64,000 bases of DNA from contig JAWOCD010000090.1 of the NCBI GenBank assembly GCA_046483985.1, positions 58,294-122,293 on the forward strand. The letters are read 5' to 3'. Source of the stretch: Promethearchaeia archaeon (GTDB taxonomy: Archaea; Asgardarchaeota; Lokiarchaeia; Sigyniarchaeales; SOKP01). The position numbers and the translations under genes were made by a program. A model generated the notes under the pieces. The model saw only the letters and a program-made list of their open reading frames with translations. It did not search any database and had not been told where the DNA came from. Shown here piece by piece: positions 1 through 64,000 of the stretch. The number at the start of each line of letters is the position of its first letter. The stretch's first letter is position 1.

Positions 1-657
1 TTTACAGATATATCTTCAGACACCCAATATTATTTTACCGTATACGAAGAGGAGCAAGGAATATTTGGGTGGATATGGCCCCTTATTATTATTGGCATCA
101 TTGGATTGGTGGGATTGGTATTAATTCTTTCCAAAAAGGAATATATCCAAATTTTGAAACGTCGAACTACTCCAGTAGATAAGGGGTCACATAGATTATC
201 GTTGGAAGAAGTGTTAGAAAATGAAAACCGCAGCACGATTATTGATTTAATTTTGGAAAATCCGGGAGTACATTTTAACGAACTCCTCAGAGAAACCGAA
301 CTTTCGCCGGGCAATTTAGTGTGGCATTTAGATATTCTAGAGAAATATGAAATCATTGGAAAAAAACATATCTCGAATTACGTAGTCTATTTTCCCTATT
401 ACCAGAAGAACCCTATTTCTAATTTGGATTTGAAATTGAGGAAAAGTGAATTAACCCTAAAAGTGTTGGAATTAATTGAAGAAAAACCAGGTCTATGGAA
501 TAATAAAATGGCCGATATCTTCGATGTAGATCATAAGACCACGAAATACCACCTTGATAAACTCATGGAACTTAACTTAATTTTTGCGGAAAAAGATGGC
601 CGAAAGAAAAAATATTATCCCAATTTGGAAAACGAATATTTCAATAATTCGGATTAA
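1..657 (+). CDS. Membrane-anchored double winged-helix (ArsR-like) transcription regulator, 5'-truncated by the window edge
   Basis: Frame +1 is open from base 1 (FTDISSDTQYYFTVYEEEQGIFGWIWPLIIIGIIGLVGLVLIL = TM helix) into the ORF-track protein, which has two HTH units (ENPGVHFNELLRETELSPGNLVWHLDILE; KPGLWNNKMADIFDVDHKTTKYHLDKL). Confidence 0.8.
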   Translation, partial: FTDISSDTQYYFTVYEEEQGIFGWIWPLIIIGIIGLVGLVLILSKKEYIQILKRRTTPVDKGSHRLSLEEVLENENRSTIIDLILENPGVHFNELLRETELSPGNLVWHLDILEKYEIIGKKHISNYVVYFPYYQKNPISNLDLKLRKSELTLKVLELIEEKPGLWNNKMADIFDVDHKTTKYHLDKLMELNLIFAEKDGRKKKYYPNLENEYFNNSD

Positions 658-1510
658 GGATCTTAATCTCAGGAGCTTCATCTTCATATAAAAGTTCAAT
701 ATCTTCTCGACTTAATTTTATATCAGCTGCCTCTGCATTGTCCTTAACGTGATTTAAATGAAAAGCTTTAGGGATAGTAATGACGTTTTCATGATTAATA
801 AGCCATGCGATTGCGATTTGTTGGATGGTGGCATTATATTTGGATGCTAATGTATCAAGTTTTTTCCTTAACTCTTCGCTTAAGTCAGTATATCCGCTAT
901 GCCCCAGAGGACTGTAGGCGGTCATAGTGATATTGTGTTCTTGATAATAGGGAAGTGATTTATACATATGTTTTTGCTTGGTAAAGCTCGCATTGAGTTG
1001 ATTGTTGACTAGTTCCTCCTTTTTTAGAGCAGATTGGGCTTTTTTGAATTTTTTTATAGAAAAATTACTGACGCCGATATATCTCGTTTTTCCCTCATTA
1101 ACTAATTCTTCTAATACCTTCATCTGTTTCGTGATGGAAACTAAAAAGTTGGGCCAATGAATCAAATATAAGTCGAAATATTTTATCCCCAATCGTTCGA
1201 GACTCTTTTCTGCGGCTTTTTTCATACCATGGTGAAAAATATGCATGGGAAATAATTTACTCGTTATAAATAGATTCTCTCTTCCATATTCTTCGATAAT
1301 CTCGCCTACTACCTTTTCAGCTTTTCCTAACCCATACATTTCTGCCGTGTCAATATGAGTCATTCCCAATTCAATCCCCTTCCGCAAGGAATCTTTCCAT
1401 TGCTCGTAATATTCGTTATCCTTAAAAAATCGCTTTATCCCCCATGTTCCTTGTCCAAGAATGGGAATCTTCTCTCCCGTTTTTCCTAATTCCACATTTT
1501 TTATTGTCAT
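641..1510 (-). CDS. Aldo/keto reductase
   Basis: LGQGTWG, HIDTAEMYG, LFITSKL, DLYLIHWP, IGVSNF, AYSPLG and IPKA motifs. Confidence 0.95.
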   Translation of the reverse strand: MTIKNVELGKTGEKIPILGQGTWGIKRFFKDNEYYEQWKDSLRKGIELGMTHIDTAEMYGLGKAEKVVGEIIEEYGRENLFITSKLFPMHIFHHGMKKAAEKSLERLGIKYFDLYLIHWPNFLVSITKQMKVLEELVNEGKTRYIGVSNFSIKKFKKAQSALKKEELVNNQLNASFTKQKHMYKSLPYYQEHNITMTAYSPLGHSGYTDLSEELRKKLDTLASKYNATIQQIAIAWLINHENVITIPKAFHLNHVKDNAEAADIKLSREDIELLYEDEAPEIKILNPNY

Positions 1511-1696
1511 ATTACTATTTGATTTATTTACGCTTTTAAGTATTCTTTTTAGATATTATTAATAATTTTCTTTCATGAAGTTTTAAACCTAAAGACTTCA
1601 ATTTGAGCCATAGCAAGGAAATTATCTTGGTTATTATTTTGCGATAATTTTTTTCGATCTAAGTAACCCCAATCTTCCCGAATATTAGGGAAATTA

Positions 1697-2995
1697 TTAT
1701 CCCATGAAAAAGATAAGAACAAACAAAAATCCTATTATGCAAAGCATATTTATTAGTGTCATTAAAAACCCGACAACCAACAACCTTCGATAATTTAAAT
1801 TTTTTACATGTGATTTTTCAGCAATTTCAAGCGTTGCCATATGAGCAATTGCCCCTTGCGGAATCAAGTTCCCTCCTATATGAATTCCAAAAAGAAATAT
1901 AAAGAAAAGCGGATTTGCTGGCAGTCCCTCCGATATTAACGTATCTATAATCGGCAGAAAAATTAAGGTAGTTGGTGTGTTTGAAACAAAGGCAGACATT
2001 ATGCTTATGATGAAGAATAAAAGGATATACAACAAAATAGGTTCTAGCTTTCCAAAAGCGAACTGTTGGAATATATCTTTAAACCCCGCCTCTAAAAGAC
2101 AGCCGATTATAATATATAATGATATAAGGAAAAATAATATTTCCCAATCTACATCTTTTAACATATCACTCAAAGATTCTCCTGTATATCTCTTGTTTAA
2201 ATATACGAGGACTAACGATCCAATTCCCGCCGTCAGATATAACAAGGGCAGAAATAAGAATAGGATGATGATAATCAAGATTGCAACAGTATTTAAGTAA
2301 AACATTTTTTTATTTTTTATCAAGACCTCGGAATCTATTAAATCTAACATAAATTCTTTCTGTTGAGGTTCTATGCTCGGTTCTTTACTAAGCAAAAATT
2401 TATCTAATAAAAACATCATTAAAAAAAGTAGGATAAAAGAAAAAATCCAAAGATATTTGATAAAAAATGAAGTATCCAATCCGTAATAAGTTGAGATGAT
2501 AATATTTTCACTACTTCCAAACGGAGTTAGTATAGACCCAATTTTAACCCCTAGTGTCATTCCAATTAAATATGTGCCCGCATTTACTTTTAAGTGACGA
2601 CAAAGACGAATAATGACTGGTGCTAATATAAGAATTACCACCACATCACTTACAATTCCTGCTAATAAGGCGGTTAAGAGCATTAACAAAAAAAAGAAAT
2701 ATCTGACTTTTCCCCTAACGATTTGGAATAATCTTACCGCCAGAAATTCTAAGATATTGGACTCGACTGCGATTTCTGTTATTAAACTCATACTTAATAT
2801 GATTATGATTGCTTGCCATTCGACATGACCAATAAACACGTCTAGATCTATCCCAAGAACCAAGCCAGTGATGGTCGCAGCAATAAACGCACCTAATAAG
2901 GAGATTAAAACAAAATCTACTCCTTCCATTGCGTAAGAGGCTAAAATAATCCCAAAAATAATAAATATGATAATTATAAGGGGGATATTCATCAT
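1697..2995 (-). CDS. ArsB/NhaD/SLC13-family (CitMHS-like) ion transporter
   Basis: Multiple TM helices; GSILTPFGSSENIII, VDWEILFFL and SAFVSNTPTTLIFLPII motifs. Confidence 0.85.
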   Translation of the reverse strand: MMNIPLIIIIFIIFGIILASYAMEGVDFVLISLLGAFIAATITGLVLGIDLDVFIGHVEWQAIIIILSMSLITEIAVESNILEFLAVRLFQIVRGKVRYFFFLLMLLTALLAGIVSDVVVILILAPVIIRLCRHLKVNAGTYLIGMTLGVKIGSILTPFGSSENIIISTYYGLDTSFFIKYLWIFSFILLFLMMFLLDKFLLSKEPSIEPQQKEFMLDLIDSEVLIKNKKMFYLNTVAILIIIILFLFLPLLYLTAGIGSLVLVYLNKRYTGESLSDMLKDVDWEILFFLISLYIIIGCLLEAGFKDIFQQFAFGKLEPILLYILLFFIISIMSAFVSNTPTTLIFLPIIDTLISEGLPANPLFFIFLFGIHIGGNLIPQGAIAHMATLEIAEKSHVKNLNYRRLLVVGFLMTLINMLCIIGFLFVLIFFMG

Positions 2996-3130
2996 AGTTC
3001 GGCAAGGAATTGACTGTTTTAAGTATCTTTTATTAAAAATTATTAATAATTTTTTTTAAACAAATTTCTTGATATTCAAGGGTTGATAAATTTTCTTCGT
3101 TAAATTTTCCTCGCCTATGGAATTTTTTAC

Positions 3131-3281
3131 CACTAGAGTGCGAGAAAGTACCGTCCTTTAGGGCGGTGATGAGTCGCACATATCTTTATGAATAATAGTG
3201 ACTATTATTTAGGTATTAAACAAGGACATTATCATTATTAAATTATCTTGATTCAATTAAACAAAAATTCCCATAGGATAT
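3131..3281 (+). mobile_element. IS200/IS605-family left-end remnant (copy 1)
   Basis: TTAC|CACTAGAG start, AAAG followed by hairpin ACCGTCCTTTAGGGCGGT (3150-3167); closely similar to 43985-44151 along its length and to the first ~60 nt of 51744-51967. Confidence 0.75.
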
Positions 3282-3290
3282 CTAAAACAA

Positions 3291-3830
3291 TTAGTCAAAA
3301 TAAGAGGAGATCTCTTGAAAAATATTATCGAAATGATCTCTATTTAATTTATAATATTTTAGGTGAGAAAGAGCAAGCAGATCATCCTTAACTGGATGAT
3401 TTAATGTTTTTCCGATAGTGGCAATAATTTTCTGATTGGTGCGGAAACTAGTTTTTATAAAATCTTGAAAGAGCTTAGAATATAGTTCCATCTTTCCGAT
3501 TTCATCTATAACGAGTAGGAACTTCTCACTATTTTCTTTTTCTTCTTTGAGCTGTGGGAATAAATTCTCTTTGAGATATTCATTAAAGTTTTCTACATAT
3601 ACATTATAACTTCCCAATTTAAACTCACTTTGGGGGCCTTTTTTATGTGCTAATAGGATCCTTTCTTGGGTTTTAAGATCCTTAACATCAAAACCCTCTC
3701 GTTTCCCATTCATTCTTATCTCTGGTGTTAAAAAGCCCCTTAGTATATATTCTTTTTGCAAGTCCTCAATTAGTTTGCTTATTAAAGTAGATTTTCCAGA
3801 ACGAGGGGGGCCTGTGATTAAAATTTTCAT
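3291..3830 (-). CDS. Nucleoside-triphosphatase (THEP1/NTPase_1 family)
   Basis: ITGPPRSGKST Walker A, GFLTPEIR...REGF, VIDEIGKMEL Walker B. Confidence 0.93.
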   Translation of the reverse strand: MKILITGPPRSGKSTLISKLIEDLQKEYILRGFLTPEIRMNGKREGFDVKDLKTQERILLAHKKGPQSEFKLGSYNVYVENFNEYLKENLFPQLKEEKENSEKFLLVIDEIGKMELYSKLFQDFIKTSFRTNQKIIATIGKTLNHPVKDDLLALSHLKYYKLNRDHFDNIFQEISSYFD

Positions 3831-3930
3831 GATAAATCTCGTTTAAATATAGACATTTAAATTTGATGAATTCTCATTATTCAATATATATTAAATATAA
3901 TAATATTAAAATTATTTGAGTTGATAATGT

Positions 3931-4770
3931 ATGAGTCGTACTCATTCTGAAGGAGAATTTGAAGGAGAAAAAGGGTTAGACATTTATTATCAATTTTGGC
4001 TCCCAGAGAGTCCGAAAGCAATAGTGCAAATTGTCCACGGATTTGGGGAGCATTCTGCTCGCTATGAAAATGTCATCGAAAAATTACTTCCCAGAGGATT
4101 CGCCATATATGCAGACGATCATCGCGGCCATGGGAAGTCCGAAGGAGTGACAAACTATGTAGATTCATTTGATCTATATGTGGAGGATGAAAGAATACTT
4201 TACGGGATTATCCGAGAAAATCATCCGGATCTTCCGATATTTATGTTGGGCCATTCTATGGGATCGGGGATTGCTATGTATTTTACAAAAAGGTATGAAG
4301 ATCTCCTAAAAGGGTTAATCCTTTCGGGAACTGGAACGTCAACCGGAGGGGAAGTAAGCGGGTTTCTGAAGTTTATGTCGAAAATACTCTCAGTACTTGC
4401 AAAGAAATTAACCATAGATCCAAAATTGGATCCCGAGACTTTAAGCCATGATCCAAATGTAGTAAAAGCCTATAAAGAAGACCCTCTGGTTCATCATGAT
4501 GTAATCACCGCAAGGTTAGGGTATGAGATGATAAAATATTTTGGTAAGGCTCCCGAGGTCGTGAAAGATTTGAAACTCCCCATTCTTGTGCAGCGAGGAA
4601 CCGCTGATGAGGCTATGGGGGGCTTTAATGCCTTAAAACAAGCCTTCACCACCAATGACTTAACAATCCACGAATATGAAGGCCTCTATCACGAAATATA
4701 TAATGAAGTGAAAGAGGATCGAGAAAAAGTTATTAATGATTTGTTAGAATGGATAGAAAACCATGTCTAA
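3931..4770 (+). CDS. Alpha/beta hydrolase, lysophospholipase/monoacylglycerol lipase family
   Basis: VHGFGEHSARY, DHRGHGKS, GHSMG nucleophile elbow, YHEIYNE. Confidence 0.93.
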   Translation: MSRTHSEGEFEGEKGLDIYYQFWLPESPKAIVQIVHGFGEHSARYENVIEKLLPRGFAIYADDHRGHGKSEGVTNYVDSFDLYVEDERILYGIIRENHPDLPIFMLGHSMGSGIAMYFTKRYEDLLKGLILSGTGTSTGGEVSGFLKFMSKILSVLAKKLTIDPKLDPETLSHDPNVVKAYKEDPLVHHDVITARLGYEMIKYFGKAPEVVKDLKLPILVQRGTADEAMGGFNALKQAFTTNDLTIHEYEGLYHEIYNEVKEDREKVINDLLEWIENHV

Positions 4771-4837
4771 CATCTAATTTATATTATATTAAATTTTTTT
4801 CTTTATTTTTAGAAACATAACAATTCTCTTAGACGGT

Positions 4838-5251
4838 TTATATCTGTGCCATTAAATCTTTGATTGAAAACGGTTTTTCGAGGAATGAATTAGCGCCCTT
4901 TTTCATTGCATCCTTTTTTGATTTATACTCCCCACTAATATAGATGACTTTATCCTTATATCCTATACGCCTTAACTCGATTAAGGTTTCTAATCCATCT
5001 TTAAAAGGCATCCTGTGATCTATAATGATAACCGATGGTTTCTCTCCAATCTTTTTGTATTGGTTAATCGCTTCTATTCCGTTCTTTGCCGTGGCTGTAA
5101 CTCTAAAATTTCGCATTTTTAAGATTTTTTCATATAATCTTACCAGTTCTTCATCATCTTCTACAATCATAACTGTTTTATTTCTATGGTCTGGAGAGCG
5201 ATCAACGGGGGATGGCTGATGGTTAACATCCGAATGATTTAATTTGTTCAT
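4838..5251 (-). CDS. Stand-alone response regulator receiver (CheY-like)
   Basis: IVEDD, IIIDHRMP (phospho-Asp), DG, ISG, FLEKPF. Confidence 0.9.
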   Translation of the reverse strand: MNKLNHSDVNHQPSPVDRSPDHRNKTVMIVEDDEELVRLYEKILKMRNFRVTATAKNGIEAINQYKKIGEKPSVIIIDHRMPFKDGLETLIELRRIGYKDKVIYISGEYKSKKDAMKKGANSFLEKPFSIKDLMAQI

Positions 5252-5376
5252 TTTTTACTAATCAGATACTTGCGATTTTTAAAGCTAAAATATTGTTCTC
5301 AACAGATAGAAAGGATTGTGGATATATAAGAAAGATGATTTTGTAAATTTTTATATCGTCTATCACGAACAAAATA

Positions 5377-5407
5377 AAAAACCGTCTTGCCATAGCAAGG
5401 CAGTTTT
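5377..5407. other. GC-rich intergenic stem-loop (terminator or mobile-element end)
   Basis: AAAAC-C-GTCTTGC-CATA-GCAAGGC-A-GTTTT; the core GCCATAGCAAGG recurs at 1607-1618. Confidence 0.4.
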
Positions 5408-5506
5408 CAGACGCCAAACCATGAATTTCACATTCGGAGTCAAGAAAGTGGAAAAGATTTTAAACGATGAAAAAATAACCGGACTAATTTTGTAAGATTC
5501 AACAAT

Positions 5507-5920
5507 TTACTCTTCGGGGTTCACGATTTGAACCTTAAGCGGTTCATTATTTAGTTTTTTTATATAGGTGGTCAAATTGTTCAAGAGCGGTTTTAATTCG
5601 GTCAATAATTCCGACCAATATGCTCTTTCCACCATTTCTTCCTCGACTATCACCTTCTTTTTTCGAGCTCTCGTTGTTTCCGTGGTATGTGATCTCTGTT
5701 CTGTACCTTCTGGGGTAGTCTTTTGATTTTCGGGATTCTGATTGCAATAGGGGAGATGACTGGCAACGCGTTTAAATTTTTTGCCGCAATAGGGACATGG
5801 CTCCCCTTTTTTCTTTTTCTTGGCTTCAGATTTTCCCTCTTTTTGAGCAGTTGTCTCCCTGCTGAATAAATTTTTTAAAAAATTGATCTTTTCTTCTGGT
5901 AGATCTTTTTTTTCTTCCAT
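5507..5920 (-). CDS. C2HC zinc-finger protein
   Basis: CPYCGKKFKRVASHLPYC motif; starts 3 nt after the stop of 5924..6436. Confidence 0.75.
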   Translation of the reverse strand: MEEKKDLPEEKINFLKNLFSRETTAQKEGKSEAKKKKKGEPCPYCGKKFKRVASHLPYCNQNPENQKTTPEGTEQRSHTTETTRARKKKVIVEEEMVERAYWSELLTELKPLLNNLTTYIKKLNNEPLKVQIVNPEE

Positions 5921-5923
5921 CTT

Positions 5924-6436
5924 TTATCCTCCTAATATTTCTTTGGCTAATTCTTTTGTAATCTTCTTCTTTTTTACGGCATTTTGAATAGCCGTTTTCT
6001 TTTGCTCTGGGCTGATATTTTCTTGGAAGAAATATATTAATGCGGTTTTAATTAAGTCCATAAAATCAGAATATTCACCATCACTCACTTCAGGCACTTC
6101 TTGAAGTATTGTCCCGACTTTTTTGTCTAAGCGGACAGGAAAAATCATGGTGCTCTCATCTTCAATTTCAATAACCTCAGGTTCAACTTCAAATTCTTTA
6201 TGCCAGACAAAGGTCTTAAATTTATCAATCTTTTTTCTGGTATGGATTGTATCCCGTTTTTTGAGCCGTTTAAGAGCAGATTGGGCCTTACCCGATGTAA
6301 AATTTAGACTCTTATATAAATCGTAAAAACTAATTTCCGTCTCCTGCTTTTTGAGAAATTCTAAAATTTCGTTTTCCGTTTTTATTGCGGCAATTTCGCG
6401 ATCGGAGAGATCCAACTGTTTTTTATACTTTGACAT
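5924..6436 (-). CDS. Putative DNA-binding protein: N-terminal winged helix plus C-terminal ribbon-helix-helix-like domain
   Basis: ISFYDLYKSLNFTSGKAQSALKRL (HTH-like); MIFPVRLDKKVGTILQEV...YSDFMDLIKTAL (CopG/RHH-like). Confidence 0.6.
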   Translation of the reverse strand: MSKYKKQLDLSDREIAAIKTENEILEFLKKQETEISFYDLYKSLNFTSGKAQSALKRLKKRDTIHTRKKIDKFKTFVWHKEFEVEPEVIEIEDESTMIFPVRLDKKVGTILQEVPEVSDGEYSDFMDLIKTALIYFFQENISPEQKKTAIQNAVKKKKITKELAKEILGG

Positions 6437-6451
6437 ATCTTATTCAAAACC

Positions 6452-6543
6452 TAAATAGTACTATCTAAATATAGATTTATTTCCTATTTAAGTCTTATCA
6501 ATCTCAAAATAATCTGTTCTAATTAATTAGATAGTACTATCCA
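6452..6543. promoter_or_regulatory. Two 16-bp palindromic operator-like sites flanking a TATA-like box
   Basis: TAAATAGTACTATCTA (6452-6467) and TAGATAGTACTATCCA (6528-6543) each differ by one base from the perfect palindrome TAGATAGTACTATCTA; minus-strand TTAAATA lies between them near 6486-6492. Confidence 0.7.
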
Positions 6544-6730
6544 AATCTAAATATAATTCTCACTTTTCTCTCCTAATGATTAAACTTCCTTAATATATTG
6601 AGAAAGATTTGATTTATATAAAAAAAGATACTATGTACGTATTTTTCGCATATTATTCAAAAATAATCTCAGATATACAAAAATCATATCTTTATTGTCT
6701 TATTTATAAAAAGAAGCGATAGAAGGATTA

Positions 6731-7855
6731 TTATGCTTTATTACTTAATTCTTGGAATTTTAATAATAATTCTTTCTGTTTTTGATTTACTTCGCTGGGG
6801 ATCTCTATTTGGACAACTACATATTGATCTCCCCTTGTTTTCCGTCTTATATAAGGTATACCACGCTTCCGAATGCGAAATTCCGTCCCATGCTCGGTTC
6901 CCGGGGGGATGTCCAATTCTTTTTCGGCGATGGATTCATTTTTAAAATCTGGAGTCGGTACGGTAATCTCCCCCCCCAAGATTGCGGTTACCACATCTAT
7001 CGAGGCTTTTGTATAGATATCATGGTTTTTTCTGGTAAAACGAGGATCGGACCCTATATCAACCAGAATAAAAAGATCTCCTGGAATAGCATCGTTCGTG
7101 GGGACATGACCTGCGCCTCGTATTTTTAATAATACTCCATCTTCTACTCCTGGCGGGATCTCTGCCCCTTTAATGGTCTTTGTCTCTTTTATAACTTTTT
7201 TCCCGTTACAAACTTTGCATTTTTTACCGATAATCTTCCCCGTTCCGTCACATTTATGACATTCACCTTCTCGGATGATGGTCCCAAAACCTGAGCGAGA
7301 CATCTTTCTTACCCGTCCAGTACCTTTACAATTGGGGCATGGCTCTATACTGCTGGGATCCTCTGCACCTGTACCTTCACATTCATCGCAAGGGACATAA
7401 CGTTTTACTTTTATATCCTTTTTGGTTCCGAACAGCGCATCTTCAAAGCTAATTTTTACGCGTTTTTTAATATCTTCACCAACTTGCCTTCGTGGCCGTG
7501 AGCGCTTCCTAGATTTTCCTCCTCCAAATCCACCGAACCCAAAATCCCCGAACCCTCCGAAAATCGAATTGAAAATTTCCTCGATCCCAGGAATTCCACC
7601 GGAAAAAACATCTCCGATATCCCCTTCCACGCCCCGAAATCCATACTGGTCGTATCTTCGCCTCTTTTCTGGGTCACCTAGTACTTCATAGGCTTCTTGT
7701 ACTTCCTTGAATTTGGTTTCTGCTTCGGCGTTATCCTTATTTAAATCGGGATGATATTTTTTTGCTAATCGCCGATATTTTAATTTAATCTCTGATTCTG
7801 ATGCGTCCTTATCTACTCCCAAAACGTCATAATAATCTCGTTTATTAGAACTCAT
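6731..7855 (-). CDS. dnaJ: Chaperone DnaJ
   Basis: J-domain ([12 protein letters not shown]), G/F-rich region, four CxxCxGx(G/K) repeats; start re-assigned to ATG 7855 (MSSNKRDYY). Confidence 0.97.
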
Positions 7856-8228
7856 AGTCTCAATTACTGGTTTGATTGTTTTATTTTTATAACTCAATAT
7901 ATAAAGTATATTGTGAAATATATTTTTTTTTACTAAACTAAAATGAGGGGGAGATTTAAGGGAGATATTCACGAAAATAAGTACTTAATTGAAATACCCT
8001 TCCGAGAAATTTATAGTTTTTATCAAAAAAGTAAAATAAAACTCAAATGCTCCTTTTCTTTCCCTCTTTAAGTTTCGGGGAATAATTTATGCCTAAAAAC
8101 TTCTCCTTTCTCAAAATTAAAGAGGCGATTTCAAGTTAAGAGTATTTTAAAAAAATAGAAAAAAATAAAGAAAGTTCGAATAAAACTGATTGTAGAAAAA
8201 AGAAATATTAGAAAAGATTTGTTAAAAC

Positions 8229-10280
8229 TTATTCCTCCTCGTCCCAATCCACGTCAACGACGTTTTTACCTTCTTCCTCCTCCTTTTCTTCCTCCTTCTT
8301 TTTCTTACCATAAGATGCGCCGCCCGTGCCTGTTGCTCCACCCATACCACCAGGGGGTACTCCACCGCCCATACCACCCATACCACCAGGGCCAGGACCA
8401 CCTTGTGCGGCTCTCTGAGCTTGCTGGGCAGCTTGCTGATATGCTTGTTGTTGGCCTTGTCCTTGATAAATTCTTTGTGAAAATTTATGTAAAGTTTTTT
8501 GCAAATTTTCTGTTCCCATTTTTATCCTTTGGATGTCATCGCTTTTAATATCTTCTCGTAGGGATTCAATTGCATTATTAATTTCTTGTTTCTCATCATC
8601 CTTGAGTTTATCTTTGTTATCTTCAACTAATTTCTCCACTTGATGAATCATCGATTCCGCGTTATTTTTGGCTTTAATCTTCTCCTTTAGCTTTTTATCT
8701 TCTTCCTCGTATTTCTCAGCTTCTTCGATCTTTTTCTCAATTTCACTTTCTGAAAGTCCTTTTGCCCCCGTAACTGTGATCCCTGTCTCTTTACCGGTTC
8801 CTAAATCTTTTGCTGTCACGTGTACAATTCCATCCGCATCAATTGAAAACTTAACTTCAATTTGGGGGACACCACGTGGTGCTGGTGGAATTCCAGTGAG
8901 GTTAAATTCTCCTAAAGAAATGTTATCCTTCGCCATTGCCCGTTCTCCTTGAAGTACATTAATGGTTACTGCGGGTTGGTTGTCGGTCGCAGTACTGAAA
9001 ATTTTCTTTTTCTCAGTAGGAATTGTCGTGTTACGTTCGATCAGTTTCGTAAAAACTCCGCCTAAGGTTTCAACACCCAAGGATAATGGAGTCACATCGA
9101 GAAGTAAGAGGTCTTCTACATCTCCAGCGATTACACCCGCTTGGATTGCCGCTCCACGAGCGACACACTCCATTGGATCGATGGAATGTTCTGGTTCTTT
9201 TCCAAAAAACTTCTTGAATCTTTCTTGTACGCAAGGCATTCTGGTAGGACCGCCCACGAGGATTACCTTATCGATATCATTAACAGATAATTTGGCATCC
9301 GAAATTGCACGTCGCATTATTGGGTCTAATCGTTTTAATACAGGTTCTACAAGAGATTCTAATTTAGCTCGGGTAAGTTCCATCTCCAAATGAACGGGAT
9401 CTCCCTCTTTCTGACTAATGTAAGGGAGATTAATCGATGTTGATAATGTGGTGGATAATTCAATTTTTGCTTTTTCCGCAGCATCATTGATTCGAATCAT
9501 TGCTTTTCTGTCATTGCTTAAATCAATCCCTTCTTTCTTTTTAAATTCCGAAACTATCCAATCTTCTATTTTTTCATCCATGTCTCGCCCACCAAGCTGG
9601 GTATCTCCCGCCGTGGACAGAACCTCTACTACTCCTTCTCCGTATTCCATTACTGTTACGTCGAATGTTCCTCCGCCGAGGTCAAGCACACAGATTTTTA
9701 ATAACTCGTCGGACACCTTATCCAATCCATATGCCAAACATGCAGCCGTAGGTTCATTGATCATTCGTTTTACTTCAAACCCAGCGATTCGACCAGCATT
9801 TTTGGTAGCTGTTCTTTGGGCATCATTAAAGTACGCAGGGACTGTAATCACCGCTTTTTCAATCTCCTCACCTAAGTACGCCTCAGCATCGTTTTTTATC
9901 TTTTTAAGGATCATTCCGCTGATTTCCTCGGGTGTAAATTCCTTTTCCTCCTCACCGACTTGCACTTTTGCCTTATAGTTTGTTCCCATTTTTCGCTTAA
10001 TTCCTGTAATCGTTCCTTCGGGGTTGCTTACTGCTTGTCTTCGTGCTGGTTCACCGACCAACTTTCGGCCATCCTCATCAAAGGCAACATATGATGGAAA
10101 GGCTTTTCCGCCTAAGGTTCGTCCCTCAGCGGCAGGAATAATCTCCGTTTTACCAGAAACAGGGTTCATATATGCACATGCACTATTTGAAGTGCCTAAG
10201 TCGATTCCAATAATCTTTTCTTTTTTCTTCGCTTTTTTTTTCGCTTTTTTTTTCGCTTTTTTTTTCTTCTGTTCGCTCAT
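8229..10280 (-). CDS. dnaK: Chaperone DnaK (Hsp70)
   Basis: [49 protein letters not shown]. Confidence 0.99.
10228..10265 (-). repeat. 12-bp tandem repeat (about 3 units) encoding the DnaK N-terminal (KKKA)n
   Basis: Plus strand repeats TTCGCTTTTTTT; protein reads [22 protein letters not shown]. Confidence 0.85.
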
Positions 10281-10688
10281 TATATTGCTCCTCTATATAA
10301 ATTGGTTATTTGTAGTGTTTAAATATTACTTTTTTGTTTGATCGTGAATTTTTTTTTTTCTTTATAATGATCTCTAAATCATTAAGTTAAATAACATATT
10401 CTAAAATTAAAAGATTTTGTATTCAGATTATAAATGCTCATATTATTGATGAAGTTTTATATATAGGAACCCGATCTATTCATATTAACTTAAGGATATT
10501 TAAAAGTCTTTTAATTTATTTTGAAATTGATCTCCTTAAAAAGGGGAAGGATATCGCAATTTGAATTAAAATTATTGGAAATGGTCTTTTTGGCACTAAA
10601 AATTAATCTCAATAGAAATAAAAAAATTTAGAAATAAAAAATCATTCTTAAAAATCATAAGACTTAATATTTTAGGAGAAGCATTGGT

Positions 10689-11648
10689 ATGAATTCAAGT
10701 AAAAGTAATGGTAAAGATAAGGATGAGAAAAACTCGTTTCAAAATATAGAGCATGAAGAAAAGAATGACGGAAAAACCTCCACAGAAACAATCAGTGAAA
10801 CGCAAGAAAACCAAACAAAGGAAATACAACAAAAACATAAGAAGTTGAAAGAAGAAGGAATCTCAGAGCAAAAAAAGGCAGCGAAACCATCCGAAGAAGA
10901 GGAGGAGAAAGAAGAGGATGAAGAGGAGGAGAAAGAAGAAGAAGAGGAGAAAAAAAGCCGAGAAGAACTTTTATCAGAACTGAAGGAAAAAAACATAGAA
11001 GTCGATAAATTAAGGGATAAGGTTAAAAAATTAGAAGAGGAAAGCACTAAATGGAAGGAAAAATTTATGCATCTCCAAGCAGATTATGAAAATGCCCAAA
11101 AAAGATGGGAAAGAAGCAGAGGAGAACAAAAAAAGCAGCATATTGCAGCGGTTTTAAAGGATTTTTTACCCCTTTACGACTCGTTTGAAAAAGCTCAAGA
11201 AAACATCACCGAGGAAAATGAAGAAGAATATGAGCACGTGATGCAATTCTTCAAGCAATACCTTAATATACTCAAGTCTTACGGCGCTAAACCTATGAAA
11301 GTTCAAAAGAATGATAAATTTGATTATAATTTTCACGAGGCACTCACAACTATAGAAAACCCTGATCTTCCCCGAAATACTATTGTTGATGTCATACAAG
11401 ATGGATGGATTTGGAAAGATAAAGTTCTTCGCTATGCAAAAGTGGTTATTTCAACCAAGCCGAAACCGAAACCAAAACCGCCAGAGGAAAAAGAGGAGGA
11501 AGAAGGGAAAGATAAGGAGGAAGGGGAAGAGAAGGAAGATAAGGAAGAAGGGAAAGAGGAGAAAAAACAAAAGACGGACAATAAAACAGCTGACGAGACT
11601 CATGAGGAGAATGTTAAGTTGGAAGAAAACAGAGAATCAAAAGATTAA
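10689..11648 (+). CDS. grpE: Nucleotide exchange factor GrpE with long charged N- and C-terminal tails
   Basis: HLQADYENAQKR, FLPLYDSFEKA, FDYNFHEAL, VIQDGW...VLRYAKVVIS; transcribed divergently from dnaK. Confidence 0.93.
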   Translation: MNSSKSNGKDKDEKNSFQNIEHEEKNDGKTSTETISETQENQTKEIQQKHKKLKEEGISEQKKAAKPSEEEEEKEEDEEEEKEEEEEKKSREELLSELKEKNIEVDKLRDKVKKLEEESTKWKEKFMHLQADYENAQKRWERSRGEQKKQHIAAVLKDFLPLYDSFEKAQENITEENEEEYEHVMQFFKQYLNILKSYGAKPMKVQKNDKFDYNFHEALTTIENPDLPRNTIVDVIQDGWIWKDKVLRYAKVVISTKPKPKPKPPEEKEEEEGKDKEEGEEKEDKEEGKEEKKQKTDNKTADETHEENVKLEENRESKD

Positions 11649-11844
11649 ACCCTTTCAATGTAAATAAATTTTTAACCTATAGCGAAAGAGGTTCAACGAA
11701 ACTTATCCGAGACCGTGGTCACAAGATGGATCTTCAATTAATTTTAAAAGTAAACCATAAAAATTATGTTACAGAATAAATACTATATAAGTAAGGAAAT
11801 TATATTTTCAAAACATAATACAAGATATAGGAGGCCAAATATAT

Positions 11845-12120
11845 TTGAGTGAAGAACCACAATTACCCCCCATACCTGACATAGGAAAAGTATTAGATCG
11901 GAAAGATCGCTTCATAAATAAAGTATATTCTGTGATTAAATGTGCTGCTTGCCAAGATACATTTACCCGAGATTTCAAAGAAGGGGACTATACATTTAAA
12001 AGACTCAAGGATGAAGAATGTAATTCTTGTAATTCTTCGGAGTCTTTACAAATCATTGAGATATATTCAAAATGGATTGACCCGAAAAAGCAAAAGAACG
12101 AAAAAGAAACAGAAGAATGA
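11845..12120 (+). CDS. Small zinc-ribbon protein
   Basis: CAAC...RDFKEGDY...CNSC; GGAGG SD-like sequence upstream of the TTG start. Confidence 0.75.
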   Translation: MSEEPQLPPIPDIGKVLDRKDRFINKVYSVIKCAACQDTFTRDFKEGDYTFKRLKDEECNSCNSSESLQIIEIYSKWIDPKKQKNEKETEE

Positions 12121-12566
12121 TTTCTCAAGAATTAGAAAATTTGATTGATCAAGCGGTATCAAGAGATTTTATTATCCATCCCATTACCGAGAAGGACAAG
12201 AAAAACGACTCCTATAAAGCGATTTCCTTTACTCTCTCTTTTAATAATATAAATATTGAATATGCCAGAAAGGTGGAAAGTGAAAAATATCCCGTCATCC
12301 CCCGATACCAGTATTTATTTGGGTTTTATCCTAAAGACGGGCTATGCCTTTACGTGAATAAAAAAGAACATAAAAAGGTTCTCTGCGATGGTCCATTAGA
12401 GAAAATTAGTAACTCATGTTCCTTAATTAATTCGTTAATTTATTTATTAGTTCCCTTAGATAGTTTTAAGGTCTATTCCTATCTTCCCGCTTGTTGCGAA
12501 ATAAATTGTCCGAACAGTCCCAAACAATTCAATTTACGCCTTGATTTATTTGATGGGGAAAATTAA
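12117..12566 (+). CDS. Hypothetical Cys-containing protein
   Basis: 149-aa ORF overlapping the upstream stop (ATGA coupling); ACCEINCPN motif. Confidence 0.6.
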   Translation: MISQELENLIDQAVSRDFIIHPITEKDKKNDSYKAISFTLSFNNINIEYARKVESEKYPVIPRYQYLFGFYPKDGLCLYVNKKEHKKVLCDGPLEKISNSCSLINSLIYLLVPLDSFKVYSYLPACCEINCPNSPKQFNLRLDLFDGEN

Positions 12567-12567
12567 T

Positions 12568-13344
12568 CTAACTCGTTTTTTTATAAAAATTAATAACCCC
12601 GTGACAATTACAGGAAGTTGCAATGAGTAATTTAAAGTTCTTTTGTTTCATCCATCTAAAATTTTGTTCCAATTTGGTCAGAATGGACTGGACAACAGAC
12701 CCTGGAATACCCCCTAAGCCTCCCCTTAATTGTGTACTTTCTACTATAATCTTAATCTCTCTTTTCTGTTTTTGCAGATCAAAGCCCTTTTGAGCATTAA
12801 AAAACTTCAATAAATAATTCGTAATCGTGTTTGGTTTTTCCCTTTTTAAATGGGGACAATAATCGGGAGGTGCACTACAATTATCGGGACATACTTCATC
12901 TTTTTTTGCATAAGAAAGATATACCACACCTTTCGAATCCACAGAGTCTAAAAGAATGTCGGGTTTAATGTCTTGAATAATTTGAGTAACTCGTTTGCCA
13001 TCGGAATTAACATCTATGGACTCTCGGGCGAGATAATCAAGAATTAACTCCGCCAAAAAATGAACTGGGGCAACTGGAATAATGTATTCGGGATTAAGTG
13101 AATTTAAAATAGCCATATTTTCGGTCACATTCCCTTGAAAAAAAAGAATTTTTCCTTTTTCCAGTTTAGGGATATTTTGCTCCAAGCCGTGAATATCTTT
13201 TATAATTAACTCGGCAAATTGTACAGCATAACAGTTCGGATCTTTGTCAATGATGATAATATTGTAATTTTCTTGTTTGGCAAATTGTACGGCTTTCTTA
13301 CCAAACTTTCCCCCGCCGACAATAAATATTGTGTTTTGAACCAA
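12568..13344 (-). CDS. NAD-binding (TrkA-N-like Rossmann) protein with a Cys-rich C-terminal part
   Basis: IVGGGKFG...IIIDKD; CPDNC, YCPH, SCNCHGV. Confidence 0.7.
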   Translation of the reverse strand: MVQNTIFIVGGGKFGKKAVQFAKQENYNIIIIDKDPNCYAVQFAELIIKDIHGLEQNIPKLEKGKILFFQGNVTENMAILNSLNPEYIIPVAPVHFLAELILDYLARESIDVNSDGKRVTQIIQDIKPDILLDSVDSKGVVYLSYAKKDEVCPDNCSAPPDYCPHLKREKPNTITNYLLKFFNAQKGFDLQKQKREIKIIVESTQLRGGLGGIPGSVVQSILTKLEQNFRWMKQKNFKLLIATSCNCHGVINFYKKTS

Positions 13345-13416
13345 AAAAATCCCGTCTATTACTTTTAAGTTTCTTAACTTATTTTTAGTAATTAATAAGA
13401 GTGTAAAATAATATTT

Positions 13417-14409
13417 TTATATCTCCTTAAACTTTTTCAATAGAGAATCCGCCATTTGATAAGGGTCTAACTCTCTGTCTCCAACTTTTTCCACTAACTC
13501 GTTGACTTCCTTATCAGTTTCCATAAGATTTTCAATTTTTTTTTCAATTTTAAATTTTAAAATCTGGAGAATTTCGTTTTTAATTTTGTCTTTAAGAAGA
13601 ATCTCGTTGAATCCCGATTCTTCTAAAAATTTCTGGTGTTTATCCAAGATCTCCAGAAGATCATCAAAATTTTCACCAGTAAGTGAATTTACTTGAAGTA
13701 TTTTTGGAGCCCATAATTCCCTTTTTTCATATTCTTGCATTAACTCATCGTTTTGATATTTAAACGTTTCATTTAATTCTAACATTTGCCGGATTTCGGC
13801 TTCCTTTTTATCGGCTCCTGGTATATCCATTTTATTAACTATGAAGATATCGGTTATTTCCATTAGACCGGCTTTGATTGCTTGAATGTCGTCTCCCAAT
13901 CCAGGGACGACTAATACCAGAACTGTTTGGGCTGATTTAAAGATATCCACCTCTGATTGTCCCACGCCTACGGTTTCTACGATAATTACATCACATCCGT
14001 ACACATCTAAGATTTTTATTGCGTCATCGGTCGCCCGAGCTAATCCACCGAGTTGCCCCCGATTGGCCATACTACGTATAAACACGTTTTTCAAGGAAAA
14101 GTTTTCTTTCATTCTTATTCTATCTCCCAACAAAGCGCCACCAGTTAAGGGAGAAGTTGGATCAACACAAATAATACCCACGTTCTTTCCTTGTTTGATA
14201 AAGATCTTTGTAAGGTTTGAAATAAAAGTGGACTTTCCACTCCCGGGAGCCCCAGTAATTCCCAAGATATATGCATTTCCGGTTTTATCGTAAATGGAAT
14301 TAATGATCTTTTCCGCTGCTTGAATATCGTTCTCAACGAGAGTAATTAATCGTGCAGCGGCCCGAGTATCATGATCGGTAAGCCGTTGAATTAAGTCTTG
14401 ATAAACCAT
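13417..14409 (-). CDS. meaB: Acyl-CoA mutase-associated GTPase MeaB/ArgK
   Basis: GITGAPGSGKST, VDPTSPLTGGALLGDRIRM, VETVGVGQSE, NKMD. Confidence 0.96.
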   Translation of the reverse strand: MVYQDLIQRLTDHDTRAAARLITLVENDIQAAEKIINSIYDKTGNAYILGITGAPGSGKSTFISNLTKIFIKQGKNVGIICVDPTSPLTGGALLGDRIRMKENFSLKNVFIRSMANRGQLGGLARATDDAIKILDVYGCDVIIVETVGVGQSEVDIFKSAQTVLVLVVPGLGDDIQAIKAGLMEITDIFIVNKMDIPGADKKEAEIRQMLELNETFKYQNDELMQEYEKRELWAPKILQVNSLTGENFDDLLEILDKHQKFLEESGFNEILLKDKIKNEILQILKFKIEKKIENLMETDKEVNELVEKVGDRELDPYQMADSLLKKFKEI

Positions 14410-14420
14410 CAGAACCCAAT

Positions 14421-14822
14421 TTATCTTTTTAAATTATTTTTTACAAACTCAACAATCTCTTTCAATTCCGTGCCAGGACCATGAAATCCTTTCAATCCGC
14501 ATTCTTTGAGATAGGGGATATCTTCATCCGGGATGATCCCTCCCACGCTCACAAGCACATCATTGATATTATGTTCTTCTAATTTTTCCATGAGGGCAGG
14601 ACATAAAGCATTATGCGCTCCGCTTAGAATACTGAGTAATACGGCATCGGGATCCTCTTGAATAATGGTATTTAAAATATCATCGGGCGTCTGATGCAGC
14701 CCGGTATAAATTACTTCCATCCCAGCGTCTCTTAACGCTCTTGCAATTACTTTTGCCCCCCGGTCATGACCGTCTAAGCCAGGTTTACAAACGAGCACTT
14801 TTATCTTTCTATCGTTTGACAA
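14421..14822 (-). CDS. Acyl-CoA mutase small (B12-binding) subunit
   Basis: KPGLDGHDRG (DxHxxG), SILSGAH, VGGIIP. Confidence 0.96.
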   Translation of the reverse strand: MSNDRKIKVLVCKPGLDGHDRGAKVIARALRDAGMEVIYTGLHQTPDDILNTIIQEDPDAVLLSILSGAHNALCPALMEKLEEHNINDVLVSVGGIIPDEDIPYLKECGLKGFHGPGTELKEIVEFVKNNLKR

Positions 14823-14835
14823 TTACTCTCCTCTC

Positions 14836-16467
14836 CTAAAAAATAGAATCTTCTTTATATGTTCCAAACACTTCTTTAAGCACACCTACAATTTCTCCCA
14901 CTGAAGCATATTCTTTAACACAATCTATGATATAAGGCATTAGATTTTCAGTGCCCTCAGCGGCCCGTTTCAGCTCGAGCAACGCTTCTTTTGTTGCCCC
15001 TTCATTTCGTTCCTTTTTCACTGACTTGAGCTTTGCTTTTTGCTCTTCTGCAACTTTTTCATCTACCTTTAAAATTTCGGTGGATTCCTGCTTCTTCGAT
15101 TTATATTTATTTACTCCAACGATAATCCTCTCGTTATTCTCAACTTCTTTCTGATATTTATAGGAGGCATTAGCAATTTCTTTCTGGAAGAAATTCTTTT
15201 TTATTGCTGGAATTACCCCTCCCAGTTCTTCAATTCTGTCAAAATATGCATTTGCCTCTTCTTCCATTTTATTTGTTAACCATTCGACATAATACGAGCC
15301 CGCTAAAGGATCGACAGTGTCTGTAACGCCCGATTCATGGGCGATAATTTGTTGGGTTCTTAAGGAGATGCGAACCGCTTTTTCTGTTGGTAGACATAAT
15401 GCCTCATCAAACGAATTGGTATGCAATGATTGCGTTCCTCCCAATACCGAGGCGAGGGCTTGGAGAGTAACCCGTACTATGTTATTTTCTGGTTCTTGGG
15501 CAGTAAGTGAAACGCCCGCAGTTTGTGTATGAAATCTAAGTCGCATTGATGTGGGTTTTTCTGCACCTAATTCTTTCATTTTCTTTGCCCATATTCGCCG
15601 TGCAGCCCGATATTTACAAATCTCCTCGAAAAAGTTATTATGGGCATTAAAGAAAAAGGAAAGTCGATGGGCAAAATCATCAATATCTAATCCTCTTTCC
15701 ATCGCCCATTTTACATATTCAAAACCATCTGCTAAGGTAAATGCTAATTCTTGCACCGCAGTAGATCCAGCCTCTCGTATATGATATCCACTAATACTAA
15801 TGGTATACCATTGCGGAACATGCTTGGTACAATATTCTATTGTATCAACAATTAATCGCATTGAAGGTTCTGGAGGGAAGATCCATGACTTTTGGGCAAT
15901 ATATTCCTTTAAAATGTCATTTTGAATCGTCCCACGTAATTCTTCTGATGGAACTCCTTGTTTTTCTCCCACCACGATATACATTGCTAATAAAATAGAG
16001 GCAGGTGCATTAATTGTCATGGAAGTAGAAATTTTAGATAAATCAATTCCGTCAAACAAGATTTCCATATCTTTTAACGTATCTATCGCCACACCTTCCT
16101 TTCCTACTTCTCCGAGTGCCATTGGATCAGTTGATTCATATCCGTATATGGTCGGTAGGTGAAAGGCAACGGAAAGACCAGTTTGGCCATGCTCTATTAG
16201 ATATTTAAATCGTTTATTCGTCTGTTCTGCAGTTCCGAATCCGGCAAATTGCCGCATTGTCCATAATCTTCCACGATACATATTTTTATATGCGCCGCGT
16301 GTAAAGGGATATTTCCCTGGTTCGCCTAAATCTGCCGCATAGTTTACGTCTTCAATATCTTCGGGTTTATATAATCTTTTTATATCAATATTTGAAAGAT
16401 TTTTAAAATGATCTTTCCGTTTTTTTGGTAACGGCTTTCCCTTATCTTTTTTGCTACTTTCAGTCAT
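14836..16467 (-). CDS. Acyl-CoA mutase large subunit (methylmalonyl-CoA mutase family, isobutyryl-CoA-mutase-type residues)
   Basis: YPFTRG, WTMRQFAGFG, GTIQNDILKEYIAQ, SISGYHIREAG, QSLHTNSFDEA. Confidence 0.93.
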   Translation of the reverse strand: MTESSKKDKGKPLPKKRKDHFKNLSNIDIKRLYKPEDIEDVNYAADLGEPGKYPFTRGAYKNMYRGRLWTMRQFAGFGTAEQTNKRFKYLIEHGQTGLSVAFHLPTIYGYESTDPMALGEVGKEGVAIDTLKDMEILFDGIDLSKISTSMTINAPASILLAMYIVVGEKQGVPSEELRGTIQNDILKEYIAQKSWIFPPEPSMRLIVDTIEYCTKHVPQWYTISISGYHIREAGSTAVQELAFTLADGFEYVKWAMERGLDIDDFAHRLSFFFNAHNNFFEEICKYRAARRIWAKKMKELGAEKPTSMRLRFHTQTAGVSLTAQEPENNIVRVTLQALASVLGGTQSLHTNSFDEALCLPTEKAVRISLRTQQIIAHESGVTDTVDPLAGSYYVEWLTNKMEEEANAYFDRIEELGGVIPAIKKNFFQKEIANASYKYQKEVENNERIIVGVNKYKSKKQESTEILKVDEKVAEEQKAKLKSVKKERNEGATKEALLELKRAAEGTENLMPYIIDCVKEYASVGEIVGVLKEVFGTYKEDSIF

Positions 16468-16596
16468 AATAATTCAGTATAAAAATATTATCTTATCATA
16501 TGTGCTTAAATTTGATAAGTAATTACAATTACTTATAATTTTAGAAAACTTAAAATTTTGAATATTAAATTCTTAGGCTTAGAATTTACTAATGTG

Positions 16597-17157
16597 TTAA
16601 AATTCGATCCCCGGTCTCGCTTTAAACCCATCGTAGTATGGATGCCGAACTAGTTCAAAATGAGTAACGTAATCGGCAATGTCGCATAAATTTTTATTGT
16701 ACGTCGTCCCCGTTAATATGACTTCCACATGATCTGGTTTGGCTTGGACAATTTTAATAATTTCTTTTGTATTTACCAAATCAAACCGGATTGCTTCGCC
16801 TATCTCATCTAAAACTACTAAATCATAATCTCCTGAGGAAATCACGGATTTAGCGTATTCCACACCTCTCTGGGCTTTTCGTACTACTTTTTGTGGAGGT
16901 TTTTCGTCCGGATAGATAAATTCGTAGCTTCCAAATTGCTTTATCGGGATTAGGTCTTTTAAGAAATGAACCTCCCCGATAAAATAGCCTTGGTGTTTTT
17001 TCTCTTCGTCATGAAGCTTGAGAAATTGAATTAATACCGGCTTAAATCCGTGTCCTAAAGCTCGAATGATTGTGCCCATGGATGTTGATGTTTTCCCCCT
17101 TCCTTCCCCGTAATAATAATGCACTAACCCATATTCTAAATGTGGATGATTCGTCAA
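16597..17157 (-). CDS. btuR: Cob(I)alamin adenosyltransferase (CobA/BtuR/CobO type)
   Basis: YYGEGRGKTSTSMG, RALGHG, IQFLK, VVLDEI, EVILTG, HPY...ARPGIEF. Confidence 0.92.
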   Translation of the reverse strand: MTNHPHLEYGLVHYYYGEGRGKTSTSMGTIIRALGHGFKPVLIQFLKLHDEEKKHQGYFIGEVHFLKDLIPIKQFGSYEFIYPDEKPPQKVVRKAQRGVEYAKSVISSGDYDLVVLDEIGEAIRFDLVNTKEIIKIVQAKPDHVEVILTGTTYNKNLCDIADYVTHFELVRHPYYDGFKARPGIEF

Positions 17158-17422
17158 AAAGTGTCGACCACTCAGTTGTTTTGAAATGTTTTGAATAAGA
17201 ATTTAATAAATTATCATTGTTAATAAATAAAAGCAATAAAAATTTTTTATTTACATTTAATTTGGAGCAAAAGAAGTCCCTCTCCTTCTTAAGTTATCCA
17301 TCTTTAGCTGAAATTAAAAATTATCCTAAATTTTAATAAATTAAAGCTTAATACTATATATACATATAGGAAGTAAGATCCATTACAATAAACTGATACT
17401 TGTATAATTTTGAATGTGATAG

Positions 17423-17986
17423 ATGATGAATGTTGTCGATCGTTATAAAATGAAACTCACCGTGTTAGGAGATCCGAGTGTGGGAAAGACCTCACTGATT
17501 CATCATTTTTGTGAGGGTTATTTTAGAGATTCTTATCTTTCCACTATCGGAGTAGAATTTCTGACGAAAGAAGTTGATGTCTCGATAGATGGGGAAGAAA
17601 AGAATGCAATCCTGCAGATTTGGGATGTAGGCGGCCAAGACCTTTTCTCAAAACTGAGGTCGAGCTATTTAAAAGGAGCCCAAGGTGCGCTCATTCTATT
17701 CGATGTAACTAATAAATCTACCTTATTACACATCGATTCATGGATAGAGGAAGTGTTACGCTCTTTAGACTTAAGCTCTGTGACAGATCTTCCGTTTATT
17801 GTAATTGGAAACAAAATCGATTTGGATTTTGATCAGAGACTAAAAAAAAAAGCAGATAATTTTATGAAAAATCAGTTTGAATCACAAATACCCATCCATT
17901 ATACCAGCGCAAAAACTGGAACTGGGATGAATGAGGTATTTGAAAAAATTACAAAACTTATGATTAAAGAATTAGACGAGAGATGA
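17423..17986 (+). CDS. Rab-like small GTPase
   Basis: G1 GDPSVGKTS, G2 STIGVEF, G3 WDVGGQ, G4 NKID, G5 SAK; no C-terminal Cys. Confidence 0.95.
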   Translation: MMNVVDRYKMKLTVLGDPSVGKTSLIHHFCEGYFRDSYLSTIGVEFLTKEVDVSIDGEEKNAILQIWDVGGQDLFSKLRSSYLKGAQGALILFDVTNKSTLLHIDSWIEEVLRSLDLSSVTDLPFIVIGNKIDLDFDQRLKKKADNFMKNQFESQIPIHYTSAKTGTGMNEVFEKITKLMIKELDER

Positions 17987-17993
17987 AAATGAA

Positions 17994-19352
17994 ATGGGAA
18001 TGGAAGAATTTCAAGAAGAATTGGGAAAAGAAGAGATTTTAACTCAAAAAGCGAAGAAAAATAAGCTTTCTTCTGGGATTAGAGAGTTTGATGAAATGAT
18101 CGGAGGAGGGTTTACTGGAGCAAGTATAAATTTAATTCAAGAAAGTTTAGGATGCGGGGGTGAGATCCTCTGCTATTGTATTGCCCGTGCAAACTTAAAG
18201 CTATCAAATAAAGTCCTTATCATTTATTCCGATCCCCTCTCCGAGTATTTAGTTAAGAGGTTAAAAACATTTGACAGTCCCGTGCCAGAAGACCAAAAAG
18301 AACAAGACGCTTTCATTGGGAAAGGAAAGGAACATGGAAAAAATTTATATATTTTAAATTTAGTGGAATTAGCGGAAGCAGATATTTCATTAATGGAGGA
18401 TAAGCATGAATTACAGATCCAGATTTCTTCTGCGATTAGGGATATGTTGGCTAATATTCAAAAGGCAGGGGATGATTATTCTGAGAGATTTATCTTTTAC
18501 CTTTCCTTGAATCCATTTTTAATCAAATTAGGAGAATCTACATTAGATTTAATTTATAATAATCTCATTAATGCCAAAAAAGAAAATTATGTGCAAGTCG
18601 CCTTGTTACAAAAAGACTTGATTTCGCATGAGGTGATCGCCCGAATTCAGAGTTTATGTCATTTAATCTGCGATTTGTCTGCTTATGATATTGGAGGTTT
18701 AACGGACAATCGAATTAAAATCTTGAAACATGCTGGAACCGTCCACGATATTAAAGCTGAGCCATATGTATTAGAGTATAACCGTGAAATGGACAAGTAT
18801 AACTTCTTAATCCGAGGAGCTTTTCTTACTACCTTTGAAACCATGAGAAACTTACTGAAGTATCAACATGGAAACGTTTATCTTGCCAATATTCCGTATC
18901 TAATTGCACCGGTAAACTATTTTAATTCATTGTTGGATATGCCGCTCAATATAGAGATAGATGCTGGAAAGAGGGAGATTAGAGAAAAAAGCCAGGGAAT
19001 CGGACGAAAACTAACTTCCGGTACTGAAACCACCTATTATCTTGAAGGGTTAGAGTTATTGAAAGCGACCCTCCGAAGTCTTTCTTTGTTTGGATTTGGT
19101 AATTTTGAATTGAAGACATACGAAGAAAAAGAAGCATTATTAGAGATTTCAACAAGTTTCAACAAAGAATTTCATGAAAAATCCTACAAGTTATTTATAA
19201 AAGGTATGATCGAGGGTATCATACGCCGATCCATCAATAAAGATATACGCTCATTTCGCATCATTAAAATCAGTGGTGTAAATGCCGGTAATTATCCAAA
19301 TGAACATGAGTATAAACTCAGTATCCGATTAGAAGTTGCTGGCGAGAGCTAA
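17994..19352 (+). CDS. Degenerate KaiC/RecA-like ATPase domain fused to a C-terminal V4R/Bet3-like domain
   Basis: SSGIREFDEMIGGG start typical of KaiC/RadA; Walker A decayed (ESLGCGGE); RIKILKHAG; C-terminal GIGRKL, LSLFGFGNFEL, FIKGMIEGII pattern of V4R. Confidence 0.7.
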   Translation: MGMEEFQEELGKEEILTQKAKKNKLSSGIREFDEMIGGGFTGASINLIQESLGCGGEILCYCIARANLKLSNKVLIIYSDPLSEYLVKRLKTFDSPVPEDQKEQDAFIGKGKEHGKNLYILNLVELAEADISLMEDKHELQIQISSAIRDMLANIQKAGDDYSERFIFYLSLNPFLIKLGESTLDLIYNNLINAKKENYVQVALLQKDLISHEVIARIQSLCHLICDLSAYDIGGLTDNRIKILKHAGTVHDIKAEPYVLEYNREMDKYNFLIRGAFLTTFETMRNLLKYQHGNVYLANIPYLIAPVNYFNSLLDMPLNIEIDAGKREIREKSQGIGRKLTSGTETTYYLEGLELLKATLRSLSLFGFGNFELKTYEEKEALLEISTSFNKEFHEKSYKLFIKGMIEGIIRRSINKDIRSFRIIKISGVNAGNYPNEHEYKLSIRLEVAGES

Positions 19353-19368
19353 ATTTGGCTCACTTGTT

Positions 19369-20523
19369 CTATGGGTTAACTGCTTCGTACGCTTCACTTA
19401 TCGCTGAACATCCTCCGCATCTTACGCAGCCCGCCTTATGGATGAGGGGATTCACCCCATATTTTTTCATTAATTTTGCAGCAAGATTATAAATTTCTAA
19501 TAACATATTATGGCTTGTCTGGGGTAATTCTTTCTTAGAGTTTGGAATTGGTCTGACAGGGGTAATAAAGGGAACAACACCGATAGATACGAGTTCTTCC
19601 AATCGCTCCCGAAAATCCTTGGGAGACTCTCCAAATCCAGTGAGTATAAAGCTTTCCACTTGGCTTCTCCCGAAAACATCAACTGCATACTCCCAACTTT
19701 TTTTAAATTGTTTGTAGGGGATTTTCGCTTTTCCTGGTGTTATTACTTCCCGTACAACGTCATTTAAGATTTCAATATGGATGCCGATAGTATCGGCTCC
19801 CGCATCGTGCAACTTAGAATAGAGATTCATATCTTCTATGGGTTCAATCTGAATATGGAGGGGGATCTCTGGATGGTCGTTTTTTAACTGTTCCAAAATC
19901 CTTATATATCTATTGACGCCTTTATTTTTCTCGGCAGTTGTCCCGCTTGTCAAGGTCATATGAGCGCATCTTCCCTCTTTTTTGGCTTGTATTACCACCT
20001 CTGACAATTGTTCTGGGGTTTTGTCCAAAATGGTAGACCCATATTTTAAACTGAGTTCTACCCCACAAAATTTGCAAGCTTCACCGCATTTCCAATATTT
20101 ACACTTTTGAAATACCGTACTTGCAAGACAATCCACGCCATGAACTAAGGCAATTTTTTTCATTTCAACGCCGTCCGAGGTTTTATAACTTGGGTCATAA
20201 TATTCTGGTTCTGGGACTAACTTAAGTGTGCAAAAACTCTCCTTATCTGCAAGATCATATACCTCGAATTTATCATCTTTTTGGTGTTTTAGCTTTAGAC
20301 TGGTTTTTTGTCTGGTGTCCCACATTGCAACGTTTGCTAAAGTTTTACCATCTTCAAATAAAAAATATCTTCCCCCTAAAGGGCCGGCCCCCCCTTTTCG
20401 ACCGTATTTCAGATCGATGCCGTGTGCTTTATAGGTAGATTTCAAGTTCTTGTCTAAATAGATGCCTTGACATAGCAGTTGGGTCTTCTTTTGAAGAATC
20501 TTTTTTTTAAGAATTTCCGTCAT
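19369..20523 (-). CDS. Radical SAM protein (MSMEG_0568-like family)
   Basis: LASTVFQKCKYWKCGEACKFC, TLTSGT, HIQIEP, C-terminal KAGCVRCGGCS. Confidence 0.85.
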   Translation of the reverse strand: MTEILKKKILQKKTQLLCQGIYLDKNLKSTYKAHGIDLKYGRKGGAGPLGGRYFLFEDGKTLANVAMWDTRQKTSLKLKHQKDDKFEVYDLADKESFCTLKLVPEPEYYDPSYKTSDGVEMKKIALVHGVDCLASTVFQKCKYWKCGEACKFCGVELSLKYGSTILDKTPEQLSEVVIQAKKEGRCAHMTLTSGTTAEKNKGVNRYIRILEQLKNDHPEIPLHIQIEPIEDMNLYSKLHDAGADTIGIHIEILNDVVREVITPGKAKIPYKQFKKSWEYAVDVFGRSQVESFILTGFGESPKDFRERLEELVSIGVVPFITPVRPIPNSKKELPQTSHNMLLEIYNLAAKLMKKYGVNPLIHKAGCVRCGGCSAISEAYEAVNP

Positions 20524-20793
20524 TCTTTCTTTCCCGTATCTTTTATTTTATTCCTTTCCTTCACGTTACAAAACTTATGGAATTATTTAATGTTATTTAT
20601 TATGGTCCATATCTTAATTTTATTTAAATCATATATCAGCTAAAAAAGTGCCCTAAAATCCGACAAAACTAAGGTTTCTAAGGGCAAAATGATAAATTTT
20701 ATAATTTATATTTCGTTTTAAAATCTACCTTATAGGATTTTGTTAATTACATCCTTAATTATTTAAAATAAAATTTTAGAAGAAGTGTAAAAA

Positions 20794-21435
20794 ATGCCTG
20801 ATAGAAGACCGTGGCGTTGCTACCGAAAATGGAATCGACGTCCGTTTCAACATAAACGAAGTGAAAATCACAGATTAGAATATGCACGAGGAGGAAGCGA
20901 ATCCAAAATCCAACGCTTTTGGGGAGGTAATAAATTTGTTAAATGGAAAGATTGGGATCTTGTTATCGGTTTAAAAGTGGAAGAAAAGATACAAATTTCC
21001 AGTAATGCCTTAGAAGCCGTAAGAGTCTCCATTGGTAATATGGCGAATAAACGAATAGGAAGAATGAATTACCGATTACGAATCAGACCGAAACCGTGGC
21101 AAAAGTTCAGAGAGAATCGTATGTTGGCATTTGCGGGCGCGGATCGTGTTCAATCTGGCATGAGAAATTCATTCGGACGACCGTCTGGGGTTTGTGCTCG
21201 TATGAGAGCGGGACAGATTCTTGCGGAAGTGGGGCTGAAAATGGAACATCTCGATTTTTTCAAGAACAGGTTCAGAATCGCAAAAATGAAAGTGCCAAGT
21301 ACATGCCAAATAGTTGTGCTTAAATACGAGACTTTAGATAAGCTAAAACAAGCGGGCTTACCGCTATACGATGCCGAAAAAAGACAAGAGATTGACTTTT
21401 ATCAAATCATGCCCCAACAAGCGGAAGAAGTGTAA
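20794..21435 (+). CDS. rpl10e: 50S ribosomal protein uL16 (archaeal L10e type)
   Basis: RRPWRCYR, QISSNALEAVR, RENRMLAFAGADRVQSGMRNSFGRP. Confidence 0.95.
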   Translation: MPDRRPWRCYRKWNRRPFQHKRSENHRLEYARGGSESKIQRFWGGNKFVKWKDWDLVIGLKVEEKIQISSNALEAVRVSIGNMANKRIGRMNYRLRIRPKPWQKFRENRMLAFAGADRVQSGMRNSFGRPSGVCARMRAGQILAEVGLKMEHLDFFKNRFRIAKMKVPSTCQIVVLKYETLDKLKQAGLPLYDAEKRQEIDFYQIMPQQAEEV

Positions 21436-21523
21436 AACCCTTTTGTAGAAACCTTTTTTTAACACTTATTTTTGTCAAAGTACCAATTTAATAATCATTG
21501 AATATTTTTAATTATGAGTAAAT

Positions 21524-22873
21524 GTGAAAGATTTAGAGAAATTTTTCAACCCCAAGAGTATCTTAATCATTGGCGTGTCCCGCAAGGAATATACTTTTAA
21601 TTACACAATCTTGAAAAATCTATTGGAGATATTCTATCAAGGAAAGATTTATATCGTAAATCCTAATGCGGACGAAATCCTTGGCGTAAAGTCATATCAT
21701 TCCTTAGAGGAATTACCCGAAGTACCAGAATTGGCCGTGATTATGTTGGGCCAAGATATTTTAAACATTGTAGAACAGCTAGGCAAATTTGGCGTAAAAC
21801 AAATCTGCATTCAGTCTGAATTGAAAACCGGGATAAAATATGAGGAACTCATTCTTAAATTAAACACTCTCTGTAATAAATATGAGATGGCTTACTTGGG
21901 CCCCTCTATGATCGGGATTCTAAATTTTTTGGACAATTTTACTACATCGATTATTCCCGTCCGTCAATATATTGTCCGCAAAAATAAATCTGCAGATTCT
22001 GGATTGAGTTATTTGGCCCAATCTGGTGGGCTGGCTGGGGCGATGGGGTGGTGGAGACCTCCTCAAGATACTCCCATCTCAAAGGTTATCCATCTTGGAA
22101 AGAGTTCCTATATGGCCGAGGCTGATGTGATCCACTACTTTCTTTCAGATAACTCAACAAAAGTAATTTCGCTCTTTTTACGGGATATCACCCCTGATTT
22201 AGTAGATGCCGTTGAAAAAGTCGCTCCCCACAAACCTATTCTGTTTTTCTATGTGGGGAAGGATAAATCTATGGAAAGCAAATTGGAAAAGGCGGGAGGC
22301 ATTCCGGTAGAAAATTATATCGAATTGTTTGAAATTGCGAAAATCTTTCTCTGGTGTCCCGAACCGAACGGTCGCCGTTTAGGGATTATCGGTCCCTCCT
22401 CTGGAGCTATCTATTTGATTGTAAATGAAATGAGAAAACAGAATCTTTCATTAGCAAGACCTGATAAAGAATCCCAGAAAATCCTTTTGGATGAAATTGG
22501 AGGGAGTACGTGCGCATTTGGGAATCCCGTGGATTATTGGCCTCCTGACAGGTTCATCGGCACTAAAATCTGTGAAATATATAATACTTCTTCTCAAACC
22601 CTCTTAAACGATGATAATGTTGACGCGTTGATTTTAGCTTTAGAGTTTTTCATCGAAATTGAATTCGATTTCAATATATTTGAAAGAGTTAAACAAGAGT
22701 TCAAAGAAAAACCCATAATTACTATCTTAATCCAAGCCGAACAGGAAGGGGCTAAACGTGTCATTAATACCGCCTCTAAGTTAAAAATTCCCGTGTTTGA
22801 AAACGAGATAGAACGAGCTGTGAGAGGATATAGGTATCTCTTGGATTATGCTAAAAAAATAAAGAAAAAATAA
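21524..22873 (+). CDS. ADP-forming acyl-CoA synthetase alpha-like (CoA-binding) protein lacking the phospho-His loop
   Basis: FFNPKSILIIGVS, VNPNADEILG, YLGPSMIG, AQSGG, NPVD; no SHTG motif. Confidence 0.8.
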   Translation: MKDLEKFFNPKSILIIGVSRKEYTFNYTILKNLLEIFYQGKIYIVNPNADEILGVKSYHSLEELPEVPELAVIMLGQDILNIVEQLGKFGVKQICIQSELKTGIKYEELILKLNTLCNKYEMAYLGPSMIGILNFLDNFTTSIIPVRQYIVRKNKSADSGLSYLAQSGGLAGAMGWWRPPQDTPISKVIHLGKSSYMAEADVIHYFLSDNSTKVISLFLRDITPDLVDAVEKVAPHKPILFFYVGKDKSMESKLEKAGGIPVENYIELFEIAKIFLWCPEPNGRRLGIIGPSSGAIYLIVNEMRKQNLSLARPDKESQKILLDEIGGSTCAFGNPVDYWPPDRFIGTKICEIYNTSSQTLLNDDNVDALILALEFFIEIEFDFNIFERVKQEFKEKPIITILIQAEQEGAKRVINTASKLKIPVFENEIERAVRGYRYLLDYAKKIKKK

Positions 22874-22883
22874 AATTAGTGTT

Positions 22884-24125
22884 CTAAAAAATTTCGGATA
22901 ATTCTTGCGGTATCTTTGCCCTCTCATCCATCAGACTAAGAGCATAGACTTGTTCTCCACACCCACAAGGTTTGCCAACGAATAAGTAGTATTTGAACTC
23001 CTTCTTCCACGTACAGACTTTGATATCCTCGATCTCTGCGACTTCCCCACAGACACAATATATCTTATCTTTTTGGGGATAGTTGGGGATGACATCGTCA
23101 ATGTCTTTTGACGTTACTTCAAAATCGCTCTCATCCAACATCTTATTAATTTCGTCTGCTTTATTCTCTTTCAGAGTGGGTACAAAATTTTTAATTTTTC
23201 CATCCTCTGTGCGAATTTTGGTCAACACAATAAAATTGGTTTCTCCGCCTTCACTAATTTCTTGGGAGATCCCCATCTCTGCCTCCTCTTTCAATTGTTC
23301 TGGAATAGGAAATGGTTCTACATCATCGGGATAGTCAAACGTAAACACATATTGATACTTTCCTCTCGTTTTGCGTTGATTAATTAATTTTAAATTCTCA
23401 TAATCTGAGCTATGTAAGACAAATTTAATCAATTGAAGCGGTACTTCCCAATCAAGTAATTTAGTTCTCACATTAGCAAGTACATCGTTTACAAATCCTT
23501 TAATAATCAGGATATCGTCTCTATTCTTGGTATAAAATTCGTCACTGTGGGATCCTTTAAATTTATTCCATTTTTTTACCACATAGCTCCGGAGAAGGTT
23601 TGGAACCATACAGAACAGACAAACAAATGGTAATATGAAGATAGGATCGAGAAAGAACATCAGTATCGTTAATAGGCCAATCACAGGAAGAATTACAATT
23701 ATGCTCAGTCTTTTCATTTTTGTATCGACTGGTTTATCCACACCATGCTCAGCTGCTAAATCCTCTGCATTTTTTTTTAAATTCTCAACGGTGGAGAGAA
23801 TTCGTTTTTCTTCGAATCCCTTTTGTAATAGTTTATCTTCTTCGTTGCCCTTTCCGAACTTTTCTACAAGATCTTTAATCTCCTCTTGATATTCCGAAAT
23901 TTTATCATCTTTATAGATAAAGTCAAATGACTCTTCTGAAAAATAATCAAGAAATCTGGAGATAAATAACTTTTTCTCAATTTCTTCAATTTGCTCTTGG
24001 GTGAGTCCTAATGCGTCTTGAATCATTGCCGCTTGTGATTCGTTTTTAGAACTTTTTTTTTCCGTTTCTTCGTTTATTTCTGTTTTTTCCTTTTTTATTT
24101 CATCTTCTTTCTTCGTATTTTTCAT
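22884..24125 (-). CDS. Hypothetical two-TM membrane protein with C-terminal Cys cluster (zinc-ribbon-like)
   Basis: TM hairpin LSIIVILPVIGLLTILMFFLDPIFILPFVCLFCMV; YCVCG...PCGCG. Confidence 0.7.
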   Translation of the reverse strand: MKNTKKEDEIKKEKTEINEETEKKSSKNESQAAMIQDALGLTQEQIEEIEKKLFISRFLDYFSEESFDFIYKDDKISEYQEEIKDLVEKFGKGNEEDKLLQKGFEEKRILSTVENLKKNAEDLAAEHGVDKPVDTKMKRLSIIVILPVIGLLTILMFFLDPIFILPFVCLFCMVPNLLRSYVVKKWNKFKGSHSDEFYTKNRDDILIIKGFVNDVLANVRTKLLDWEVPLQLIKFVLHSSDYENLKLINQRKTRGKYQYVFTFDYPDDVEPFPIPEQLKEEAEMGISQEISEGGETNFIVLTKIRTEDGKIKNFVPTLKENKADEINKMLDESDFEVTSKDIDDVIPNYPQKDKIYCVCGEVAEIEDIKVCTWKKEFKYYLFVGKPCGCGEQVYALSLMDERAKIPQELSEIF

Positions 24126-24526
24126 GAGCAGTTATTAACCTTTAAAATATTTTCTATTATTTTTATTAAATTCAACTGCAATAAAGAAGTTTTTTATTAT
24201 TATTGTTGAAAAAGGATGCAAAGCATCATCATAGAAATTGTAATAGTAATTTTTCAAAAAACCACAATTTGCTTTATTCTTTTAAAAAATAATGATTTTT
24301 GGAGAATGAGTAAAAAAAATTATTTAGAGCTCATATTTTAATCAAATAAGTTAATCAAATGAGTTAAAAAATGAGTATAATTAAACATTTTAAAGGATAG
24401 AGTTTTCTTTTGCTATTTTGAAAAATTTTCTAATTTTCAATAAGAAACGATTAGAAAAAATTGGAAACATTAGAATTGAAAGAAAGTCAATTAAATAAGG
24501 GAGATCGGATTAGGTAAAGGAGCTTA

Positions 24527-24763
24527 CTATACCGATTGAACTTCTTTAACACCATCAACATATTTTTTCAATGCTCGCTCAATTCCTAACTTTAGGGTTT
24601 GTTGAGCATGGATACAGCCAGCACAATGTCCTTGCAGTTGCACTTTCACGGTCCCATCATCTTCAATTCCCATGAGCTGCACATCTCCACCATCACGTTG
24701 TAGATCCGGCCTAATCTTATCCAAGACCTCTTTTACTTTTTTTTTATCAACCATAATTCTCAC
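24527..24763 (-). CDS. NifU/Nfu C-terminal domain Fe-S carrier protein
   Basis: IRPDLQRDGGDV, LQGHCAGC, TLKLGIE. Confidence 0.95.
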   Translation of the reverse strand: MRIMVDKKKVKEVLDKIRPDLQRDGGDVQLMGIEDDGTVKVQLQGHCAGCIHAQQTLKLGIERALKKYVDGVKEVQSV

Positions 24764-24963
24764 TTTATTTTGTTTGATTTTATTTCTATTTACTGTTATA
24801 TTATAATTAAAGCAATTATTAAAGCATTCTTTTTATGTTTTACAAATAATTATTCAAGAGGGTTACATTTTTGAATTAACTCACTGAAATTTATTATAAT
24901 TTAAAAACTCTAAATAATTTTTCAAAATAATTACAATTATCTTAAATATTCAAATATAAAAAA

Positions 24964-25347
24964 ATGAGAACTAAAAATTTTGCAGAGGATTTATCTAAAG
25001 CACAAGACTATTTACAAGAAGAGGAATTCCAAAAAGCACTTAAAGTGCTTTATCGTCTGAGAGAAATAGAGCAAAAGGGAGATTTTGATAATTCGCTTAC
25101 GCATAAGTTATATCAACTGATCTCCAATGCTGAATCGATGCATAACCAGAAAATAATTATATCCTTCTTAGAGGACTTGAAAAAAGAACAAGACAAAGTA
25201 AATCTTGACGAACTTCAGGAGGTTGTGAATGCTAGAGAGGATATTCATATTAAAGAGGGGATCTTGGGCAGAGAGATTGAGCTCCTAATCCTTAGAGGGG
25301 TTCTCTCTGCCAAAATTCAAGGAAATGAATTAATTTTTAAAAAATGA
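24964..25347 (+). CDS. Small helical protein with a PCI-like winged-helix C-terminus
   Basis: N-terminal TPR-like helices; VNLDELQEVV...REIELLILRGVLSAKIQGNELIF. Confidence 0.55.
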   Translation: MRTKNFAEDLSKAQDYLQEEEFQKALKVLYRLREIEQKGDFDNSLTHKLYQLISNAESMHNQKIIISFLEDLKKEQDKVNLDELQEVVNAREDIHIKEGILGREIELLILRGVLSAKIQGNELIFKK

Positions 25348-25404
25348 CTTCTTTCGCAGATCGTTAAAAATAACGCACAGAAGAAGTAAAAGTAGTTTGT
25401 TGTA

Positions 25405-26244
25405 TTAAACTCTGAGGGTTATCGGTTCTATCCCTGTTTGCTTTCCGAATGAGGGGATAATCCACATATACATACAATACTTAGTATCTTTGTAAAAGGG
25501 ACGGGCAAAATTACTATGCCCTAAACTGCCAGGGAAAAATAAACCTTCTCCATCACTTAAGTCACGGCATACGGACTCTCCATCAACATTTATCATATAT
25601 TGGGAGACGGAATAATTAGGATCATCAATGCACATGATATAGACTTCTGGAAATCCAGGATGGATATGCGGATAGACCTCGGTTCTTCCACTTTCATTTT
25701 CCTCTAAGTTGACACTCGTAATGACCCCTTGTTGTAATGATTTGGGGGGAATATTTGTAAATCCTGCCATGTAATACTCATTTTTAATCGCTGTCCATAC
25801 CGTTCGAAAGGTAGCCATTTTTTCTTCGTTCCCATGTTCCCCTCTGTCGATAAACTTCTCGGCACCGTAATGCGCAACTTGAAAATCGCTTGAACCCAAT
25901 TTATCTATTGAAGAATGTACTAAACAGATTTTATGGATTTGATTGGGTCCAAGACGTCTGGTTAGTTCTAATTCGGTATCTGGGGGAAGGAAAAAGAAGT
26001 CAAAACGTTCTAACTCATATTCCATCATCTTATAGACGATGGTTGCTTCCCCCGACAGTAAACAGCCGCACACTCCCTCTTTTTCCTTCGCTGAAATTTG
26101 TAAATCATCCTCCACATAGAAATATTCCATGTTAATCCCATTCAAAGTTCTCTGAATCTTTTCTTCCGTAGGATCATTTAAATAGTAGGAATTCATCCGA
26201 TCTCGTGAGAGGGGCTCAATTTTTTCTGAATTTGCTTTACTCAT
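25405..26244 (-). CDS. Bicupin protein (IolB/KduI-like isomerase fold)
   Basis: LLSGEATI...FDFFFLPPDT; YPHIHPGFPEVY metal motif; GH near the C-terminus. Confidence 0.65.
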   Translation of the reverse strand: MSKANSEKIEPLSRDRMNSYYLNDPTEEKIQRTLNGINMEYFYVEDDLQISAKEKEGVCGCLLSGEATIVYKMMEYELERFDFFFLPPDTELELTRRLGPNQIHKICLVHSSIDKLGSSDFQVAHYGAEKFIDRGEHGNEEKMATFRTVWTAIKNEYYMAGFTNIPPKSLQQGVITSVNLEENESGRTEVYPHIHPGFPEVYIMCIDDPNYSVSQYMINVDGESVCRDLSDGEGLFFPGSLGHSNFARPFYKDTKYCMYMWIIPSFGKQTGIEPITLRV

Positions 26245-26439
26245 TTATATTTTTCTCCTTTTAGCAATGAATAAAAATGTAATTTAAATCCTGAAACTTA
26301 TATTTGTCAATAATCAATGCCAATTTAAAATATTTGTATCTATAGGATATTGAGAAAGAGCCTTTTTACGTTTTTCTCTTCAGAAGAATCAAAATCGGGG
26401 TGAAAATGTAAAGAGGCTTATTTTTAATTTATAAAGATC

Positions 26440-27627
26440 TTAAGAGATTTTGTTTTGTATTCTCACTTTCTTTTGTGAATTATCTTCAAAAATGCTCACT
26501 ATAGCATTAATCCCTTTTTGTTTTAACTTCAATTCAATTTCTTTTTCCTCGTTTTGTCTCCATTCATTATATCCGGTAAGGATTGGCTCTGTTTCAAATA
26601 GTCCTCGTTGGAGCCCAGTTAATTTTACGGTTACCCCCTCGAGATTTTCATTTGACATATTTTTTATCGAGAGGATATATTTATTCTCTTTAGCATCAAT
26701 GGAGGTAACACTAAATCGCTTTTCAAATTGCGAATTTGCACCCTCAAATAATCCTGGGGTTTGTGCTTTCCGAGCTGCGAATAAATCCAATTCTTCTTCC
26801 TTTATCTCTTTCATCTTGGCGATGGTTATGGGCACTTCTAACTCTATGGGTTTACCCCTTCTTCGCGGTCTGCCTAGAATTTTTAACGACCATCGGGAAT
26901 AATCGCCATAGCGAAATCCCCATTCTTCTTTTTCCGAAGAGGACCAGAGATAATCATGGCTCGGCTCAGCAATTTCAGGAACTTTAATCAATAAATATCC
27001 TTTCTCCGTATTATCGGTTTTTGCTTTACCTGCAATAGCAGGAGGGAGTTTTTGAACTTGACTGCAATTTTTTCCATATGCTTGACAATGACAGATTAAG
27101 TTGGCACTTTGAAGCAATCTTATTTCAATCTCTCTTAATTCTTCAGAAGTATAATTGATCTTTATCGTTTCGCCGGGTTTAAACACGTCCTTCTTGAGAT
27201 TTATTTCAAGTCCAGAAATGGATAAGGACACTGGATGCGGTTTTTTTTTCTCTTCGGAGGGTTTTGGGAGTATCGCTATTTCGTGTGCTTTTTTTATGGT
27301 AATTGCTTCGTCCGGGTTAATCGGGCTTATTTGTCGTAAAACTAAATGAACCTTATATTCCAAATCCCTTTTCTTAATGGTTGGAACTACATTTGATTTA
27401 ATTAGCATCGGACGGGTTCTAATGTAAGTTCCCGCTTCAAAATGTCCCTTGGGAAAGACTTCTTGTTTGTTAATTTGAAGCTCTTTGTCACAAGGAGGTT
27501 GTGTGATTAAACGGATACCACTCCATAATATGTCTTTGTCCTCCTCAAACTCATATTCCGCTTTAATGCCGAGTTTGTCCCCCACAAACACAGATCCGTT
27601 GTTTAAATCACTTAATTTCAGATTCAT
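26440..27627 (-). CDS. Arrestin/Vps26/SpoOM-like protein with an extra C-terminal Ig-like domain
   Basis: Arrestin-N-like FEAGTY...VVPT...LEYKVHLVL; arrestin-C-like LEINLKKDVFKPGETIKI...IEIRLLQ...IELEVPITI; third beta-rich domain at aa ~303-395. Confidence 0.65.
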   Translation of the reverse strand: MNLKLSDLNNGSVFVGDKLGIKAEYEFEEDKDILWSGIRLITQPPCDKELQINKQEVFPKGHFEAGTYIRTRPMLIKSNVVPTIKKRDLEYKVHLVLRQISPINPDEAITIKKAHEIAILPKPSEEKKKPHPVSLSISGLEINLKKDVFKPGETIKINYTSEELREIEIRLLQSANLICHCQAYGKNCSQVQKLPPAIAGKAKTDNTEKGYLLIKVPEIAEPSHDYLWSSSEKEEWGFRYGDYSRWSLKILGRPRRRGKPIELEVPITIAKMKEIKEEELDLFAARKAQTPGLFEGANSQFEKRFSVTSIDAKENKYILSIKNMSNENLEGVTVKLTGLQRGLFETEPILTGYNEWRQNEEKEIELKLKQKGINAIVSIFEDNSQKKVRIQNKIS

Positions 27628-27791
27628 TTCTCATTAATCCTATGAAAATAGATATTTGATATTGTATAATCTATGATTGATATTATATTTTAGTAATAGT
27701 AATGATAATAATAATAATTTTTTTTCTTATTTCAATAATTATGAGGGAGAATGAAGAAATAATTAAAAAGAATAATAAATTTAAAAAAAAT

Positions 27792-28700
27792 TTATTCTGA
27801 ATGTGCTGAGATAACCACGTCGGCAAATAATTTCATGTCGTTAAGTAGCGTGTTAAGCTTTTCTTGGGAATCCATATCAAACTCGCCGGACTTCATGACA
27901 AGCACGGAAATAATATATTTAAAGATATGCAATTCGATTTCTTGCCCGTCATCGTTCCGACCCTTGAAATCGGCAGAGTCCGACATAAAGATGTTCTCTC
28001 GCACAGTATTACATGCATTAATAAAGTCTCGCAAATCTCCTCTGAGGGTGAGTCCCGAACTAACTCCCTTTACGTTATGAACAATCACATTCCCGGAAAT
28101 ATCTGAGATGATAATCTTGGCGTCTATGTCCTCTAACTTTTCCTCAGCTTTTTCTACATGTTCTTTTAGTTCTGAATAGGAGCTAATAAGAATATCTCGG
28201 AAAATTGTTGCCAGCTTGTCTTGGTTGTAAATTGAGGTCAGATAATACTCAAATTCATAGTCCTTAAACATATCTAAGAATTTTTCTTTTGCCTTTTTCA
28301 CATTTGTATCTAACATTTCTTTCTCATAATCCTTAGTGTCGTACTTATGAAGAAACAGAAAAATCTTGGGTTTCTCATTGATTTTCCTGTGAGTTTTTAA
28401 AATTCCCTCAAAATATTCTTTGGCTTGCTCAAACGAGCTGGGATCATGTAAGTCAACAATAGGTATCAGAATGTCATCTCCTCTGAACAAGTCAGGCTTT
28501 TCAAGATATTCCTGTCTGTACTGTTTTTGACCTCCAAAATCGAAGATTCCGACTTGCAACCCCAGAAATGGATGCCGTCTCGTCTCATATAAAATTGTAG
28601 GACTCAAGTCCTTCGTATCTGTAGGACTTTTGCCAGCAAACGCTACAGAATAAAGAGAAGTCTTTCCACAGCCCGAAAGTCCCACTAGACTAATTTTCAT
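27792..28700 (-). CDS. Rag/Gtr-like small GTPase with C-terminal roadblock/longin-like domain
   Basis: GLSGCGKTS, SPTI, HPFLG, FDFGGQ, LHKYD (His-type G4 as in Rag/Gtr), LTSIY; C-terminal ~120 aa IIISDISGNVI. Confidence 0.85.
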   Translation of the reverse strand: MKISLVGLSGCGKTSLYSVAFAGKSPTDTKDLSPTILYETRRHPFLGLQVGIFDFGGQKQYRQEYLEKPDLFRGDDILIPIVDLHDPSSFEQAKEYFEGILKTHRKINEKPKIFLFLHKYDTKDYEKEMLDTNVKKAKEKFLDMFKDYEFEYYLTSIYNQDKLATIFRDILISSYSELKEHVEKAEEKLEDIDAKIIISDISGNVIVHNVKGVSSGLTLRGDLRDFINACNTVRENIFMSDSADFKGRNDDGQEIELHIFKYIISVLVMKSGEFDMDSQEKLNTLLNDMKLFADVVISAHSE

Positions 28701-28792
28701 TTTTAGTTTGATTTCCTCTTTATATTTTAATATCTATAATAATGTATTTCATTTATATTTTAAATTAATTTTAAATTAAAAAAATTTGATTT

Positions 28793-30262
28793 TTATTTTG
28801 GTCCAAATGATCGTGTCTTACTATAAATCTTACCGTATTCGTCGGAGACCGCTTCCAGCAATACATCGCCTTCTGAATCTTCTGCTTGATAATCAATTTC
28901 GATTGTTTCATACGGAAAGAGTTCCTTTATATTCGTAACCCACGGATTCTTTTCAAACATGTCCTCCAAGGTGACCACTCTGATTTTAACATTCTCTAGG
29001 ATAAATCCCACCGTATTTTGGATGGTAAAATGAATAATATTATCCTCCTCGTCGAATTTCTTACGTACACTTAAGGCCCTTCGTGACTCCAGTATATGTT
29101 TTGTCTTTGTATCCTCCGGTTTTGTTTCCATTCGCTCTTCTTCTTCTTCTTCTTCCATATCCCGTACGATAAAAACCTTTCTCTTTTGGATATTGTATTG
29201 AGAAACTTTTTTTAATTTTGCCAAAAAGAGCACCGAATTGAGGTTAATCTCATTGTAGGGTTTAATAGTCAGATATTCTTTTTCAGCGGCATCTTCGATA
29301 ATTTCCGTTCCAATGCCCGAGCGGGCAAACACGGTGTTTTTTTTTGCTTCGCTCCCGACCGACCCAACGGAAATATCAGCATTTTCGCAGGCCAAATCGG
29401 TACAAAAATTGCAGCTGGAGGATTTATATTTATGTAGGGATTTAATTGAATAGGATTTGACGGGATCATCATCCTCATCGTAATAAACATGGAATTTTCC
29501 CTTATTAATGTCCATTTTCTCGACCTTTTCCAAATCGACCCCATCTTTTTCAAACATGGGATATAGGGACTCCGGAGAAAATGAATCCATACAGAAAAGC
29601 CCTATTTTGAGCACATGTGCCCTCATAAAATAGCGAAGCATCCCCGCGGGGGAATTCATCATTTTATCAACAGCGTTGATATTGCACGGCGTTCCCACGA
29701 AGGCAATAGAACGGTAATCTTCCCGAATCGCTTCCATTAGCGCCTCAACCGTTTGCGAATGGCAGTAAATCGAACCCGCAGCTTTTATGGCATCGTCCTT
29801 GTTGGTTACGATTTGAGCCACGGGATACCATGGATTATCGGGATCTTTCATGGTGACAACGGCCGCATCGATCAATTTTTCATCAAATAGGTAACATAAT
29901 AAGCTTGTCACGGTTCCTCCATCTTGGTAACCGAGTACCTCGGGTATATCCGTATTAGCGACGTAACCGGTATCAAATTCTCCGATCAATTGAACCGGGT
30001 CCGTTATAGTTCTGGGGCATTGATTATAACAAATTCCGCATCCGGTACATTTGCCGACCAACCGTGGTTGTCCTTTAACATGGTCCCATTCTAAGACAGG
30101 ACAAACGGCGGCACACGTTCCGCATTCAGTACAGATCCCCGTTCTGATGACTTCTTTCATAAGTTTTCCATATGAATCTTTTTTACCCTCGAGCTTCTTT
30201 TGAATGTAGTCAAAAGAGTATTCGTATTTTGTTTCGTCTTCTTTTACTTCATTTTCCGTCAT
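28793..30262 (-). CDS. FrhB/FdhB-family (F420-interacting) protein with 2x[4Fe-4S] ferredoxin and an extra C-terminal Ig-like domain
   Basis: CTECGTCAAVCP, CTGCGICYNQCP, QDGGTVT, VGTPC, IGLFCM, CNFCTD, ADISVGSVG; poly-E linker followed by a ~96-aa beta-rich domain. Confidence 0.9.
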   Translation of the reverse strand: MTENEVKEDETKYEYSFDYIQKKLEGKKDSYGKLMKEVIRTGICTECGTCAAVCPVLEWDHVKGQPRLVGKCTGCGICYNQCPRTITDPVQLIGEFDTGYVANTDIPEVLGYQDGGTVTSLLCYLFDEKLIDAAVVTMKDPDNPWYPVAQIVTNKDDAIKAAGSIYCHSQTVEALMEAIREDYRSIAFVGTPCNINAVDKMMNSPAGMLRYFMRAHVLKIGLFCMDSFSPESLYPMFEKDGVDLEKVEKMDINKGKFHVYYDEDDDPVKSYSIKSLHKYKSSSCNFCTDLACENADISVGSVGSEAKKNTVFARSGIGTEIIEDAAEKEYLTIKPYNEINLNSVLFLAKLKKVSQYNIQKRKVFIVRDMEEEEEEERMETKPEDTKTKHILESRRALSVRKKFDEEDNIIHFTIQNTVGFILENVKIRVVTLEDMFEKNPWVTNIKELFPYETIEIDYQAEDSEGDVLLEAVSDEYGKIYSKTRSFGPK

Positions 30263-30490
30263 AATATTTTCTGATTCAATATTTGTTAGATAAATTAAAA
30301 TTAATAATTGATTACTTAATGTAATAAAATCCTCTAAAAAAATCTTTTTCTTTCATCATTATTGAGGGGGATTTTTAAGCATCCGATTCATTTTGTTCTA
30401 TTTCCCTATAATTAACCCCAAAATCCACATATAAGTACAAAAGAAATCCCAATTCGCGAAGAAAAATTAAATTACCTTTCAAAAAAATTG

Positions 30491-32116
30491 TTAAGGAGAT
30501 TTTTGTTGCTCTTCCATTTTCTCTAATCTCATCTGAATGGATTCAATTGCTTTAGTAGCATTAATGTGGACAAGCCGATGAAAGTCCTTCTGTTGTCTTT
30601 TTAAAGTATCCAAGACGAGTTTATCGCCGAATTTCCCGAGAAAGTTAATGATACTCATTTTTACCTTAAAACATTCTTTAGGATTTACATCTAAATAATC
30701 GGCAAGTAATTGTTTGGCTCTGAGAAAGGTTCTTTTATCTCCCTCATCGAGATTTAAATTAAGGCTTTCTTCCCAGTTTTGTTTAAAAATATTATAAATC
30801 GCATCCACTGCGACCTTTTTCAATAACCAATAAGTAGATTTACCTTGAATTATCTGAATAAGGGGCTCTATGGTGTTTTTACTGCCAATTTTACCCAAAG
30901 CGATAATTGCATTTTTTCTGACTTCTAAATTCCGTTCTTTAATTAATTTTAGGAGAGGGTTGATAAATTGTTTCTTGCCTATCTCACCCATCAAATAGGC
31001 AACGCTTTCTTCTAATAAATAATTCCGAGAATTAATGACTTCATGAAAATATGCAAAAGAAGCATCAGAACAATTAAGATATATCTTTTTTACAGCATCC
31101 AAAATATTCCATTTGAAATCTAAATCAATATATTCATAGGTTTCGTCTTCGATGTTAAGCGCATTCAACAGCCGGGGAACACAAGACTCATCGCCTATTT
31201 TTCCTAATACCCTAATCGCCTCTCGACTAACCTCATTGTAGAGATCATCTATAAGGAAAAAGAGTTCTCTGATAATATCTTCATCTTTTATTTTAAGCTT
31301 TCCGATTAAATTGATTGCATTTTTTTTAACCAGAAATTCTCCGTCTTTTAAAATACCCACCAGTTCCTCCTTCAAATCTTCCTCAAAAGTATCAAACACT
31401 AAGAGACATTTATCGTTAAACTCCACATCTTTCTTTTCTAAACAGGTACCGATAAATTTACATAATTCATCTCGCTTGGATAAGAGTTCGGATAAAACTT
31501 CCGAATCTTCTAATACTTGTTCATTTTCATCCTTTAATGTAGGGGGGAGATCAGCCAATAGGGAGCCGATTAGTTCAATGATCGAAATTTTATGGTCCGA
31601 GCTAAAAGATTTATCTCGGATAGAATTCAGTAAAAAGGCAATACATTTTTGTGGATTCAAATCCAAAATACAATTTTTAATAAATTCTTGTATGGCTTTT
31701 GATTTGAATTGTAATTGTTGGATCAGTAATTCCAGTTCCTCTTCCTTCGGATGGATTTTTAATACAGCCTTTAAAGCATCTAACCTGACTTCCAGGTCAA
31801 TTTCCCCATTTTCCAATATCCATTTTAGCGGTTCTAAGGCTTTCTCAGTTTTGAGATTTCCCAATGATTTTGCTGCTTCACGTTTTACATCTTGATTTTT
31901 TTCGGTAATTACTATATCTTCTAAAACATCAAAGCATCTATTTTTTAGTTGGTCTGAGTTGCTGGATAGAAGTCCCAAATATTTAACTGACTTCCTCCTT
32001 AAACTAATATCCCGCTCTTTATCGATAATCTCAACTAATAAATAAACTGTATTATCTAAACCCAGTTTATCTCGTTTTTTATAAATCTCTTCGGGCAATA
32101 ATTTAGTTTTTATCAT
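30491..32116 (-). CDS. HEAT/PBS-lyase repeat protein
   Basis: Repeated VKREAAKSLGNL, VKKNAINLIGKL, VSREAIRVLGKIG, VRKNAIIALGKIG. Confidence 0.9.
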   Translation of the reverse strand: MIKTKLLPEEIYKKRDKLGLDNTVYLLVEIIDKERDISLRRKSVKYLGLLSSNSDQLKNRCFDVLEDIVITEKNQDVKREAAKSLGNLKTEKALEPLKWILENGEIDLEVRLDALKAVLKIHPKEEELELLIQQLQFKSKAIQEFIKNCILDLNPQKCIAFLLNSIRDKSFSSDHKISIIELIGSLLADLPPTLKDENEQVLEDSEVLSELLSKRDELCKFIGTCLEKKDVEFNDKCLLVFDTFEEDLKEELVGILKDGEFLVKKNAINLIGKLKIKDEDIIRELFFLIDDLYNEVSREAIRVLGKIGDESCVPRLLNALNIEDETYEYIDLDFKWNILDAVKKIYLNCSDASFAYFHEVINSRNYLLEESVAYLMGEIGKKQFINPLLKLIKERNLEVRKNAIIALGKIGSKNTIEPLIQIIQGKSTYWLLKKVAVDAIYNIFKQNWEESLNLNLDEGDKRTFLRAKQLLADYLDVNPKECFKVKMSIINFLGKFGDKLVLDTLKRQQKDFHRLVHINATKAIESIQMRLEKMEEQQKSP

Positions 32117-32180
32117 GAAAGGCGGGGTATTTTTTTCTATTCAATTTTTTTTAGTTTAAACTCATTAGACTATTAACAAA

Positions 32181-32650
32181 TAAGATCAATTAGTCTTAAA
32201 AATATTATCAAAAACCCAAAAAATCAAATGAGAGATGATCAAGATCACCAATAAATGAAGATTCTATTTGTATTTTTATCAGAAAGATTATTAATAATGA
32301 TATACATGATTAAAATTTGGAGAAATCAAAAAATTAGAGTAAATGCATTACGATGAGGGGTATGCCAAAAAGACGAATCTTCCGAACTGTATCGCGCACG
32401 GAATGTTAATGATGTCCATGGTAGGTGTTTACATTGAGGAATGGGGAGGCTCAAGAAATGGTGAGAATCTCGGTCAAATCTCGGTCAAATCGGAAACTCA
32501 AGAGGGGCGCCTCACTACTCAAGGAACCGCTTTACTTTCTATTTAATTTTTCTTAAATTATTCTTCTTCTATTTTAGAAATAAGATCAATTTATCCTAAC
32601 AAAATTATCAAAAAGTAAAAAAGTTAAGCGAAAGTTGATCAATATCCTCC
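32181..32650 (+). repeat. Imperfect 70-bp direct repeat pair (32181-32250 and 32581-32650)
   Basis: Ungapped hand alignment gives 52/70 identities, 400 bp apart; shared blocks TAAGATCAAT, ATTATCAAAAA and TGATCAA. Confidence 0.7.
32343..32546 (+). pseudogene. MaoC-like dehydratase remnant
   Basis: HYDEGYAK...IAHGML hydratase motif without the N-terminus; the middle is missing at an 11-bp tandem duplication AATCTCGGTCA x2 (32466-32487). Confidence 0.7.
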
Positions 32651-32882
32651 ATATTTCTTTTTTTATATAAAGGTTAAAACTATGCTACTTTTTTCGATAA
32701 ATAATAATAAATATATATAGGAAACACATAAATATCTTAATATGTAATAATAGAATCTCAAAAAATTAAGGATTCTGATACCTACTTTAGTTAAAATATC
32801 TGAACTCCTTAAACAAAATTAAAAAAATATGGAAAAAGCGATATTTATAAATCTATTAAAAGAGGTGGATGTGTTAAAAAAA

Positions 32883-34820
32883 ATGCAAAATGTAACAAAT
32901 CATCGGATTGGAGTCTACTGTTGTCAATGAGGAATAAACATTAAAGGCAAAATTGACACCGCAGAATTAGCAGAATATGGGAAATCTTTTGATGAAGTCG
33001 TTATATCCAAGACGCACCCGTTCTTATGCACTGAAAGCGGTCAAAACGAAATAATAGAAGATATTGAGGAGAAAAATCTCACCGCAATTGTTGCAACGGC
33101 TTGAACCCCACGAACCCATGAACCAATTTACAGAGACACAATTTCAAAAACGAATATTAGTCCTTATCATTTTGAATTGGTTAATGTCCGAGAACATTGT
33201 AGTTGGGTCACAGAATCAAGGGAAGAAGCGATGGAAAAGGCAAAAGGATTATTACGAGGCGGTATCGAACGCGTCAAACTTCTAGACATTGTGCCCATAA
33301 GAACGGTGCCTATTGAAAGATCCACATTGGTGGTGGGTGGTGGAATTGCCGGAATGAATGCTGCCTTAGATCTTGCAAATCAAGGAATCAAAGTCTATCT
33401 GGTGGAAAGAAAAACAACAATTGGGGGCCGTATGGCTCAGCTGGACCGCACATTTCCCACGGATGATTGCAGTATCTGAATTTGCGGGCCGAAAATGTTG
33501 GAAGTCAACAGGCATGAAAACATCGAAATTATAAGTTATGCAGAAGTTAAGGAAGTAAGCGGATATGTGGGTAATTACGAAGTTACCGTTGAAAAAAAGC
33601 CGAGATATGTGACAGACGATTGTAATGGATGCGGAGCTTGTGCAGATGTCTGTCCCATCTACACGGAAAACTATTTTGATGAACATTTAGGAGTACGCAA
33701 AACCATTGATATTGCCTTCGGGCAAGCTGTTCCTTTTCTCTATGATATTCATCGGGACTCATGTGTTGAATGTTTTAGTTGTGTGGATGAATGCGAACTG
33801 GATGCGATAGATTTCTCCCAAAAAGCTGAGGATATCCACATAAAGGTGGGATCAATTATTATTGCGACGGGATGGGACATCTATGAACCTTATGGCGAAT
33901 ATGGTTATGGCGAATATGAAAATGTGGTTCATCAAGCCCAATTAGAACGAATGTTAGCCCCAAACGGACCACTAGGAGGTCATGTACATCGGGTTTCGGA
34001 CGAGAAGACGTTGGAGGAAATTGTGTTTATTCAATGTGTGGGAAGTCGGCAAAAAGGAAGGACCTATTGTAGCGGAATCTGTTGCATGTTGGCATTAAAG
34101 AATGCAAAATTACTAAAAGAAGAATTTCCTGAGGCAAATATCACTATTTGCTATATTGATGTGAGAACAAATGAGAAGGGTTTTGAAGAATACTATCAGC
34201 GTGCAAAAGAATCGGGTATTCGTATGATAAGAGGAAAAGTGGGAGATATAAAAGAGGATCCGGAAACAAAGTGCGTAGATATTAGAGTGTACTCATCTTT
34301 AACAGACGAGATCATCCATATTGATGCAGATTTGCTCATTCTTTCTTCGGCCGTCTTACCTTCTAATGGCACCGAACAAATTGCTTCAGTATTAAATTTG
34401 GATGTCGATACGAACGGATTTTTAACCGAATCGCACTTTGGTTTAATGCCCCAAGAAACTAAAACAAAAGGGATATTTATTGCAGGGTTTGCTCAAGGCC
34501 CAAAAAATATTGCTTATTCGGTTTCCCAAGCACGAGCTGCTGCAAGTAAAGTGGCTGAATTAACGTCTCCAGGAGAAATTGATTTAGAACTTATTATCGC
34601 AGAAATAGATGAGGAACATTGTATTGGGTGTGGCAGATGCGAGCGGGAATGCCCGAATAGTGCAATCAGTATTGAGGTTGATAGCGCAATAGTTGATGAA
34701 ATAAACTGTGAGGGGTGCGGTATCTGTGCTACATGTTGTCCAACTGAAGCTATTGATATTCGCTACTTTAGAGATGAGCAATTATATGCGCAAATTGAAG
34801 GAATAATTGGAGGGGTTTAA
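32883..34820 (+). CDS. hdrA: Heterodisulfide reductase subunit A, selenoprotein with three in-frame UGA (Sec) codons, ~645 aa
   Basis: One frame from ATG 32883 (alternative in-frame GTG 32871 after GAGGTG) to TAA 34820, with TGA at 32928 (YCCQ-U-GINI), 33102 (ATA-U-TPRTHE) and 33477 (DDCSI-U-ICGPK). Each matches Cys in the paralogue at 39303 (ICHCGINI, VASCSPRTHE, LDCSLCILAPK). Confidence 0.95.
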
Positions 34821-34824
34821 AACT

Positions 34825-35280
34825 ATGGACAATAATTACCAAATATTGTGTTTTGCTTGCTTGAAATGAGGTTATTCAGCTGCAGATTTAGCAGGCGTAT
34901 CCAGAATGAAATATCCCTCTGCCGTGAAGATAGTGAAGGTTCTCTGTACAGGAAGAGTGGATGCGAAATATATACTTTATGCGATCAAAGCTGGTGCCGA
35001 CGGTGTAATGGTGGTGGGATGAAGACCTCACGAGTGCCAATTTAAAAAAGGGAACTTCACAGCCCAAAAACACGTGGATTTTGTTAACCGTATTCTGGAA
35101 AGAAGAGGATTTGGAAGCCATAGGGTTAATATGTACTGGCTGAGCTCTGCGGAAGCTGAGAAGCTGGTTCAAAGCGTTGAGGATGCTTACGAAAAAGTGA
35201 AAATGGCTGGTATCAATCCGATAAAAGCTAAAAAACGGAATCAAGAAAAAGAAAAAGAAACGGCTCCCTTTGTAGGATGA
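34825..35280 (+). CDS. mvhD: MvhD/VhuD [2Fe-2S] subunit, selenoprotein with two in-frame UGA codons, 151 aa
   Basis: MDNNYQILCFACLK-U-GYSAADLAG (TGA 34867), CTGRVD, GADGVMVVG-U-RPHEC (TGA 35020); the paralogue at 42409 has CCNWCSY and ITGCHIGDC. Confidence 0.95.
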
Positions 35281-35334
35281 AGCTTATAAAAAAATAGTAG
35301 TTATAAGCGGACCAACCTTGCAATGGGTGGGAGT
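35263..35334 (+). promoter_or_regulatory. Eukaryote-like SECIS element
   Basis: ATGAA (35277-35281) / GGAC (35309-35312) core; perfect 8-bp helix GCTTATAA/TTATAAGC; A-rich loop AAAAATAGTAG; lower helices TTGTAGG/CCTTGCAA and CTCCC/GGGAG; directly 3' of two UGA-containing genes. Confidence 0.9.
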
Positions 35335-35394
35335 GTAAAAATTTACATTTAAAATAATGGATTTATCAAGACAAAGGAAATAAGGAAAAGATAT

Positions 35395-36894
35395 ATGGTT
35401 CAAAAAATAGAAAAAGACGTATTTTCGGATTTTTCTTCAAAAGAATTAATGGATGCAACTTATTGGGCTGCCCAAAACTTCCAAATTAGGGGTTTTTATG
35501 AAGCAAAGGAAGACATTCTTAAATGCGGCAAGTTTTCTGAAGAGCAATTCTTTGAGATTTTTGATACAATGGTTGATGCCGAAACTGAGCGGAAGATCAT
35601 CTTGGCACGATTGCGGAAATTTAATGATTTACTTTCTCTGAACCAGATTGTTGATCGGTTTCCGGAATTTCCACGGGAACAAGTGATTCGCAATGTGATC
35701 TATCTAAAAGAACAAGGATTTATAGAAGAGATTGAAGAAATCAAAACCAAAAAGATTATGAAAAAAGTAAAAGGTGAGGAGAAGGAAATAGAGTCAAAGC
35801 AATACTTCTATAAATATCAACCAAAAAGTCTTTCCGACGATCATTACGAGCATTACTTTACCCCCGTTTCACTGATATATGAAGCCGGCGTCTGCTCTAA
35901 TTGTGGCTGGTGTTCTTCTATTTGTCCGGTCGATGCCGTTAAGATGGATCCTGAGACTCTAGAGATAGATGATGATTTATGCATTAAATGCGGCTTGTGT
36001 TATTCAGTCTGTCCCCGATCCTTTTCTATCGACCGAGTGTATGAGAATATAGCACATTTGGATTCAGCCATCACATTTTCGGAAAAAGTCGGAGCCTATT
36101 TAAATATGTATTCTGGAACCACATCTAAAAAGCAAATTAAAGAGGTTCGACAGGACGGCGGGATTGTTACCTCGCTATTTGCATATTTATTGGAGGAAGA
36201 CTTAGTAGATGCCATTATTGCGGTTCAGCACTCAAATGATCCTTGGCGACCCGAACCCGTTATCGTGGAGACTATCTCAAATCTCTATAAAACAGCAGGC
36301 ACGAAATATGCAAACGCGCCAGTATTAAGCATTATTGATGCAGCTCAAGAGTATGAAAGGATTGCTATAGTGGGTGTTCCGTGTATGGTAAAAGCTCTCT
36401 ATAAAGGTGCGCTTTACCCCATGGGATCACCCTTTTTTAAGAACATAAAATATATCATCGGGCTCTTTTGTATGGAATCCTTTTCCTATGCAGCGATTGT
36501 TGATTTAATACAAGAAAAATTCGACCAAGACATCAGCCAACTGACGAAGATGAATATCGATAAGGGAAAATTCATAATAAATTTACAATCTGGAGAGCAA
36601 ATGACAGTTCCCTTAAAAGAAATCAATTCTTATGCACGGGACCAATGTCATTTCTGCGAGGATCTTACTTCCGAATACGCCGACATCTCAGTAGGCTCAA
36701 TCGGATCTCCGGGGGGAAGATCGACGGTAATTACCAGAACCGAGAATGGAGAAGACATCTATCAAGGTGCCATAAGCAAGGGATACATTGATTCAAAACC
36801 AATAGATAAGGTTAAACCTGGTCAATTTCTTGTAGAAAAAATCGCGGGTATAAAACGAAAGAAATGTAAAACGATTAATTTAACAAAAAACTAG
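35395..36894 (+). CDS. FrhB/FdhB-family protein with an N-terminal helical/winged-helix extension
   Basis: CSNCGWCSSICP, CIKCGLCYSVCP, QDGGIVT, AGTKY, VGVPC, IGLFCME, ADISVGSIG. Confidence 0.9.
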   Translation: MVQKIEKDVFSDFSSKELMDATYWAAQNFQIRGFYEAKEDILKCGKFSEEQFFEIFDTMVDAETERKIILARLRKFNDLLSLNQIVDRFPEFPREQVIRNVIYLKEQGFIEEIEEIKTKKIMKKVKGEEKEIESKQYFYKYQPKSLSDDHYEHYFTPVSLIYEAGVCSNCGWCSSICPVDAVKMDPETLEIDDDLCIKCGLCYSVCPRSFSIDRVYENIAHLDSAITFSEKVGAYLNMYSGTTSKKQIKEVRQDGGIVTSLFAYLLEEDLVDAIIAVQHSNDPWRPEPVIVETISNLYKTAGTKYANAPVLSIIDAAQEYERIAIVGVPCMVKALYKGALYPMGSPFFKNIKYIIGLFCMESFSYAAIVDLIQEKFDQDISQLTKMNIDKGKFIINLQSGEQMTVPLKEINSYARDQCHFCEDLTSEYADISVGSIGSPGGRSTVITRTENGEDIYQGAISKGYIDSKPIDKVKPGQFLVEKIAGIKRKKCKTINLTKN

Positions 36895-36902
36895 AAAGGG
36901 TT

Positions 36903-38030
36903 TTGAATATGGTTAAAACTTTTGAGGATCTAATCCATGAGGTTCATGAAAAAAATATTTGTCAACAATGTGGAGGCTGTGTAAGTTTCTGCAGCTCGGC
37001 AGAATTTGATGTTATCGGTTTCAAAGACCCATTTGAGCCCCCAGAATATATAAATGAAGATCAATGCCTTGAATGCGGGATATGTTATTATATCTGCCCT
37101 CAAACCCACGTATTGGATTCCGAATTAAATCAAGCATTTAATTTCTCTGGCTATGATTCCATGCTAATCGGTTCCTATAAAGATGTATATTCATGTCAAG
37201 CAACAGATAAAAAATTCCTTAGTCATGGAACAGATGGGGGGGTGGTAAATTCCGTCATAAATTACTTGATTGAAAAGAAGAATATAGATGGAGCTATTGT
37301 TTCCAAAACAAAATCTCCGTTTTCACGAGAAGCAACTTTTGCCTCTTCTAAAGAAACCTTACTTAATGCCTCGGGTGCTCAATTTAACATTTCTCCTCAT
37401 TTAAATGAGATTCAAAAATTCAGTACATATCCTCATACTATTCCCGAATTAAACCATTATAAGTTTAAAAAATTAGCAGTGGTAGGCACACCGTGCCAGT
37501 TATATACCATTAGATGTATGCAAGAATTAGGCGTAACCCCTTCAGAAAATATTGGAATCTGTTTGGGGTTATTTTGTTACGAAAATTTTTGTTTTGATAA
37601 GTCCCAGATTGAAAAATTTGAGAGAGATTTCAATATCGAGTATGAGGATATTGAAAAAATTAATATCAAGAAAGATGTTGTGTTTAAACTTAAAGATGAG
37701 GGACAAGGAGGAAAAACTATCCATATCCCTTTTAATCATCTTAAGGATTATATGAGAGATGCATGTAAAGCATGTAATGACTTCCCTAATATTTATTCCG
37801 ATATTTCCTTTGGAGGATTGGGCTCTCCTGAGAAATATACCACAGTAATTCCGAGAACTGATATAGGGATGGAATTATTTCAAGAAGTCCTCAATGCGGG
37901 AATTATCGAATGTAGAAATGTCGACCAATCCGTTAAGGAAAAAATGCTCAGTACGATATCCCAATTTTCTAAGAAAAAAATTCAACGTAAGTCAGAATTT
38001 ATGAAAACTATTAAATCAGATGGTGAATAA
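36903..38030 (+). CDS. FrhB/FdhB-family protein
   Basis: CQQCGGCVSFC, CLECGICYYICP, TDGGVV, VGTPCQ, LGLFCYE, SDISFGGLG. Confidence 0.9.
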   Translation: MNMVKTFEDLIHEVHEKNICQQCGGCVSFCSSAEFDVIGFKDPFEPPEYINEDQCLECGICYYICPQTHVLDSELNQAFNFSGYDSMLIGSYKDVYSCQATDKKFLSHGTDGGVVNSVINYLIEKKNIDGAIVSKTKSPFSREATFASSKETLLNASGAQFNISPHLNEIQKFSTYPHTIPELNHYKFKKLAVVGTPCQLYTIRCMQELGVTPSENIGICLGLFCYENFCFDKSQIEKFERDFNIEYEDIEKINIKKDVVFKLKDEGQGGKTIHIPFNHLKDYMRDACKACNDFPNIYSDISFGGLGSPEKYTTVIPRTDIGMELFQEVLNAGIIECRNVDQSVKEKMLSTISQFSKKKIQRKSEFMKTIKSDGE

Positions 38031-39303
38031 CATAACGCAAACAGAACAAAAAGCAGAAAAAACACTCCAATTATCAGAAACTAACAGCACTTTGAGCAAA
38101 ATTTATCAACCGGATTTAAAAGATTTATTATATGCATGCTATCAATGTGCACGATGCACGGGTGTTTGTCAGCTAAGCAAGGTTCAAGACTTTAAACCAA
38201 GTCGGATTATTCAAAAAATACTTGAAGGCTTTGAAGAAAAGGTATTAGAAAGTGGAGTATTATGGAATTGTCTTATGTGTAATTCATGCTTGCAAGATTG
38301 TCCGGAAGAAATTAATTTTGCGGATATCGTTCGAATGGCGAAATATAAAATGGTGAATGAGTATACTCACAAACCAGAACAATATACCGCACATAAAGGA
38401 ATTTATCCTATGATTTCCGAGATTATGAGTAATGAATCTATTGAACCTAAGAGAAATCTTAATTGGATTCCGGATTCTTGCTCTATTGCTGAAAAAGGGA
38501 ATATCTTATATCATGTCGGATGCCTTCCCTATTTTAAATTTGAGTTTGAAGGAATGGATTCCATCGGAATAAGTACAATTAAACTACTTTCAAAAATCGA
38601 AAAAGAACCAATCGTTGTGTTAGAAAATGAAAATTGTTGCGGCCATGATTTATACTGGGGGCAAGGAAACTTTAAGGCATTTATCAAATTGGCAAGAAAG
38701 AATATTGAAAATTTTGAGAAAGCCGGGATATCCACTATTATTACCACATGCGCCGAAGGATATAGAACGTTTAAAGTAGACTACCCAATGATGTTCGAGG
38801 ATTTTAATGAAAACTACAAGGTAATGCACATTATTGAATATTTATATGATAATTGGAAGAAGGGAAAAATCGAATTCCGAACTCCCGAAGATATGAACGA
38901 AAAGGTTAGTTTTAGCTTTCATGATCCTTGCAGAATAAGTCGATTTTTGCCTAAGACAAATAAAATTATGGATAAAGTGCGGGAGATATTCTCTTCTTTA
39001 AGTTCTTCAAACTATGACTTTAGGGAAATGGAACATCATAAGGAAAATGCGCTGTGCTGCGGTGTCAGTTCCTGGATGAATTGTAATGAACGCTCCAAAG
39101 CAATGCGATATAAACGTCTTTTAGAGGCAAAGGAAGTTGGAGAATGGATGATAACTACTTGTCCAAAATGCATAATGCATTTTAAATGCCTTCAAGAGGA
39201 TTTTGATGATGTTTCTTCTTTGAAGATCAAGGATTTTACGGAATTTATTTATTCTCTTGTCAAAGTTATTCCGAACGGAAAAGATAAGGAGGATGGGGAA
39301 TAA
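38020..39303 (+). CDS. HdrD/GlpC-like Fe-S oxidoreductase (HdrC-like ferredoxin plus two CCG domains)
   Basis: CYQCARCTGVC, CLMCNSCLQDCP, ENCCG, TTCAEG, FHDPC, LCCG, TTCPKC. Confidence 0.9.
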   Translation: MVNNITQTEQKAEKTLQLSETNSTLSKIYQPDLKDLLYACYQCARCTGVCQLSKVQDFKPSRIIQKILEGFEEKVLESGVLWNCLMCNSCLQDCPEEINFADIVRMAKYKMVNEYTHKPEQYTAHKGIYPMISEIMSNESIEPKRNLNWIPDSCSIAEKGNILYHVGCLPYFKFEFEGMDSIGISTIKLLSKIEKEPIVVLENENCCGHDLYWGQGNFKAFIKLARKNIENFEKAGISTIITTCAEGYRTFKVDYPMMFEDFNENYKVMHIIEYLYDNWKKGKIEFRTPEDMNEKVSFSFHDPCRISRFLPKTNKIMDKVREIFSSLSSSNYDFREMEHHKENALCCGVSSWMNCNERSKAMRYKRLLEAKEVGEWMITTCPKCIMHFKCLQEDFDDVSSLKIKDFTEFIYSLVKVIPNGKDKEDGE

Positions 39304-42300
39304 TGGAAGGGGCTGTGCTCGTTATTGGAGGAGGAATAGCAGGAATACAAGCTTCATTGGATTTGACTGAACTGGGTTTTAAAGTATATTTAGTAGAAAA
39401 ATCCCCCTCTATTGGGGGTCGAATGGCACAGTTAGATAAGACATTCCCCACTTTAGACTGTTCCTTATGTATCCTCGCTCCGAAAATGGTAGAGGTCTAC
39501 CGGAATCCTAATATCGAGTTATTGGCGTATCATGAAGTTAAAAAGGTAAAAGGAAAAGTGGGTAATTTCAAGGTAACCGTTCTTAAAAAACCGCGATATG
39601 TGGACGAATCTAAATGCAAGGGTTGTGGAGATTGCGCAAAAAAATGCCCAAAGATAGAAGTACCTAATATTTTTGATATGAACTTAGGTAAGAGAAAATC
39701 GATTTATATACCTTTTCCTCAAGCCGTTCCTCCGGTCTATTTGATTGACCCGGAACTCTGCTTAAAATTAACTAAGGATGTCTGTGGCGTTTGCAGTAAG
39801 GTTTGTAAGGCAGATGCAATCGATTATGATCAAAAACTTGAAGAATTTGACATTAACGTGGGGGCAATAATAGTTGCTACTGGCTTTGATATGTATGGGG
39901 AGGAACTTAGCTCAAGATGGGGCTATCAGTTTGAAAACGTGCTCAATGGGCTTGAATATGAGAGGATGTTATGTGCTTCTGGCCCGTTTGGGGGTCATGT
40001 ACTCAGACCGAGCGATGAAAAAGAGCCAGAAACGATAGCTTTCATCCAATGTGCCGGATCAAGGGATTTGCACGAGGGCGTTCCCTATTGTTCCAGTGTA
40101 TGTTGTACTTATATAGCCAAAGAAGCAATTATTACGTCTGAACATGCCGCAGAAACAAGCTGTTATATTTTCCATCATGATATTCGTGCTTATGGAAAGA
40201 ATTTTTATGAGTTCACCCAAAGGGCGAAAAATGAATATGGGGTCAATTACATCTCCACAAAAATTAATAAAATAAGGGAAGACCCCGAAACTGAAGATCT
40301 ATTGATTCAATTCGAGAATTTAAAAAATGGAACATTTGATACATTTCGAGCCAATTTAGTGGTATTGGCCACTCCCTTGGTTCCTTCGAAGGGAACGAGA
40401 CAATTAGCTGAGATATTAGATGTAGAATTGGATGAATATGGCTTTTTTAAAGAAAAGAGTTATTTTCAGAAAACATTGTCCTCGAGACAGGGAATTTTTC
40501 TTTGCGGTTTCTGTCAAGGACCAATGGATATTCCAGAAACGGTTGCCAATGCAAGCGGAGTCGCAGCAGAAGTTGGCTCCCTATTAGCCCCCGAGAGATT
40601 TTCCCAAATAAAAGAAAAAGAGATAGAGACTCCCGAAAAGATTGTAAAAGTTACTGATACCCCTCGTATTGGTGTCTTGATCTGTCATTGTGGGATAAAT
40701 ATTGGTAAATATGTGAATGTACCTGAAGTAGTGGATTACATCCAGCAATTACCAAGTGTGGTCCAATGTGAGTCAAACATGTATTCTTGTTCTAGTGATT
40801 CCCAAAGTCGTATTAAAGAATTGATAAAAGAAAATGATTTGAATAGATTTATTGTTGCTTCATGTAGCCCTAGAACCCATGAATCTTTATTTCAAGAAAC
40901 GTGTCAAGAAGCGGGACTGAATAAATACTTATTTGAAATGGTAAATATAAGAGATCAATGCTCTTGGGTTCACATGAATGATATTACTGCCGCCACCCAA
41001 AAGGCAAAGGATTTAGTCAAGATGGCTGTTGCCAAAGCAAGATTATTGAAGCCGCAGAAAGAAGAAACCTTGACTATTACCCCTGCTGCTTTGGTAATTG
41101 GAGGAGGTATTTCGGGGCTCACCGTTGCACTAAATGTAGCCAATCAAGGATATCAAGTTTATCTGGTAGAAAAAGAGGAAGAACTGGGTGGTAATCTAAA
41201 GCACTTACATCACTTATATCCTCATAATACAGACGCTTCAGAGTATTTGGACACGGTTCTTAAAAAAGTATCTGAGAAAGACGAAATTAAACTGATGCTT
41301 GATTGTTATATTGAAGAGATCAAGGGCTATTTAGGAAACTATGAGGTTTCAGTGGCTATATCAAATAAGAAAAAGGAGACTTTTAATGTTGGCACTATTA
41401 TTGTCGCGACTGGGGCCAAAGAGTTTAAGCCGGAAGAGATATTCCACTATGATGGGCAAACTGTGATTACTCAAATGGAGTTAGAAGAAAAACTGAAAGA
41501 TAACCCCACTACATGCTTAAAATCGGTAAATCGAATTACTATGATCTTATGCGTTAATGCCCGACAGAAAGAAGGCAATGGTATAACCTACTGTTCAAAT
41601 GTATGTTGTGCGGTTGCGATAAAAAATATTGAACTTCTTAAGAAATTAAAGCCTGATCTTGAAATTGTTGTATTATATCGAGACATTCAGATGGCTAAGA
41701 AAGAATTTGAGAACTATTATCGGGAGCGACGAAAACATGCAATGTTTATCAAATATAACTTAGATAATATGCCATCAATAACTAAAATTGATGGAAAGCA
41801 CGACATGTTTCAAATAAAGGTTGAAGATAATAACTTACAGGATGAAATAACTTATACCTCTGATTTAATTATTTTATCCACTCCCTTAGTTCCTGCTGAT
41901 AATATGGATGAACTGGCAAAAATGTTAAAAGTCCCCTTAGATAGTTCTGGATTTTTCCTGGAGGCTCATGTGAAATTGAGACCTTTAGATTTTGCAACAG
42001 ATGGCATCTTTTTATGCGGATGCGCACATTGGCCAAAAAATATTCAAGATTCTATTGCTCAAGCAGATGGGGCGGCAGGAAGGGCATGTCGATTTTTGAG
42101 TGCTGGTGAAATTACTACCTCAGGATTGATTGCTGAAGTTGATAAAATCTTATGCATTGGATGTGGAAAATGTGAGGAGGTTTGTCCATACAATGCGGTA
42201 AAATTAAGAGAAATTTCAAGCGACTTTGAAGAAATAAGTATTTTGATAGAGAAATCTGAAATAAATTCTGCATTATGTAAAGGATGCGGAACTTGTGCTG

Positions 42301-42434
42301 CTACTTGTCCTGTAGGAGCGATTTCCGTAAAACATTACGATTTTGACCAAATTAATGCTATGATAGATACCTATTTAACCGAAAAAATACCCACAGAGGG
42401 AGGAGAAGATGTCCAAATCGAAAAAACAACCTAA
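39303..42434 (+). CDS. hdrA: Large HdrA-family flavoprotein with two FAD domains, all-cysteine form
   Basis: Two GGGIxG FAD motifs, IGGRMAQLDKTFPTLDC, internal RIGVLICHCG domain, EAHVKLRP, C-terminal ferredoxin. Confidence 0.93.
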   Translation: MEGAVLVIGGGIAGIQASLDLTELGFKVYLVEKSPSIGGRMAQLDKTFPTLDCSLCILAPKMVEVYRNPNIELLAYHEVKKVKGKVGNFKVTVLKKPRYVDESKCKGCGDCAKKCPKIEVPNIFDMNLGKRKSIYIPFPQAVPPVYLIDPELCLKLTKDVCGVCSKVCKADAIDYDQKLEEFDINVGAIIVATGFDMYGEELSSRWGYQFENVLNGLEYERMLCASGPFGGHVLRPSDEKEPETIAFIQCAGSRDLHEGVPYCSSVCCTYIAKEAIITSEHAAETSCYIFHHDIRAYGKNFYEFTQRAKNEYGVNYISTKINKIREDPETEDLLIQFENLKNGTFDTFRANLVVLATPLVPSKGTRQLAEILDVELDEYGFFKEKSYFQKTLSSRQGIFLCGFCQGPMDIPETVANASGVAAEVGSLLAPERFSQIKEKEIETPEKIVKVTDTPRIGVLICHCGINIGKYVNVPEVVDYIQQLPSVVQCESNMYSCSSDSQSRIKELIKENDLNRFIVASCSPRTHESLFQETCQEAGLNKYLFEMVNIRDQCSWVHMNDITAATQKAKDLVKMAVAKARLLKPQKEETLTITPAALVIGGGISGLTVALNVANQGYQVYLVEKEEELGGNLKHLHHLYPHNTDASEYLDTVLKKVSEKDEIKLMLDCYIEEIKGYLGNYEVSVAISNKKKETFNVGTIIVATGAKEFKPEEIFHYDGQTVITQMELEEKLKDNPTTCLKSVNRITMILCVNARQKEGNGITYCSNVCCAVAIKNIELLKKLKPDLEIVVLYRDIQMAKKEFENYYRERRKHAMFIKYNLDNMPSITKIDGKHDMFQIKVEDNNLQDEITYTSDLIILSTPLVPADNMDELAKMLKVPLDSSGFFLEAHVKLRPLDFATDGIFLCGCAHWPKNIQDSIAQADGAAGRACRFLSAGEITTSGLIAEVDKILCIGCGKCEEVCPYNAVKLREISSDFEEISILIEKSEINSALCKGCGTCAATCPVGAISVKHYDFDQINAMIDTYLTEKIPTEGGEDVQIEKTT

Positions 42435-42849
42435 ATCCAAAGAGGCATTCAATCCCGAGATCTTAGTCTTTTGCTGTAATTGGTGTAGCTATGCTGGAGC
42501 AGATTTAGCAGGAGTTTCACGCTTTCAGTATCCGCCTAATATCAGAATTATCCGGGTGATGTGCTCGGGAAGAGTTGATCCCTCATTTATTATAAGAGGT
42601 TTGAGAGAGGGTGCCGATGGTGTCTTAATTACGGGATGCCATATAGGCGATTGTCATTATATTTCGGGAAATGAGCACGCAAGAGACAGATTCACACGCT
42701 TATATGAAATCATTATCAAACAATTAGGTATAGACAAGAAAAGAGTTCGACTGGAATGGATTAGTGCTTCTGAAGGAAAACGTTTTGCCGTATTAATTAC
42801 AGAATTCACAGACCAAATTAAAGAGTTAGGTCCCTTTTTGGGAAAGTAG
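42409..42849 (+). CDS. mvhD: MvhD [2Fe-2S] subunit, cysteine form
   Basis: FCCNWCSYAGADLAG, MCSGRVDP, GADGVLITGCHIGDCHY, WISASEG. Confidence 0.96.
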   Translation: MSKSKKQPKSKEAFNPEILVFCCNWCSYAGADLAGVSRFQYPPNIRIIRVMCSGRVDPSFIIRGLREGADGVLITGCHIGDCHYISGNEHARDRFTRLYEIIIKQLGIDKKRVRLEWISASEGKRFAVLITEFTDQIKELGPFLGK

Positions 42850-42956
42850 CTTTTTAGTGAATTCCTCGTGAGTCAAACCTTAAAAAAAGTAATTTTTTTA
42901 GACTAATCCTTTTATTAGATTAAACCTAAATACAATTAATAGAAATCAATTAAGGT

Positions 42957-43691
42957 ATGGATGATATAATGGAAAAGACTATTCGACAAAAAATTCATAA
43001 TCTGAGAAAAAAATTTCATGAGAAAATTACCGATTTTTCGCTCGTGAAAAAGGCCATCATCGCCGTTATTCCGGGTTATTTGGGTTTATTAATACTTGGA
43101 GTAATTATCGCGTTTCTGTTTGGAGGGACGAGTCAAGGACCTGGGGAGTATTATATCTGGACGAATTGGATCTCGGATTTAGGGGGATCTCCATATACGC
43201 CAGCTCCTTTTCTGTACGATATCGCGTGTATATTAGCTGGTATTTTAACTATCCCGTTGACGTTTTATTTGGAAGCCAAATTTGCTCCTCTCCCAAAAGA
43301 TTCTAATGATCTTATCAATTGCTCTCGCTTGAGATATCGGCTGGCAAGTTACGCCTTTTTATTTAGTCTTATTGGAAATGTTGGCTATATGGGGGTGGGC
43401 ATTTTTTCTGAAGATAGGAATTTTTTTAATCTCCACGTTTTTACATCCAGTTTAGCATTTGGAGGGTTCACGTTTGCTGCATTTTTCTTTGGTCTCATGG
43501 TAATTTTATATATCAGAGATATTCCCAATTGGCTAGGACTATATGGCGTTATTGGTCCCATGACGGTTATCATTTTGTTCGGGATTTTTGGTGGCCCTCT
43601 GTTTGAGTGGCTGCTGCTTTTTTCAATTTTAGCGTGGATCATCCCGCTTTCTATCTACATCATGAGAAATGAGGAACAAACAAGTAAATAA
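42957..43691 (+). CDS. DUF998-like multi-pass membrane protein
   Basis: NWISDLG, GVGIFSED...LH, PLFEW motifs; about six TM helices. Confidence 0.7.
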   Translation: MDDIMEKTIRQKIHNLRKKFHEKITDFSLVKKAIIAVIPGYLGLLILGVIIAFLFGGTSQGPGEYYIWTNWISDLGGSPYTPAPFLYDIACILAGILTIPLTFYLEAKFAPLPKDSNDLINCSRLRYRLASYAFLFSLIGNVGYMGVGIFSEDRNFFNLHVFTSSLAFGGFTFAAFFFGLMVILYIRDIPNWLGLYGVIGPMTVIILFGIFGGPLFEWLLLFSILAWIIPLSIYIMRNEEQTSK

Positions 43692-43729
43692 AAATAAAAA
43701 AAAAATTCATACTTTTTTCTATTTCTTTT

Positions 43730-43978
43730 TTATAGGTTCTGATTTTCTTCCTTCAGCTTCTTTAATGCCTCATGAATCGGCAAATGCTTATATTGATAGG
43801 CAGCATCGTAATGTTTTTCACAAAACCAGTCTGCATACGGAGGATGCCCAATTTTTCCCTCACGTTTCATCTCTTTTTCCCATTCAATATCGGTGGGTCT
43901 TTTCTTGAAATGGATGAGACCTCCATTTTCCATATCCTTTAACCGTTTTTGACAAATACGACAAATTGGGGGCTTCAT
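43730..43978 (-). CDS. Small putative zinc-binding protein
   Basis: MKPPICRIC...GHPP...WFCEKH; start re-assigned to ATG 43978 because the longer ORF begins inside the IS remnant. Confidence 0.75.
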   Translation of the reverse strand: MKPPICRICQKRLKDMENGGLIHFKKRPTDIEWEKEMKREGKIGHPPYADWFCEKHYDAAYQYKHLPIHEALKKLKEENQNL

Positions 43979-43984
43979 TTTTAC

Positions 43985-44151
43985 CACTAGAGAGCGAGAA
44001 AGCACCGTCCTTTAGGGCGGTGAAGAATCGCACATACATTTATAAATAATAGTGACTGTTATTTAGATATTAAACAAAGACATTATATCCTTATTAAATT
44101 ATCTTAATTCAATTATCTTGACTCAATTAACCAAAGAGTCCCATAGGACAT
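43985..44151 (+). mobile_element. IS200/IS605-family left-end remnant (copy 2)
   Basis: TTAC|CACTAGAG, AAAG, hairpin CACCGTCCTTTAGGGCGGTG; collinear with 3131-3281 plus an internal ~14-bp duplication (AATTATCTTAATTC/AATTATCTTGACTC). Confidence 0.75.
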
Positions 44152-44164
44152 ATTCTCTCATATA

Positions 44165-45586
44165 TCATTTAGACTTCGTAGTTAAATTCTCTTCTTTTAA
44201 CATATTTTGCTTTTTTTGTTCATGTAATTTATCTATTTTTTCCTTTATCTCAAAATAGCGTTCCTTTGTAATGGGAAAGCCCAGCATGGATAGGATTCCA
44301 ATTCCGAGGAAAATGGAGGGAAAAATACACATTAAGGCCCTTAACCCAAAAATTGTGTTCTCAGTGATATCCTCTGGGACAAATACTTTCCAACCGACAC
44401 TATTGAATACCAGATTTATGGTTAAGATAATTCCAATGGTCGCTAGACGAATGACTAATGCGTTTATTCCCATGTAACCGCCTTCTCTCCGCACACCGGT
44501 TTTTAATTCATCTTCGTCGATAATGGCCGATATTGTAACTGCGCGAAAAAATAATGCTCCCGCTAATCCTAAACCGGTTAATGCATAGGCAAAAATTGCT
44601 CCCATAAAAGTAGATATAAACATGAATGGTATAAGCGTAATAATAAGGGACAACATTGCCAAGATGTGACCAATTCTGACCCCAAATTTGATGGTTACCT
44701 TATTCCAGATTATCATACATCCGCCGGCCGAAATGAAGGTCAATCCTAACAGAAGGGACAATATGGTAGAATCCTCAATTTGAAGTACGAACCGCCCATA
44801 TAACGGAGACATCATTGGCAGCATGCCGAACATATAAAAAACAGCAAAGTTTGCAATGACATATCGCCGGAAAGATTTATTTTTAGCAGAGGTCTTTAAC
44901 GATTCTATAAAAGAAGGGGCTATTTCGGAATCCTTTGAATATTCCTTCCTCTCTTTCAGTCCGTATTTTATAAATATAAAGGCTGAAACTGCGGTTACTA
45001 TTGCCATAAATAAGCCTGCCACCGCGTAATTTACTTGATATTGGGGGTTGTTATAATCAGGGATAAAAAAGCTTGGTGTGATAAATGCAAAGATTAGGGC
45101 AACAATTCCCACGACTTGAATAATATTATTAGCCCTTGCTCTTTGGTTCACATTGGGATACATTTCTGGAAACAGAGACACTTGATTGAGACTAAACATT
45201 GTATAAAAGAGGTCAAAAAGTAAGATCATGATCATCATGTAGATAAACGCCGCGAGTTCACCTGCTGGAGGAGTCCATAGGAGGAATAAAATTATACACA
45301 TGGGCCCTACACCTAATAAAATCCACGGCTTTCTTTTTCCTATTTTTGTGCTGGTCTTGTCAGAGAGCGTGCCCAAAATTGGGTCATTTATCGCATTCCA
45401 GATTGACCAGATGATAAATGCAAGTGTGATCCAATTCACATTTAAGCCGACGATCACGAAATAAAATGTAAAGAGCAGAAAGGAAAAGAATTGCGAAGCG
45501 GTGATGTCGGCAAAATTGGCAAAGCTATAAGCAACAGCGGTTTTGGTTGAAAACTCTTTATCTTCTTTATCTTTATTTTTCATCAT
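44165..45586 (-). CDS. MFS glycoside-pentoside-hexuronide (MelB/GPH) transporter
   Basis: WNAINDPILGTLSD, GKRKPW, IIDEDELKTGVRREG; about 12 TM. Confidence 0.92.
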   Translation of the reverse strand: MMKNKDKEDKEFSTKTAVAYSFANFADITASQFFSFLLFTFYFVIVGLNVNWITLAFIIWSIWNAINDPILGTLSDKTSTKIGKRKPWILLGVGPMCIILFLLWTPPAGELAAFIYMMIMILLFDLFYTMFSLNQVSLFPEMYPNVNQRARANNIIQVVGIVALIFAFITPSFFIPDYNNPQYQVNYAVAGLFMAIVTAVSAFIFIKYGLKERKEYSKDSEIAPSFIESLKTSAKNKSFRRYVIANFAVFYMFGMLPMMSPLYGRFVLQIEDSTILSLLLGLTFISAGGCMIIWNKVTIKFGVRIGHILAMLSLIITLIPFMFISTFMGAIFAYALTGLGLAGALFFRAVTISAIIDEDELKTGVRREGGYMGINALVIRLATIGIILTINLVFNSVGWKVFVPEDITENTIFGLRALMCIFPSIFLGIGILSMLGFPITKERYFEIKEKIDKLHEQKKQNMLKEENLTTKSK

Positions 45587-46120
45587 TTAGACCCAGATTA
45601 TATATACAATTATTCTTAATATACTTAAAGAATATATTGCTTTTTTTTCTTTTTTATTTTCCCTAAATCCACCAGAGGCCAAAAACAAATTATCGGAAAA
45701 TAATATATCCCCTCTCCCCTAAGGCTTGTAGTCATTTTTCGATTGACGCCAGAAATCCCGTTAACGGATTACCATCCATCATGAGTTTATCTAAGCTTAT
45801 AAGGGTTTTTAGCGATTCGGGGGCGATTCGTTGGTTGATTTAAGGTAAGTTTAAATACCTCACTCACATTAGTAAGGGGCTAAATCGATTATGGAAGGGC
45901 GGTTAAGTTATTATCCTCCAAATTGAGAGGTTCTAAATTGATAAGGGAACATAGAGATTCAAGAAGAGTGTTATAAAAATGATTCTGTTGGTTTTTATGC
46001 CTCTCTTTTAAATTTCAGTTTTGTTAACATGGTTTCACAGAATTAGAGAACCTTCTGAAAGTAAGAAGTTTATTGAAAAATCCTATTCATACGTTAAAAT
46101 GTACAATCTTTACAAAGGGG

Positions 46121-46351
46121 TTAATAAGGCGTTAAAAAGGTATATTTTGTGAGGTTAAATTTTTCCACCTTTAAATCTGGTATGTCTGTTTTATTATGTT
46201 GCCCTACAATTAATGGATGTTTAATCACTATTTTAAGATCTTCAACATATAAATTATCAAAGAAAACATGGTGTCTCTTATCAAAGTCAATAAATTTTTT
46301 GAACTTCTCTTGTTCAGGAGTTCCGTTCTTTTTAGTTTTTAATTCTAACAT
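46121..46351 (-). CDS. Small hypothetical ORF or gene fragment
   Basis: 76-aa ORF; an ATG two codons upstream follows a GGAG SD-like sequence; lies in a 1.2-kb otherwise non-coding gap. Confidence 0.35.
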   Translation of the reverse strand: MLELKTKKNGTPEQEKFKKFIDFDKRHHVFFDNLYVEDLKIVIKHPLIVGQHNKTDIPDLKVEKFNLTKYTFLTPY

Positions 46352-46781
46352 TATGAATTTCTCCTTTTTTTGCTTATTTTATTATACGATTCTCAATGTC
46401 AAAATGGATAAATAAAGGCTATTATTATATTCTATAAATTTTGTCATGCAAGTCTAAAAGTCAACATTTGGATTCCTTTCCTATATCTTGACATCGCATA
46501 CAGACATTTACTATTCGTTTTTCGATAATGTTTAAAAAACCATAGAATAAAGGAATTATTTCAGTTCATTTTACCAGCGCTTTCTAAAGCCTTATTATTA
46601 CTGTATCAAGTGGCATATCCATATTAAACATAGAATATTCTGAATAGTAAAATGTACAATTAGGTAAGAATCTTGCCATTCTGTAATTCTAAAAAAAAAT
46701 CTGCAATTCTAAAAAATTTAAAATTATCTTAAATAAAAGAAGATATAAAGTATTAAACGATTAAAAATAGGATTTTAAAAT

Positions 46782-47957
46782 ATGACTCAAGATTCCTTTT
46801 TACAAAAGATTGTTTGTACCAATTGCAATGCGGATTATAATGCTGATGAAATCCATAATGTATGTAGATCATGTGGGAAAGTTTTATTCCCTAAGTATAA
46901 TATCGAAAAAGCGAAAGAATATCTCTCTAAGGATCAAATCCAGCAAAAAAAAGTGTACAATATCTGGCGTTTAAATGAATTAATGCCTGTAAGGGAACCG
47001 AAGTTTCGAATATCACTTGGAGAAGGGTGGACACCGCTTGTTAAACTCGATAATTATGGCAGTGCTTTCGGGTTAAAAAACTTATATTTGAAAGATGAGG
47101 GACAGAACCCCACTGGTACGTTTAAAAGTCGTGGTCTTTGTTCTGCAGTTTCAAGAGGAAGAGAATTAGGAATACAAGACTTTGTCATCCCAAGCGCTGG
47201 TAATGCTGGAGCGGCATTATCTTCTTATACAGCTCATGCAGGTGTTAATTCTCATATCTTTGCACCTGAAGATGCGCCTGAGTTTATTCGAAAGGAAATA
47301 GAGGTAATGGGGGGAGACCTTGTATTAGTTGATGGGTTAATCGATCACGCAGGAGAAAAAGCAAAGACCGCTGAAAAAGAGAACGGATGGTTTTCTGTTT
47401 CTACTCTAAAAGAACCTTATCGGGTGGAAGGCAAAAAGACGATGGGGTTTGAATTGGCTGAGCAATTGGATTGGACATTACCAGATGTTATTATCTATCC
47501 GACTGGTGGGGGAACGGGAATCATAGGCATGTGGAAAGCCTTTTCAGAGCTAGAGGAACTTGGATTAATTGGTAGTAAAAGACCTCGTATGGTTTCTGTC
47601 CAACCAGAAGGATGCCAACCAATTGTACGAGCATTTGAGCAAGGAAAAAAATTTGCTGCCAAATGGGAAGATGCTCATTCTTTTGCTGGAGGAATACGGG
47701 TCCCTTCAGCGATTGGGGATTATTTAATCCTTCAAGCCTTAAGAGAATCCGATGGAACCGCTATTGCTGTTCCCGATTCTGACATTAAAACAGCAATGTA
47801 CGAGTTAGCCAAACAAGAAGGAGTCATGTTATGCCCTGAAGCAGCCGCAACGGTTGATGCAGCAAAAAAATTACTTAAAAAAGGGTTCTTAGATAAAGAT
47901 GAGAAAATTGTCTTATTTGGGACTGGCTCTGGACTAATTACCCCCAATGAGTGGTAA
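46782..47957 (+). CDS. thrC: Threonine synthase (PLP fold II)
   Basis: SLGEGWTPL, KDEGQNPTGTFKSRG (PLP Lys), SAGNAG, RVEGKKT, PTGGGTG. Confidence 0.9.
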   Translation: MTQDSFLQKIVCTNCNADYNADEIHNVCRSCGKVLFPKYNIEKAKEYLSKDQIQQKKVYNIWRLNELMPVREPKFRISLGEGWTPLVKLDNYGSAFGLKNLYLKDEGQNPTGTFKSRGLCSAVSRGRELGIQDFVIPSAGNAGAALSSYTAHAGVNSHIFAPEDAPEFIRKEIEVMGGDLVLVDGLIDHAGEKAKTAEKENGWFSVSTLKEPYRVEGKKTMGFELAEQLDWTLPDVIIYPTGGGTGIIGMWKAFSELEELGLIGSKRPRMVSVQPEGCQPIVRAFEQGKKFAAKWEDAHSFAGGIRVPSAIGDYLILQALRESDGTAIAVPDSDIKTAMYELAKQEGVMLCPEAAATVDAAKKLLKKGFLDKDEKIVLFGTGSGLITPNEW

Positions 47958-47993
47958 TTTAAAATATAAATATTATTTTTTTTGTATCGTGTT

Positions 47994-48182
47994 GGCGTTT
48001 ATTTTTTTAGTCGTATTAAAACCGATAAAGCATTAGAAGATGTCAACAAAAGAAGAATCGCAATCTGATTAGACACTCTTCCCAAAGATCAACGTAAACA
48101 CTTCGAAATTGAAGGGAAAAAAAGGGTGCACTATGCCACGCTCCTAAAGTTAATTACCGGTTTCATGAAATTAACCCAATAA
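47994..48182 (+). pseudogene. Possible DDE transposase fragment
   Basis: Start-less frame GVYFFSRIKTDKALEDVNKRRIAI*LDTLPKDQRKHFEIEGKKRVHYATLLKLITGF with internal TGA at 48066; loosely resembles the 'G..FvsRlK' segment of IS4/IS701-type transposases. Confidence 0.35.
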
Positions 48183-48221
48183 CAAGAGGAAAAGTAATAT
48201 TGTTGCCGCTCGTTTACCTTT

Positions 48222-50252
48222 CTAAATATTTTTAATTCCTTGGAATAATTCTGTAAATTCTGACCCTTCTCGATAAAATACGGGGGGTTTTCCTATGGGC
48301 GCGTCGATGTTGTGCCATCCTTTTAAAAACTTCTTATCGCTCCAGACGTGGATCCATTCATTGCTCGGGAGATATACTTCCCACTCCTCTTTGTTCTCCT
48401 TTATGACGGGAGCCACTAAGAGATCCCTCCCAAATAGATATTGATATTTAATGGAGTGGACTACTTTATCATTTTCATAATGTAAGAATAAAGGACGCAT
48501 CGGCGAGATTCCCGTTTTTTGATACTGATCGGAAATCCTCTGCAGATAAGGAGTTAAATATACGTGTATTTGAGACATCTTGGCCAGGTGCTGCAATATC
48601 TCCTCACTCGAATCGAATTGGACATTATTTTTGGGTTGGTTTCCCTCATGCGTTCGCATTAACATGGTAAACACGCTCTGCTCCGCCCATCGCATCATAA
48701 TTTCTTCATTTCTGGTGAAAAAAGGCTTAAAAGTAGTGTAGCCGCCGATGTCCGTGTGATGGTATCCTACTCCGCAGATTCCAACAGATAGTGCCGCGGG
48801 AATAACTGATGCAAGTCCGTCGTCCATACTGAATGTGGGAAGTTGGTCACCACCCCATTCCATGGTGGTGTATCGGGAGGTGTGAGAATATCCCGACCGG
48901 GTAAAATAGACAATCTCTTCCAATTTCCCCGCCTCTTTTATTGCTTCGTAATTTGCTTTTTGCCAATCGACCGGATATTGGTTATGATATTCTTTTGGAG
49001 AAACTCCGGAATGAAGCACCGCATCCATGGGTAAATACTCTCCGTAGTCGCTCATCCAGCCGGAGAGTCCCGCCTCTTCGATCATATATTTTTTCATAAC
49101 CCTTTTTATCCATTCGTAAGCCTCTGGATTTGTTAAGTCCACAAGAGCAGCGGGAAATGTGGTCACGTAGATCATATAGTCCTCTCCTTCTTGATTCTTT
49201 ACGCAATAATCTTTTTCCTTCGCCACCTTGTAAAGATCACCTTCTGTGTGCAAGAACGAATTTATATATCCTAAATATTTAAAACCTCTATTGTTTATCT
49301 CCTTTACAAAATCGGGAAACTCCGGAAATCGGACCTCTCGTCCTCCTCCATTCCATTTCCAGTCCCAAAATAATTGAGTTCCAAATTTGGTCACATTAAT
49401 CCCTTCCCAGTCTTGACTCCAGATTGCCCCTACCTTGATTCCCGCATCCAATGCAGTCTTTAAGCGCTCGCTTACCCGTTTCTTTCCGCCTCTTCCTTGG
49501 ATTGCCAACCACATTCCATCATATACCCAATTCGGTAATTTCGGTTGGATCCCGTTTAATTTAGCTAAACCGCTTACCGTCTCACGAGCAGATTCGAATT
49601 TATTGATTATAAGTTTTTGGGGATTTCCCCAGAAATAGAGATGATGCCTGTGCTTTTTTTTGAAATTAAATTCCGCATAAACCGTGCTTTCTGCATGCAC
49701 ATAGTAATTCGCACTGGAAACAAATGATGGTTGTACGTGATACGAGGTATACCAATGACCTCCTGCTTTTGCGACCAGATTCAATAGCCATGTAATAATT
49801 TTGGGGTCTCCGCGTCCTATCCCTTGCTCACTTACCCATATTGGAACTTTCTTACCTCGTAAATTCAGTTCCGAAAACTGTTCTCCACAGCCGTAAATTG
49901 CCTCCTCAGGAGTCGCGTGAAGATTAATTCCATACCGATTGAAATCCTTTTGCGATGGATTTAAACTGATCTCCAATTTTCCTTTACTGATATTGCAGAT
50001 CATTTCAACTGTAGAATCCTCCCCATAGAACTCAATCGATATATGGTTTTCTTTTTCTTGTAGAATCTTAAATTGTGTTAACGCGTATTTTTCATCAACC
50101 TTGTCTTTAAACTTAAAATGTCCATGTTTTTCCTTGATCTTACTATGTCCCATTCCAACGGTTAGAATGGGGTGTTTTGTATCGTGTGAAAAGAGGAGAT
50201 GATCTTTAAAATATAAATTAAATTTTTGGTTATTGATTTTCTCAATTCTCAT
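48222..50252 (-). CDS. yihQ: GH31 glycosidase, sulfoquinovosidase (YihQ)-like
   Basis: YGCGEQFSELNLRG, WSQDWEG...FGTQLFWDW, GWMSDYGEYLP (nucleophile Asp), WGGDQ (acid/base), HTDIGGYTT, MRTHEGN. Confidence 0.85.
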   Translation of the reverse strand: MRIEKINNQKFNLYFKDHLLFSHDTKHPILTVGMGHSKIKEKHGHFKFKDKVDEKYALTQFKILQEKENHISIEFYGEDSTVEMICNISKGKLEISLNPSQKDFNRYGINLHATPEEAIYGCGEQFSELNLRGKKVPIWVSEQGIGRGDPKIITWLLNLVAKAGGHWYTSYHVQPSFVSSANYYVHAESTVYAEFNFKKKHRHHLYFWGNPQKLIINKFESARETVSGLAKLNGIQPKLPNWVYDGMWLAIQGRGGKKRVSERLKTALDAGIKVGAIWSQDWEGINVTKFGTQLFWDWKWNGGGREVRFPEFPDFVKEINNRGFKYLGYINSFLHTEGDLYKVAKEKDYCVKNQEGEDYMIYVTTFPAALVDLTNPEAYEWIKRVMKKYMIEEAGLSGWMSDYGEYLPMDAVLHSGVSPKEYHNQYPVDWQKANYEAIKEAGKLEEIVYFTRSGYSHTSRYTTMEWGGDQLPTFSMDDGLASVIPAALSVGICGVGYHHTDIGGYTTFKPFFTRNEEIMMRWAEQSVFTMLMRTHEGNQPKNNVQFDSSEEILQHLAKMSQIHVYLTPYLQRISDQYQKTGISPMRPLFLHYENDKVVHSIKYQYLFGRDLLVAPVIKENKEEWEVYLPSNEWIHVWSDKKFLKGWHNIDAPIGKPPVFYREGSEFTELFQGIKNI

Positions 50253-50365
50253 TATTTATTCCCATTTATACTCATTATGCGTATTATAATCTTTATGATA
50301 TTCAATTGCTAATTACATTAAAAAAGAAAATATAGCTTAAAAAATTCTATATATTGTTTTTCCGG

Positions 50366-51685
50366 CTATTTTATGACCTTCCAGCCATTGATCTTTGCAA
50401 ATATCTCGAGCGGTTTGATGAAATCTCCGTAGGCTACGGAAACATGATGTGCAATCCCGTTTTCAATGATTTTGTCTAATACCGTCCGTACTCCATCTTC
50501 AAATTTTGCTTTCAGATAGGTTCCGCTCAGTTCTTTTTCCATGGGGATTCCTTCTCCCAGTTGTAAAAAGAGGCGATATTCATTGGGAGGAGCATAGTCC
50601 ATCCGCAATAAGGAAAAATCTCCTGCTTCCATCACAAATCCCGCAGTTACTCCTTTCCCCCCCGCGAAATAGGTATCTAAGGTCCTTTTACATTTTCCAT
50701 CCCATAAATTACATGCTGCCACCCCACAATGCCATAAAAGGGCGAAATCCTCCTCAAAATTGACTTGAGAAAAATCTGCGAGAAATGGTGTTTCTGCTCC
50801 GATTGCTTGATGGGCTAACATGGAGATGCTTCCTAAAATATCCCCCTCACAGGTCAGAATCTTTCCTTCCGACTGTAATATTGACATTGCCGCACACGGA
50901 GAAATTCCAAATTCATCGGCAAATTCTGGCCAACATCTAATAGCGACTGATGTTAAATTATTCTCTTCTAAAAAGTTATCAAATTTAGCCGTTAATTCAG
51001 CAACCTTCTGGAGTTGTTGCTCATCGATTTTGGAAATATCAAAAATAGACTTTATTTGCTCCTTTCTCTCGGCGGTTGTCTCTTTTTCTACGGGGTGCTC
51101 AAATACTGAATTCAGTTCATAATGATCGATTAAAATTCCCAGCTTTCTACAGAGGTCTAATTCATCTACATCTAAATTGAAAAACCCTCGCGCTCTATAA
51201 CCAATAATCCCGATATGAGCCTCATTTAAGGCTTTAATGATCCGGATGGCATCTAACCAATCTTCATTGATTTTATCTCCAATTACGACATGGAAATTTC
51301 TGATACCCGCTTTATAGAGATTGGATGCATTTAGATTTACCCCACAAACGGAATTCAACCTGATTCGTCCTCCATCATACGGGAGTTCATCTAACCCCCA
51401 TAATAAAAGCGGCTTTTTTAGGACTTTATTTAGTTCTAGTATTAAATGTCCTAAAGCAAAGGTCCCGCTGATACAGATTAGACCATCAATTTGATCTTTA
51501 GCGAAGGAATTTGCCGCCTCTTGCGCGTCTTCAATCTCAATGACTAAATTATCCATGAAGTTCCATTCAACGGCTTCAATGTGCTTTAAATCGTCTTGAA
51601 TTCCCTCGTATAGCTCTTGCGCAGCTTCAAAATCGAAGGTTTTCCGTGCTAAACAGACTACTCCAATTTTAATTTGTTTTTTCAA
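50366..51685 (-). CDS. L-fucose/L-arabinose isomerase-family protein, probable sulfoquinovose isomerase (SqvD/SftI-like)
   Basis: LNSVCG, AIRCWPEF, TCEGD, LWHCG, AHHVSVAYGD; genomic context with GH31 and transaldolase. Confidence 0.8.
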   Translation of the reverse strand: MKKQIKIGVVCLARKTFDFEAAQELYEGIQDDLKHIEAVEWNFMDNLVIEIEDAQEAANSFAKDQIDGLICISGTFALGHLILELNKVLKKPLLLWGLDELPYDGGRIRLNSVCGVNLNASNLYKAGIRNFHVVIGDKINEDWLDAIRIIKALNEAHIGIIGYRARGFFNLDVDELDLCRKLGILIDHYELNSVFEHPVEKETTAERKEQIKSIFDISKIDEQQLQKVAELTAKFDNFLEENNLTSVAIRCWPEFADEFGISPCAAMSILQSEGKILTCEGDILGSISMLAHQAIGAETPFLADFSQVNFEEDFALLWHCGVAACNLWDGKCKRTLDTYFAGGKGVTAGFVMEAGDFSLLRMDYAPPNEYRLFLQLGEGIPMEKELSGTYLKAKFEDGVRTVLDKIIENGIAHHVSVAYGDFIKPLEIFAKINGWKVIK

Positions 51686-51743
51686 TTAATGACACCAACT
51701 ATTAAATTTTTAAATTCAACTCTACTATTAAATTCAACTTTAC

Positions 51744-51967
51744 CACTAGAATGCGAGAATGCCCCGACCTTCAGGGCGGGGATAAATCACACATACATTT
51801 GTAAACGATTAATACAATAAAAATATTGATAGATGATAACCAAGTTCCTCGTGTAACCGCAAGGACTGGGGGGTTAGCGTTTGAAGCATATCTGTAAGAC
51901 TTGTGCACTTAGACAAGCAACTGTAATGAATTATGATTCCATCGCCCTATAGGGCGTGGTAGTTCAA
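51744..51967 (+). mobile_element. Non-autonomous IS200/IS605 derivative with both ends (224 bp, PATE-like)
   Basis: Target TTAC (51740-51743); left hairpin CCCCGACCTTCAGGGCGGGG (51762-51781); right hairpin CCATCGCCCTATAGGGCGTGG (51939-51959); ends in GTAGTTCAA; no ORF. Confidence 0.85.
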
Positions 51968-52019
51968 TTCTCCATAACCGTAATTTCGGTAACTTCAGAA
52001 TTTCTTAACGTTGGAAAAT

Positions 52020-52946
52020 TCATGCAATGATTAAAGTAATCAACCACATCAACGCAAATGAGATGGTTATCGTCAAATTCACAATGATCCCCGTCAGTTT
52101 TTTTAATTTATCGCTGTATTTATATTCTACGGCAAACGGAACCGTGGCCATCCCCACCGGAAGAATTAGTCCCACCAACAAGATGGTCCGGTATAAATGG
52201 CTGTAAGGTAAGGCAAAAAATAAAATCAATCCTACTGTTAAGCCAAACCCATATCGAATTGCCAAAACCTTCATGACACTGACCCATTCAGATTTTTGGA
52301 ACTTGAAATTGAGATAAATTCCGAGCAGTAGGAGGGTTAAGGCCATATTTGCGCGGGAAAGAACACCAATTAGTTCAGATAAGAAGAGAGGGAATTCAAA
52401 CCCGAACAAGTTCAAAATTACTGCGATAATAAAGCTGACCAAGGGAGCAGAGCTCACCAGCTTTTTTAAAATATATTTGCCGTTTATTTTACCGTCTTCG
52501 CCATTTTTTGGAGAAAAGATCGCCGCGATTACATAGCACAGAATAAATACTACAAAAGCATTGCCGAAGTCAAATAATGCGATATGCTGTAAGCCCTCTA
52601 TTCCCCAGATGCCTTCTATTATTGGGTAGGCAAAAAGCCCGATGTTATACCCGATGCTGGTCATTAAAAGAATCCCCTTTACTTGCCGATCGTAGTTTTG
52701 GAATAACACAAATCCGACGGAGACCACCATGACAGAGAACCCAAGGGAGATAAAAAACAACAAAAATAATTCTGACACTAATTCTAAAGTGGTAATAACA
52801 TCAAAAATAAGGGCAGGCAAGGTCACATTGAGAATAAGTTTTGCGATACCCTCGCCTTCTTTCTCGGTAATAATGTGGGCTTTTTTGATCACATATCCGA
52901 TGAGAATTATGGTGAGGGATAAAAAGAAAACTAAATTGGGATTCAT
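52020..52946 (-). CDS. AEC (auxin efflux carrier/malate permease) family transporter
   Basis: LNVTLPALIF, YNIGLFAYPI, LLLLGIYL, LPVG; about 10 TM. Confidence 0.88.
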   Translation of the reverse strand: MNPNLVFFLSLTIILIGYVIKKAHIITEKEGEGIAKLILNVTLPALIFDVITTLELVSELFLLFFISLGFSVMVVSVGFVLFQNYDRQVKGILLMTSIGYNIGLFAYPIIEGIWGIEGLQHIALFDFGNAFVVFILCYVIAAIFSPKNGEDGKINGKYILKKLVSSAPLVSFIIAVILNLFGFEFPLFLSELIGVLSRANMALTLLLLGIYLNFKFQKSEWVSVMKVLAIRYGFGLTVGLILFFALPYSHLYRTILLVGLILPVGMATVPFAVEYKYSDKLKKLTGIIVNLTITISFALMWLITLIIA

Positions 52947-52990
52947 TGTGTTTTTCCCTTGGTAAAAGATTAAAAATAAAAAAAATTAAA

Positions 52991-53659
52991 TTATAGATCT
53001 CCTATTTCTGTGTCGTCCCATGCGTTTTGGAAGATTTTCAGCCCTTTATCGGTAAACGGATGCTCAAAACTCTCCTTATAGACATCGAAGCCAGCGGTAA
53101 CGACATCAGCGCCCATAATTGCCGCATCAACAATTTGTTTCCCGTTCCTGAGGGCCGCCACGATGACCTCAGTATCAAAGCCATAAAGATTGTAGATTCT
53201 CATAATATTGTTCACCAGTAAGGTACAGTCGACTCCGGAAGCTTCTTGCCATCCGATAAACGGAGAGCAATAGGCGGCGCCGATCCGTCCTACTTGGAGA
53301 GCTTGAGACGCCGTAAATACTAAGGTCACGTTTACGGGAATCCCGTCCTTGCTCAGTTTCTTAGTTGCAATCAACCCTTGTTCATTACACGGGATTTTAA
53401 TGGCGAAATTGTCCGAAAGGCTCGCGATCTTCTTTCCTTGTTCTATCATTTTCGCGGCTTTTTCGATATGAGGATCAATTTCCACCGAAATCGGGAAATC
53501 AATATCCTTAAATTCCTCGGCAAATTCTTTTACGACCGTAAAAAATGGTTTTCCGCATCGTTTTACATGTTTCGGATTAGACGTGACACCGTCGATACCC
53601 CAATTTTCCAGAGCATACTTAATTTCGTCTATTTTTGCACTATCTAAAAAATACTTCAT
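52991..53659 (-). CDS. Transaldolase/FSA-family enzyme, probable sulfofructose transaldolase (SqvA/SftT-like)
   Basis: FLDSA, GVTSNP, IKIP (Schiff-base Lys), NVTLVF; SPFIGW has Trp where phosphosugar transaldolases have Arg (SPFVGR); AALRNG. Confidence 0.85.
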   Translation of the reverse strand: MKYFLDSAKIDEIKYALENWGIDGVTSNPKHVKRCGKPFFTVVKEFAEEFKDIDFPISVEIDPHIEKAAKMIEQGKKIASLSDNFAIKIPCNEQGLIATKKLSKDGIPVNVTLVFTASQALQVGRIGAAYCSPFIGWQEASGVDCTLLVNNIMRIYNLYGFDTEVIVAALRNGKQIVDAAIMGADVVTAGFDVYKESFEHPFTDKGLKIFQNAWDDTEIGDL

Positions 53660-53844
53660 TTTTTTGTTTGGAGTTCTATTTTCATTTATGAAATTATACT
53701 ATTTTTTGCGGTCATTCTTTAATTGTGTAAAAGAAATTTCTCAACCCATTACTAAATATCAGATTGAGATATCAAAAAATAGTTGTACTTAAGAAAGTAG
53801 AAAGAACAATAAAAAAATTATTATTAGTTTTTATTTTGAATTTT

Positions 53845-56800
53845 TCATTCAAATTGGATGGGTTCCAAAAACCCCGTCTCTCTTAGATCGTATATATTTG
53901 CGATTATCTTTTCCTTTGGCGTCTTTTCCATCATTGACATCAAATAGTTTAATAATTTGCTGATAAAGAATGCTTCGGTATCCTCCTCTAATCTCCTTGC
54001 TACCGAAATAATTCGCTTCTGGAAATTACTCAGATCGATTGCGGGCGGGGTCTTATTAACAACGTGTGGGTTATTGAGCGTTAAATTAAATACGTCATTA
54101 ATCAATTTCTGGTAACCTTCGAATCCTGCTAAATCCCCTCTAAAATCCTTAAGAGGTTTTTCATAAGCGGTTTCAAATTTTTCTATAAATTCATCTAATT
54201 CCCCCTTTAGATTTTCAGAAGGTGCACCGCCTAAAATTAAACCGACTCTTATATATTCACCGTCTTTCAATAATATTTGATAATCTTGGTAATCTAATGT
54301 GGTAATGCTTCTCTTTCTTCGCTCGGTATCGTTTTTAATTTCGTACTTGAAGTTTGTTATGGCATGCAAAAACCCACTGATCAAATCGCCATCAAATTCT
54401 ATCTGCCCATAATTTTGCTTGATAAGAGCCACCCCCCCTTCCTTATGGATTACCAAGATATACTCCACGTTAATTGCGTCTAAGAAATACCCCGTCTTTT
54501 TTTGCCATTCTTTTTCTAGCTTTTTCTTTTTGGATCTTCGATAAAGTCCATATCCCGTCAATGCAATAACCGTACCTATTAAAAAGGGTATATACGGTGT
54601 GATTTCATTTACAAATTGTTCGCTTGGAGATCTCACTTCGATATTTTTCTTAGTCTGTTCTGCAGATCTATACTGAGCTGTGCCATTATAGATTATGCTA
54701 AAATCGAAGGATTTCACCTTTTGAATTGCATAATCCGTTTTTGCGTATCCTTCATTATCTGTGGTTGCAGATAAGGTTTCCTCCTCAATGCTTCCGTCTT
54801 CATAGATTTTTGTGATTATTATCTTTATCTCCTGGTTCTGAATCGGTTTGTCCCCCGTGGCGAGTTTAAATTCAAATGAAATAGTGTCTTCCCATACATA
54901 AGAATCTCTAATCTTCGTTAAAAGTTTTAAAGATGGTGTTTCTTTTTCCAATACGGTTATATTTACCGAATTTGTCACGGATTGATAATGCTCAGCCGTC
55001 ATATTAATATGTACTTCATATTTTCCGGGGTCTAAATCTTTGAGGTCTAATAATCCTTCATACCATCCGAAGTCTGAGGCTAATTCCGAGAAATAGTTTG
55101 AATACGGCAGACCTTCGATTTTCATCCGTACATTTGCGTTTACAATATCTTGATGTCTAAATGTATCTTTAAGGACTACCAGCATTTCTAATGTTTCTTC
55201 TTGATACAAAGATTGATTTTGGTAATCTTCGGGAATGGAAATCTCTGATGGATAAGCCCAAAAAGTAAACTCGAAATCTTCTTTTGCTTCCTTATAGCTA
55301 ATAGACCCGTCTCTTGAACGGTTTGCTACAATGCTTAAATTATAGTATCCAATATCTAAATAATTGAGGTCAAATGTTATATTGTAGTTATCCGAAGACT
55401 CTTCTATATCATAACTCTTGGTGGGAAGGGACGTAGTTTCATTATAAAGTTGAAAATTGGCGTCTGTTAAATTTTCCTCGTTTTCCGTATCATTATATCT
55501 CATTGAAATCCATGTAGGATCGCCAGCGATCACACGGGTGGATGAATTAGATAATATAGAAAGTTTTGTCGTGCGTGGTTCGCTAACTATCTTAAGGGTA
55601 TCGTTTTTGTTATTTTCAGAATAAATTCCTTCTTTCTCAGTATAGAATTCGATTGTGATATTTTTCAATTCTTTGTCCTCGTACAAGATATCCGTAAGAA
55701 TCGTCACGTTATAATTCCCTTGATTATCGTCCGATATTCGATATGCGGCAGACTCCAAAACTTTACTTTCACCGCTTAAGTTGGTTTTAAGACTAAGTTC
55801 CATTCCATCGAGCCCCTCCCCTGTGCGACTATCATTCAAATATAATGAGTATTTTGCATAGTCTCCCAATCGGTAAATTCGGTTTGGATTATCTGCTCCC
55901 TTGATCGTTAAATTGTGAGAGCGAAAATCCACCTCTAAATTGTCATAATGGTGTGTAGAGTTGTTGTAGTATTGATTTTCAATGGTAATATTCAGAGAAT
56001 AGTTGCCAGCTTTAAAATAATCATGACTGGTATCCAATGTTATGTTAAAATTTCCCGTTTTATATCTACTCACTTTATATTCCTCATATTGGTCTAAAAG
56101 ATTCCAAGCCCCCGAATTATACTGGGCGTGAATAACGATATTCTCGGGATCTATGTTTTCCCCGTTATATTCGTTTTGTAACGAGAAATTAAAATTGGCT
56201 TGCTCGTTTTTCAATACTTGAGACTGTGCGTCCAAAAGCGTCAGGTTCAGTTCTGAATTGACAACATTAAAGGAGGTACTACTAATACCGGCTATTGTTC
56301 CATTGGATGTCATTAGTTGTACGTCAATTTTGGAGTTATTTTCGGTAATGGATGTGTTTAAATCGGGTCTCCAGAGCGGAAACTCTACATAATTATCGGT
56401 AACTTCCTTTTCCTCCGAGATCTCCGAGGTGTCTGAATAGATATTCATCCAAGCACTGCCTTCGTCATTTTTTAAGGTACTTGAGATATTGATGTAATCA
56501 GTAATATTAACATTAGCAAGGGCAGATATATTATACCACTTTTCTTTCTTAGAACTCTTTTTACAATCTATGTGCTCAATAATGTTATATGTCTGGTTGA
56601 ATATTATATTCCACTTATGATTAGTCGCGTTGAGAATATCCACATAATCTGAATTTTCATCCGAATCGGTATAAAAAGAACTTTCATTGTAAGTTGAATT
56701 ATGTGCCCAGTAGTTGGGTTTAAAGAATCGTGCCTTTTTGTTATAAGCAGCATCAGGAAACTGTTGAATTGAGAGCGATGAGTTCCATAATACGTCCGTG

Positions 56801-57951
56801 TTTAGAGATGCGTTGAATGTATTTGATGAGACTGTATTGTATCGAAACTGACCTTCAAAGGTTACATCATACTCCACTGGAGAAAACCACGGAGAGTGGA
56901 TGGGAATGTCAAATGTATTACTCTCATGCGGATAAAAGGTATGATTTTGATACAACCCAGAGTTATTTACATCTGTATTAAATACCGTTAAATTTACTTG
57001 CTGGGGATCTGGCGATTTATTTAGAGGATCGAGGTTGACTTTCATCATCCCGTTCCTCCCAGTTTGTTGACTCCATACCTTCGAACCTGAATCTTTGTAA
57101 AATCTAAGATTGTATTCATCCCCACTTTGGTTATTTGCATAATAAAAATAAGCATCTTGAGCGTCTACCCCCCAACTAGGAAAATCAATGGATTCAAAAA
57201 CAGCAAAGAAGGTTCTATTGTAGGTATTTGAGATATTGAGCATTCTTTGGGAGAAATTTGCTTGATACCATCTCGCGGGTTGATCAAGATTTTTCTCGGT
57301 AAGATCAATTATTGTTTCATCTTGTGATTTGTTTATTGGACTATCAGGTTCAATTTTACTGGTATTAAGAGTCGAATTGTAAATATTTATTGAGAATTTA
57401 GAGGGCGAAGGATTACCATAACTTCCAAATGTATTATTCCCTCCCCAATATTGTAAAAAGAGGGAGATATTATTCAAATAGCAGGTATTTGGTACCGTAA
57501 ATGAGGTGGCGTAGCGAACTTCTTCCTCGCTAAACGTATCCGATCCATCGTTTCTAATTTCAAAGGGCACATATTTCCCAGTCGTATGAAGTCTTGTGAA
57601 ATTTAATTCAAAATCGGTCATGTTCCATTCCGATTGGGGATAATCTGGATTATCAATAGTTAACCCCCCGTCGGATGTGCTCTCTTCTTCATATCCTTGC
57701 TTTCTTGTATGATATAATGAAACATTTTGCGGATTTCCCGCGTTACTTAGACTTCCATTTGCAATCGTGCCCGCATTCTTTAGCGGGTCAGTATTGAAGT
57801 CTAAATCGTTTTCTGGATTTTTTTCTATTTTACCAGAATTTACCGTATTTCTAGGCAATTTTGGCATAGGCATTAGTAGAATTACCGAGAACAAGAAAAC
57901 CGTAATAATTATGATATTTCTAATTTTTTTTAAATTCTCCATAAAAATCAA
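53845..57951 (-). CDS. Large cell-surface protein: N-terminal TM/signal, ~1100-aa beta-rich extracellular region, TM helix, cytoplasmic longin-like plus winged-helix tail
   Basis: IIIITVFLFSVILLM; many NxS/T sequons and Ig-like GxYxxxI repeats; TM YIPFLIGTVIALTGYGLY-RRSKKKK; tail ILVIHKEGGVAL...DLISGFLHAITNF...FIEKFETAY. Confidence 0.85.
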   Translation of the reverse strand: MIFMENLKKIRNIIIITVFLFSVILLMPMPKLPRNTVNSGKIEKNPENDLDFNTDPLKNAGTIANGSLSNAGNPQNVSLYHTRKQGYEEESTSDGGLTIDNPDYPQSEWNMTDFELNFTRLHTTGKYVPFEIRNDGSDTFSEEEVRYATSFTVPNTCYLNNISLFLQYWGGNNTFGSYGNPSPSKFSINIYNSTLNTSKIEPDSPINKSQDETIIDLTEKNLDQPARWYQANFSQRMLNISNTYNRTFFAVFESIDFPSWGVDAQDAYFYYANNQSGDEYNLRFYKDSGSKVWSQQTGRNGMMKVNLDPLNKSPDPQQVNLTVFNTDVNNSGLYQNHTFYPHESNTFDIPIHSPWFSPVEYDVTFEGQFRYNTVSSNTFNASLNTDVLWNSSLSIQQFPDAAYNKKARFFKPNYWAHNSTYNESSFYTDSDENSDYVDILNATNHKWNIIFNQTYNIIEHIDCKKSSKKEKWYNISALANVNITDYINISSTLKNDEGSAWMNIYSDTSEISEEKEVTDNYVEFPLWRPDLNTSITENNSKIDVQLMTSNGTIAGISSTSFNVVNSELNLTLLDAQSQVLKNEQANFNFSLQNEYNGENIDPENIVIHAQYNSGAWNLLDQYEEYKVSRYKTGNFNITLDTSHDYFKAGNYSLNITIENQYYNNSTHHYDNLEVDFRSHNLTIKGADNPNRIYRLGDYAKYSLYLNDSRTGEGLDGMELSLKTNLSGESKVLESAAYRISDDNQGNYNVTILTDILYEDKELKNITIEFYTEKEGIYSENNKNDTLKIVSEPRTTKLSILSNSSTRVIAGDPTWISMRYNDTENEENLTDANFQLYNETTSLPTKSYDIEESSDNYNITFDLNYLDIGYYNLSIVANRSRDGSISYKEAKEDFEFTFWAYPSEISIPEDYQNQSLYQEETLEMLVVLKDTFRHQDIVNANVRMKIEGLPYSNYFSELASDFGWYEGLLDLKDLDPGKYEVHINMTAEHYQSVTNSVNITVLEKETPSLKLLTKIRDSYVWEDTISFEFKLATGDKPIQNQEIKIIITKIYEDGSIEEETLSATTDNEGYAKTDYAIQKVKSFDFSIIYNGTAQYRSAEQTKKNIEVRSPSEQFVNEITPYIPFLIGTVIALTGYGLYRRSKKKKLEKEWQKKTGYFLDAINVEYILVIHKEGGVALIKQNYGQIEFDGDLISGFLHAITNFKYEIKNDTERRKRSITTLDYQDYQILLKDGEYIRVGLILGGAPSENLKGELDEFIEKFETAYEKPLKDFRGDLAGFEGYQKLINDVFNLTLNNPHVVNKTPPAIDLSNFQKRIISVARRLEEDTEAFFISKLLNYLMSMMEKTPKEKIIANIYDLRETGFLEPIQFE

Positions 57952-58240
57952 TTTAAGATATTTTTATTTCCTATAAAAAGCTGATATCTATATATAAGTA
58001 ATGTCTAATTTTTGGGTTATATCATAATATCTTCAGAAATTGAACTATTTACGATATAATTAATAATTGAGACTTGAACCACTCAAGTTTTTTTGATAAA
58101 TTATCCACTTCAAAATTATTTGCGCTCGATTTGAGATGGTCTGAAAAAATTCTGGATTCCATTCTTTCTTTCCTTATAAAAAGGAATAGAGCTATAAAAA
58201 ATATATAAAATCTTTAAGTACTTAATATTACTCTTTTTTT

Positions 58241-58795
58241 ATGAGTATGACGGCGGATATTACATATAAAACAATTATTGGTGGTGAAGGAGCTGTGGGG
58301 AAAACCACGCTTCTTAAGCGATACGTAGAAGGATTATTTGTGGAAAACACCCAAATGACCATTGGTGTCCAAATCCATAAAAAAACTCTAAATATTGGAA
58401 ATAACGTCTCTTGCGATTTGCAGCTCTGGGATCTAGGTGGTCAAGACAGATTTCGCAGCTTTCTCGACAGCTTTGTCAGGGGGACGAAGGGAGCACTATT
58501 GCTTTTTGATTTGACCCGACAGAAAACACTGGAAAAAATCGACCACTGGGTCGAAATCATCCGAAAGTTTGATTCCTCCATTCCAATTCTCTTAATCGGA
58601 TCGAAATATGATCTTGTGGATATGATTAGTGTTTCAGAATCGGATATTAGAGAACTTATGGAGAAGCATAATTTTATTGGCTATCTATCTACTTCTTCCA
58701 AAACAGGGCTGAATGTGGAGCGTGCATTTGAGAGCTTAACAAATTATTTACTCAAAAAAAATAATATGCAAGAGAAATTACGGATTGAAGTCTAA
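58241..58795 (+). CDS. Rab-like small GTPase
   Basis: GEGAVGKTT, MTIGV, WDLGGQDRF, SKYD, TSSKTG. Confidence 0.95.
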   Translation: MSMTADITYKTIIGGEGAVGKTTLLKRYVEGLFVENTQMTIGVQIHKKTLNIGNNVSCDLQLWDLGGQDRFRSFLDSFVRGTKGALLLFDLTRQKTLEKIDHWVEIIRKFDSSIPILLIGSKYDLVDMISVSESDIRELMEKHNFIGYLSTSSKTGLNVERAFESLTNYLLKKNNMQEKLRIEV

Positions 58796-58898
58796 ACATT
58801 TGACTTTTTCTGTTCTCTATGTATATATCACATTCAAAGTATTTCTCTATGAAGCAATACTTAAAAATACAGCAATACTTATAAATACGTAAGTTTAT
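58751..58898 (+). repeat. Direct repeat copy A (GTPase 3' end plus downstream region)
   Basis: First 61 nt match 62787-62847 with 4 mismatches; similarity continues through ATGAAGCAATAC and ATAAATACGTAA. Confidence 0.9.
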
Positions 58899-59145
58899 AG
58901 AGGGCTCTTACCTTTCTCTAAAACTGATTTTAACCCCGTAGAGTTATTGACTTTATTATTCCAGAACTTTGTCTCTTCGTGAATCTGTCTTGTCAACGAT
59001 TCCAATCCTTCTTGGACTTCAAATTAGCGTCACCAAACCAGAAGGAAATCTCCTAATAAACGTAAATGAACTCCTTCATGATATAATGATAATAAAAAAG
59101 TAAGAATTGACATAATAATTTCAGAACAACAATAATTTTGAAAGT

Positions 59146-62100
59146 CTATAATTTATCAAAAAACTTTTGAATTTTCCCCCTTTTTTGGGCTTTTTTCATT
59201 TTCGGAAGTGTGAAGAAAAAGGTTGTTCCTACTCCCAGCTCACTATCGAACCAGATCCTCCCTCCGTGTAAATTAACTACTCTCCTTGCTAAGGGGAGCC
59301 CCAGCCCAGTTCCCTCTGAATTACTGATATATGGACTTTCTATCCTTTTAAACTCCTTAAAGACTTTATCATAATCTTCTTTTTTTATACCTATTCCTGT
59401 ATCTCTAACTTGAAATTCCCAGAACTTCTCAGTCTCACTAAAATCTATGGAAATAGTTCCGTTGACTGTAAATTTTACCGCATTAGAGAGAAGATTATAA
59501 AAAATGGATCTTAATTTGATCGGGTCGGCTTGGATTTTTCTAGGATTTTCAGTTCCGTTTATTTTCACTTCAAGGCCTTTCTCTTTTAGTATAGGCTTAA
59601 ATTCAGATATAACATTATCTAGAAAAGGCTTAATAGAAATTTCTTCAATTTGAAGTTCCATTGCCCCAGATTCGATTTTAGAAATATCCATTATTTCGTC
59701 AATTAAATTTAATAGATGCTGACTACTCGAACTAATATTCTCCAAAAATTCGAATTGAGATTCTTCTACTTTTCCGTAGGCCTCTTCAAGTAATAGGTCT
59801 GTAAAGCCTATGATTGAGTTCAGAGGTGTTCTTAATTCATGAGACATGGATGCCATAAATTGGGATTTAAATTGAGATGCTTTTGTCACTTGTTCTAAAT
59901 AAAGTTTCTGTTTTCTTAATGCTAGTTGGTGCTCGAATTTATTACTAATGATTTCAGAAACAATCTTTAGAGATGTCAGCATACTTCTCTCCCATTTTCT
60001 TGTTTCTTCTAAATTATCGTATCCTATGAATCCATAGAGTTTATCTTCAACATAAATGGGATATACTAAGATTGATTTAACCCCTTGTTCCTCCAACATC
60101 TCCTCTTCTGTTGAGGCTTCGGGGGGCATATTTGAAACATTTTCAATATGAATAAAATTTCTTTTTTTTAGTGTTTCTATCCACCAAGGAAACATACTCT
60201 TAGGCAAATTCTGGAGGTTATCCTTCTCGGCGGATACACCTTCAGCACACCATTCATATTCGTTGCTCATAGTTCCGTCATCGTTAAAAAGGAATATATA
60301 CACACGATCCGCGGCACTTGACTCTCCTAAATCTTCTAAAGTAGCAGTGATTGCTTTATCTAGGTTTATCGTGCCTACAAAACGAGAAGATATTTTTGAA
60401 ATTACTTTTTCAAAATTCAATTTCCTCCTTATAAGCTTATTGACTTTTTCTAATTCTTTTGTTCTCTCTTGAACCTTTTTTTCTAATTCTCTGTTAAGTT
60501 GATCCTTTAATTTTTGGGTCTCCTTTATAGAGGTTATGTCGGCGAGGATCATTTGGACATATTGCCCATCTTCATATCTGAAATGTCTGGAATTAGTTTT
60601 TATCCATCGAATTTGATTCTCCCTATTTTTAATTCTAAACTCGATTAACTCAGGTTCATTCCCGGAAAACAAATCATTTAGATTCCTCTTTAACTTATTT
60701 AATTTTTTTTCTTCAATAAAAATATCTAAATTATAGAATTTTTTTCCAATAATTTTACCCTTATCCATTTTTAGTAGATTCTCTAGTTCTTTATTGCAGT
60801 CAATAATTTTACTCTCAAAATCTAAGAGCAATATTGGATAAGGTGCGTGTTCTATTAAGTCGTAATATCTTTTTTCCGATTCTTTTAATTTTTTTTCTAC
60901 CCTTTTCTGCTCTGTAATATCCATGAAAATACAAGCAAAATATTCTTTTTTTGGGGAATATGCCGTTACATAATACCATCGCTGGAGCGGTTCTGAAAAG
61001 TTTTCAAATTCAATTTGATTACCTGTAAGTGCTACTTTTCCATACCGACCTATCCAATTCGCGGGATCATTTTCTATTCCAGGTAAGACATGAGTGACTT
61101 TTTTTCCAATAATATTTTCCTTTTTTAACCCCGATAGTTTTTCAAAGTGGGAGTTCACTTCTAAAAAGATATAATCAATTGGTTTCCCTTTTTGATCATA
61201 AAGTGCCCTATGGTAAGCAAATCCTGCCGACATATTATTGAATAAGGAACGGTATTTCTGTTCTGATTGCTTTAAAGCTTTTTCTGCCATTTTTTCCCTA
61301 ATATAAGTTTCTAAAATTGTTGCAATATTCTCAATTAGATCTCTTTCTTCCTTTAAAAATTTACCTTCATCGAATTCGGGTGTTTGTTCTAAATAATAGA
61401 CCTTAATGGCTCCTTTTGGTTGTCCGTTGATAGTTATCTTGGTTGACAGTTTCCATTTTGTTTTATTATAATTAGTTGTTTTAAACTCTTGCCCTTCATA
61501 TGAGATTTTAGCACAAGTGATTTTTGGAAACTGCCACGCTTTAGGTATTAGTTTGACAATTTTTTGAAAGATTTCTTCCAATTCTGAATTGGCTTTCTGA
61601 ATCAACTCATAGATCTTATAGAGACAACCTAGTTCCTTTATTCTTTCCCTCAATTTTTTTTTGGTTTTTTTTCGTTCAGTAATATCCCGAGAAATAATTA
61701 TTCCCTTTAAGTTTCCCTTATTATCTGTAAAGGTTTTTCCTCTACTTTCAAGCCACACCCAATGCCCGTCTTTATCCCTAAATCTAAATTCTGCGCTTGC
61801 TTCTCCATTTTTGAATCCTTTTTTTGCCAGCTTTAATATTTTTTCCTTATCATCGGGATGGACTAATTTAATGGCTTGAACCCCTAAAATATCCTCTTTT
61901 TTGTATCCCATCAATCTATAAAAAGCATCTTCATTAATGTATTCATACTCAAAATTATCATTTATTACCATGACCATATCGTTTGCTTGATCCGAAAGAA
62001 ATCCATATTTCTTTTCAGATTCTAATGTAATCTCCGATTCTGATTTCTTTTTTGTAAGGTTTTTTGAATTTACTTTCCGCGCAATGTTTAAAATAGCATG

Positions 62101-62433
62101 GACATTGTCATTTTTACACAGTGGGATTCCATAAGAATTTATAGAAATTATTTCTCCTTGTTTAGTCTTCATTTTGAAAATATTATCTCTTGTTGGTTTG
62201 TTCCCTTTACTAATTTTCTTAATTTGTTTCTTTATTTTAGCCATACTTTCCTGAATAAATAAATCCGGAAGTGTAATTGAGCTTATTTCATCTCTATTGT
62301 AGCCGAAAGCTTTAACTGCTCTTTCATTCGCATCCAGAAGATTACCTTGCAAGTCGTGGATAAAAATAAGATCCTTTGAATAATTAAATAACCCACTATA
62401 CTTTTTTCTGATCCGGTCTTTACTATATCTCAT
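59146..62433 (-). CDS. Cytoplasmic multi-PAS/GAF sensor histidine kinase
   Basis: Four PAS domains (DITE PAC motifs), GAF-like segments, H-box MSHELRTPLNSIIG, NLLSNAVKFT, DTGIGI, GTGLGL. Confidence 0.96.
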   Translation of the reverse strand: MRYSKDRIRKKYSGLFNYSKDLIFIHDLQGNLLDANERAVKAFGYNRDEISSITLPDLFIQESMAKIKKQIKKISKGNKPTRDNIFKMKTKQGEIISINSYGIPLCKNDNVHAILNIARKVNSKNLTKKKSESEITLESEKKYGFLSDQANDMVMVINDNFEYEYINEDAFYRLMGYKKEDILGVQAIKLVHPDDKEKILKLAKKGFKNGEASAEFRFRDKDGHWVWLESRGKTFTDNKGNLKGIIISRDITERKKTKKKLRERIKELGCLYKIYELIQKANSELEEIFQKIVKLIPKAWQFPKITCAKISYEGQEFKTTNYNKTKWKLSTKITINGQPKGAIKVYYLEQTPEFDEGKFLKEERDLIENIATILETYIREKMAEKALKQSEQKYRSLFNNMSAGFAYHRALYDQKGKPIDYIFLEVNSHFEKLSGLKKENIIGKKVTHVLPGIENDPANWIGRYGKVALTGNQIEFENFSEPLQRWYYVTAYSPKKEYFACIFMDITEQKRVEKKLKESEKRYYDLIEHAPYPILLLDFESKIIDCNKELENLLKMDKGKIIGKKFYNLDIFIEEKKLNKLKRNLNDLFSGNEPELIEFRIKNRENQIRWIKTNSRHFRYEDGQYVQMILADITSIKETQKLKDQLNRELEKKVQERTKELEKVNKLIRRKLNFEKVISKISSRFVGTINLDKAITATLEDLGESSAADRVYIFLFNDDGTMSNEYEWCAEGVSAEKDNLQNLPKSMFPWWIETLKKRNFIHIENVSNMPPEASTEEEMLEEQGVKSILVYPIYVEDKLYGFIGYDNLEETRKWERSMLTSLKIVSEIISNKFEHQLALRKQKLYLEQVTKASQFKSQFMASMSHELRTPLNSIIGFTDLLLEEAYGKVEESQFEFLENISSSSQHLLNLIDEIMDISKIESGAMELQIEEISIKPFLDNVISEFKPILKEKGLEVKINGTENPRKIQADPIKLRSIFYNLLSNAVKFTVNGTISIDFSETEKFWEFQVRDTGIGIKKEDYDKVFKEFKRIESPYISNSEGTGLGLPLARRVVNLHGGRIWFDSELGVGTTFFFTLPKMKKAQKRGKIQKFFDKL

Positions 62434-62551
62434 ATTTAAAATTAAAAGTTCATTTTATAATAAAATGAATAAAATTTTTATTTTTTCTTTTTTTCATCAT
62501 TTATTTTTTCAATTTATCATAATTTAAATATGATGTTACTAAGATTATATT

Positions 62552-62751
62552 AGTTATTACAGGTCATTCAATTCAAGGCTTTATTTTGGTACTCCGTACA
62601 ATGGATGAGACCTTAGAAAAAAATTGGCAAGATGGTGACTGAGTGGAAATCCTCCCCTCTCATAAACAACTAGGACACCGCAATCGCGGGAAGCCTATAG
62701 ATTAAACTTGGGATAAACCTAGAGAAACCGTCTAATGATCCTGTAATAACT
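62552..62751. mobile_element. 200-bp MITE-like element with terminal inverted repeats
   Basis: AGTTATTACAGGTCATT (62552-62568) vs the reverse complement of 62734-62751, AGTTATTACAGGATCATT (one indel); interior richer in GC than the flanks. Confidence 0.65.
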
Positions 62752-62786
62752 CTTTTTCATTCCAAGAAGTCAAATAAATGCAGTGG

Positions 62787-62905
62787 CTCAAAAAGAATAA
62801 TATCCAAGAGAAATTATGGATTGAAGTCTAAACATTTGGCTTTTTCTTCTATTTCTATAAAATGCATTTTTTCATGAAGCAATACATATAAATACGTAAC
62901 TTTAT
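62787..62905 (+). repeat. Direct repeat copy B (orphan copy of the GTPase 3' end, LKKNNIQEKLWIEV*)
   Basis: Matches 58751-58898; lies immediately upstream of the second GTPase gene. Confidence 0.9.
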
Positions 62906-62975
62906 TAAGTTATTGATAAGGGATTTTATTTGAACATTTTTTGGATATATTTGAATTACTTATAGGGTTATTATC

Positions 62976-63500
62976 TTGAATATAGATTACACTTTCAAGG
63001 TCATAGTTGCGGGAGATGAGCAAGTCGGAAAGACCACTCTCCTCAAACGCTTCGTTGAGGGAAAATTTAGCGCCACTACTAAAATGACCATTGGGGTAGA
63101 TATTTTACGAAAGAATGTGGAGTTGGATAATGGAGAGCTCTGTGCCTTGCAACTGTGGGATTTTGGGGGACAAGACCAGTTCCGGTTTTTCCAAGACGGG
63201 TTTGTACGGGGTTCTAATGCGGCGTTTATGATGTTTGACCTGACAAGACCCAACACATTACTCAGTTTAGAAAAAGAATGGATTAAAATTGTCCGAAAAT
63301 TTAATAAAGAGATCCCCCTTCTACTTATCGGCACGAAATATGATCTGCAGCAGTTAATCTCCATTAAAGACCAAACAGTCTTAAGAGTAAAAAAAAAATT
63401 TGGTATGATAGATTATATAAAGACTTCTTCTAAGACCGGTTTTAATGTAGAGAAAACCTTCGAAATAATTACGAATCATTTACTGAAACAATTATTTTAA
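62976..63500 (+). CDS. Rab-like small GTPase (paralogue of 58241..58795)
   Basis: GDEQVGKTT, MTIGV, WDFGGQDQF, TKYD, TSSKTG. Confidence 0.95.
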   Translation: MNIDYTFKVIVAGDEQVGKTTLLKRFVEGKFSATTKMTIGVDILRKNVELDNGELCALQLWDFGGQDQFRFFQDGFVRGSNAAFMMFDLTRPNTLLSLEKEWIKIVRKFNKEIPLLLIGTKYDLQQLISIKDQTVLRVKKKFGMIDYIKTSSKTGFNVEKTFEIITNHLLKQLF

Positions 63501-63553
63501 TGAATTGTTCGAAATCGTGTATGTACGATAATCCAGTGTACGCTTTAAGGTAT

Positions 63554-64000
63554 TTATTCTTCAAACAAGGGGACCAAGTACTTTTTGTCAATGAGCTCTA
63601 AAAGTGTCGCAGTAATTCGTTCCTTGGGTTCATTCGGCAACACGCTGATGAGATAATTGCGGAGTTCCGCGATGTTTAAATGTTTTTCGGACATTAATTC
63701 AAAGGTTTGAGTTATCTCTAAAACGGTTTTCTCAAAATCTTCTAATTTGGCTTTGACGAGTTTCGGATTGATGACATGGGGAGTGTATAAGGTAAGCCGA
63801 AATTTCTTCGATGACAATTTCATAAAATCCCGGTAATACTTCGTAACGCCGTCAAAATCCTTTAAGTGTTTTTCGTATTTCGATTCAAATCGCGTGATAA
63901 AGTTAGATACACCCTCTTTAAGTGTATCAGAAGGCCTTTGATCTAGGACCAACGCAACTCTCACATATTTCCCATCTTCTAACATGATTTTATAGTCCTG
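63554..64000 (-). CDS. C-terminal longin-like/winged-helix tail of a paralogue of the 1368-aa surface protein, 5'-truncated by the window edge
   Basis: Frame is open to the window end: QDYKIMLEDGKYVRVALVL...FESKYEKHLKDFDG...PHVIN...PKERI aligns with QDYQILLKDGEYIRVGLIL...FETAYEKPLKDFRG...PHVVN...PKEKI. Confidence 0.88.
   Translation of the reverse strand, partial: QDYKIMLEDGKYVRVALVLDQRPSDTLKEGVSNFITRFESKYEKHLKDFDGVTKYYRDFMKLSSKKFRLTLYTPHVINPKLVKAKLEDFEKTVLEITQTFELMSEKHLNIAELRNYLISVLPNEPKERITATLLELIDKKYLVPLFEE

Follow-up and report, generated by a model that had tools for sequence, protein, structure and literature searches.

A Rag/Gtr-type GTPase, a tailed Fe-S flavoprotein and an arrestin-fold protein: candidate core of an Asgard gene module

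Four genes follow one another on the minus strand of the 64,000-nucleotide stretch of Promethearchaeia DNA analyzed here (the window). A preliminary description had listed them as encoding a HEAT-repeat protein, an FrhB protein with an extra tail, a GTPase of the Rag/Gtr type and an arrestin-like protein of three domains, and all four open reading frames were confirmed. Their positions, with those of the tail domain that we call IGT, are as follows.

30491..32116, minus strand: HEAT-repeat protein, 541 aa (Pfam HEAT_2 and HEAT_PBS).
28793..30262, minus strand: FrhB-IGT, FpoF-like Fe-S flavoprotein, 489 aa (Pfam, NCBIfam).
28796..29116, minus strand: IGT tail domain of the FrhB protein, aa 383-489 (hhalign, combined HMM).
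27792..28700, minus strand: Rag/Gtr-type GTPase, 302 aa (G domain aa 1-172; predicted roadblock-like C-terminal domain aa 173-302).
26440..27627, minus strand: arrestin-fold protein with an IGT tail, 395 aa (AlphaFold2 model, fold searches).
26443..26757, minus strand: IGT tail domain of the arrestin-fold protein, aa 291-395 (hhalign, combined HMM).

The intergenic gaps measure 228 bp (HEAT/FrhB), 92 bp (FrhB/GTPase) and 164 bp (GTPase/arrestin-like). In this genome a run of 7-8 T comes after every one of the genes and an AT-rich, TATA-like sequence before it, so separate transcription is possible. No hydrophobic segment is present in any of the four proteins (maximum 19-residue Kyte-Doolittle mean ≤1.26).

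The GTPase belongs to the Rag/Gtr family (PF04670). Its best Pfam match is Gtr1_RagA (4.7e-25; 88.8 bits for a cut-off of 22), compared with 36.2 bits for Arf and 35.4 for Ras; in a profile search of the PDB, 8yl2 was retrieved at 2e-27, Gtr1/RagA at about 1e-20 to 1e-21 and Arf/Arl at 1e-8. The four motifs on which the initial assignment had relied, GLSGCGKTS, DFGGQ, HKYD and TSIY, were all found, supplying the P-loop, DxxGQ, G4 HKxD and G5 TSI[WY] elements, and they are kept across Asgard classes: orthologues are 52-83% identical and retain every G motif, and residues D54, G56, G57, Q58, H118, K119, D121, T155, S156, I157 and Y158 are invariant in 31 of them. The genome holds a single orthologue (578 bits, versus ≤97 for about 20 paralogues). 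The C-terminal domain, which sits where the roadblock domain of eukaryotic Rag proteins does, is predicted to be roadblock-like: the Gtr2 profile alignment extends to aa 229, and language-model features of the tail lead to C-terminal parts of Gtr1/RagA (score 0.85, a lead only). Asgard Rag-like GTPase-roadblock fusions have been described structurally (Tran et al. 2024, PMC10933270) and a RagGtr clade has been defined (Vargova et al., bioRxiv 10.1101/2024.02.28.582541); our protein shares with them both the family assignment and the succession of a GTPase and a predicted roadblock-type domain. FrhB and arrestin are mentioned in neither study. Eukaryotic Rag proteins form heterodimers of paralogues, whereas every locus that we inspected has one Rag gene per module; a homodimer is a possible candidate arrangement.

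In FrhB-IGT, a pair of [4Fe-4S] ferredoxin motifs precedes the N and C domains of FrhB, after which comes a private C-terminal tail. Pfam recognizes Fer4, FrhB_FdhB_N (PF04422; 3.2e-20) and FrhB_FdhB_C (PF04432; 5.3e-42) across aa 35-337, and no Pfam family matched beyond residue 337, in agreement with the non-FrhB C-terminal domain proposed at the outset. Twelve Cys residues and the QDGG and GTPC motifs are invariant in 31 orthologues. The protein is the only orthologue in its genome (714 bits, versus ≤220 for paralogues). Domain order, cluster cysteines and flavin motifs are thus those of the F420-dependent Fe-S flavoproteins FpoF and FrhB, and from these residues the protein is predicted to retain the sites for FAD and for three Fe-S clusters, in the FpoF layout. 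It differs from those flavoproteins in scoring under all NCBIfam equivalog cut-offs, in bearing the IGT tail and in having no adjacent hydrogenase, Fpo or Fdh partner. FpoF can serve as an F420H2:ferredoxin oxidoreductase. F420 biosynthesis genes occur in the genome (two copies of cofE; cofH, 458 bits for a cut-off of 374; cofD), which provides the precondition for F420 use by FrhB-IGT; such use may be regarded as a candidate activity.

A structural model of the arrestin-fold protein (AlphaFold2, pLDDT 83, pTM 0.73) contains two tandem arrestin lobes in aa 1-272, in line with the fold first suggested for this frame. The best Foldseek matches are VPS26C, VPS26, ARRD-6, TXNIP, arrestins and Rgp1 (E 7e-10 to 1e-7), and VIA-align yields Z 14.4 for Spo0M, 13.5 for Vps26 over 241 residues, 12.6 for ARRD-6 over 258 and 12.5 for arrestin over 240. 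Since the top fold match is the bacterial protein Spo0M, the modeled fold is not specifically that of Vps26. The protein, encoded by a single-copy gene, shares the two-lobed β-sandwich (Z 12-14) with Vps26/VPS26C, α-arrestins including TXNIP, Rgp1 and Spo0M, and departs from all of them in its third domain (IGT), in four invariant cysteines and in a sequence similarity that lies below Pfam thresholds (Arrestin_C 14.5 bits for a cut-off of 27.7; no match to Vps26 or Arrestin_N). Vps26 has Vps35 and Vps29 for partners; this protein appears to have neither. The cysteines (46, 179, 181 and 188), invariant in two alignments, suggest a putative four-cysteine metal site. Redox coupling through cysteines is known on an arrestin fold from TXNIP, and Rgp1 is an example of this fold within a GTPase regulator.

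The FrhB and arrestin-fold proteins are linked by their tails. The two are weakly similar in pairwise comparison (E 0.001), but profile-profile alignment relates them with a probability of 96.8% and an E-value of 2.7e-10 (hhalign), while controls against all other domains reach at most 20%. By these scores the tails are truly homologous, as the preliminary description had it. A combined HMM finds the domain in the FrhB tail at E 6.9e-30 and in the arrestin tail at E 5.5e-32. IGT is a β-sandwich, predicted to sit behind a disordered linker; in the arrestin-fold protein it resembles GH2-type Ig-like domains (Z about 10). The domain is rare: a search of 1.84 billion proteins gave only 130 cluster representatives, whose lengths cluster at three architectures. 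This genome contains exactly three copies, three also being the usual count across genomes. By these searches IGT is essentially private to FrhB-IGT, the arrestin-fold protein and a longin protein of about 346 aa.

The longin protein, P0170 (G000:C41:93725-94765), is encoded elsewhere in the genome, outside the window, and had escaped earlier notice. Tails of its family align with the FrhB tail at 99.0% and with the arrestin tail at 97.6% (hhalign). Its fold matches folliculin (FLCN, Z 10.4), a Lokiarchaeal longin (Z 10.0) and a chain of GATOR1 (Z 9.7), other longins giving 8.3-9.8, and it has a basic loop with invariant R92, R96 and G98 in a poorly modeled region. R92 and R96 may be candidates for the catalytic loop arginine that marks longin-domain Rag GAPs (FLCN, NPRL2). 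In two relatives (G022 and G011), the longin-IGT gene is the last of an HdrA/MvhD-MvhG-MvhA [NiFe] hydrogenase operon. CBS proteins are either fused to the longin-IGT protein or, in other lineages, encoded in the cluster.

FrhB-IGT, Rag and arrestin-IGT genes occur in the same order and on the same strand in Lokiarchaeia, Jordarchaeia, Freyarchaeia and a Heimdall-labeled genome, the hosts including genomes labeled Jordarchaeales, Freyarchaeum deiterrae, Helarchaeota (within Lokiarchaeia) and Heimdallarchaeota. Order and strand are kept in 33 of 35 FrhB-Rag pairs, with a gap of ≤200 bp in 33 of the 35 loci, and Rag and arrestin likewise keep order and strand in 38 loci (gap ≤300 bp in 17, overlap in 3), figures that overstate the support, as they include related, non-independent genomes. 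The three genes abut or overlap in distant lineages. In most genomes of the present family, unrelated genes (HAD hydrolase, 3-methyladenine glycosylase and others) separate Rag from arrestin; hence the latter need not be co-transcribed. The three genes are also missing together. Three well-assembled genomes, G009 (99% complete), G053 (92%) and G037 (99%), have no arrestin and match Rag at paralogue level only; G009 and G053 contain a single IGT match each and G037 none. None of the ten genomes in family f2 encodes the arrestin or an IGT domain, and a Rag orthologue is absent from the three of them that were tested. In G005, G003 and G036, where arrestin is absent, Rag is truncated or in pieces. 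As judged by comparative genomics, inheritance of FrhB-IGT, the GTPase and the arrestin-fold protein as one unit is demonstrated. GTPase genes of MK-D1 are generally not in operons with their regulators, and gene order rarely pairs the two (PMC10933270); in contrast, the orthologue studied here has constant neighbors across classes.

The conserved co-localization anticipated for all four genes holds for three of them. Upstream of FrhB, a HEAT gene is present at 16 loci of a single family, at eight of them adjacent to it; no HEAT orthologue was found in five trio-bearing genomes tested from other lineages, where CBS proteins or a C25 peptidase occupy its position. The protein lacks an IGT tail and matches generic, PBS-type repeat families (HEAT_2 at 1.7e-33, HEAT_PBS and others). 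It is a neighbor limited to one lineage, perhaps an accessory, and lies outside the conserved core. This bears on the proposal of a proto-coat, in which the HEAT solenoid, a Vps26-like arrestin and the GTPase would assemble into a membrane coat of the retromer or adaptor kind, the tails serving as appendages. VPS26C and VPS26 are indeed among the best fold matches of the arrestin-fold protein, the tails behind their linkers are placed like ear domains, and HEAT, besides its adjacency within the family, was not found in three genomes from which the trio, too, is absent. However, neither Pfam nor the PDB, where only alphaRep entries matched, relates the HEAT protein to Vps35, adaptin or COPI, and its limited distribution, the missing tail, the precedence of Spo0M among fold matches and the lack of a hydrophobic segment in all four proteins speak against a coat; nor was a Vps29-like gene seen among those of the cluster. 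This part of the original proposal is thus not supported, and we regard a coat as improbable. For neither the arrestin-fold protein nor the GTPase was a conserved solenoid partner of the Vps35 or adaptin type found, as a retromer, AP or COPI coat would have. The other part, that the FrhB, Rag-like and arrestin-fold proteins belong together, is supported: the trio shares gene order, a rare domain, joint absence and redox neighbors.

Those neighbors lend themselves to a different explanation, namely that the GTPase, arrestin-fold and longin proteins govern how electron-bifurcating Hdr/Mvh/FrhB complexes are assembled, placed or turned over, and that IGT would dock its carriers to these complexes and not to the GTPase. 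Here as well as in distant lineages, the trio has HdrA(Sec)-FrhB-FrhB and HdrA-MvhD-FrhB clusters for neighbors; the longin-IGT gene ends a hydrogenase operon in the two relatives mentioned above, and a redox enzyme is among the IGT carriers. Yet the constant neighbor of both tagged genes is the GTPase and not an Hdr gene. The known GTPases that act as metallocenter chaperones (HypB, UreG, CooC) are of the SIMIBI class, whereas this one is of the Rag type. Moreover, the lone IGT match of G009 and G053 (of the longin type in G053, by open-frame length) persists where FrhB-IGT, Rag and arrestin are all missing; the longin protein can therefore work without the trio. We rate this explanation as rather unlikely. 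Mere local synteny with no common function is far less credible still. Within the family, synteny extends to whole blocks of flanking genes (CoA ligase, hyp413, hyp127), and this, like the genes often intercalated between Rag and arrestin, would fit such a view, but the flanks are lost outside the family while the trio is kept across classes, with genes overlapping; a domain private to cluster members would not be expected by chance, and these members are missing together.

On balance, and by a modest preponderance, we favor the view that one Rag/Gtr-type GTPase is central to an Asgard-wide module, which has its core in the window and includes IGT-tailed partners and a link to redox or energy metabolism. 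One could imagine the IGT tail as a common docking piece that would bring each carrier to a single platform, most likely the GTPase dimer. The longin-IGT protein might then act as GAP or GEF for the GTPase, as the longin domains of folliculin and NPRL2 do on Rags, while FrhB-IGT would report or exploit the F420/ferredoxin redox state and the arrestin-fold protein, with its four-cysteine site, could serve as adaptor or output. In this family, HEAT may contribute an additional scaffold. We found no published description of a module combining FrhB-IGT, Rag and arrestin-IGT.

The analogies with the eukaryotic Rag system (GATOR1, FLCN and the roadblock scaffolds Ragulator/EGO) extend beyond the GTPase, whose family assignment by Pfam and PDB profile search and HKxD and TSIY motifs are shared. 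A longin protein with folliculin and GATOR1 fold matches belongs to the same inherited set, recalling FLCN-FNIP and the NPRL2-NPRL3 of GATOR1/SEACIT, and energy-sensing CBS proteins join the cluster in other lineages. Unlike the eukaryotic system, the module has one Rag gene and no heterodimer pair, and no TOR kinase context surrounds it; its partners bear a private β-sandwich tail unknown in eukaryotic Rag partners and include an Fe-S flavoenzyme and an arrestin-fold protein, neither of which occurs in the eukaryotic system. It is conceivable, if speculative, that the module represents a forerunner of Rag nutrient signaling, in which the flavoenzyme, held on the Rag-type GTPase by its private ear domain, would directly read the redox state of the F420/ferredoxin pools, the folliculin-like longin protein set the nucleotide state, the arrestin-fold protein with its cysteines relay the signal and, in this lineage, the HEAT protein act as scaffold.

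Asgard genomes encode dozens of small GTPases without known partners or roles. Here, a constant group of candidate partners, recognizable by a nearly unique domain, accompanies one Rag-type GTPase, so that binding and GTPase assays are directly possible. The module is also an exception to the poor pairing of Asgard GTPases by gene order (PMC10933270). If the redox link holds, a Rag switch would have been tied to energy metabolism before TOR signaling and lysosomes existed, with a bearing on the origin of eukaryotic nutrient sensing.

The genome of the window (4.06 Mb) is that of an Asgard archaeon of the Lokiarchaeia type, and the window forms part of its contig C85. The preliminary description had placed four consecutive genes on the minus strand; all four open reading frames were confirmed at exactly these positions, with gaps of 228, 92 and 164 bp between them:

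Window 30491-32116, minus strand: HEAT-repeat protein, 541 aa
Window 28793-30262, minus strand: FrhB-IGT, an FrhB protein with a C-terminal tail domain that we name IGT
Window 27792-28700, minus strand: Rag/Gtr-type GTPase
Window 26440-27627, minus strand: arrestin-IGT, an arrestin-fold protein whose third domain is also an IGT domain

The identities proposed for these genes held as well. The HEAT-repeat protein matches Pfam HEAT_2 at 1.7e-33; in the FrhB protein, residues 35-337 hold ferredoxin and FrhB N and C domains, and the claimed extra domain comes after them as a tail with no Pfam family; and the GTPase is of the Gtr1/RagA type (88.8 bits in Pfam, versus 36 for Arf). The GTPase motifs that had been quoted are present and show little or no variation among 31 orthologues, which come from across the Asgard classes and are 52-83% identical. 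A PDB search with the profile of these orthologues ranked 8yl2 ('GTP-binding protein', 2e-27) ahead of Gtr1/RagA (about 1e-20), then RagC/Gtr2, then Arf/Arl; a literature search with the codes 8YL2 and 8YQG produced chance strings only. A hydrophobic segment is absent from all four proteins.

The arrestin-like protein received no family name from Pfam or NCBIfam, its match to Pfam Arrestin_C being sub-threshold. An AlphaFold2 model (input of 36 homologues; pLDDT 83, pTM 0.73) nevertheless bears out the suggested fold. It comprises three beta-sandwiches, residues 274-302 forming a disordered linker, and domains 1 and 2 match arrestin-fold proteins both in Foldseek (top matches VPS26C, VPS26, ARRD-6, TXNIP, arrestins and Rgp1) and in an exhaustive structural scan (Spo0M, Z 14.4; Vps26, Z 13.5 over 241 residues; Rgp1, Z 13.0; arrestin, Z 12.5). 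The third domain resembles glycosidase Ig-like domains, with Z about 10. Four cysteines, C46, C179, C181 and C188, are invariant in the alignments, which suggests a metal or thiol site.

This third domain had been described as homologous to the FrhB tail. Pairwise BLASTP of the two gave only a weak match (E 0.001), and profiles were therefore used. Profile-profile comparison put the homology at 96.8% probability (E 2.7e-10), versus 20% or less for the controls with every other domain of the three proteins. The conserved core consists of an N-x-S/T...G stretch, an F-E pair and a W/P-x-E stretch. The domain is rare: a profile made from 44 IGT domains, searched against 1.84 billion cluster representatives, found 130 proteins only, 79 of them at E of 1e-10 or below. 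Short fragments aside, these are mainly of about 340-357, 380-406 or 480-510 residues, with a single 641-residue fusion. Three IGT proteins is the usual number per genome among 121 genomes of the class, and the genome of the window has exactly three. The third carrier lies outside the window:

G000:C41:93725-94765 (the window's genome, contig C41; in locus numbering L044:5722-6762), minus strand: P0170, a longin-fold protein of 346 residues

In the predicted structure, the N-terminal half of P0170 is a longin domain, followed by long helices. The longin fold is clear in this model, which matches folliculin (Z 10.4), a Lokiarchaeal longin domain (Z 10.0), Sec22 (Z 9.8) and a GATOR1 chain (Z 9.7), with a BLOC-3 chain and FNIP2 also among the best matches. 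A specific kinship to the GAPs of Rag GTPases is only a lead, since other longins also score Z 8.3 to 9.8. R92, R96 and G98 belong to a basic loop that is invariant in the family. The P0170 gene is unlinked to the FrhB-IGT, GTPase and arrestin genes and has a gene for a GNAT acetyltransferase on one side and a TnpB-like fragment on the other; in other lineages its counterpart sits inside the cluster.

Conservation of the cluster was followed through the arrestin-fold gene, which is single-copy in 95 of the 121 genomes of the class. We compared 49 loci, drawn from those 95 genomes and other classes, of which 46 were centred on this gene. FrhB-IGT and the GTPase gene are at most 200 bp apart in 33 of the 35 loci that have both. 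The GTPase and arrestin genes share a strand in all 38 loci where they occur together; their gap is 300 bp or less in 17 of these, and in three they overlap. The genes abut or overlap in the window and in one genus of its family; they do so too in every distant Lokiarchaeia family and in genomes that carry the labels Jordarchaeales, Freyarchaeum deiterrae, Helarchaeota and Heimdallarchaeota. Most genomes of the family to which the window belongs have 0.9-9 kb of unrelated genes, among them a divergent HAD hydrolase and a 3-methyladenine glycosylase, between GTPase and arrestin. Outside this family the cluster is larger, FrhB-IGT being preceded by longin-IGT and CBS-domain genes; one genome encodes longin-IGT and four CBS domains as a single fusion protein. 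The clusters of Jordarchaeia and Freyarchaeia also hold a C25 peptidase:

L041:11058-13079, L046:10137-12749 and L042:9638-12187 (loci of Freyarchaeia and Jordarchaeia): Peptidase_C25 (gingipain-type), 670-870 aa, directly upstream of FrhB-IGT

In Jordarchaeia (L042, L046) the peptidase additionally has GIFT/DUF4350-like domains. The peptidase was rejected as a core member because the Lokiarchaeia loci are without it.

Several further genes recur near the arrestin gene or lie downstream of it:

Window 25405-26244, minus strand: candidate bicupin, 279 aa, unannotated, 195 bp downstream of the arrestin gene
Window 22884-24125, minus strand: conserved 413-aa protein with no Pfam family, a strong hydrophobic segment at aa 140-158 and a C-terminus rich in Cys
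L001:1472-2077 and 25 other loci: Arf-like small GTPase, about 197 aa, encoded close to the arrestin gene in 26 of 40 loci from the class

The candidate bicupin has Atlas feature matches to cupin clusters (0.93-0.94) and a KduI-like structure match (TM 0.72), and in many of the family's loci its gene follows that of the arrestin. The gene for the 413-aa protein is syntenic with a CoA-ligase gene in the family. The only match to the Arf-like GTPase in the genome of the window is on another contig (C50:89331-89888, 48% identity).

The trio of FrhB-IGT, GTPase and arrestin-IGT also tends to be missing together. In one family (10 genomes, two being single contigs) the arrestin-fold protein and the IGT domain are both absent, and no Rag orthologue was found in the three of its genomes tested. 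Two other genomes, G009 (99% complete) and G053 (92%), have one IGT match each, no arrestin and Rag matches at paralogue level only (82-91 bits). In three more genomes that lack the arrestin, the Rag orthologue is split or shortened:

G005:C62:3212-4148, G036:C159:867-1800 and G003:C13:16431-17189: Rag orthologue split into two frames or without residues 1-52

This could reflect gene decay or sequencing error. The pattern fits a mutual dependence of the trio members, even allowing for incomplete assemblies and for the fact that related genomes do not count as independent cases.

The HEAT gene was tested separately because it is what makes the finding a candidate 'coat'. The preliminary description had likened the set to retromer and AP/COPI and proposed checking the synteny of all four genes across Asgard genomes. 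The order FrhB-IGT, GTPase, arrestin is indeed kept across classes; the HEAT gene goes with the trio only in one family, where 16 loci have it on the FrhB-IGT strand, upstream of that gene, and 8 of these have it adjacent. Five trio-bearing genomes from one other genus and four other families have no orthologue, only repeat-level matches of 47 bits or less, and searches of three genomes devoid of the trio did not recover the gene either. (One genome considered as having HEAT without the trio, G059, was rejected as uninformative, the gene lying about 1.4 kb from a contig end, on the side expected to hold the trio.) The protein has no IGT domain, and its sequence is a generic prokaryotic PBS-type HEAT repeat, whose PDB matches are alphaRep proteins, artificial proteins designed after this repeat; no match to Vps35, adaptin or COPI came from Pfam or the PDB. 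Being family-limited, without IGT and without a coat-type match, the HEAT gene is therefore treated as a possible lineage-specific accessory rather than a core member, and a coat formed by HEAT, arrestin and GTPase has little support.

The cluster has a redox context. The orthologue alignment of FrhB-IGT has QDGG and GTPC motifs and twelve invariant cysteines, which would be enough for two ferredoxin clusters and the FrhB cluster. Its layout is that of FpoF, and it scores below every curated NCBIfam equivalog. The F420 biosynthesis genes cofE, cofH and cofD are present in the genome. Next to the four genes and divergent from them is an hdrA gene, beyond which lie two more FrhB paralogues:

Window 33177-34820, plus strand: hdrA with readthrough of an in-frame TGA at 33477-33479 (motif FPTDDCSI-TGA-ICGPK), the open reading frames 33177-33479 and 33495-34820 being one gene

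The TGA falls at the site where HdrA proteins have Cys or selenocysteine. Neighbouring hdrA and FrhB paralogues are seen again in distant lineages, and in two relatives longin-IGT is the last gene of an HdrA/MvhD-MvhG-MvhA operon. The main rival to a signalling role is that the entire set serves the Hdr/Mvh enzymes.

Expression and assembly were also considered. Downstream of each stop codon of the HEAT, FrhB and GTPase genes, 5 to 12 bases away at most, comes a run of seven or eight T, and an AT-rich TATA-like sequence precedes each start. These features prove little in a genome of about 35% G+C, but separate transcripts are possible in the window. In lineages where the genes overlap, the overlap argues for an operon. 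Two salt-lake metatranscriptome runs contained 12% and 7% of the sampled words. Complex prediction for arrestin, FrhB tail and GTPase, with alignments as input, gave ipSAE values of 0.21 and 0.20, against a mark of 0.32, which count neither for nor against a complex.

The component parts, FrhB paralogues included, have precedents: roadblock-bearing Rag-like GTPases of Asgard archaea (PMC10933270) and Asgard arrestin and Vps26 homologues (PMC10307638; 10.1101/2025.11.06.686947) have been described. Literature searched for Asgard together with arrestin, Rag, Vps26, retromer, FrhB, longin or roadblock contained no description of the trio, the shared domain or the longin link. What emerges is a co-inherited, conserved set centred on one Rag-type GTPase, set amid redox and energy genes, with a private tail on its members. 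We infer that the IGT tail docks its carriers onto a shared platform, for which the GTPase is the simplest candidate, that the longin protein regulates the nucleotide state, that the FrhB protein provides redox input, and that the arrestin-fold protein acts as adaptor or output.

Follow-up and report, generated by a model that had tools for sequence, protein, structure and literature searches.

The arrestin-like protein and the FrhB-like flavo-iron-sulfur protein encoded on either side of a Rag/Gtr1-type GTPase gene carry at their C-termini homologous copies of one undescribed domain, as judged from comparison of sequence profiles, and this tail probably acts as a shared docking or assembly module in a sensing complex of the Rag GTPase that receives its input from redox enzymes. 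It is from the homology and the fold of the tails, the list of architectures bearing them, the synteny of their genes and the lack of the whole trio (arrestin tail, FrhB tail and GTPase) in three genomes that we infer a common protein-protein docking or assembly function.

Locus and tail-bearing proteins

In the window (the whole analysed stretch of DNA, 64,000 nucleotides), the GTPase gene is flanked by the two tail-bearing ones, and each of the three is encoded on the minus strand, as the preliminary description had it. The arrestin-like protein P0001 (26440..27627, 395 aa) consists of two beta-rich lobes, a charged linker (26722..26817, residues ~271-302) and the tail domain (26440..26721, residues ~303-395 and the stop codon). 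In the FrhB-like protein P0002 (28793..30262, 489 aa), a 2x[4Fe-4S] ferredoxin domain, FrhB_N and FrhB_C are followed by an acidic low-complexity linker (29084..29164, residues ~367-393) and the tail domain (28793..29083, residues ~394-489 and the stop codon). The charged linker before each tail, reported earlier, is seen in the sequence of both proteins, and so is the shared ‘SV’ ahead of both tails; the P0001 linker is poorly conserved across the family alignment, and that of P0002 is variable and gapped in the alignment of orthologues. The third gene encodes the GTPase P0003 (27792..28700, 302 aa), which has a C-terminal extension.

P0002 exceeds the Pfam cut-offs for FrhB_FdhB_N (E 3e-20; 72.5 bits, cut-off 22) and FrhB_FdhB_C (E 5e-42; 143.7 bits, cut-off 23.3) and also matches Fer4 families; its orthologues of 483-500 aa retain the tail. 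P0003 belongs to the Gtr1_RagA family (E 4.7e-25, 88.8 bits, cut-off 22) and possesses the P-loop GLSGCGKTS, the DFGGQ motif and the Rag-type G4 motif HKYD, all conserved in the family alignment, in which residues ~170-302 are highly conserved as well. The protein is ~80% identical across many Loki-labelled MAGs, a constraint exceeding that on its neighbours. GTPase-roadblock architectures have been described among lokiarchaeal Rag-like proteins (PMC10933270). P0001 itself matched Arrestin_C below the cut-off (E 0.044), while this family was matched by 10 of 20 arrestin-like family members (best E 3.4e-5), and the best ten Atlas feature matches of P0001 with a family all belonged to the arrestin/Vps26 clan (0.87-0.91); the top PDB profile match was an arrestin-domain protein (E 0.021).

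Two FrhB paralogues (35395-36891 and 36903-38027, plus strand), considered for comparison only, were recovered in the window with the FrhB core as phmmer query (E 1e-52 and 5e-27), and the tail profile gave no match in either of them, in line with their initial description as tailless. Upstream of the FrhB-like gene lies a gene for a HEAT-repeat protein (30491..32116, minus strand; Pfam HEAT_2, E 1.7e-33), in which the tail profile found no tail. This gene adjoins in the close relative L043, is 6 kb off in the relative L042 and does not occur in L034-L038, which are clusters of distant families; it is context, outside the conserved module. In a search of the source genome, the merged tail profile scored 110.7 bits (E 3e-32) with the tail of P0002 and 89.8 bits with that of P0001. 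The third tail protein of this genome is a longin protein encoded on another contig (G000:C41:93725-94765), which, together with further architectures in other genomes, had escaped the preliminary description.

Homology of the tails

The two tails had been aligned by hand with 15 identities in 52 columns and one gap. BLASTP of one tail against the other gave a similar alignment (16/57 identities, one gap, E 0.001), and the Smith-Waterman score of 53 compared with 29 ± 5.4 for shuffles (z 4.5); shuffling one tail yielded this score in 12 of 5000 trials, and shuffling the other did so in 5 of 5000. Within the genome, one tail failed to retrieve the other by phmmer (E 1.1), and a comparison of shallow profiles attained P 0.0024 only. 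Taken by themselves, the two tails therefore point to homology but do not prove it.

The homology was settled by profiles of orthologues. The FrhB-tail profile retrieved arrestin-like tails elsewhere with E 1.8e-7 and 2.7e-6 (per genome), and the arrestin-tail profile retrieved an FrhB tail with E 1e-3. When diverse family-specific profiles were compared by hhalign, the FrhB and arrestin tails aligned over 94 columns with a probability of 98.5% and E 3.2e-15, FrhB and longin tails reached 99.6%, and the values over the family-specific tail profiles ranged within 98.5-99.6% (E 3e-15 to 9e-24), while the arrestin N and C lobes, serving as an internal negative control, remained below 5% against the tails. 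The original proposal of the same domain on the arrestin-like and FrhB proteins is thereby borne out, and both tails are, by these profiles, homologous copies of a single domain.

Fold, signature and distribution of the domain

The domain comprises ~90 residues and bears the conserved signature N-x-[ST] ... [FL]-F-E ... W-x-P-x-E-E. An AF2 model of residues 296-395 of P0001 (pLDDT 89.6, pTM 0.80) has seven strands, and the predicted fold is a seven-strand Ig-like beta-sandwich, as was suggested at first reading and as is reflected in the Foldseek and VIA matches. The top solved match in VIA was to an Ig-like domain in a GH2 enzyme (98 residues aligned with rmsd 3.0, Z 10.8), 45 chains scoring at Z of at least 8; Foldseek listed FlaF at E 1e-4 and RhoGDI and PDE6-delta at E of about 1e-3 (TM 0.45-0.51), and an Atlas CARDB/NPCBM_assoc cluster had a TM of 0.79 by query. 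The best structural matches, i.e., GH2, transglutaminase C, FlaF and RhoGDI/PDE6D, are thus generic Ig domains.

At the level of sequence, none of 35 tails reached the gathering score of any Pfam family, and the profile search revealed no PDB sequence relative. At E ≤ 0.001 the tail profile matched 122 representative clusters among 1.84 billion, nearly all of them being the protein types listed below. About 17 of the 122 are long repeat proteins scoring via summed stretches of ≤ 19 bits, and ~105 single-domain clusters carry the tail; all taxon-labelled ones among the latter are Asgard, the labels being Loki-, Hel- and Hodarchaeales only. With this narrow range and no CARDB match among the 35 tails (Pfam), the case considered from the outset, that of a generic CARDB/NPCBM-type Ig domain, does not apply. 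A new domain family is hereby defined, members of which were annotated until now as ‘hypothetical’ or were masked by the FrhB annotation.

Host proteins and gene clustering

Five host types were found: arrestin-like, FrhB-like and GltD/NfnB-like proteins and two paralogous longin families (NPRL2/folliculin-like). A disordered linker always precedes the tail, which forms the C-terminus of every fusion except one, the longin-tail-4xCBS protein P0066. In some Hodarchaeales-type genomes the GltD/NfnB-like host replaces the FrhB-like one as the redox flavoenzyme.

The third tail-bearing family of the source genome (G000:C41) possesses the longin fold. The AF2 model of the longin family protein (pLDDT 81.8), with linker residues 215-243 disordered, had as its top solved VIA match the chain 8fw5_B from a chimeric human GATOR1 complex (136 residues aligned, Z 10.7), followed by 6nzd_H from the lysosomal folliculin complex (145 residues, Z 10.6); since Sec22 (10.1) and BLOC-3 (9.8) follow within about 1 Z, these values do not resolve the longin subclass (NPRL2/FLCN/SMCR8). 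The second longin family is paralogous to the first (hhalign E 1.5e-47). In longins of the GAP-type NPRL2/FLCN/SMCR8 class, strand 2 begins with a GP motif (PMC12290439); in the family studied here G31 is nearly invariant and located exactly at this point, the next residue being mostly His and in few cases Pro. The conserved basic loop K-S-x-R-x-K-x-R-x-G between strands 4 and 5 is, from its sequence, a candidate for the location of a catalytic arginine finger.

Across genomes of six families, the tail genes form clusters with the gene of a single, highly conserved GTPase of the Rag/Gtr1 type, and CBS-domain proteins are also encoded in the clusters; the module is, as first supposed, a specific one tied by synteny to the Rag-like GTPase locus in different Asgard families. 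The arrestin-tail and FrhB-tail genes share a contig in 48 of 49 genomes, the distance between them being at most 2.6 kb in 19 genomes and up to 7 kb in a further 15, and the GTPase gene is situated between them in families f1, f4, f10 and f21. Among the five f24 genomes with the GltD-like tail protein, four have the GTPase orthologue on the same contig (at ~5-7 kb) and the fifth has it on a different one; the longin paralogues of f24 are arranged in tandem and both bear the tail. From one to four tail proteins were counted per genome among those examined in detail, three being present in the source genome and a single one in each of G207, G049 and G030.

Three genomes, G207, G049 and G159 (92-99% complete), have no GTPase orthologue and neither the FrhB nor the arrestin tail. 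Longin-tail proteins with a well-conserved tail persist in G207 and G049, where neither the GTPase orthologue nor other tail proteins occur, and consequently the tail must also have a role independent of the trio. Both the clustering and the joint loss were counted among related genomes and are not independent observations.

Possible role of the tail

Owing to its flexible linker, the tail could gather its hosts (the redox ‘input’ enzyme, the arrestin-like adaptor and the candidate longin regulators) in a single complex of the Rag-type GTPase switch, or on a single partner belonging to this switch, to which the redox and energy state would thereby be coupled. The presence of the same tail on alternative redox enzymes and the retention of N28, F49 and E65 (tail numbering) across paralogues only ~20% identical fit a common partner, although some or all of the conserved residues may be core residues. 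Candidates for the direct partner would be the GTPase, another tail, a CBS protein or the membrane. Against a docking module speak the ability of Ig-like domains to serve as mere spacers or stabilisers and the above-mentioned longin-tail proteins of G207 and G049.

Direct docking of the tail on the neighbouring Rag-like GTPase, with several tail proteins competing for it or occupying it together, seems rather unlikely as the specific mode of action, though the position of the GTPase gene between the tail genes in conserved synteny, the absence of the trio as a whole from three genomes and the stronger conservation of the GTPase than of its neighbours are in its favour. The predicted complex of the GTPase with the arrestin tail adds weak support, having a median score of 0.38 against 0.00 for the best control, with the runs agreeing in at least 13% of contacts and partner pLDDT of at least 72; however, one of three runs scored 0.00. 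The mark applied was passed by 58 of 80 solved complexes and by 2 of 110 mismatched pairs, but scores ≤ 0.60 comprised 7 of the 80 solved complexes and both passing mismatches, and passes of such strength were rated wrong more often than right. Moreover, longin-tail proteins are kept in G207 and G049 without the GTPase orthologue.

Nor is it very likely that the tails bind each other, assembling their hosts by homo- or heterotypic sandwich contacts and pairing, for example, two longin paralogues, in the manner of the eukaryotic longin pairs NPRL2-NPRL3 and FLCN-FNIP. The co-occurrence of several tail proteins in a genome (up to four, three here), the tails on both tandem f24 paralogues and the signature kept across paralogues, which fits a symmetric interface, agree with such binding, but with the only tail protein of G207, G049 or G030 nothing beyond self-association is possible.

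It appears improbable that the tail localises its hosts by binding membranes, lipids or small ligands, with no protein partner: the lipid-binding Ig-like sandwiches RhoGDI and PDE6-delta are among the Foldseek matches, and this function would account for the longin-tail protein persisting without the trio, yet these matches are no better than those of dozens of unrelated Ig-like domains. We regard as quite improbable a functionally neutral structural add-on, shuffled among neighbouring genes and having no shared partner; Ig-like domains are indeed common as spacers, but the tail with its signature is conserved on five architectures in Loki-, Hel- and Hodarchaeales-labelled genomes, accompanies two alternative redox enzymes at the same locus and is joined to CBS domains in one fusion. 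Finally, the suggested kinship with adaptin or COPI appendages (ears), which would make the tail part of a proto-coat, is highly improbable and was not upheld, as the generic Ig-like fold on a flexible linker, the sub-threshold Pfam scores for GAE_BBS1 (E 0.003) and COP-gamma_platf (E 0.024) in one of 35 tails each, the BBSome chain 6vbu_9 (Z 8.1) and the upstream HEAT-repeat gene of the source genome are outweighed by the absence of any tail above a Pfam cut-off, by appendage structures not rising above the background of Z about 8 among the matches listed, by hosts that are arrestin-like, FrhB-like, GltD-like or longin proteins and not HEAT/alpha-solenoid trunks, and by the HEAT gene being a separate, tailless one not kept in the clusters of distant families. 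The listed matches include no AP or COPI appendage chains, though such chains may lie beyond them.

In a more specific form of the docking or assembly reading, which we consider possible rather than probable, the tail would be the docking domain shared within a proto-GATOR/Rag sensing complex of archaea. In such a complex, flavoenzymes (with ferredoxin, F420 or NAD(P)H as their electron-exchange partners) and CBS proteins would report the redox and energy state, NPRL2/folliculin-like longins would be putative GAPs, and the arrestin-like adaptor would relay the output of one dedicated Rag-type GTPase. If true, the Rag-based nutrient sensing of eukaryotes would have a forerunner in prokaryotes, one wired to redox metabolism and not to amino acids.

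Asgard genomes code for numerous Rag-, Arf- and Rab-like GTPases as well as longin proteins. The genes of these GTPases seldom share an operon with a candidate regulator, which prevents the matching of partners (PMC10933270). The tail and the conserved cluster single out one Rag-type GTPase and suggest its partners, namely two longin proteins, the arrestin-like protein, a redox enzyme and CBS proteins, with the tail as a possible physical handle. The question of what the Rag/GATOR ancestor sensed, and with which partners, becomes experimentally tractable with a handful of soluble proteins.

Comparison with known systems

The tail is of the same fold class as the generic prokaryotic Ig-like domains (CARDB, ASH/DUF1573/PapD-like, GH2 Ig-like and transglutaminase C), and CARDB- and ASH-type repeats show weak similarity to its profile (≤ 19 bits per domain). 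Such domains are mostly extracellular or repeated and occur on many unrelated proteins, whereas the tail is present in one copy per protein, on cytosolic hosts of few types. The appendages of adaptins and COPI (Alpha_adaptinC2, GAE, gamma-COP), which are hubs recruiting partners, resemble the tail as small C-terminal Ig-like sandwiches on a flexible linker; the Asgard domain differs in residing on non-solenoid proteins and in having no significant sequence match to them nor, among the matches listed, a standout structural one.

Eukaryotic nutrient-sensing machinery includes the longin GAPs NPRL2-NPRL3 and FLCN-FNIP, the GTPase RagA/Gtr1 and Ragulator. As compared with this GATOR1/folliculin-Rag-Ragulator system, TOR kinase, DEPDC5 and Ragulator are absent here, the longins bear an Ig-like tail in place of a DENN or NPRL2 C-terminal domain, and their GP motif is mostly G-H, their GAP role being putative. 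Furthermore, the longins' tail is shared here by a redox flavoenzyme and an arrestin-like protein, for which we know of no eukaryotic counterpart. NPRL2-like longins and Rag-like GTPases are already known in Asgard archaea (bioRxiv 10.1101/2020.10.19.343400; PMC12290439; PMC10933270). The likeness of the Asgard locus to the eukaryotic system consists in a GTPase of the Gtr1/RagA family that has the Rag-type HKxD motif and is encoded together with one or two longins matching chains of the GATOR1 and folliculin complexes, and in CBS and redox proteins as possible sensors.

Organization of the locus

Three minus-strand genes arranged head to tail in the window encode an FrhB-like protein (P0002, 28793-30262, 489 aa), a GTPase of the Gtr1/RagA family (P0003, 27792-28700, 302 aa) and an arrestin-like protein (P0001, 26440-27627, 395 aa). 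The FrhB-like protein comprises a 2x[4Fe-4S] ferredoxin domain followed by FrhB_N (Pfam E 3e-20) and FrhB_C (E 5e-42), while the GTPase, with a Pfam score of 88.8 bits (cut-off 22), possesses the motifs GLSGCGKTS, DFGGQ and the Rag-type HKYD. Conservation of the GTPase greatly exceeds that of the genes around it: well over 100 clusters, drawn from many MAGs, contain it at ~80% identity along its whole length, as compared with the full-length identity of 56-84% displayed by the flanking proteins. Each of the latter ends in a tail of ~95 residues that follows a charged linker.

The first 270 residues of P0001 appear to be arrestin-like. Its own Arrestin_C match is sub-threshold (E 0.044); 10 of 20 family members match this model (best E 3.4e-5), and the best ten family-bearing Atlas feature matches all belong to the arrestin/Vps26 clan. 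The search of PDB sequences with the family profile gave no significant match. Four Cys residues are near-invariant in the family, namely Cys46 (27490-27492, minus strand) and a C-x-C-x6-C cluster of Cys179, Cys181 and Cys188 (27064-27093, minus strand); the four residues could bind a metal or make up a site that responds to redox state, and weak matches to the SWIM zinc finger were obtained for three family members. Further downstream on the minus strand, proteins of 279 aa (25405-26244) and 413 aa (22884-24125) without Pfam matches are encoded, and in a relative (L043) proteins of 274 and 414 aa are found at the equivalent positions.

Homology of the C-terminal tails

Compared on their own, the two tails give a signal that is only suggestive of homology: BLASTP aligned them with E 0.001 (16/57 identities), and the Smith-Waterman z-score was 4.5, the score being attained by 12/5000 and 5/5000 shuffles. 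Searches of all ORFs of the genome with single tails (phmmer) left the two unlinked (E 1.1), and hhalign with shallow profiles of close orthologues yielded only P 0.0024; broader profiles were needed. Each tail is conserved among its own orthologues, and tail profiles were searched against ~300 Asgard genomes (E-values are per genome). The FrhB-tail profile matched arrestin-like tails with E 1.8e-7 and 2.7e-6 (genomes G006 and G082, respectively), and the arrestin-tail profile matched an FrhB tail with E 1e-3 (G244). In the decisive hhalign comparisons, performed with diverse family-specific alignments, the arrestin and FrhB tails matched at 98.5% (E 3.2e-15, 94 columns), the arrestin tails and those of a third, longin-containing protein type at 98.7% (E 3.5e-16), and the FrhB and longin tails at 99.6% (E 9.4e-24). 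The N and C lobes of the arrestin part, which are also beta-sandwiches and served as an internal control, reached at most 4% against all three tail profiles. The strength of the family-profile alignments together with this control therefore confirms the resemblance that the preliminary description had proposed from a hand alignment, and extends it to further hosts; the same control led us to reject the derivation of the tail from an arrestin lobe. The tail-profile search also bore out the earlier remark that the tail is missing from the two further FrhB paralogues encoded in the window.

Fold and distribution of the tail

The AF2 model of the tail, built from a merged alignment of 35 sequences, consists of seven strands (pLDDT 89.6, pTM 0.80), and structure searches with it returned generic Ig-like sandwiches only. 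The matches included Ig-like domains of GH2 (Z 10.8, rmsd 3.0, 98 aligned residues), C-terminal domains of transglutaminases, RhoGDI, PDE6-delta, fibronectin type III domains and the archaellum protein FlaF (Foldseek E 1e-4). The three nearest Atlas models are 'hypothetical proteins' of 344, 402 and 403 aa labelled Promethearchaeota, lengths that fit the longin and arrestin-like families. Pfam found nothing above threshold in the 35 tails, and the best hit of the tail profile among PDB sequences, beta-arrestin-2 (E 0.34), was not significant.

When 1.84 billion representatives were searched exhaustively with HMMER, 122 clusters had a tail match at E <= 0.001. About 17 of them are long repeat proteins that sum CARDB- or ASH-type stretches of at most 19 bits each; the remaining ones carry a single copy, nearly always C-terminal, and, contig-end fragments aside, fall into length bands of 300-325, 330-357, 385-406 and 490-510 aa. 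Their taxon labels, where given, are Loki-, Hel- and Hodarchaeales/Promethearchaeota, and their annotations are 'hypothetical' or name the FrhB part alone. N and F are invariant and E is nearly invariant in the tail, this short signature being kept across paralogues only ~20% identical. The few clusters, the lack of a Pfam or PDB relative, the Asgard labels and the conserved residues thus set the tail family apart as a narrow branch of its own within the Ig-like fold. The generic CARDB-type domain, which the preliminary description had named as the alternative, was rejected, as the long repeat proteins pass only by adding weak stretches. Its reading of the tail as an Ig-like module of a particular kind, tied to the locus of the GTPase, is supported. 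Its specific analogy with the COPI/adaptin appendage is not, neither the structure matches listed nor Pfam indicating any kinship beyond the generic fold.

Longin-containing and other tail proteins

The source genome encodes exactly three tail proteins. The third one was detected by the tail-profile search on another contig (G000:C41:93725-94765, 346 aa), and in its model (pLDDT 81.8) a longin domain and a helical stretch precede the tail, which is attached through a disordered linker (residues 215-243). Among solved structures, this protein best matches 8fw5_B, a chain of a chimeric human GATOR1 complex (Z 10.7), followed by 6nzd_H from the lysosomal folliculin complex (Z 10.6), with other longins scoring within about 1 Z of these; Atlas matches are clusters of NPR2, NPRL3 and folliculin (TM about 0.5). 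The longin family profile had no significant match among PDB sequences. Beta-arrestin 1, the top Foldseek row for the full model, is spurious (TM 0.17, rmsd 26), the Ig-like tail dominating the results of this search. The longin-tail gene is immediately followed by a GNAT acetyltransferase gene (L040:5178-5669, Pfam E 1.5e-9).

Other genomes encode the tail on further proteins. One group is a second longin family (~320 aa), paralogous to the first (hhalign E 1.5e-47) and often encoded in tandem with it; another host is a GltD/NfnB-like flavoprotein (577 aa, with Fer4_20 and Pyr_redox_2). The gene of this flavoprotein is the last of four, following NuoF-like, NuoG/Fdh-like and NfnA-like genes (L038:38-5421, G184:C129; also L039). 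A Helarchaeota-labelled protein of 641 aa (P0066) is a fusion of longin, tail and four CBS domains, the only case seen in which the tail is not C-terminal; this fusion connects longin-tail proteins with the CBS proteins encoded elsewhere as separate neighbours.

Conserved gene neighbourhood and joint absence

The order FrhB-tail gene, GTPase, arrestin-tail gene is found in three taxonomic families (f4, f10 and f21); the longin-tail and CBS genes adjoin this trio in f4 and lie 2.5-7 kb off in f21 and f10. Among the 49 genomes with both tails listed, the arrestin-tail and FrhB-tail genes share a contig in 48, within 2.6 kb of each other in 19 of these, within 7 kb in 15 more and within 28 kb in the rest. 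In a family with Hodarchaeales labels (f24), the two alternatives, FrhB-tail and GltD-tail genes, are found in different genomes, the GltD/NfnB-like subunit standing in for the FrhB-like protein. The GTPase orthologue of this family (72-82% identity to the family reference) lies ~5-7 kb from the GltD-tail gene in 4 of 5 checked genomes, those with both on one contig.

Three genomes of one family (G207, G049 and G159, 92-99% complete) are devoid of both the FrhB and arrestin tails as well as of the GTPase orthologue. A genus represented by G030 and G019 has no FrhB-tail or arrestin-tail proteins and keeps only a diverged GTPase of 58-66% identity (G030:C62:3212-4148, G019:C13:16431-17189), apparently split or devoid of the first 52 residues including the P-loop, which may be decaying. 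The longin-tail protein is retained in G207, G049 and G030. Because the genomes are related to each other, these counts of absence are descriptive and carry no statistical test.

A HEAT-repeat gene was rejected as a part of the module: it is adjacent or near in close relatives only, and the clusters of other families lack it. Two V4R-domain proteins are encoded downstream of the arrestin-like gene, and in two distant families the FrhB-tail and longin-tail genes are separated by the gene of a large peptidase C25 protein with a membrane anchor (L034:249-2864 in G038, L034:7062-9080 and L035:7642-10188 for these observations).

Proposed role and comparison with known systems

In the simplest reading, the tail would be a common docking or assembly module on a flexible leash, through which a redox enzyme, the candidate longin regulators and an arrestin-like adaptor would come together in one complex around the Rag GTPase; alternatively, the tail-bearing proteins might be gathered onto one shared partner. 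We favour a docking module because one domain occurs on five unrelated hosts, always flexibly leashed, because alternative redox enzymes bear it at the same locus, because of the Rosetta-stone fusion to CBS domains and the conserved linkage to one Rag-type GTPase, and because its short signature persists among such diverged paralogues.

The docking on the GTPase suggested by the preliminary description received weak support from complex prediction, with a median of 0.38 versus 0.00 for the best control, one run also giving 0.00; contact agreement was at least 13% and partner pLDDT at least 72. Of 80 solved complexes, 58 attain the mark used for such predictions, as do 2 of 110 mismatches; at scores of 0.60 or lower, it is attained by only 7 of the 80 solved complexes and by both mismatches. 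That the longin-tail protein survives in genomes devoid of the GTPase orthologue speaks against the GTPase as the sole partner. Pairing of the tails with each other, also proposed at the outset, remains as a rival to the docking module, and so do binding of a membrane or ligand and the tail as a neutral add-on.

Eukaryotic-signature proteins of Asgard archaea are known to include Rag-like GTPases, NPRL2-like longins, arrestin domains and adaptin-like HEAT proteins (bioRxiv 10.1101/2020.10.19.343400; PMC9834061; PMC10933270; PMC12290439). Longins of the GAP type carry a GP motif (PMC12290439), to whose position a near-invariant Gly of the longin-tail family would correspond; the residue after this Gly is mostly His. 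A basic loop conserved in the longin-tail family may supply an arginine finger. Our search of the Asgard literature, in a limited library that by itself leaves novelty unproven, retrieved no description of this shared Ig-like domain, of its FrhB or GltD link or of the trio. The tail represents a new family of domains with a known fold, and it marks a new variant of the Asgard Rag/longin systems.

Follow-up and report, generated by a model that had tools for sequence, protein, structure and literature searches.

Two adjacent genes of a Promethearchaeia archaeon (assembly GCA_046483985.1, contig JAWOCD010000090.1) code for proteins of the HdrA and VhuD families, and both carry in-frame TGA codons. 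This raises the question of whether these codons are read as selenocysteine (Sec) and, if so, which RNA element directs their recoding. We examined the locus within a 64,000-nt window of the contig, and all positions given below are numbered from the start of this window. The explanation we consider very probable is that the locus is a Lokiarchaeia-type HdrA–VhuD selenoprotein pair, wherein five UGA codons specify Sec and one lokiSECIS element is shared by the two genes. From this arrangement we infer that Sec is inserted at the five sites, that both genes are carried on one mRNA, and that the SECIS acts across the cistron boundary.

In-frame TGA codons of hdrA and vhuD

The hdrA gene occupies positions 32883–34820 of the forward strand and comprises 645 codons followed by a TAA stop. 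When TGA is translated as U, the frame is open from 32829 to 34820 and contains exactly three such codons, at 32928, 33102, and 33477. The resulting residues are U34, U92, and U217 when counted from 32829, which are residues 16, 74, and 199 when counted from the ATG at 32883. This ATG is supported as the start because ten orthologs carry an ATG at the same position after a conserved GAGGTG, and because three orthologs have a TAA within the 32829–32882 extension. Over its full length, the product can be aligned with solved HdrA chains (9sfi_A, E 1.5e-197; 5odc_A, E 2.8e-188), and its residues 24–661 align with 9sfi_A and four other solved HdrA chains. Its Pfam matches are Fer4 and Pyr_redox, its top NCBIfam matches are HdrA2/HdrA, and it has the four-domain HdrA architecture, including the FAD site, the Fe-S Cys motifs, and the D-C-x-x-C/U pair. 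A structural model of the N-terminal domain (pLDDT 89.5) matches the N-terminal domains of HdrA proteins with Z scores of 16–18 and an rmsd of 1.3 Å.

The first TGA codon of hdrA (32928–32930, forward strand) lies in a C-x-U motif of the N-terminal domain. The residue is Cys in the Cys-type paralogs and aligns to Cys13 of 9sfi_A, and of the 29 other HdrA loci with coverage there, 25 have TGA at this codon. The second TGA (33102–33104), in the motif A-U-TPR, aligns to Cys71 of 9sfi_A and is replaced by a Cys codon in every other HdrA of the same genome. This codon is TGA in all 14 close orthologs with contig coverage there, and also in three more distant paralog loci (L034, L041, and L042). The third TGA (33477–33479) forms the canonical D-C-x-x-U site beside the FAD. 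In the Methanococcus HdrA chain 9sfi_A, the aligned residue is the X that denotes Sec197, in agreement with the proposal that this codon occupies the methanococcal DCSxU position, and TGA is found there in 32 of 32 other loci examined. Among the relatives searched, TGA is common at positions 34 and 92. The N-terminal motifs had originally been described as CxxU and A-U-TPR. The conserved form of the former is C-x-U (C32-Q-U34 in the numbering from 32829); the CxxU reading relies on C31, a residue that is V or I in paralogs.

The vhuD gene (mvhD; FlpD family) spans 34825–35280 of the forward strand, with 151 codons and a TGA stop. Its product matches Pfam FlpD (E 5.6e-43), has VhuD as its top NCBIfam match, and aligns to chain 9sfi_K (E 9.7e-37). 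The frame from 34825 to 35289 contains TGA codons at 34867, 35020, and 35278. The first (34867–34869), in a C-x-x-U motif, shares its alignment column with the first Sec (X) of 9sfi_K, the Methanococcus VhuD, and with Cys16 of the MvhD chain 9sw2_D; all relatives examined have TGA here. The second (35020–35022), in a G-U-x-P motif, corresponds to the second X of 9sfi_K, and 29 of the 32 loci examined have TGA at this codon. The third is the stop codon of vhuD, and its UGA is located inside the AUGA core of the SECIS element described below. This sixth in-frame UGA of the pair is too close to the SECIS for recoding, and would for this reason terminate vhuD.

The junction between the two cistrons (34809–34824) consists of a Shine–Dalgarno-like GGAGGGG inside the end of hdrA, the hdrA stop codon TAA at 34818–34820, and 4 nt that separate this stop from the vhuD ATG at 34825. 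The same order of a GGAGG-type motif, TAA, and a short spacer is found again at the junctions of orthologs. Moreover, hdrA ends with TAA or TAG, never TGA, in 32 of 32 loci with an assembled gene end. The narrow gap, the embedded Shine–Dalgarno motif, and the strict avoidance of UGA at the hdrA stop are all consistent with one transcript for both cistrons.

Farther downstream, Cys-type paralogs at 39303–42849 of the forward strand encode a 1043-amino-acid fused HdrA-like protein and an MvhD. All five candidate Sec positions are Cys in this pair as well as in four further Cys pairs encoded by the genome, and Cys is found at these positions across nine other paralog loci of the same genome. Thus, the reading of both frames and the alignment of paralogs agree with the original prediction on the three TGAs of hdrA, the two TGAs of mvhD, the 4-nt gap, and the placement of all five codons on columns that are Cys in paralogs of the same cluster. 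The comparison of Cys and Sec codons among HdrA relatives that had been proposed as a check reveals recurrent TGA at all three hdrA positions.

Sec machinery and other readings of the TGA codons

If the five codons specify Sec, then the genome should encode the corresponding machinery, a point on which the original prediction had been made to depend. A tRNA-Sec was found with a score of 61 bits (ARAGORN call SeC/tca), and the adjoining gene encodes SepSecS (487.8 bits). ARAGORN reported no tRNA within the 64-kb window. A SelB-like protein scores 235 bits, versus 137 for EF-1alpha, and a PSTK-like protein scores 158 bits over the full model length; SelB and PSTK are the respective best families, with both scores below the NCBIfam strict cut-offs. 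A SelD gene is also present and itself contains one TGA, as expected for a Sec-containing SelD. All components of the pathway are therefore represented in the genome. The three UGAs of hdrA and the two of vhuD would be read by an archaeal/eukaryotic-type Sec pathway that employs tRNA-Sec, PSTK, SepSecS, SelD, and a SelB/EFSec-like factor.

A different possibility is that the TGA codons are real stops, in which case the genes would be pseudogenes or truly split, and the protein would be produced only as fragments, if it were produced. Public gene calls list hdrA segments 33495–34820 and 33177–33479 as proteins, and TGA often serves as a stop codon here, as it ends 290 of the 1837 long ORFs of the genome (16%). 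However, the TGAs fall on invariant Cys columns that are also the Sec columns of the solved Methanococcus HdrA and VhuD, and they are kept at the same codons down to 65% identity while the remaining frame is intact. In orthologs of 65–78% identity from 14 other genomes, every TGA at positions 34, 92, and 217 that is covered by contigs is retained, and there is no other frame damage inside hdrA. The same orthologs have the TAA stop of hdrA and a Shine–Dalgarno-like GGAGG at the junction. Those with an assembled 3′ flank and an element of the same type as that described below also have a SECIS at the vhuD stop. Some of the genomes searched that encode a Sec-type HdrA are complete in one contig. 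Furthermore, the fragments would divide the N-terminal domain, which bears the ligands, from the domain that holds the flavin, and the genome has the full Sec pathway as well as a SECIS with covariation. These findings make split genes or pseudogenes extremely improbable.

The expectation that automated annotation would fragment both genes holds for hdrA, which is represented by the two public pieces noted above; for vhuD, two guessed fragments were absent in exact look-ups. Because public gene calls break hdrA at Sec codons, the HdrA content in metabolic reconstructions of Asgard archaea can be miscounted. Logan contigs from four salt-lake metatranscriptome runs of one study cover only 33322–34570 of hdrA, plus one 34-nt low-complexity piece. 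The TGA at 33477 is present in contigs of two of these runs without any difference, although RNA libraries can contain DNA. None of the contigs from RNA libraries bridges the hdrA–vhuD junction or the SECIS.

It is also conceivable that the UGAs are read as Cys, Trp, or another standard residue, either by SECIS-independent suppression or through a local change of the code. Cys is tolerated at all five sites, as the Cys-type paralogs demonstrate, and the replacement of Sec by Cys under selenium limitation is known in Methanococcus (PMC11097638). However, genes of this genome with in-frame TGAs have lokiSECIS elements directly at their 3′ side, and tRNA-Sec and SepSecS are present. The fact that TGA ends 16% of long ORFs also indicates that this codon has not been reassigned. 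We therefore assign readthrough with a standard amino acid hardly any probability. Judged from sequence comparisons, the five UGA codons most likely encode selenocysteine.

The lokiSECIS element and the search for a second signal

A eukaryote-like, type I lokiSECIS is located at 35263–35334 of the forward strand, after vhuD. Its lower helix is formed by 35263–35268 and 35329–35334, and the AUGA core is at 35277–35280. Helix II pairs 35281–35289 with 35301–35309, which gives a nine-position stem that is followed by GA at 35310–35311. The apical loop of 11 nt (35290–35300) starts with AAAAA. The predicted fold has a free energy of −19.5 kcal/mol (z −2.2), and the consensus fold of orthologs is concordant. 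A covariance model (R1) was made from 29 elements of the lokiSECIS type, and with filters off this model scores the element at 50.9 bits (E 1.4e-12) in a search of both strands from 31500 to 36500. The seed sequences of R1 were picked with a pairing filter, and therefore the figure of 92% paired positions is partly circular, whereas the covariation and the constant position of the element are not.

Covariation was evaluated on an alignment of the 46-nt core (A2), which replaced a MAFFT alignment with 73-nt flanks that was mis-registered for one paralog group. Double changes are present at all nine pairs of helix II among 29 homologous elements, and the covariation score is 1.02, compared with 0.25 in shuffled alignments and 0.15–0.24 when the pairing is slid. 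The lokiSECIS pattern matches once in the 64-kb window (35277–35311, with an exact fit to the geometry) and four times in the 4-Mb genome, versus one or two matches in shuffled sequences. In 26 of 32 loci, an element with 9 bp and a loop of 11–12 nt is positioned between −1 and +30 nt relative to the vhuD stop. The Rfam SECIS models give no match at the gathering threshold in the whole window, nor at E ≤ 10 in the region 32400–35600; two weak matches to other Rfam families, a viral leader pseudoknot and an lncRNA, were dismissed as chance.

Both R1 and the pattern scan uphold the prediction of a single convincing SECIS at this location, beyond the hdrA TAA and ∼2.3 kb past the first UGA. The element is 257 to 2349 nt downstream from the five Sec codons. 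This kink-turn RNA, which begins at the vhuD stop, would be the sole recoding signal of the locus. It would act over a long range and across the cistron boundary on a transcript that carries both genes.

If this hypothesis is correct, then no second signal should be located within or upstream of hdrA, as the original prediction maintained. With filters off, the next forward-strand match of R1 inside hdrA–vhuD in the 31500–36500 search scores 7.8 bits, and no match on this strand other than the lokiSECIS itself is above 8 bits. The second-best match overall (18.3 bits, 32125–32170) was rejected since it is on the opposite strand with four of nine pairs broken, upstream of a divergent HEAT-repeat gene. 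For each Sec UGA, the 70 nt that follow show no better folding than shuffled sequences (z −0.4 to +1.7). Relaxed scans produced four candidates inside hdrA, at 32992, 33742, 33883, and 34774, which were rejected on the basis that their positions are not conserved among 16 orthologs. The candidate at 34774 is unique to this genome, and one ortholog lacks any candidate. By the R1 type I model, the relaxed scans, and the folds of the UGA flanks, no second element was found.

A recoding signal of another type could nevertheless belong to hdrA itself, such as a type II or archaeal-type element in the leader or reading frame, or one supplied in trans, and in this case the SECIS after vhuD would not be shared. 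R1 covers only type I elements, and SelD genes of Lokiarchaeia are reported with a different SECIS form (PMC4989117). In addition, the four relaxed candidates have an AUGA-hairpin-GA arrangement, with that at 34774 just before the stop, and ∼770 nt of AT-rich DNA separate the divergent HEAT-repeat gene from hdrA. However, none of the in-ORF candidates is found at the same position in orthologs, no UGA is followed by local structure beyond chance, and the Rfam E-value search of 32400–35600 produced nothing relevant. The complete avoidance of UGA as the hdrA stop in 32 loci is expected if the downstream SECIS also acts on hdrA. Moreover, no second element was found in two published surveys (PMC4989117, PMC11227280). 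A separate signal for hdrA is accordingly unlikely, though less so than the two alternatives discussed above, and a shared lokiSECIS remains the preferred explanation.

Two FrhB-like genes (35395–38030, forward strand; Pfam FrhB_FdhB_N/C) lie directly downstream from the SECIS, and in 14 orthologous loci of close relationship the SECIS is likewise followed, on the same strand, by an FrhB homolog. These genes may be part of the same operon as hdrA–vhuD. Since FrhB genes are always next on the same strand, the SECIS may be intercistronic and act from the middle of an operon rather than from a 3′ UTR. A gene for an HdrD-like CCG protein (38020–39303, forward strand) precedes the Cys-type paralogs. 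In this window, the neighbors of the locus are these FrhB-like and HdrD-like genes, and no hydrogenase or HdrBC genes are adjacent.

Placement of the predicted Sec residues and relation to known systems

By alignment, U217 represents the canonical Sec/Cys position in the D-C-x-x-U pair next to the bifurcating FAD, and U15 and U66 of VhuD correspond to the two Sec sites known from methanococcal VhuD. U34 and U92 fall on Cys positions that are conserved in the N-terminal Fe-S domain of HdrA, which is mobile. In recent cryo-EM work, the D-C-x-x-U pair of HdrA reportedly binds an unidentified ligand or forms a selenylsulfide. From these placements, selenium would be located where two mobile electron-carrying modules dock near the flavin. 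VhuD (U15/U66) and the HdrA N-terminal domain (U34/U92) may be the two modules, which would dock alternately at the D-C-x-x-U pair. We tentatively suggest, as a possibility that falls short of being probable, that the five Sec residues line one gated electron-transfer junction rather than being scattered.

The N-terminal sites of HdrA mirror those of VhuD in spacing and motifs, with C-T-[GE] ∼25 residues before [GA]-U-x-P in both. Given this resemblance, the selenium positions of the two modules would be homologous. A profile–profile comparison with hhalign gave only a weak match between the HdrA N-terminal domain and VhuD (E 0.028, probability 1.8%), in which C67 is aligned to C41 and U92 to U66; the same pairing is seen in a nonsignificant BLAST match. 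The fold search lists one chain per entry, and MvhD chains of HdrA entries could not appear in it.

Like bacterial in-ORF SECIS elements, which depend on SelB, the system proposed here recodes UGA to Sec. In the bacterial case a hairpin follows the codon, whereas none is present after any of the five UGAs of this locus. The SelB-like protein of this genome has 470 amino acids and matches only positions 1–272 of the 581-position bacterial model, leaving the C-terminal half of that model unmatched.

The lokiSECIS resembles the eukaryotic type I SECIS (RF00031) in the AUGA...GA kink-turn core and in the unpaired A residues at the start of the apical loop. Its presumed long-range action from the 3′ side on several UGAs per message is also reminiscent of eukaryotic multi-UGA mRNAs such as that of SELENOP. 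However, helix II is shorter here (nine positions), the UGAs are spread across two cistrons, and the threshold of the Rfam model is not reached. Thus, the element is similar to eukaryotic SECIS in core and loop but is not a member of this family by the Rfam SECIS_1 model. PMC4989117 notes that SBP2 was not detected in Lokiarchaeota and that SelP has two SECIS elements.

The HdrA and VhuD proteins of Methanococcus and Methanocaldococcus (9sfi, PMC13518236) are alike in fold, domain order, and hdrA–vhuD synteny, and their Sec sites match U217 (Sec197) and U15/U66. The methanococcal HdrA has one Sec with Cys at both N-terminal positions, in contrast to the three Sec predicted for the present hdrA. 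Methanococcal SECIS elements are of the archaeal type and only those of VhuD carry an AUGA core, and a SECIS shared by HdrA and VhuD is a configuration of Lokiarchaeota, according to PMC4989117. A 3′ UTR SECIS of Methanococcus works over 520–679 nt with no strict distance limit (PMC9622424).

The closest known systems are the HdrA.n–VhuD.n pairs of Lokiarchaeota. PMC4989117 (Mariotti et al. 2016) describes Loki HdrA proteins with up to four Sec at five positions, and HdrA–VhuD pairs in which one lokiSECIS, located after VhuD, is always shared and serves up to six UGAs over ∼2 kb. In these pairs HdrA always ends with UAA or UAG, and a stop UGA inside the AUGA core is also described. The 2024 survey of Asgard selenoproteomes (PMC11227280) extends the same HdrA–VhuD architecture across Asgard genomes. 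These publications bear out that Lokiarchaeota use eukaryote-like 3′ SECIS elements and have Sec-containing HdrA and VhuD. They lend no support to the notion that additional N-terminal Sec residues in HdrA and recoding across a cistron boundary are unusual, as multi-Sec HdrA and a SECIS shared across the boundary are both published there.

The present locus shares with the Lokiarchaeota pairs the tandem same-strand genes with a minimal gap, a multi-Sec HdrA that includes the canonical site, and a two-Sec VhuD. It also shares the single element after VhuD (AUGA, 9 bp, an 11-nt A-led loop, and GA) with none elsewhere, an hdrA that ends with UAA or UAG, and tolerance of a UGA stop only at the SECIS. 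There is no difference in kind, and this pair represents the 34/92/217 combination of Sec positions.

A single SECIS that serves several UGAs across two cistrons and >2 kb would be among the most striking recoding arrangements known, and it bears on the origin of eukaryotic SECIS; it was first described in 2016. The locus opens no new question. It is a clean, well-conserved example, with three predicted Sec in HdrA, two in VhuD, a stop codon in the SECIS core, and a conserved Shine–Dalgarno junction, and its chief use would be as a template for a reporter or proteomics test. A vhuD stop formed by the UGA of the AUGA core has its counterpart in PMC4989117, which reports such a stop for VhuU.1.

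In-frame TGA codons and the Sec pathway

With TGA read as selenocysteine (U), the hdrA frame on the forward strand is open from 32829 to the TAA at 34818–34820 and includes TGA codons at 32928, 33102, and 33477. The vhuD frame begins on the same strand with an ATG at 34825, four bases past this TAA, and carries TGA codons at 34867, 35020, and 35278, the last being its stop. The five internal TGAs and the 4-nt gap claimed originally are both seen, and public gene calls break hdrA at its Sec codons, as had been anticipated. The hdrA product is a full-length HdrA with ferredoxin and pyridine-nucleotide-disulphide-oxidoreductase domains (Pfam); HdrA2/HdrA are its top NCBIfam matches, and five solved HdrA chains align over its residues 24–661 (E values 1e-197 to 1e-169). 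The vhuD product belongs to the FlpD family of MvhD/VhuD proteins (Pfam E 5.6e-43; top NCBIfam match VhuD) and is matched by chain 9sfi_K at E 1e-36. Ten hdrA orthologues have an ATG aligned with 32883 after a conserved GAGGTG, and three have TAA codons within the counterpart of 32829–32882. These observations support the ATG at 32883, the start predicted originally, as the true one. HdrA residue numbers used here count from 32829.

All five TGAs fall on cysteines of paralogues, as the original prediction held. Cys occupies every one of these columns in the Cys-type HdrA/MvhD pair at 39303–42849 and in four further Cys-type pairs of the genome. Moreover, HdrA U217 lines up with Sec197 (written as X) of the solved Methanococcus HdrA, and VhuD U15 and U66 align with both X residues of the solved Methanococcus VhuD. 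Three more Sec-type pairs in the genome each have TGA at HdrA positions 34 and 217 and at both VhuD positions. When 40 genomes of the same family or order were searched, 39 had HdrA matches with E no higher than 1e-100; one to five in-frame TGAs occur in most of the matches listed. Orthologous loci in 14 other genomes (65–78% identity) retain TGAs 34, 92, and 217 wherever contigs cover them; across all loci examined, five HdrA columns carry a TGA (34, 67, 92, 217, and 315).

TGA is not a reassigned codon in this genome, since it terminates 290 of 1837 long ORFs. The TGA at 33477 is crossed, with an identical codon, by contigs from two salt-lake metatranscriptome runs, and is therefore not an error of the genome assembly. 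These observations confirm an hdrA–vhuD pair with five in-frame TGAs. Its interpretation as a selenoprotein pair is right in substance, with Sec insertion and a bicistronic mRNA predicted from the sequence.

The hdrA stretch 33322–34570 is matched, with zero to two differences per contig, by Logan contigs of four metatranscriptome runs from salt lakes, all belonging to one study; a DNA run from freshwater sediment contains about half of the sampled words. The organism, or a nearly identical strain, may thus be transcriptionally active in the sediment of saline lakes; DNA carry-over could also explain these matches.

The Sec machinery, whose presence was a check on the original prediction, is found in the genome. 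We observed a tRNA-Sec (61 bits; called SeC with anticodon tca by ARAGORN), a directly adjoining SepSecS gene (488 bits), a SelB-like GTPase (235 bits versus 137 for EF-1alpha), a PSTK-like protein (158 bits over the full model length), and a SelD with one in-frame TGA. Machinery genes cluster at 62760–69118 of one contig (C17), where tRNA-Sec and SepSecS share a strand, the former ending 92 nt ahead of the latter, and the SelB-like gene is encoded ∼4 kb upstream in the opposite orientation.

A single SECIS downstream from vhuD

A strict lokiSECIS pattern (AUGA, nine positions with at least eight pairs, an 11-nt loop starting AA, nine partner positions, and GA) has one match in the 64-kb window, at 35277–35311. 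Genome-wide there are four matches, versus one or two in shuffled genomes. The region 35263–35334 (+) folds into a lower helix, internal loop, core, helix II, and apical loop (−19.5 kcal/mol, z −2.2). In 26 of 32 loci of relatives, a like element lies between −1 and +30 nt of the vhuD stop; the others have weaker candidates with longer loops.

In a 46-nt alignment of 29 cores, double changes occur at all nine pairs of helix II, and the covariation score is 1.02 versus 0.25 for shuffles and 0.15–0.24 for slid partners. The core-adjacent pair is non-canonical in 17 of the 29 cores, which is expected beside a kink-turn. Because the seeds were chosen with a pairing filter, the fraction paired is partly circular, whereas pair-type diversity and the constant position are not. 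A type I lokiSECIS covariance model built from this alignment gives the window element 50.9 bits (E 1.4e-12). Some HdrA–VhuD elements (L047:325-370, − strand, and those at L016, L021, L032, and L034), found in one paralogue of this genome and in several relatives, have an AUGA…AA core instead of AUGA…GA with otherwise identical geometry, a variant reported in a 2024 Asgard survey (PMC11227280).

On the plus strand within hdrA–vhuD, the model gives no match above 7.8 bits, and shuffled sequences fold at least as well as the 70 nt past each Sec UGA. Inside hdrA, four relaxed AUGA-hairpin-GA candidates were rejected, as their positions are not repeated in orthologues. A second model match at E < 0.01 (32125–32170, minus strand, 18 bits) has four of nine pairs broken and lies upstream of a divergent HEAT-repeat gene; it is most likely a chance match in AT-rich DNA. 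The claim of a single SECIS survives each of these tests (model search, UGA-flank folding, and candidate conservation), which would miss a differently built element.

Probable recoding across cistrons and proposed placement of the Sec residues

Distances from the five Sec codons to the downstream AUGA core are 2349, 2175, 1800, 410, and 257 nt. At the gene junction, a GGAGG-type Shine-Dalgarno sequence in the hdrA 3′ end, the TAA, 4 nt, and the vhuD ATG are conserved in orthologues, which points to one mRNA with coupled translation of the two genes. In the most likely mechanism, a UGA sufficiently far 5′ of the SECIS would be read as Sec in whichever cistron it occurs, whereas a UGA at the SECIS would terminate translation. 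This rule fits the stop codons: none of the 32 loci uses TGA to end hdrA, which closes with TAA or TAG instead, and a TGA stop of vhuD, where used, falls within the SECIS or immediately beside it; in this locus, as in four orthologues, it is the UGA of the AUGA core. In 14 close orthologous loci the SECIS is followed by a same-strand gene for an FrhB-like protein, so the element may be intercistronic in a longer operon. In Methanococcus, a 3′ UTR SECIS acts over 520–679 nt with no strict need for a particular spacing, and also works directly behind the coding region (PMC9622424). We found no experimental test in the literature of SECIS action across a cistron boundary.

The original prediction regarded parts of this arrangement as unusual, but every such feature is already published; the phenomenon is remarkable but known. 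Mariotti et al. (2016; PMC4989117) describe Lokiarchaeota VhuD with two Sec residues, HdrA always directly upstream and with UAA or UAG as its invariable stop, a single lokiSECIS (AUGA, 9-bp stem, 11-nt loop with an A-rich start) solely after VhuD, and, in VhuU.1, a stop UGA inside the AUGA core. Relative to that description, the window locus is a further well-formed member with no defining feature missing. The 2024 survey likewise found hdrA and frhD/vhuD always adjacent, almost always with one common eSECIS-like structure (PMC11227280).

In solved complexes, the space between the bifurcating FAD and the [2Fe-2S] cluster of MvhD is occupied by MvhD Cys16 and an HdrA Cys pair (Cys202/Cys205 in Methanothermobacter, Cys and Sec197 in Methanococcus), and the pair binds an unidentified ligand or makes a selenylsulfide (PMC13580544; PMC13518236). 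In an earlier reading, the partner protomer has its N-terminal [4Fe-4S] cluster completed by Cys197 (PMC9012536). By alignment, HdrA U217 is the Cys205/Sec197 position, VhuD U15 is the Cys16 position, and VhuD U66 lies ahead of the residues that match the His68/Asp71 site. HdrA U34 and U92 occupy conserved Cys positions of the mobile N-terminal domain, the second half of which aligns weakly with VhuD (C67 with C41, U92 with U66). This weak pairing agrees with the label MvhD-like, reportedly given to the domain in a 2017 crystal-structure paper. The selenium would lie around the docking site of two mobile electron carriers, VhuD and the HdrA N-terminal domain, close to the flavin.

Further selenoprotein candidates and an apparently fused HdrA-like protein

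Elsewhere in the genome, on other contigs, three paralogues of ∼150 aa without a Pfam family (L062:1501-1956, −; L057:1047-1493, +; L061:1037-1489, +) share an invariant adjacent pair of in-frame TGAs in motifs D-A-D-U-U, G-C-U-U, or S-S-S-U-G-U-U. All three have a lokiSECIS model match (32–42 bits) no more than ∼10 nt from where the matched region ends. The family has matches in 33 of the 40 related genomes, each with two or three TGAs and with no Cys-only form among them, and is absent from the families listed in the 2024 survey (PMC11227280). Two similar-looking ORFs of ∼310–320 aa (L051:579-1496, +, contig C97; L060:1528-2493, −, contig C37) have hydrophobic N- and C-terminal segments and no Pfam family match. 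They carry in-frame TGAs, one near the N terminus, which may precede the true start, and the other in a motif such as D-T-U-C; one ORF ends 4 nt before a SECIS match and the other overlaps one (48 and 33 bits). They could be further unlisted selenoproteins. A 96-aa ORF (L052:1190-1477, +, contig C8), with an N-terminal hydrophobic segment, one in-frame TGA (G-G-U-S-T-V), and no Pfam match, is followed by a 48-bit lokiSECIS 23 nt past its stop.

Within the window, a 1043-aa HdrA-like protein (39303–42434, +) appears to be two complementary halves fused into one chain. The first retains the D-C-x-x-C pair and lacks the N-terminal Fe-S domain, whereas the second has the N-terminal-domain Cys residues and D/E at the pair positions. 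Fused or tandem HdrA proteins of ANME archaea show the same complementarity (PMC9012536), but the order of the halves in the window protein is the opposite.

Follow-up and report, generated by a model that had tools for sequence, protein, structure and literature searches.

The question raised by this locus is whether sulfoquinovose can be degraded by Asgard archaea, the prokaryotes most closely related to eukaryotes. This sulfur sugar is abundant in the membranes of plants and algae, with a yearly production of about 10 billion tons. To our knowledge, there is little experimental evidence on the growth substrates of Asgard archaea. Descriptions of the transaldolase route of sulfoglycolysis concern bacteria alone, and no paper describing sulfoglycolysis in archaea was found. 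The first-pass annotation of the window (the whole stretch of 64,000 nucleotides analysed here) proposed a sulfo-TAL/SFT sulfoquinovose cluster. Comparisons of the transaldolase, the GH31 glycosidase and the isomerase support this reading, and it is likely that this Lokiarchaeia-type archaeon carries a gene set for transaldolase-type sulfoglycolysis (sulfo-TAL / sulfo-SFT).

The cluster occupies positions 48222-53659. In descending coordinates, it encodes a sulfofructose-transaldolase-like protein of the SftT/SqvA type (52991-53659, 222 aa, matching BmSF-TAL in PDB), an AEC-family transporter (52020-52946, 308 aa, Pfam PF03547, Mem_trans), a candidate SftI/SqvD-like sulfoquinovose isomerase of the fucose/arabinose-isomerase family (50366-51685, 439 aa, TTG start, NCBIfam NF048012), and a YihQ-type GH31 glycosidase, a candidate sulfoquinovosidase (48222-50252, 676 aa, NCBIfam PRK10426, family confirmed by Pfam). 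All four ORFs are exactly as first annotated, lie on the minus strand, belong to the expected Pfam families, and are intact and full length compared to their homologs. More than 20 further Asgard genomes have the same genes in adjacent or nearly adjacent positions, and thus the arrangement is not due to chance. As had been noted, the cluster contains no sulfolactaldehyde dehydrogenase or reductase, and the gap between the transaldolase and AEC genes is only 44 nt. There is no TauE-type exporter within the cluster, the AEC transporter being present instead, nor was a regulator gene seen in it. The cluster itself also has no DUF4867 (SftX) gene; a genome search with PF16161 (DUF4867/SftX) was uninformative, as it produced no match here or in any control genome.

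Over residues 1-217, the transaldolase matches the BmSF-TAL structures 8bc3, 8bc4 and 8bc2 (another entry is 8c4i) with 308-312 bits, against 159 bits for the best ordinary transaldolase. A comparison with SqvA/SftT had been suggested as a check; here the protein falls with the sulfofructose transaldolase of known structure (311 bits, 217 aligned residues), apart from fructose-6-phosphate transaldolases. A search of 1.8 billion cluster representatives sets this family apart, with scores of 277 and 267 bits against at most about 167 for other full-length proteins. The Schiff-base lysine, Lys89 in BmSF-TAL, is retained as K88. Sulfofructose transaldolase reportedly has an Arg-Trp-Arg sulfonate triad, which we take to include Bm Arg30. 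The motif SPFIGW, annotated in place of SPFVGR, is indeed present, with Trp where SPFxGR has its phosphate-binding Arg; equivalents of Asp6 and Arg172 (here R171) are retained as well. However, the position of Arg30 is occupied by Lys (NPKH vs NPRH in BmSF-TAL). Among 120 Asgard transaldolase homologs, W137 and R171 never vary, and 115 have K30; Lys at this position was also observed in the transaldolase of one bacterial-type cluster, L055. The second, housekeeping transaldolase of the same genome (contig C106) has NPTL and SPFIGR, passes TIGR00875 at 299 bits, and is 39% identical to the window protein.

The GH31 protein scores 841 bits on the YihQ model PRK10426 (cut-off 553). It can be aligned over its full length with YihQ of E. 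coli, the sulfoquinovosidase of A. tumefaciens and SftG of E. rectale (5aed/5oht, 5ohs/5ohy and 6pnr, respectively; SftG has been assayed on pNP-SQ). The scores are 505-653 bits for all solved sulfoquinovosidases and 618-653 bits for 8r56, 5aed and 6pnr. In the suggested comparison with YihQ, it falls with the YihQ/SftG enzymes (652 bits), well apart from ordinary alpha-glucosidases (134 bits for the next GH31). In the E. coli YihQ numbering, the nucleophile D405 and the acid/base D472 are conserved and are invariant across 120 homologs; the Q262/Q288 pair, W304, Y508 and H537 are also shared with the solved enzymes. The motifs QDW, FGTQLFW and GGY were found as annotated (SQDW, FGTQLFW, DIGGY). 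The sulfoquinovosidase signature had been quoted as QRWY or KQWY, and this has to be corrected, the published one being Q/E-RWY with a Q262/K245 partner. The observation that Arg301 is replaced by Gln stands, so that the R301-W304-Y508 and Q288 signature is incomplete at this one residue. Lys300 of the solved enzymes is replaced by Thr, and the subclade of the window protein lacks this Lys. On the other hand, a four-residue insertion GGGR after the motif, specific to the Asgard subclade to which the GH31 of Ca. L. ossiferum also belongs, adds R305 and R308. Judging by sequence, this YihQ-type GH31 is probably a sulfoquinovosidase in function, although not a canonical one by signature.

The sole NCBIfam match of the isomerase is the SftI model NF048012, at full length and with 231 bits, below the cut-off of 700. 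In the suggested comparison with SqvD/SftI, this makes SftI its only curated relative. Over 436 aa, the protein shares 50% identity with L055:9521-10849, the isomerase of the bacterial-type cluster, which has the composition GH31-TAL-reductase-isomerase-DUF4867-TauE. The latter isomerase also scores just 191 bits, and thus the model is narrow. The AF2 model of the window isomerase (pLDDT 89) is of the AraA/FucI type, with Foldseek TM 0.85 to L-arabinose/L-fucose isomerases.

Orthologs of the AEC transporter (40-51% identity) were found within the cluster in L003, Ca. L. ossiferum (L019), G151, G133, G282 and G275. Judged by gene linkage only, the chances that it is the C3-sulfonate exporter are about even. 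A GPH/MFS_2 sugar:cation symporter gene (44165-45586, minus strand, 473 aa; Pfam MFS_2 with 178.7 bits, TIGR00792) is separated from the GH31 gene by a threonine synthase gene on the opposite strand. Its orthologs (48-65% identity) are located a few kilobases from the cluster in G238, G162 and G151, and an MFS_2 gene also flanks the cluster of L003. Bacterial sft clusters use the MFS symporter SftA; the window symporter probably imports sulfoquinovose or sulfoquinovosyl glycerol. The gap between the AEC and isomerase genes contains a MITE-like dispersed repeat of about 230 bp (51739-51967, no strand assigned). According to a blastn search of 51686-52019 against the whole genome, other contigs carry about 20 copies of full length with 69-86% identity, as well as partial ones. 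In related clusters this gap is just about 10-90 nt, and the repeat may split the transcript.

Homology and gene linkage make it likely that the GH31, isomerase and transaldolase perform three successive steps of the pathway. The symporter would take up sulfoquinovose or sulfoquinovosyl glycerol, and the cytoplasmic GH31 would free sulfoquinovose, to be converted by the isomerase to 6-deoxy-6-sulfofructose. The transaldolase would then transfer the C1-C3 dihydroxyacetone unit, via a Schiff base on Lys88, to glyceraldehyde-3-phosphate, yielding fructose-6-phosphate, which would enter glycolysis, and 3-sulfolactaldehyde. The latter would be converted to a C3 sulfonate, which would leave the cell, presumably through the AEC transporter. 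Ca. L. ossiferum and some other relatives encode a YihU-like reductase in the cluster, which would produce dihydroxypropanesulfonate. In the window genome, which has no such reductase, the best candidate for this step is an unlinked trio on contig C59, encoding a ferredoxin, a tungsten-type aldehyde:ferredoxin oxidoreductase (AOR) and a LarA-N-like protein, which would form sulfolactate. This AOR subfamily was observed in 10 of 135 genomes of the same family, all ten with sulfosugar genes and none with a cluster-type reductase, these being related, not independent genomes and the group having been noticed post hoc. In G172, G275, G273 and G271, the AOR gene is part of the cluster or next to it; the ortholog in the window genome is 70% identical and has the same two flanking genes. 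Replacement of the reductase by the AOR module in this genome is a tentative suggestion, somewhat less likely than not to be right.

The closest known systems are the sulfo-TAL/SFT clusters of Bacillus (Priestia) aryabhattai SOS1, P. megaterium DSM 1804 and Eubacterium rectale, which share the three core enzymes by homology. Their genes are SftA, SftG, SftI, SftT, SftD or SftR, SftX and SftE (Frommeyer et al. 2020, PMC7491151; PMC11968277). An MFS/GPH symporter is likewise found near the window cluster, and its Asgard relatives, like anaerobic Clostridia, have a YihU-like reductase. However, the bacterial exporter is TauE, whereas the candidate here is of the AEC family; SftR or SftD is encoded in the bacterial clusters, whereas here neither is present, and the AOR module is the candidate substitute. 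Further differences are the archaeal host, Gln301 in the GH31, the low score (about 230 bits) of the isomerase on the SftI model, and the lack of a visible SftX or regulator gene in the cluster.

One possibility is that the cluster degrades some other C6-modified or 6-deoxy glucoside, the altered pockets (Gln301 in the GH31, Lys30 in the transaldolase) fitting another substituent. Indeed, R301 is replaced by Gln in 62 of the top 120 GH31 homologs and Y508 by Phe in 57, the window subclade has lost Lys300, and the isomerase is below the SftI cut-off. However, Gln301 enzymes occur in clusters with sulfonate hallmarks: the sulfo-transketolase cluster of Spirochaeta isovalerica (split transketolase, RpiB, ALDH, CoA ligase, DUF4867) and the bacterial-type sulfo-transaldolase cluster L055 with its TauE and YihU-like reductase. 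Thus Gln301 does not argue against a sulfosugar substrate, although no assay of such a variant was found in the literature. Moreover, the R/Q and Y/F variants have the same transaldolase and isomerase partners within one Asgard clade, the window subclade has gained two Arg in the insertion beside the motif, and the transaldolase, which retains Trp and Arg171, resembles BmSF-TAL far more than it does any other transaldolase. We consider another substrate unlikely. The same holds for the possibility that the gene set is a decaying remnant, with the reductase lost, the repeat inserted, sulfolactaldehyde not disposed of and the pathway unused. In the closest layouts (L003, G151), the reductase gene is located between the transaldolase and AEC genes, at the place of the 44-nt gap, and the suggested genome search found no YihU-type sulfolactaldehyde reductase, either in the cluster or elsewhere in the 97%-complete genome. 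On the other hand, YihU-like reductases were found in nine related Asgard clusters, including that of the cultured Ca. Lokiarchaeum ossiferum, and most Asgard cassettes lack them, so the absence is the common state. The four ORFs are full length with their catalytic residues conserved, the repeat is intergenic, and the genome retains the AOR module, the proposed reductase substitute in relatives, together with one ALDH and three Fe-ADHs.

Finally, the contig could be bacterial DNA misbinned into an Asgard genome. The assembly consists of 128 contigs with an estimated contamination of 4.8%, and the pathway was previously known from bacteria alone. However, Ras/Rab-like GTPase genes adjoin the cluster on its 122-kb contig; each of the three enzymes has its nearest homologs among Asgard MAG proteins (Promethearchaeia, 84-90% identity); and all 17 named rows in the 81-row GH31 clade holding the window protein are Asgard. 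In the closed Ca. L. ossiferum chromosome, the orthologs (TAL-reductase-...-AEC-ISO) are located next to Vps4/ESCRT-II genes. This confirms the Asgard host, and misbinning is highly improbable. A survey of Asgard genomes, also proposed at the outset, found orthologs of the transaldolase in 38, of the isomerase in 47 and of the GH31 in 54 of 400 species genomes, mostly adjacent to each other.

The published RWY signature fails on about four-fifths of the sampled YihQ-type enzymes, which matters for gene-centric surveys of sulfoquinovose degraders. On a broader and more speculative view, which we hold to be rather doubtful, several Asgard classes would be unrecognised sulfoquinovose degraders in anoxic sediments, using an old, Asgard-wide transaldolase route. 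In lineages like that of the window, a dedicated tungsten-type AOR, and not an NAD-linked enzyme, would oxidise sulfolactaldehyde; the reduced ferredoxin would serve hydrogen or formate syntrophy, and the exported C3 sulfonate would feed the sulfate- or sulfite-reducing partners co-cultured with Loki-type archaea. The idea is directly testable, since a cultured organism, Ca. L. ossiferum, has genes for the transaldolase and the reductase as well as for the AEC transporter, the isomerase and a GH31. If true, such a conserved pathway would provide Asgard archaea with a defined substrate from algal and plant detritus, and its product, DHPS or sulfolactate, could be passed on to sulfonate-respiring partners.

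The observation of a probable sulfosugar cluster in the window is confirmed. The minus strand carries four tandem genes, separated in gene order by 44, 334 and 113 nt: a transaldolase (53659-52991, Pfam TAL_FSA), an AEC transporter (52946-52020, Mem_trans), an isomerase-family protein (51685-50366, weak Fucose_iso_C match) and a GH31 enzyme (50252-48222, all three GH31 domains of Pfam). ORF reading and Pfam recovered all four co-oriented genes and the motifs on which the first-pass annotation had based its reading of a sulfo-transaldolase pathway of sulfoquinovose (SQ) catabolism. All three enzymes have their closest relatives, at 84-90% identity, among Promethearchaeia MAG proteins. The genome, assembled in 128 contigs totalling 4.06 Mb (97% complete, 4.8% contamination), belongs by its placement to the order of Ca. 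Lokiarchaeum ossiferum (chromosome CP104013.1). Between the AEC and isomerase genes, a repeat of about 230 bp that is dispersed in the genome occupies 51739-51967 and breaks no ORF. About 20 full-length copies of it, 69-86% identical, and some partial ones are found on other contigs of the same genome.

The assignment of the transaldolase to the sulfofructose type is supported. Its best matches among all PDB sequences are three entries of the Bacillus megaterium sulfofructose transaldolase (308-312 bits, residues 1-217), while ordinary small transaldolases score at most 159 bits and fructose-6-phosphate aldolases at most 84. Lys88 aligns with the lysine through which the B. megaterium enzyme binds sulfofructose as a Schiff base (Lys89, published work), and the motif SPFIGW has tryptophan where the phosphate-binding SPFxGR has arginine. 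A second transaldolase, on contig C106, is 39% identical to the cluster gene, has the motifs NPTL and SPFIGR and passes TIGR00875 with 299 bits. The cluster transaldolase fails this model (183 bits) and thus appears to be a dedicated paralog. In 120 close homologs, all named ones being from Asgard MAGs, the tryptophan and Arg171 are invariant, and the position of B. megaterium Arg30 is lysine in 115. These three positions are our tentative assignment of an Arg-Trp-Arg sulfonate triad, on which the literature search gave no papers. A library of 1.8 billion representatives, clustered at 50%, contains two relatives with 277 and 267 bits, after which the scores of full-length proteins drop to about 167 or less. 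We characterised these nearest transaldolase clusters by gene neighbourhood: both lie with GH31, YihU-like reductase and DUF4867 genes, and one of them also with isomerase and TauE exporter genes. In another Asgard genome, a sulfofructose-type transaldolase adjoins a sulfatase and a sulfotransferase (L021:7384-10439, G276 contig C10), with the isomerase and GH31 genes 16 kb downstream.

The GH31 protein is YihQ-like, as had been proposed: NCBI's equivalog model of YihQ from E. coli accepts it with 841 bits (cut-off 553), and its matches to sulfoquinovosidases of known structure, from E. coli, Agrobacterium and E. rectale, score 505-653 bits, against 134 for the next GH31. The E. rectale structure, 6pnr, is the assayed SftG (published work). 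YihQ recognises its substrate by Q288, R301, W304 and Y508 and has the catalytic pair D405 and D472 (published work). The catalytic pair is kept, and so are the recognition residues Q288, W304 and Y508; Arg301 is replaced by non-canonical glutamine. Among the 120 best homologs, 62 have Gln and 56 have Arg at this position, and 57 have Phe in place of Y508; a hand count from the alignment gives the triads QWY 45, RWF 37, RWY 19 and QWF 17, so that canonical RWY is in the minority among these nearest YihQ-type proteins. Spirochaeta isovalerica has the Gln form too, in a cluster with split transketolase, RpiB, ALDH, ADP-forming CoA ligase, ABC importer and DUF4867 (the published sulfo-transketolase gene set), as does a bacterial-type sulfo-transaldolase cluster (L055: GH31, transaldolase, reductase, isomerase, DUF4867, TauE). 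Therefore, the substitution goes with two kinds of sulfosugar cluster.

The GH31 subclade of the window, to which the enzyme of Ca. L. ossiferum also belongs, is without Lys300 and has a four-residue insertion GGGR with an arginine three residues later, unique to the subclade among the compared sequences. Judging from the alignment, the insertion and the following arginine, which bring in R305 and R308, may compensate for the lost Arg301 if these side chains reach the sulfonate pocket. In a midpoint-drawn FastTree of 117 GH31 sequences, all of them among the best matches to the cluster's GH31 and most of them unnamed, all 17 named Asgard rows fall into one 81-row clade (99% local support), apart from a group of 36 rows to which the six named bacterial ones all belong. 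Within the 81-row clade, Arg/Gln and Tyr/Phe switch several times.

For the isomerase, the sole NCBIfam match is SftI, full length, at 231 bits against a cut-off of 700. The isomerase of L055, 50% identical over 436 residues, itself scores only 191 bits on this model, and thus the curated model is narrow. A PDB sequence search produced nothing meaningful, and the family was placed by fold search: the AlphaFold model (pLDDT 89, pTM 0.92) reaches TM values as high as 0.86 with L-arabinose and L-fucose isomerases.

The survey of Asgard MAGs suggested in the first-pass annotation was run on 400 species genomes. Orthologs of the transaldolase (63-80% identical) were found in 38 of them, isomerase orthologs in 47 and YihQ-type GH31 in 54. 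Most commonly, the transaldolase, isomerase and GH31 genes follow one another in this order, tens of bases apart; the layout most like that of the window is transaldolase-reductase-AEC-isomerase-GH31 (locus L003). The cluster-linked YihU-like reductase, 51-66% identical to the L003 copy, occurs in nine genomes. In Ca. L. ossiferum the order is transaldolase-reductase-FKBP-aminotransferase-AEC-isomerase, directly beside Vps4, ESCRT-II and EAP30 genes, and the GH31 gene (NEF87_002515) is 1.2 Mb away from this cluster.

Several other genes adjoin Asgard cassettes. A transaldolase-isomerase-GH31 cassette on G169 contig C3 has five GPH/MFS_2 symporter paralogs at its flanks (L020:10553-19141), and GH2, GH3 and GH4 glycosidase genes adjoin several more (L024:185-3509, L033:6202-8340, L034:10166-11557). 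In three genomes, a gene encoding a sulfite-oxidase-type molybdopterin domain fused to a DUF4079/cytochrome-b561-like membrane domain adjoins or splits the transaldolase-isomerase pair (L029:6096-7148, L030:8838-9890, L058:6997-8067); it may serve sulfite handling or another aldehyde-oxidising route. In G133 an alpha/beta-hydrolase gene lies between the AEC and transaldolase genes (L035:7114-9030), and its product might deacylate sulfolipid.

Transport is represented in the window by the AEC protein, whose orthologs (40-51% identical) are inside the cluster in six other genomes, and by a GPH symporter (44165-45586) with orthologs 48-65% identical near three other Asgard clusters. We infer for the AEC protein the export of a C3 sulfonate, and for the symporter the import of sulfoquinovose or sulfoquinovosyl glycerol. 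Between the GH31 and symporter genes, on the strand opposite to the cluster, is a threonine synthase gene (46782-47957). It was rejected as a cysteate synthase, being an ordinary ThrC (564 bits with PRK08197 vs 82 with TIGR03844), and is treated as unrelated to the sulfosugar genes. The 1.2-kb gap upstream of it (45587-46781) contains 247 nt that are 74% identical to contig C60. Directly upstream of the transaldolase, a 1368-aa ORF (53845-57951) has only a weak WxLIP match, and no link of it to the sulfosugar genes was seen. A Ras-family GTPase gene is 4.6 kb upstream of the cluster.

As the first-pass annotation stated, the cluster contains no dehydrogenase or reductase for sulfolactaldehyde (SLA). 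Neither a protein query nor PF03446 found a YihU-type gene in the genome; the PF03446 matches are phosphoglycerate dehydrogenase, ProC and similar proteins, and were rejected as YihU relatives. An ALDH on contig C74 was rejected as a specific SLA dehydrogenase, being of the generic succinate-semialdehyde type (270 bits to 8c54, the solved SLA dehydrogenase of R. leguminosarum, vs 301 for the top match); with three Fe-ADHs it is a non-specific candidate. A stronger lead, taken from relatives, is aldehyde:ferredoxin oxidoreductase (AOR). An AOR gene lies between the transaldolase and isomerase genes in one genome (G172), and within or next to the cluster in G275, G273 and G271. Of 135 genomes of the same family, 10 have an ortholog of the G172 protein at 66% identity or above. 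All ten carry sulfosugar genes (base rate about 25-37 in 134), and none has the cluster-type reductase. The window's genome has an ortholog (70% identical) on contig C59, away from the sulfosugar cluster. There, at C59:51679-55251, the tungsten-type AOR (613 aa) belongs to a gene trio with a polyferredoxin (162 aa) and a 418-aa protein that weakly matches the LarA N-terminus (L056:7679-11251, outside the window). The trio is also found inside the G275 sulfosugar cluster (L057), the 418-aa proteins being 58% identical. It is pure speculation that the LarA-like protein is a 2-hydroxyacid (sulfolactate) racemase. Because these genomes are related and the pattern was noticed after the fact, the role of AOR, and of the C59 module as the last step here, is proposed only as a hypothesis.

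According to a 2026 review, no pathway of SQ degradation has been characterised in archaea, and our search for literature on Asgard or Lokiarchaeota with sulfoquinovose or sulfoglycolysis returned only glycan-biosynthesis papers and one general review. Homology, diagnostic residues, the housekeeping paralog and conserved Asgard linkage support the interpretation of the cluster as a predicted sulfosugar gene set. Specific to this window are the insertion-bearing Gln301 form of the GH31, a lost reductase, the repeat inserted between the AEC and isomerase genes and, as a candidate last step, the AOR module that lies unlinked to the cluster. For the family, surveys of sulfoquinovosidases based on motifs or primers may undercount YihQ-type enzymes.
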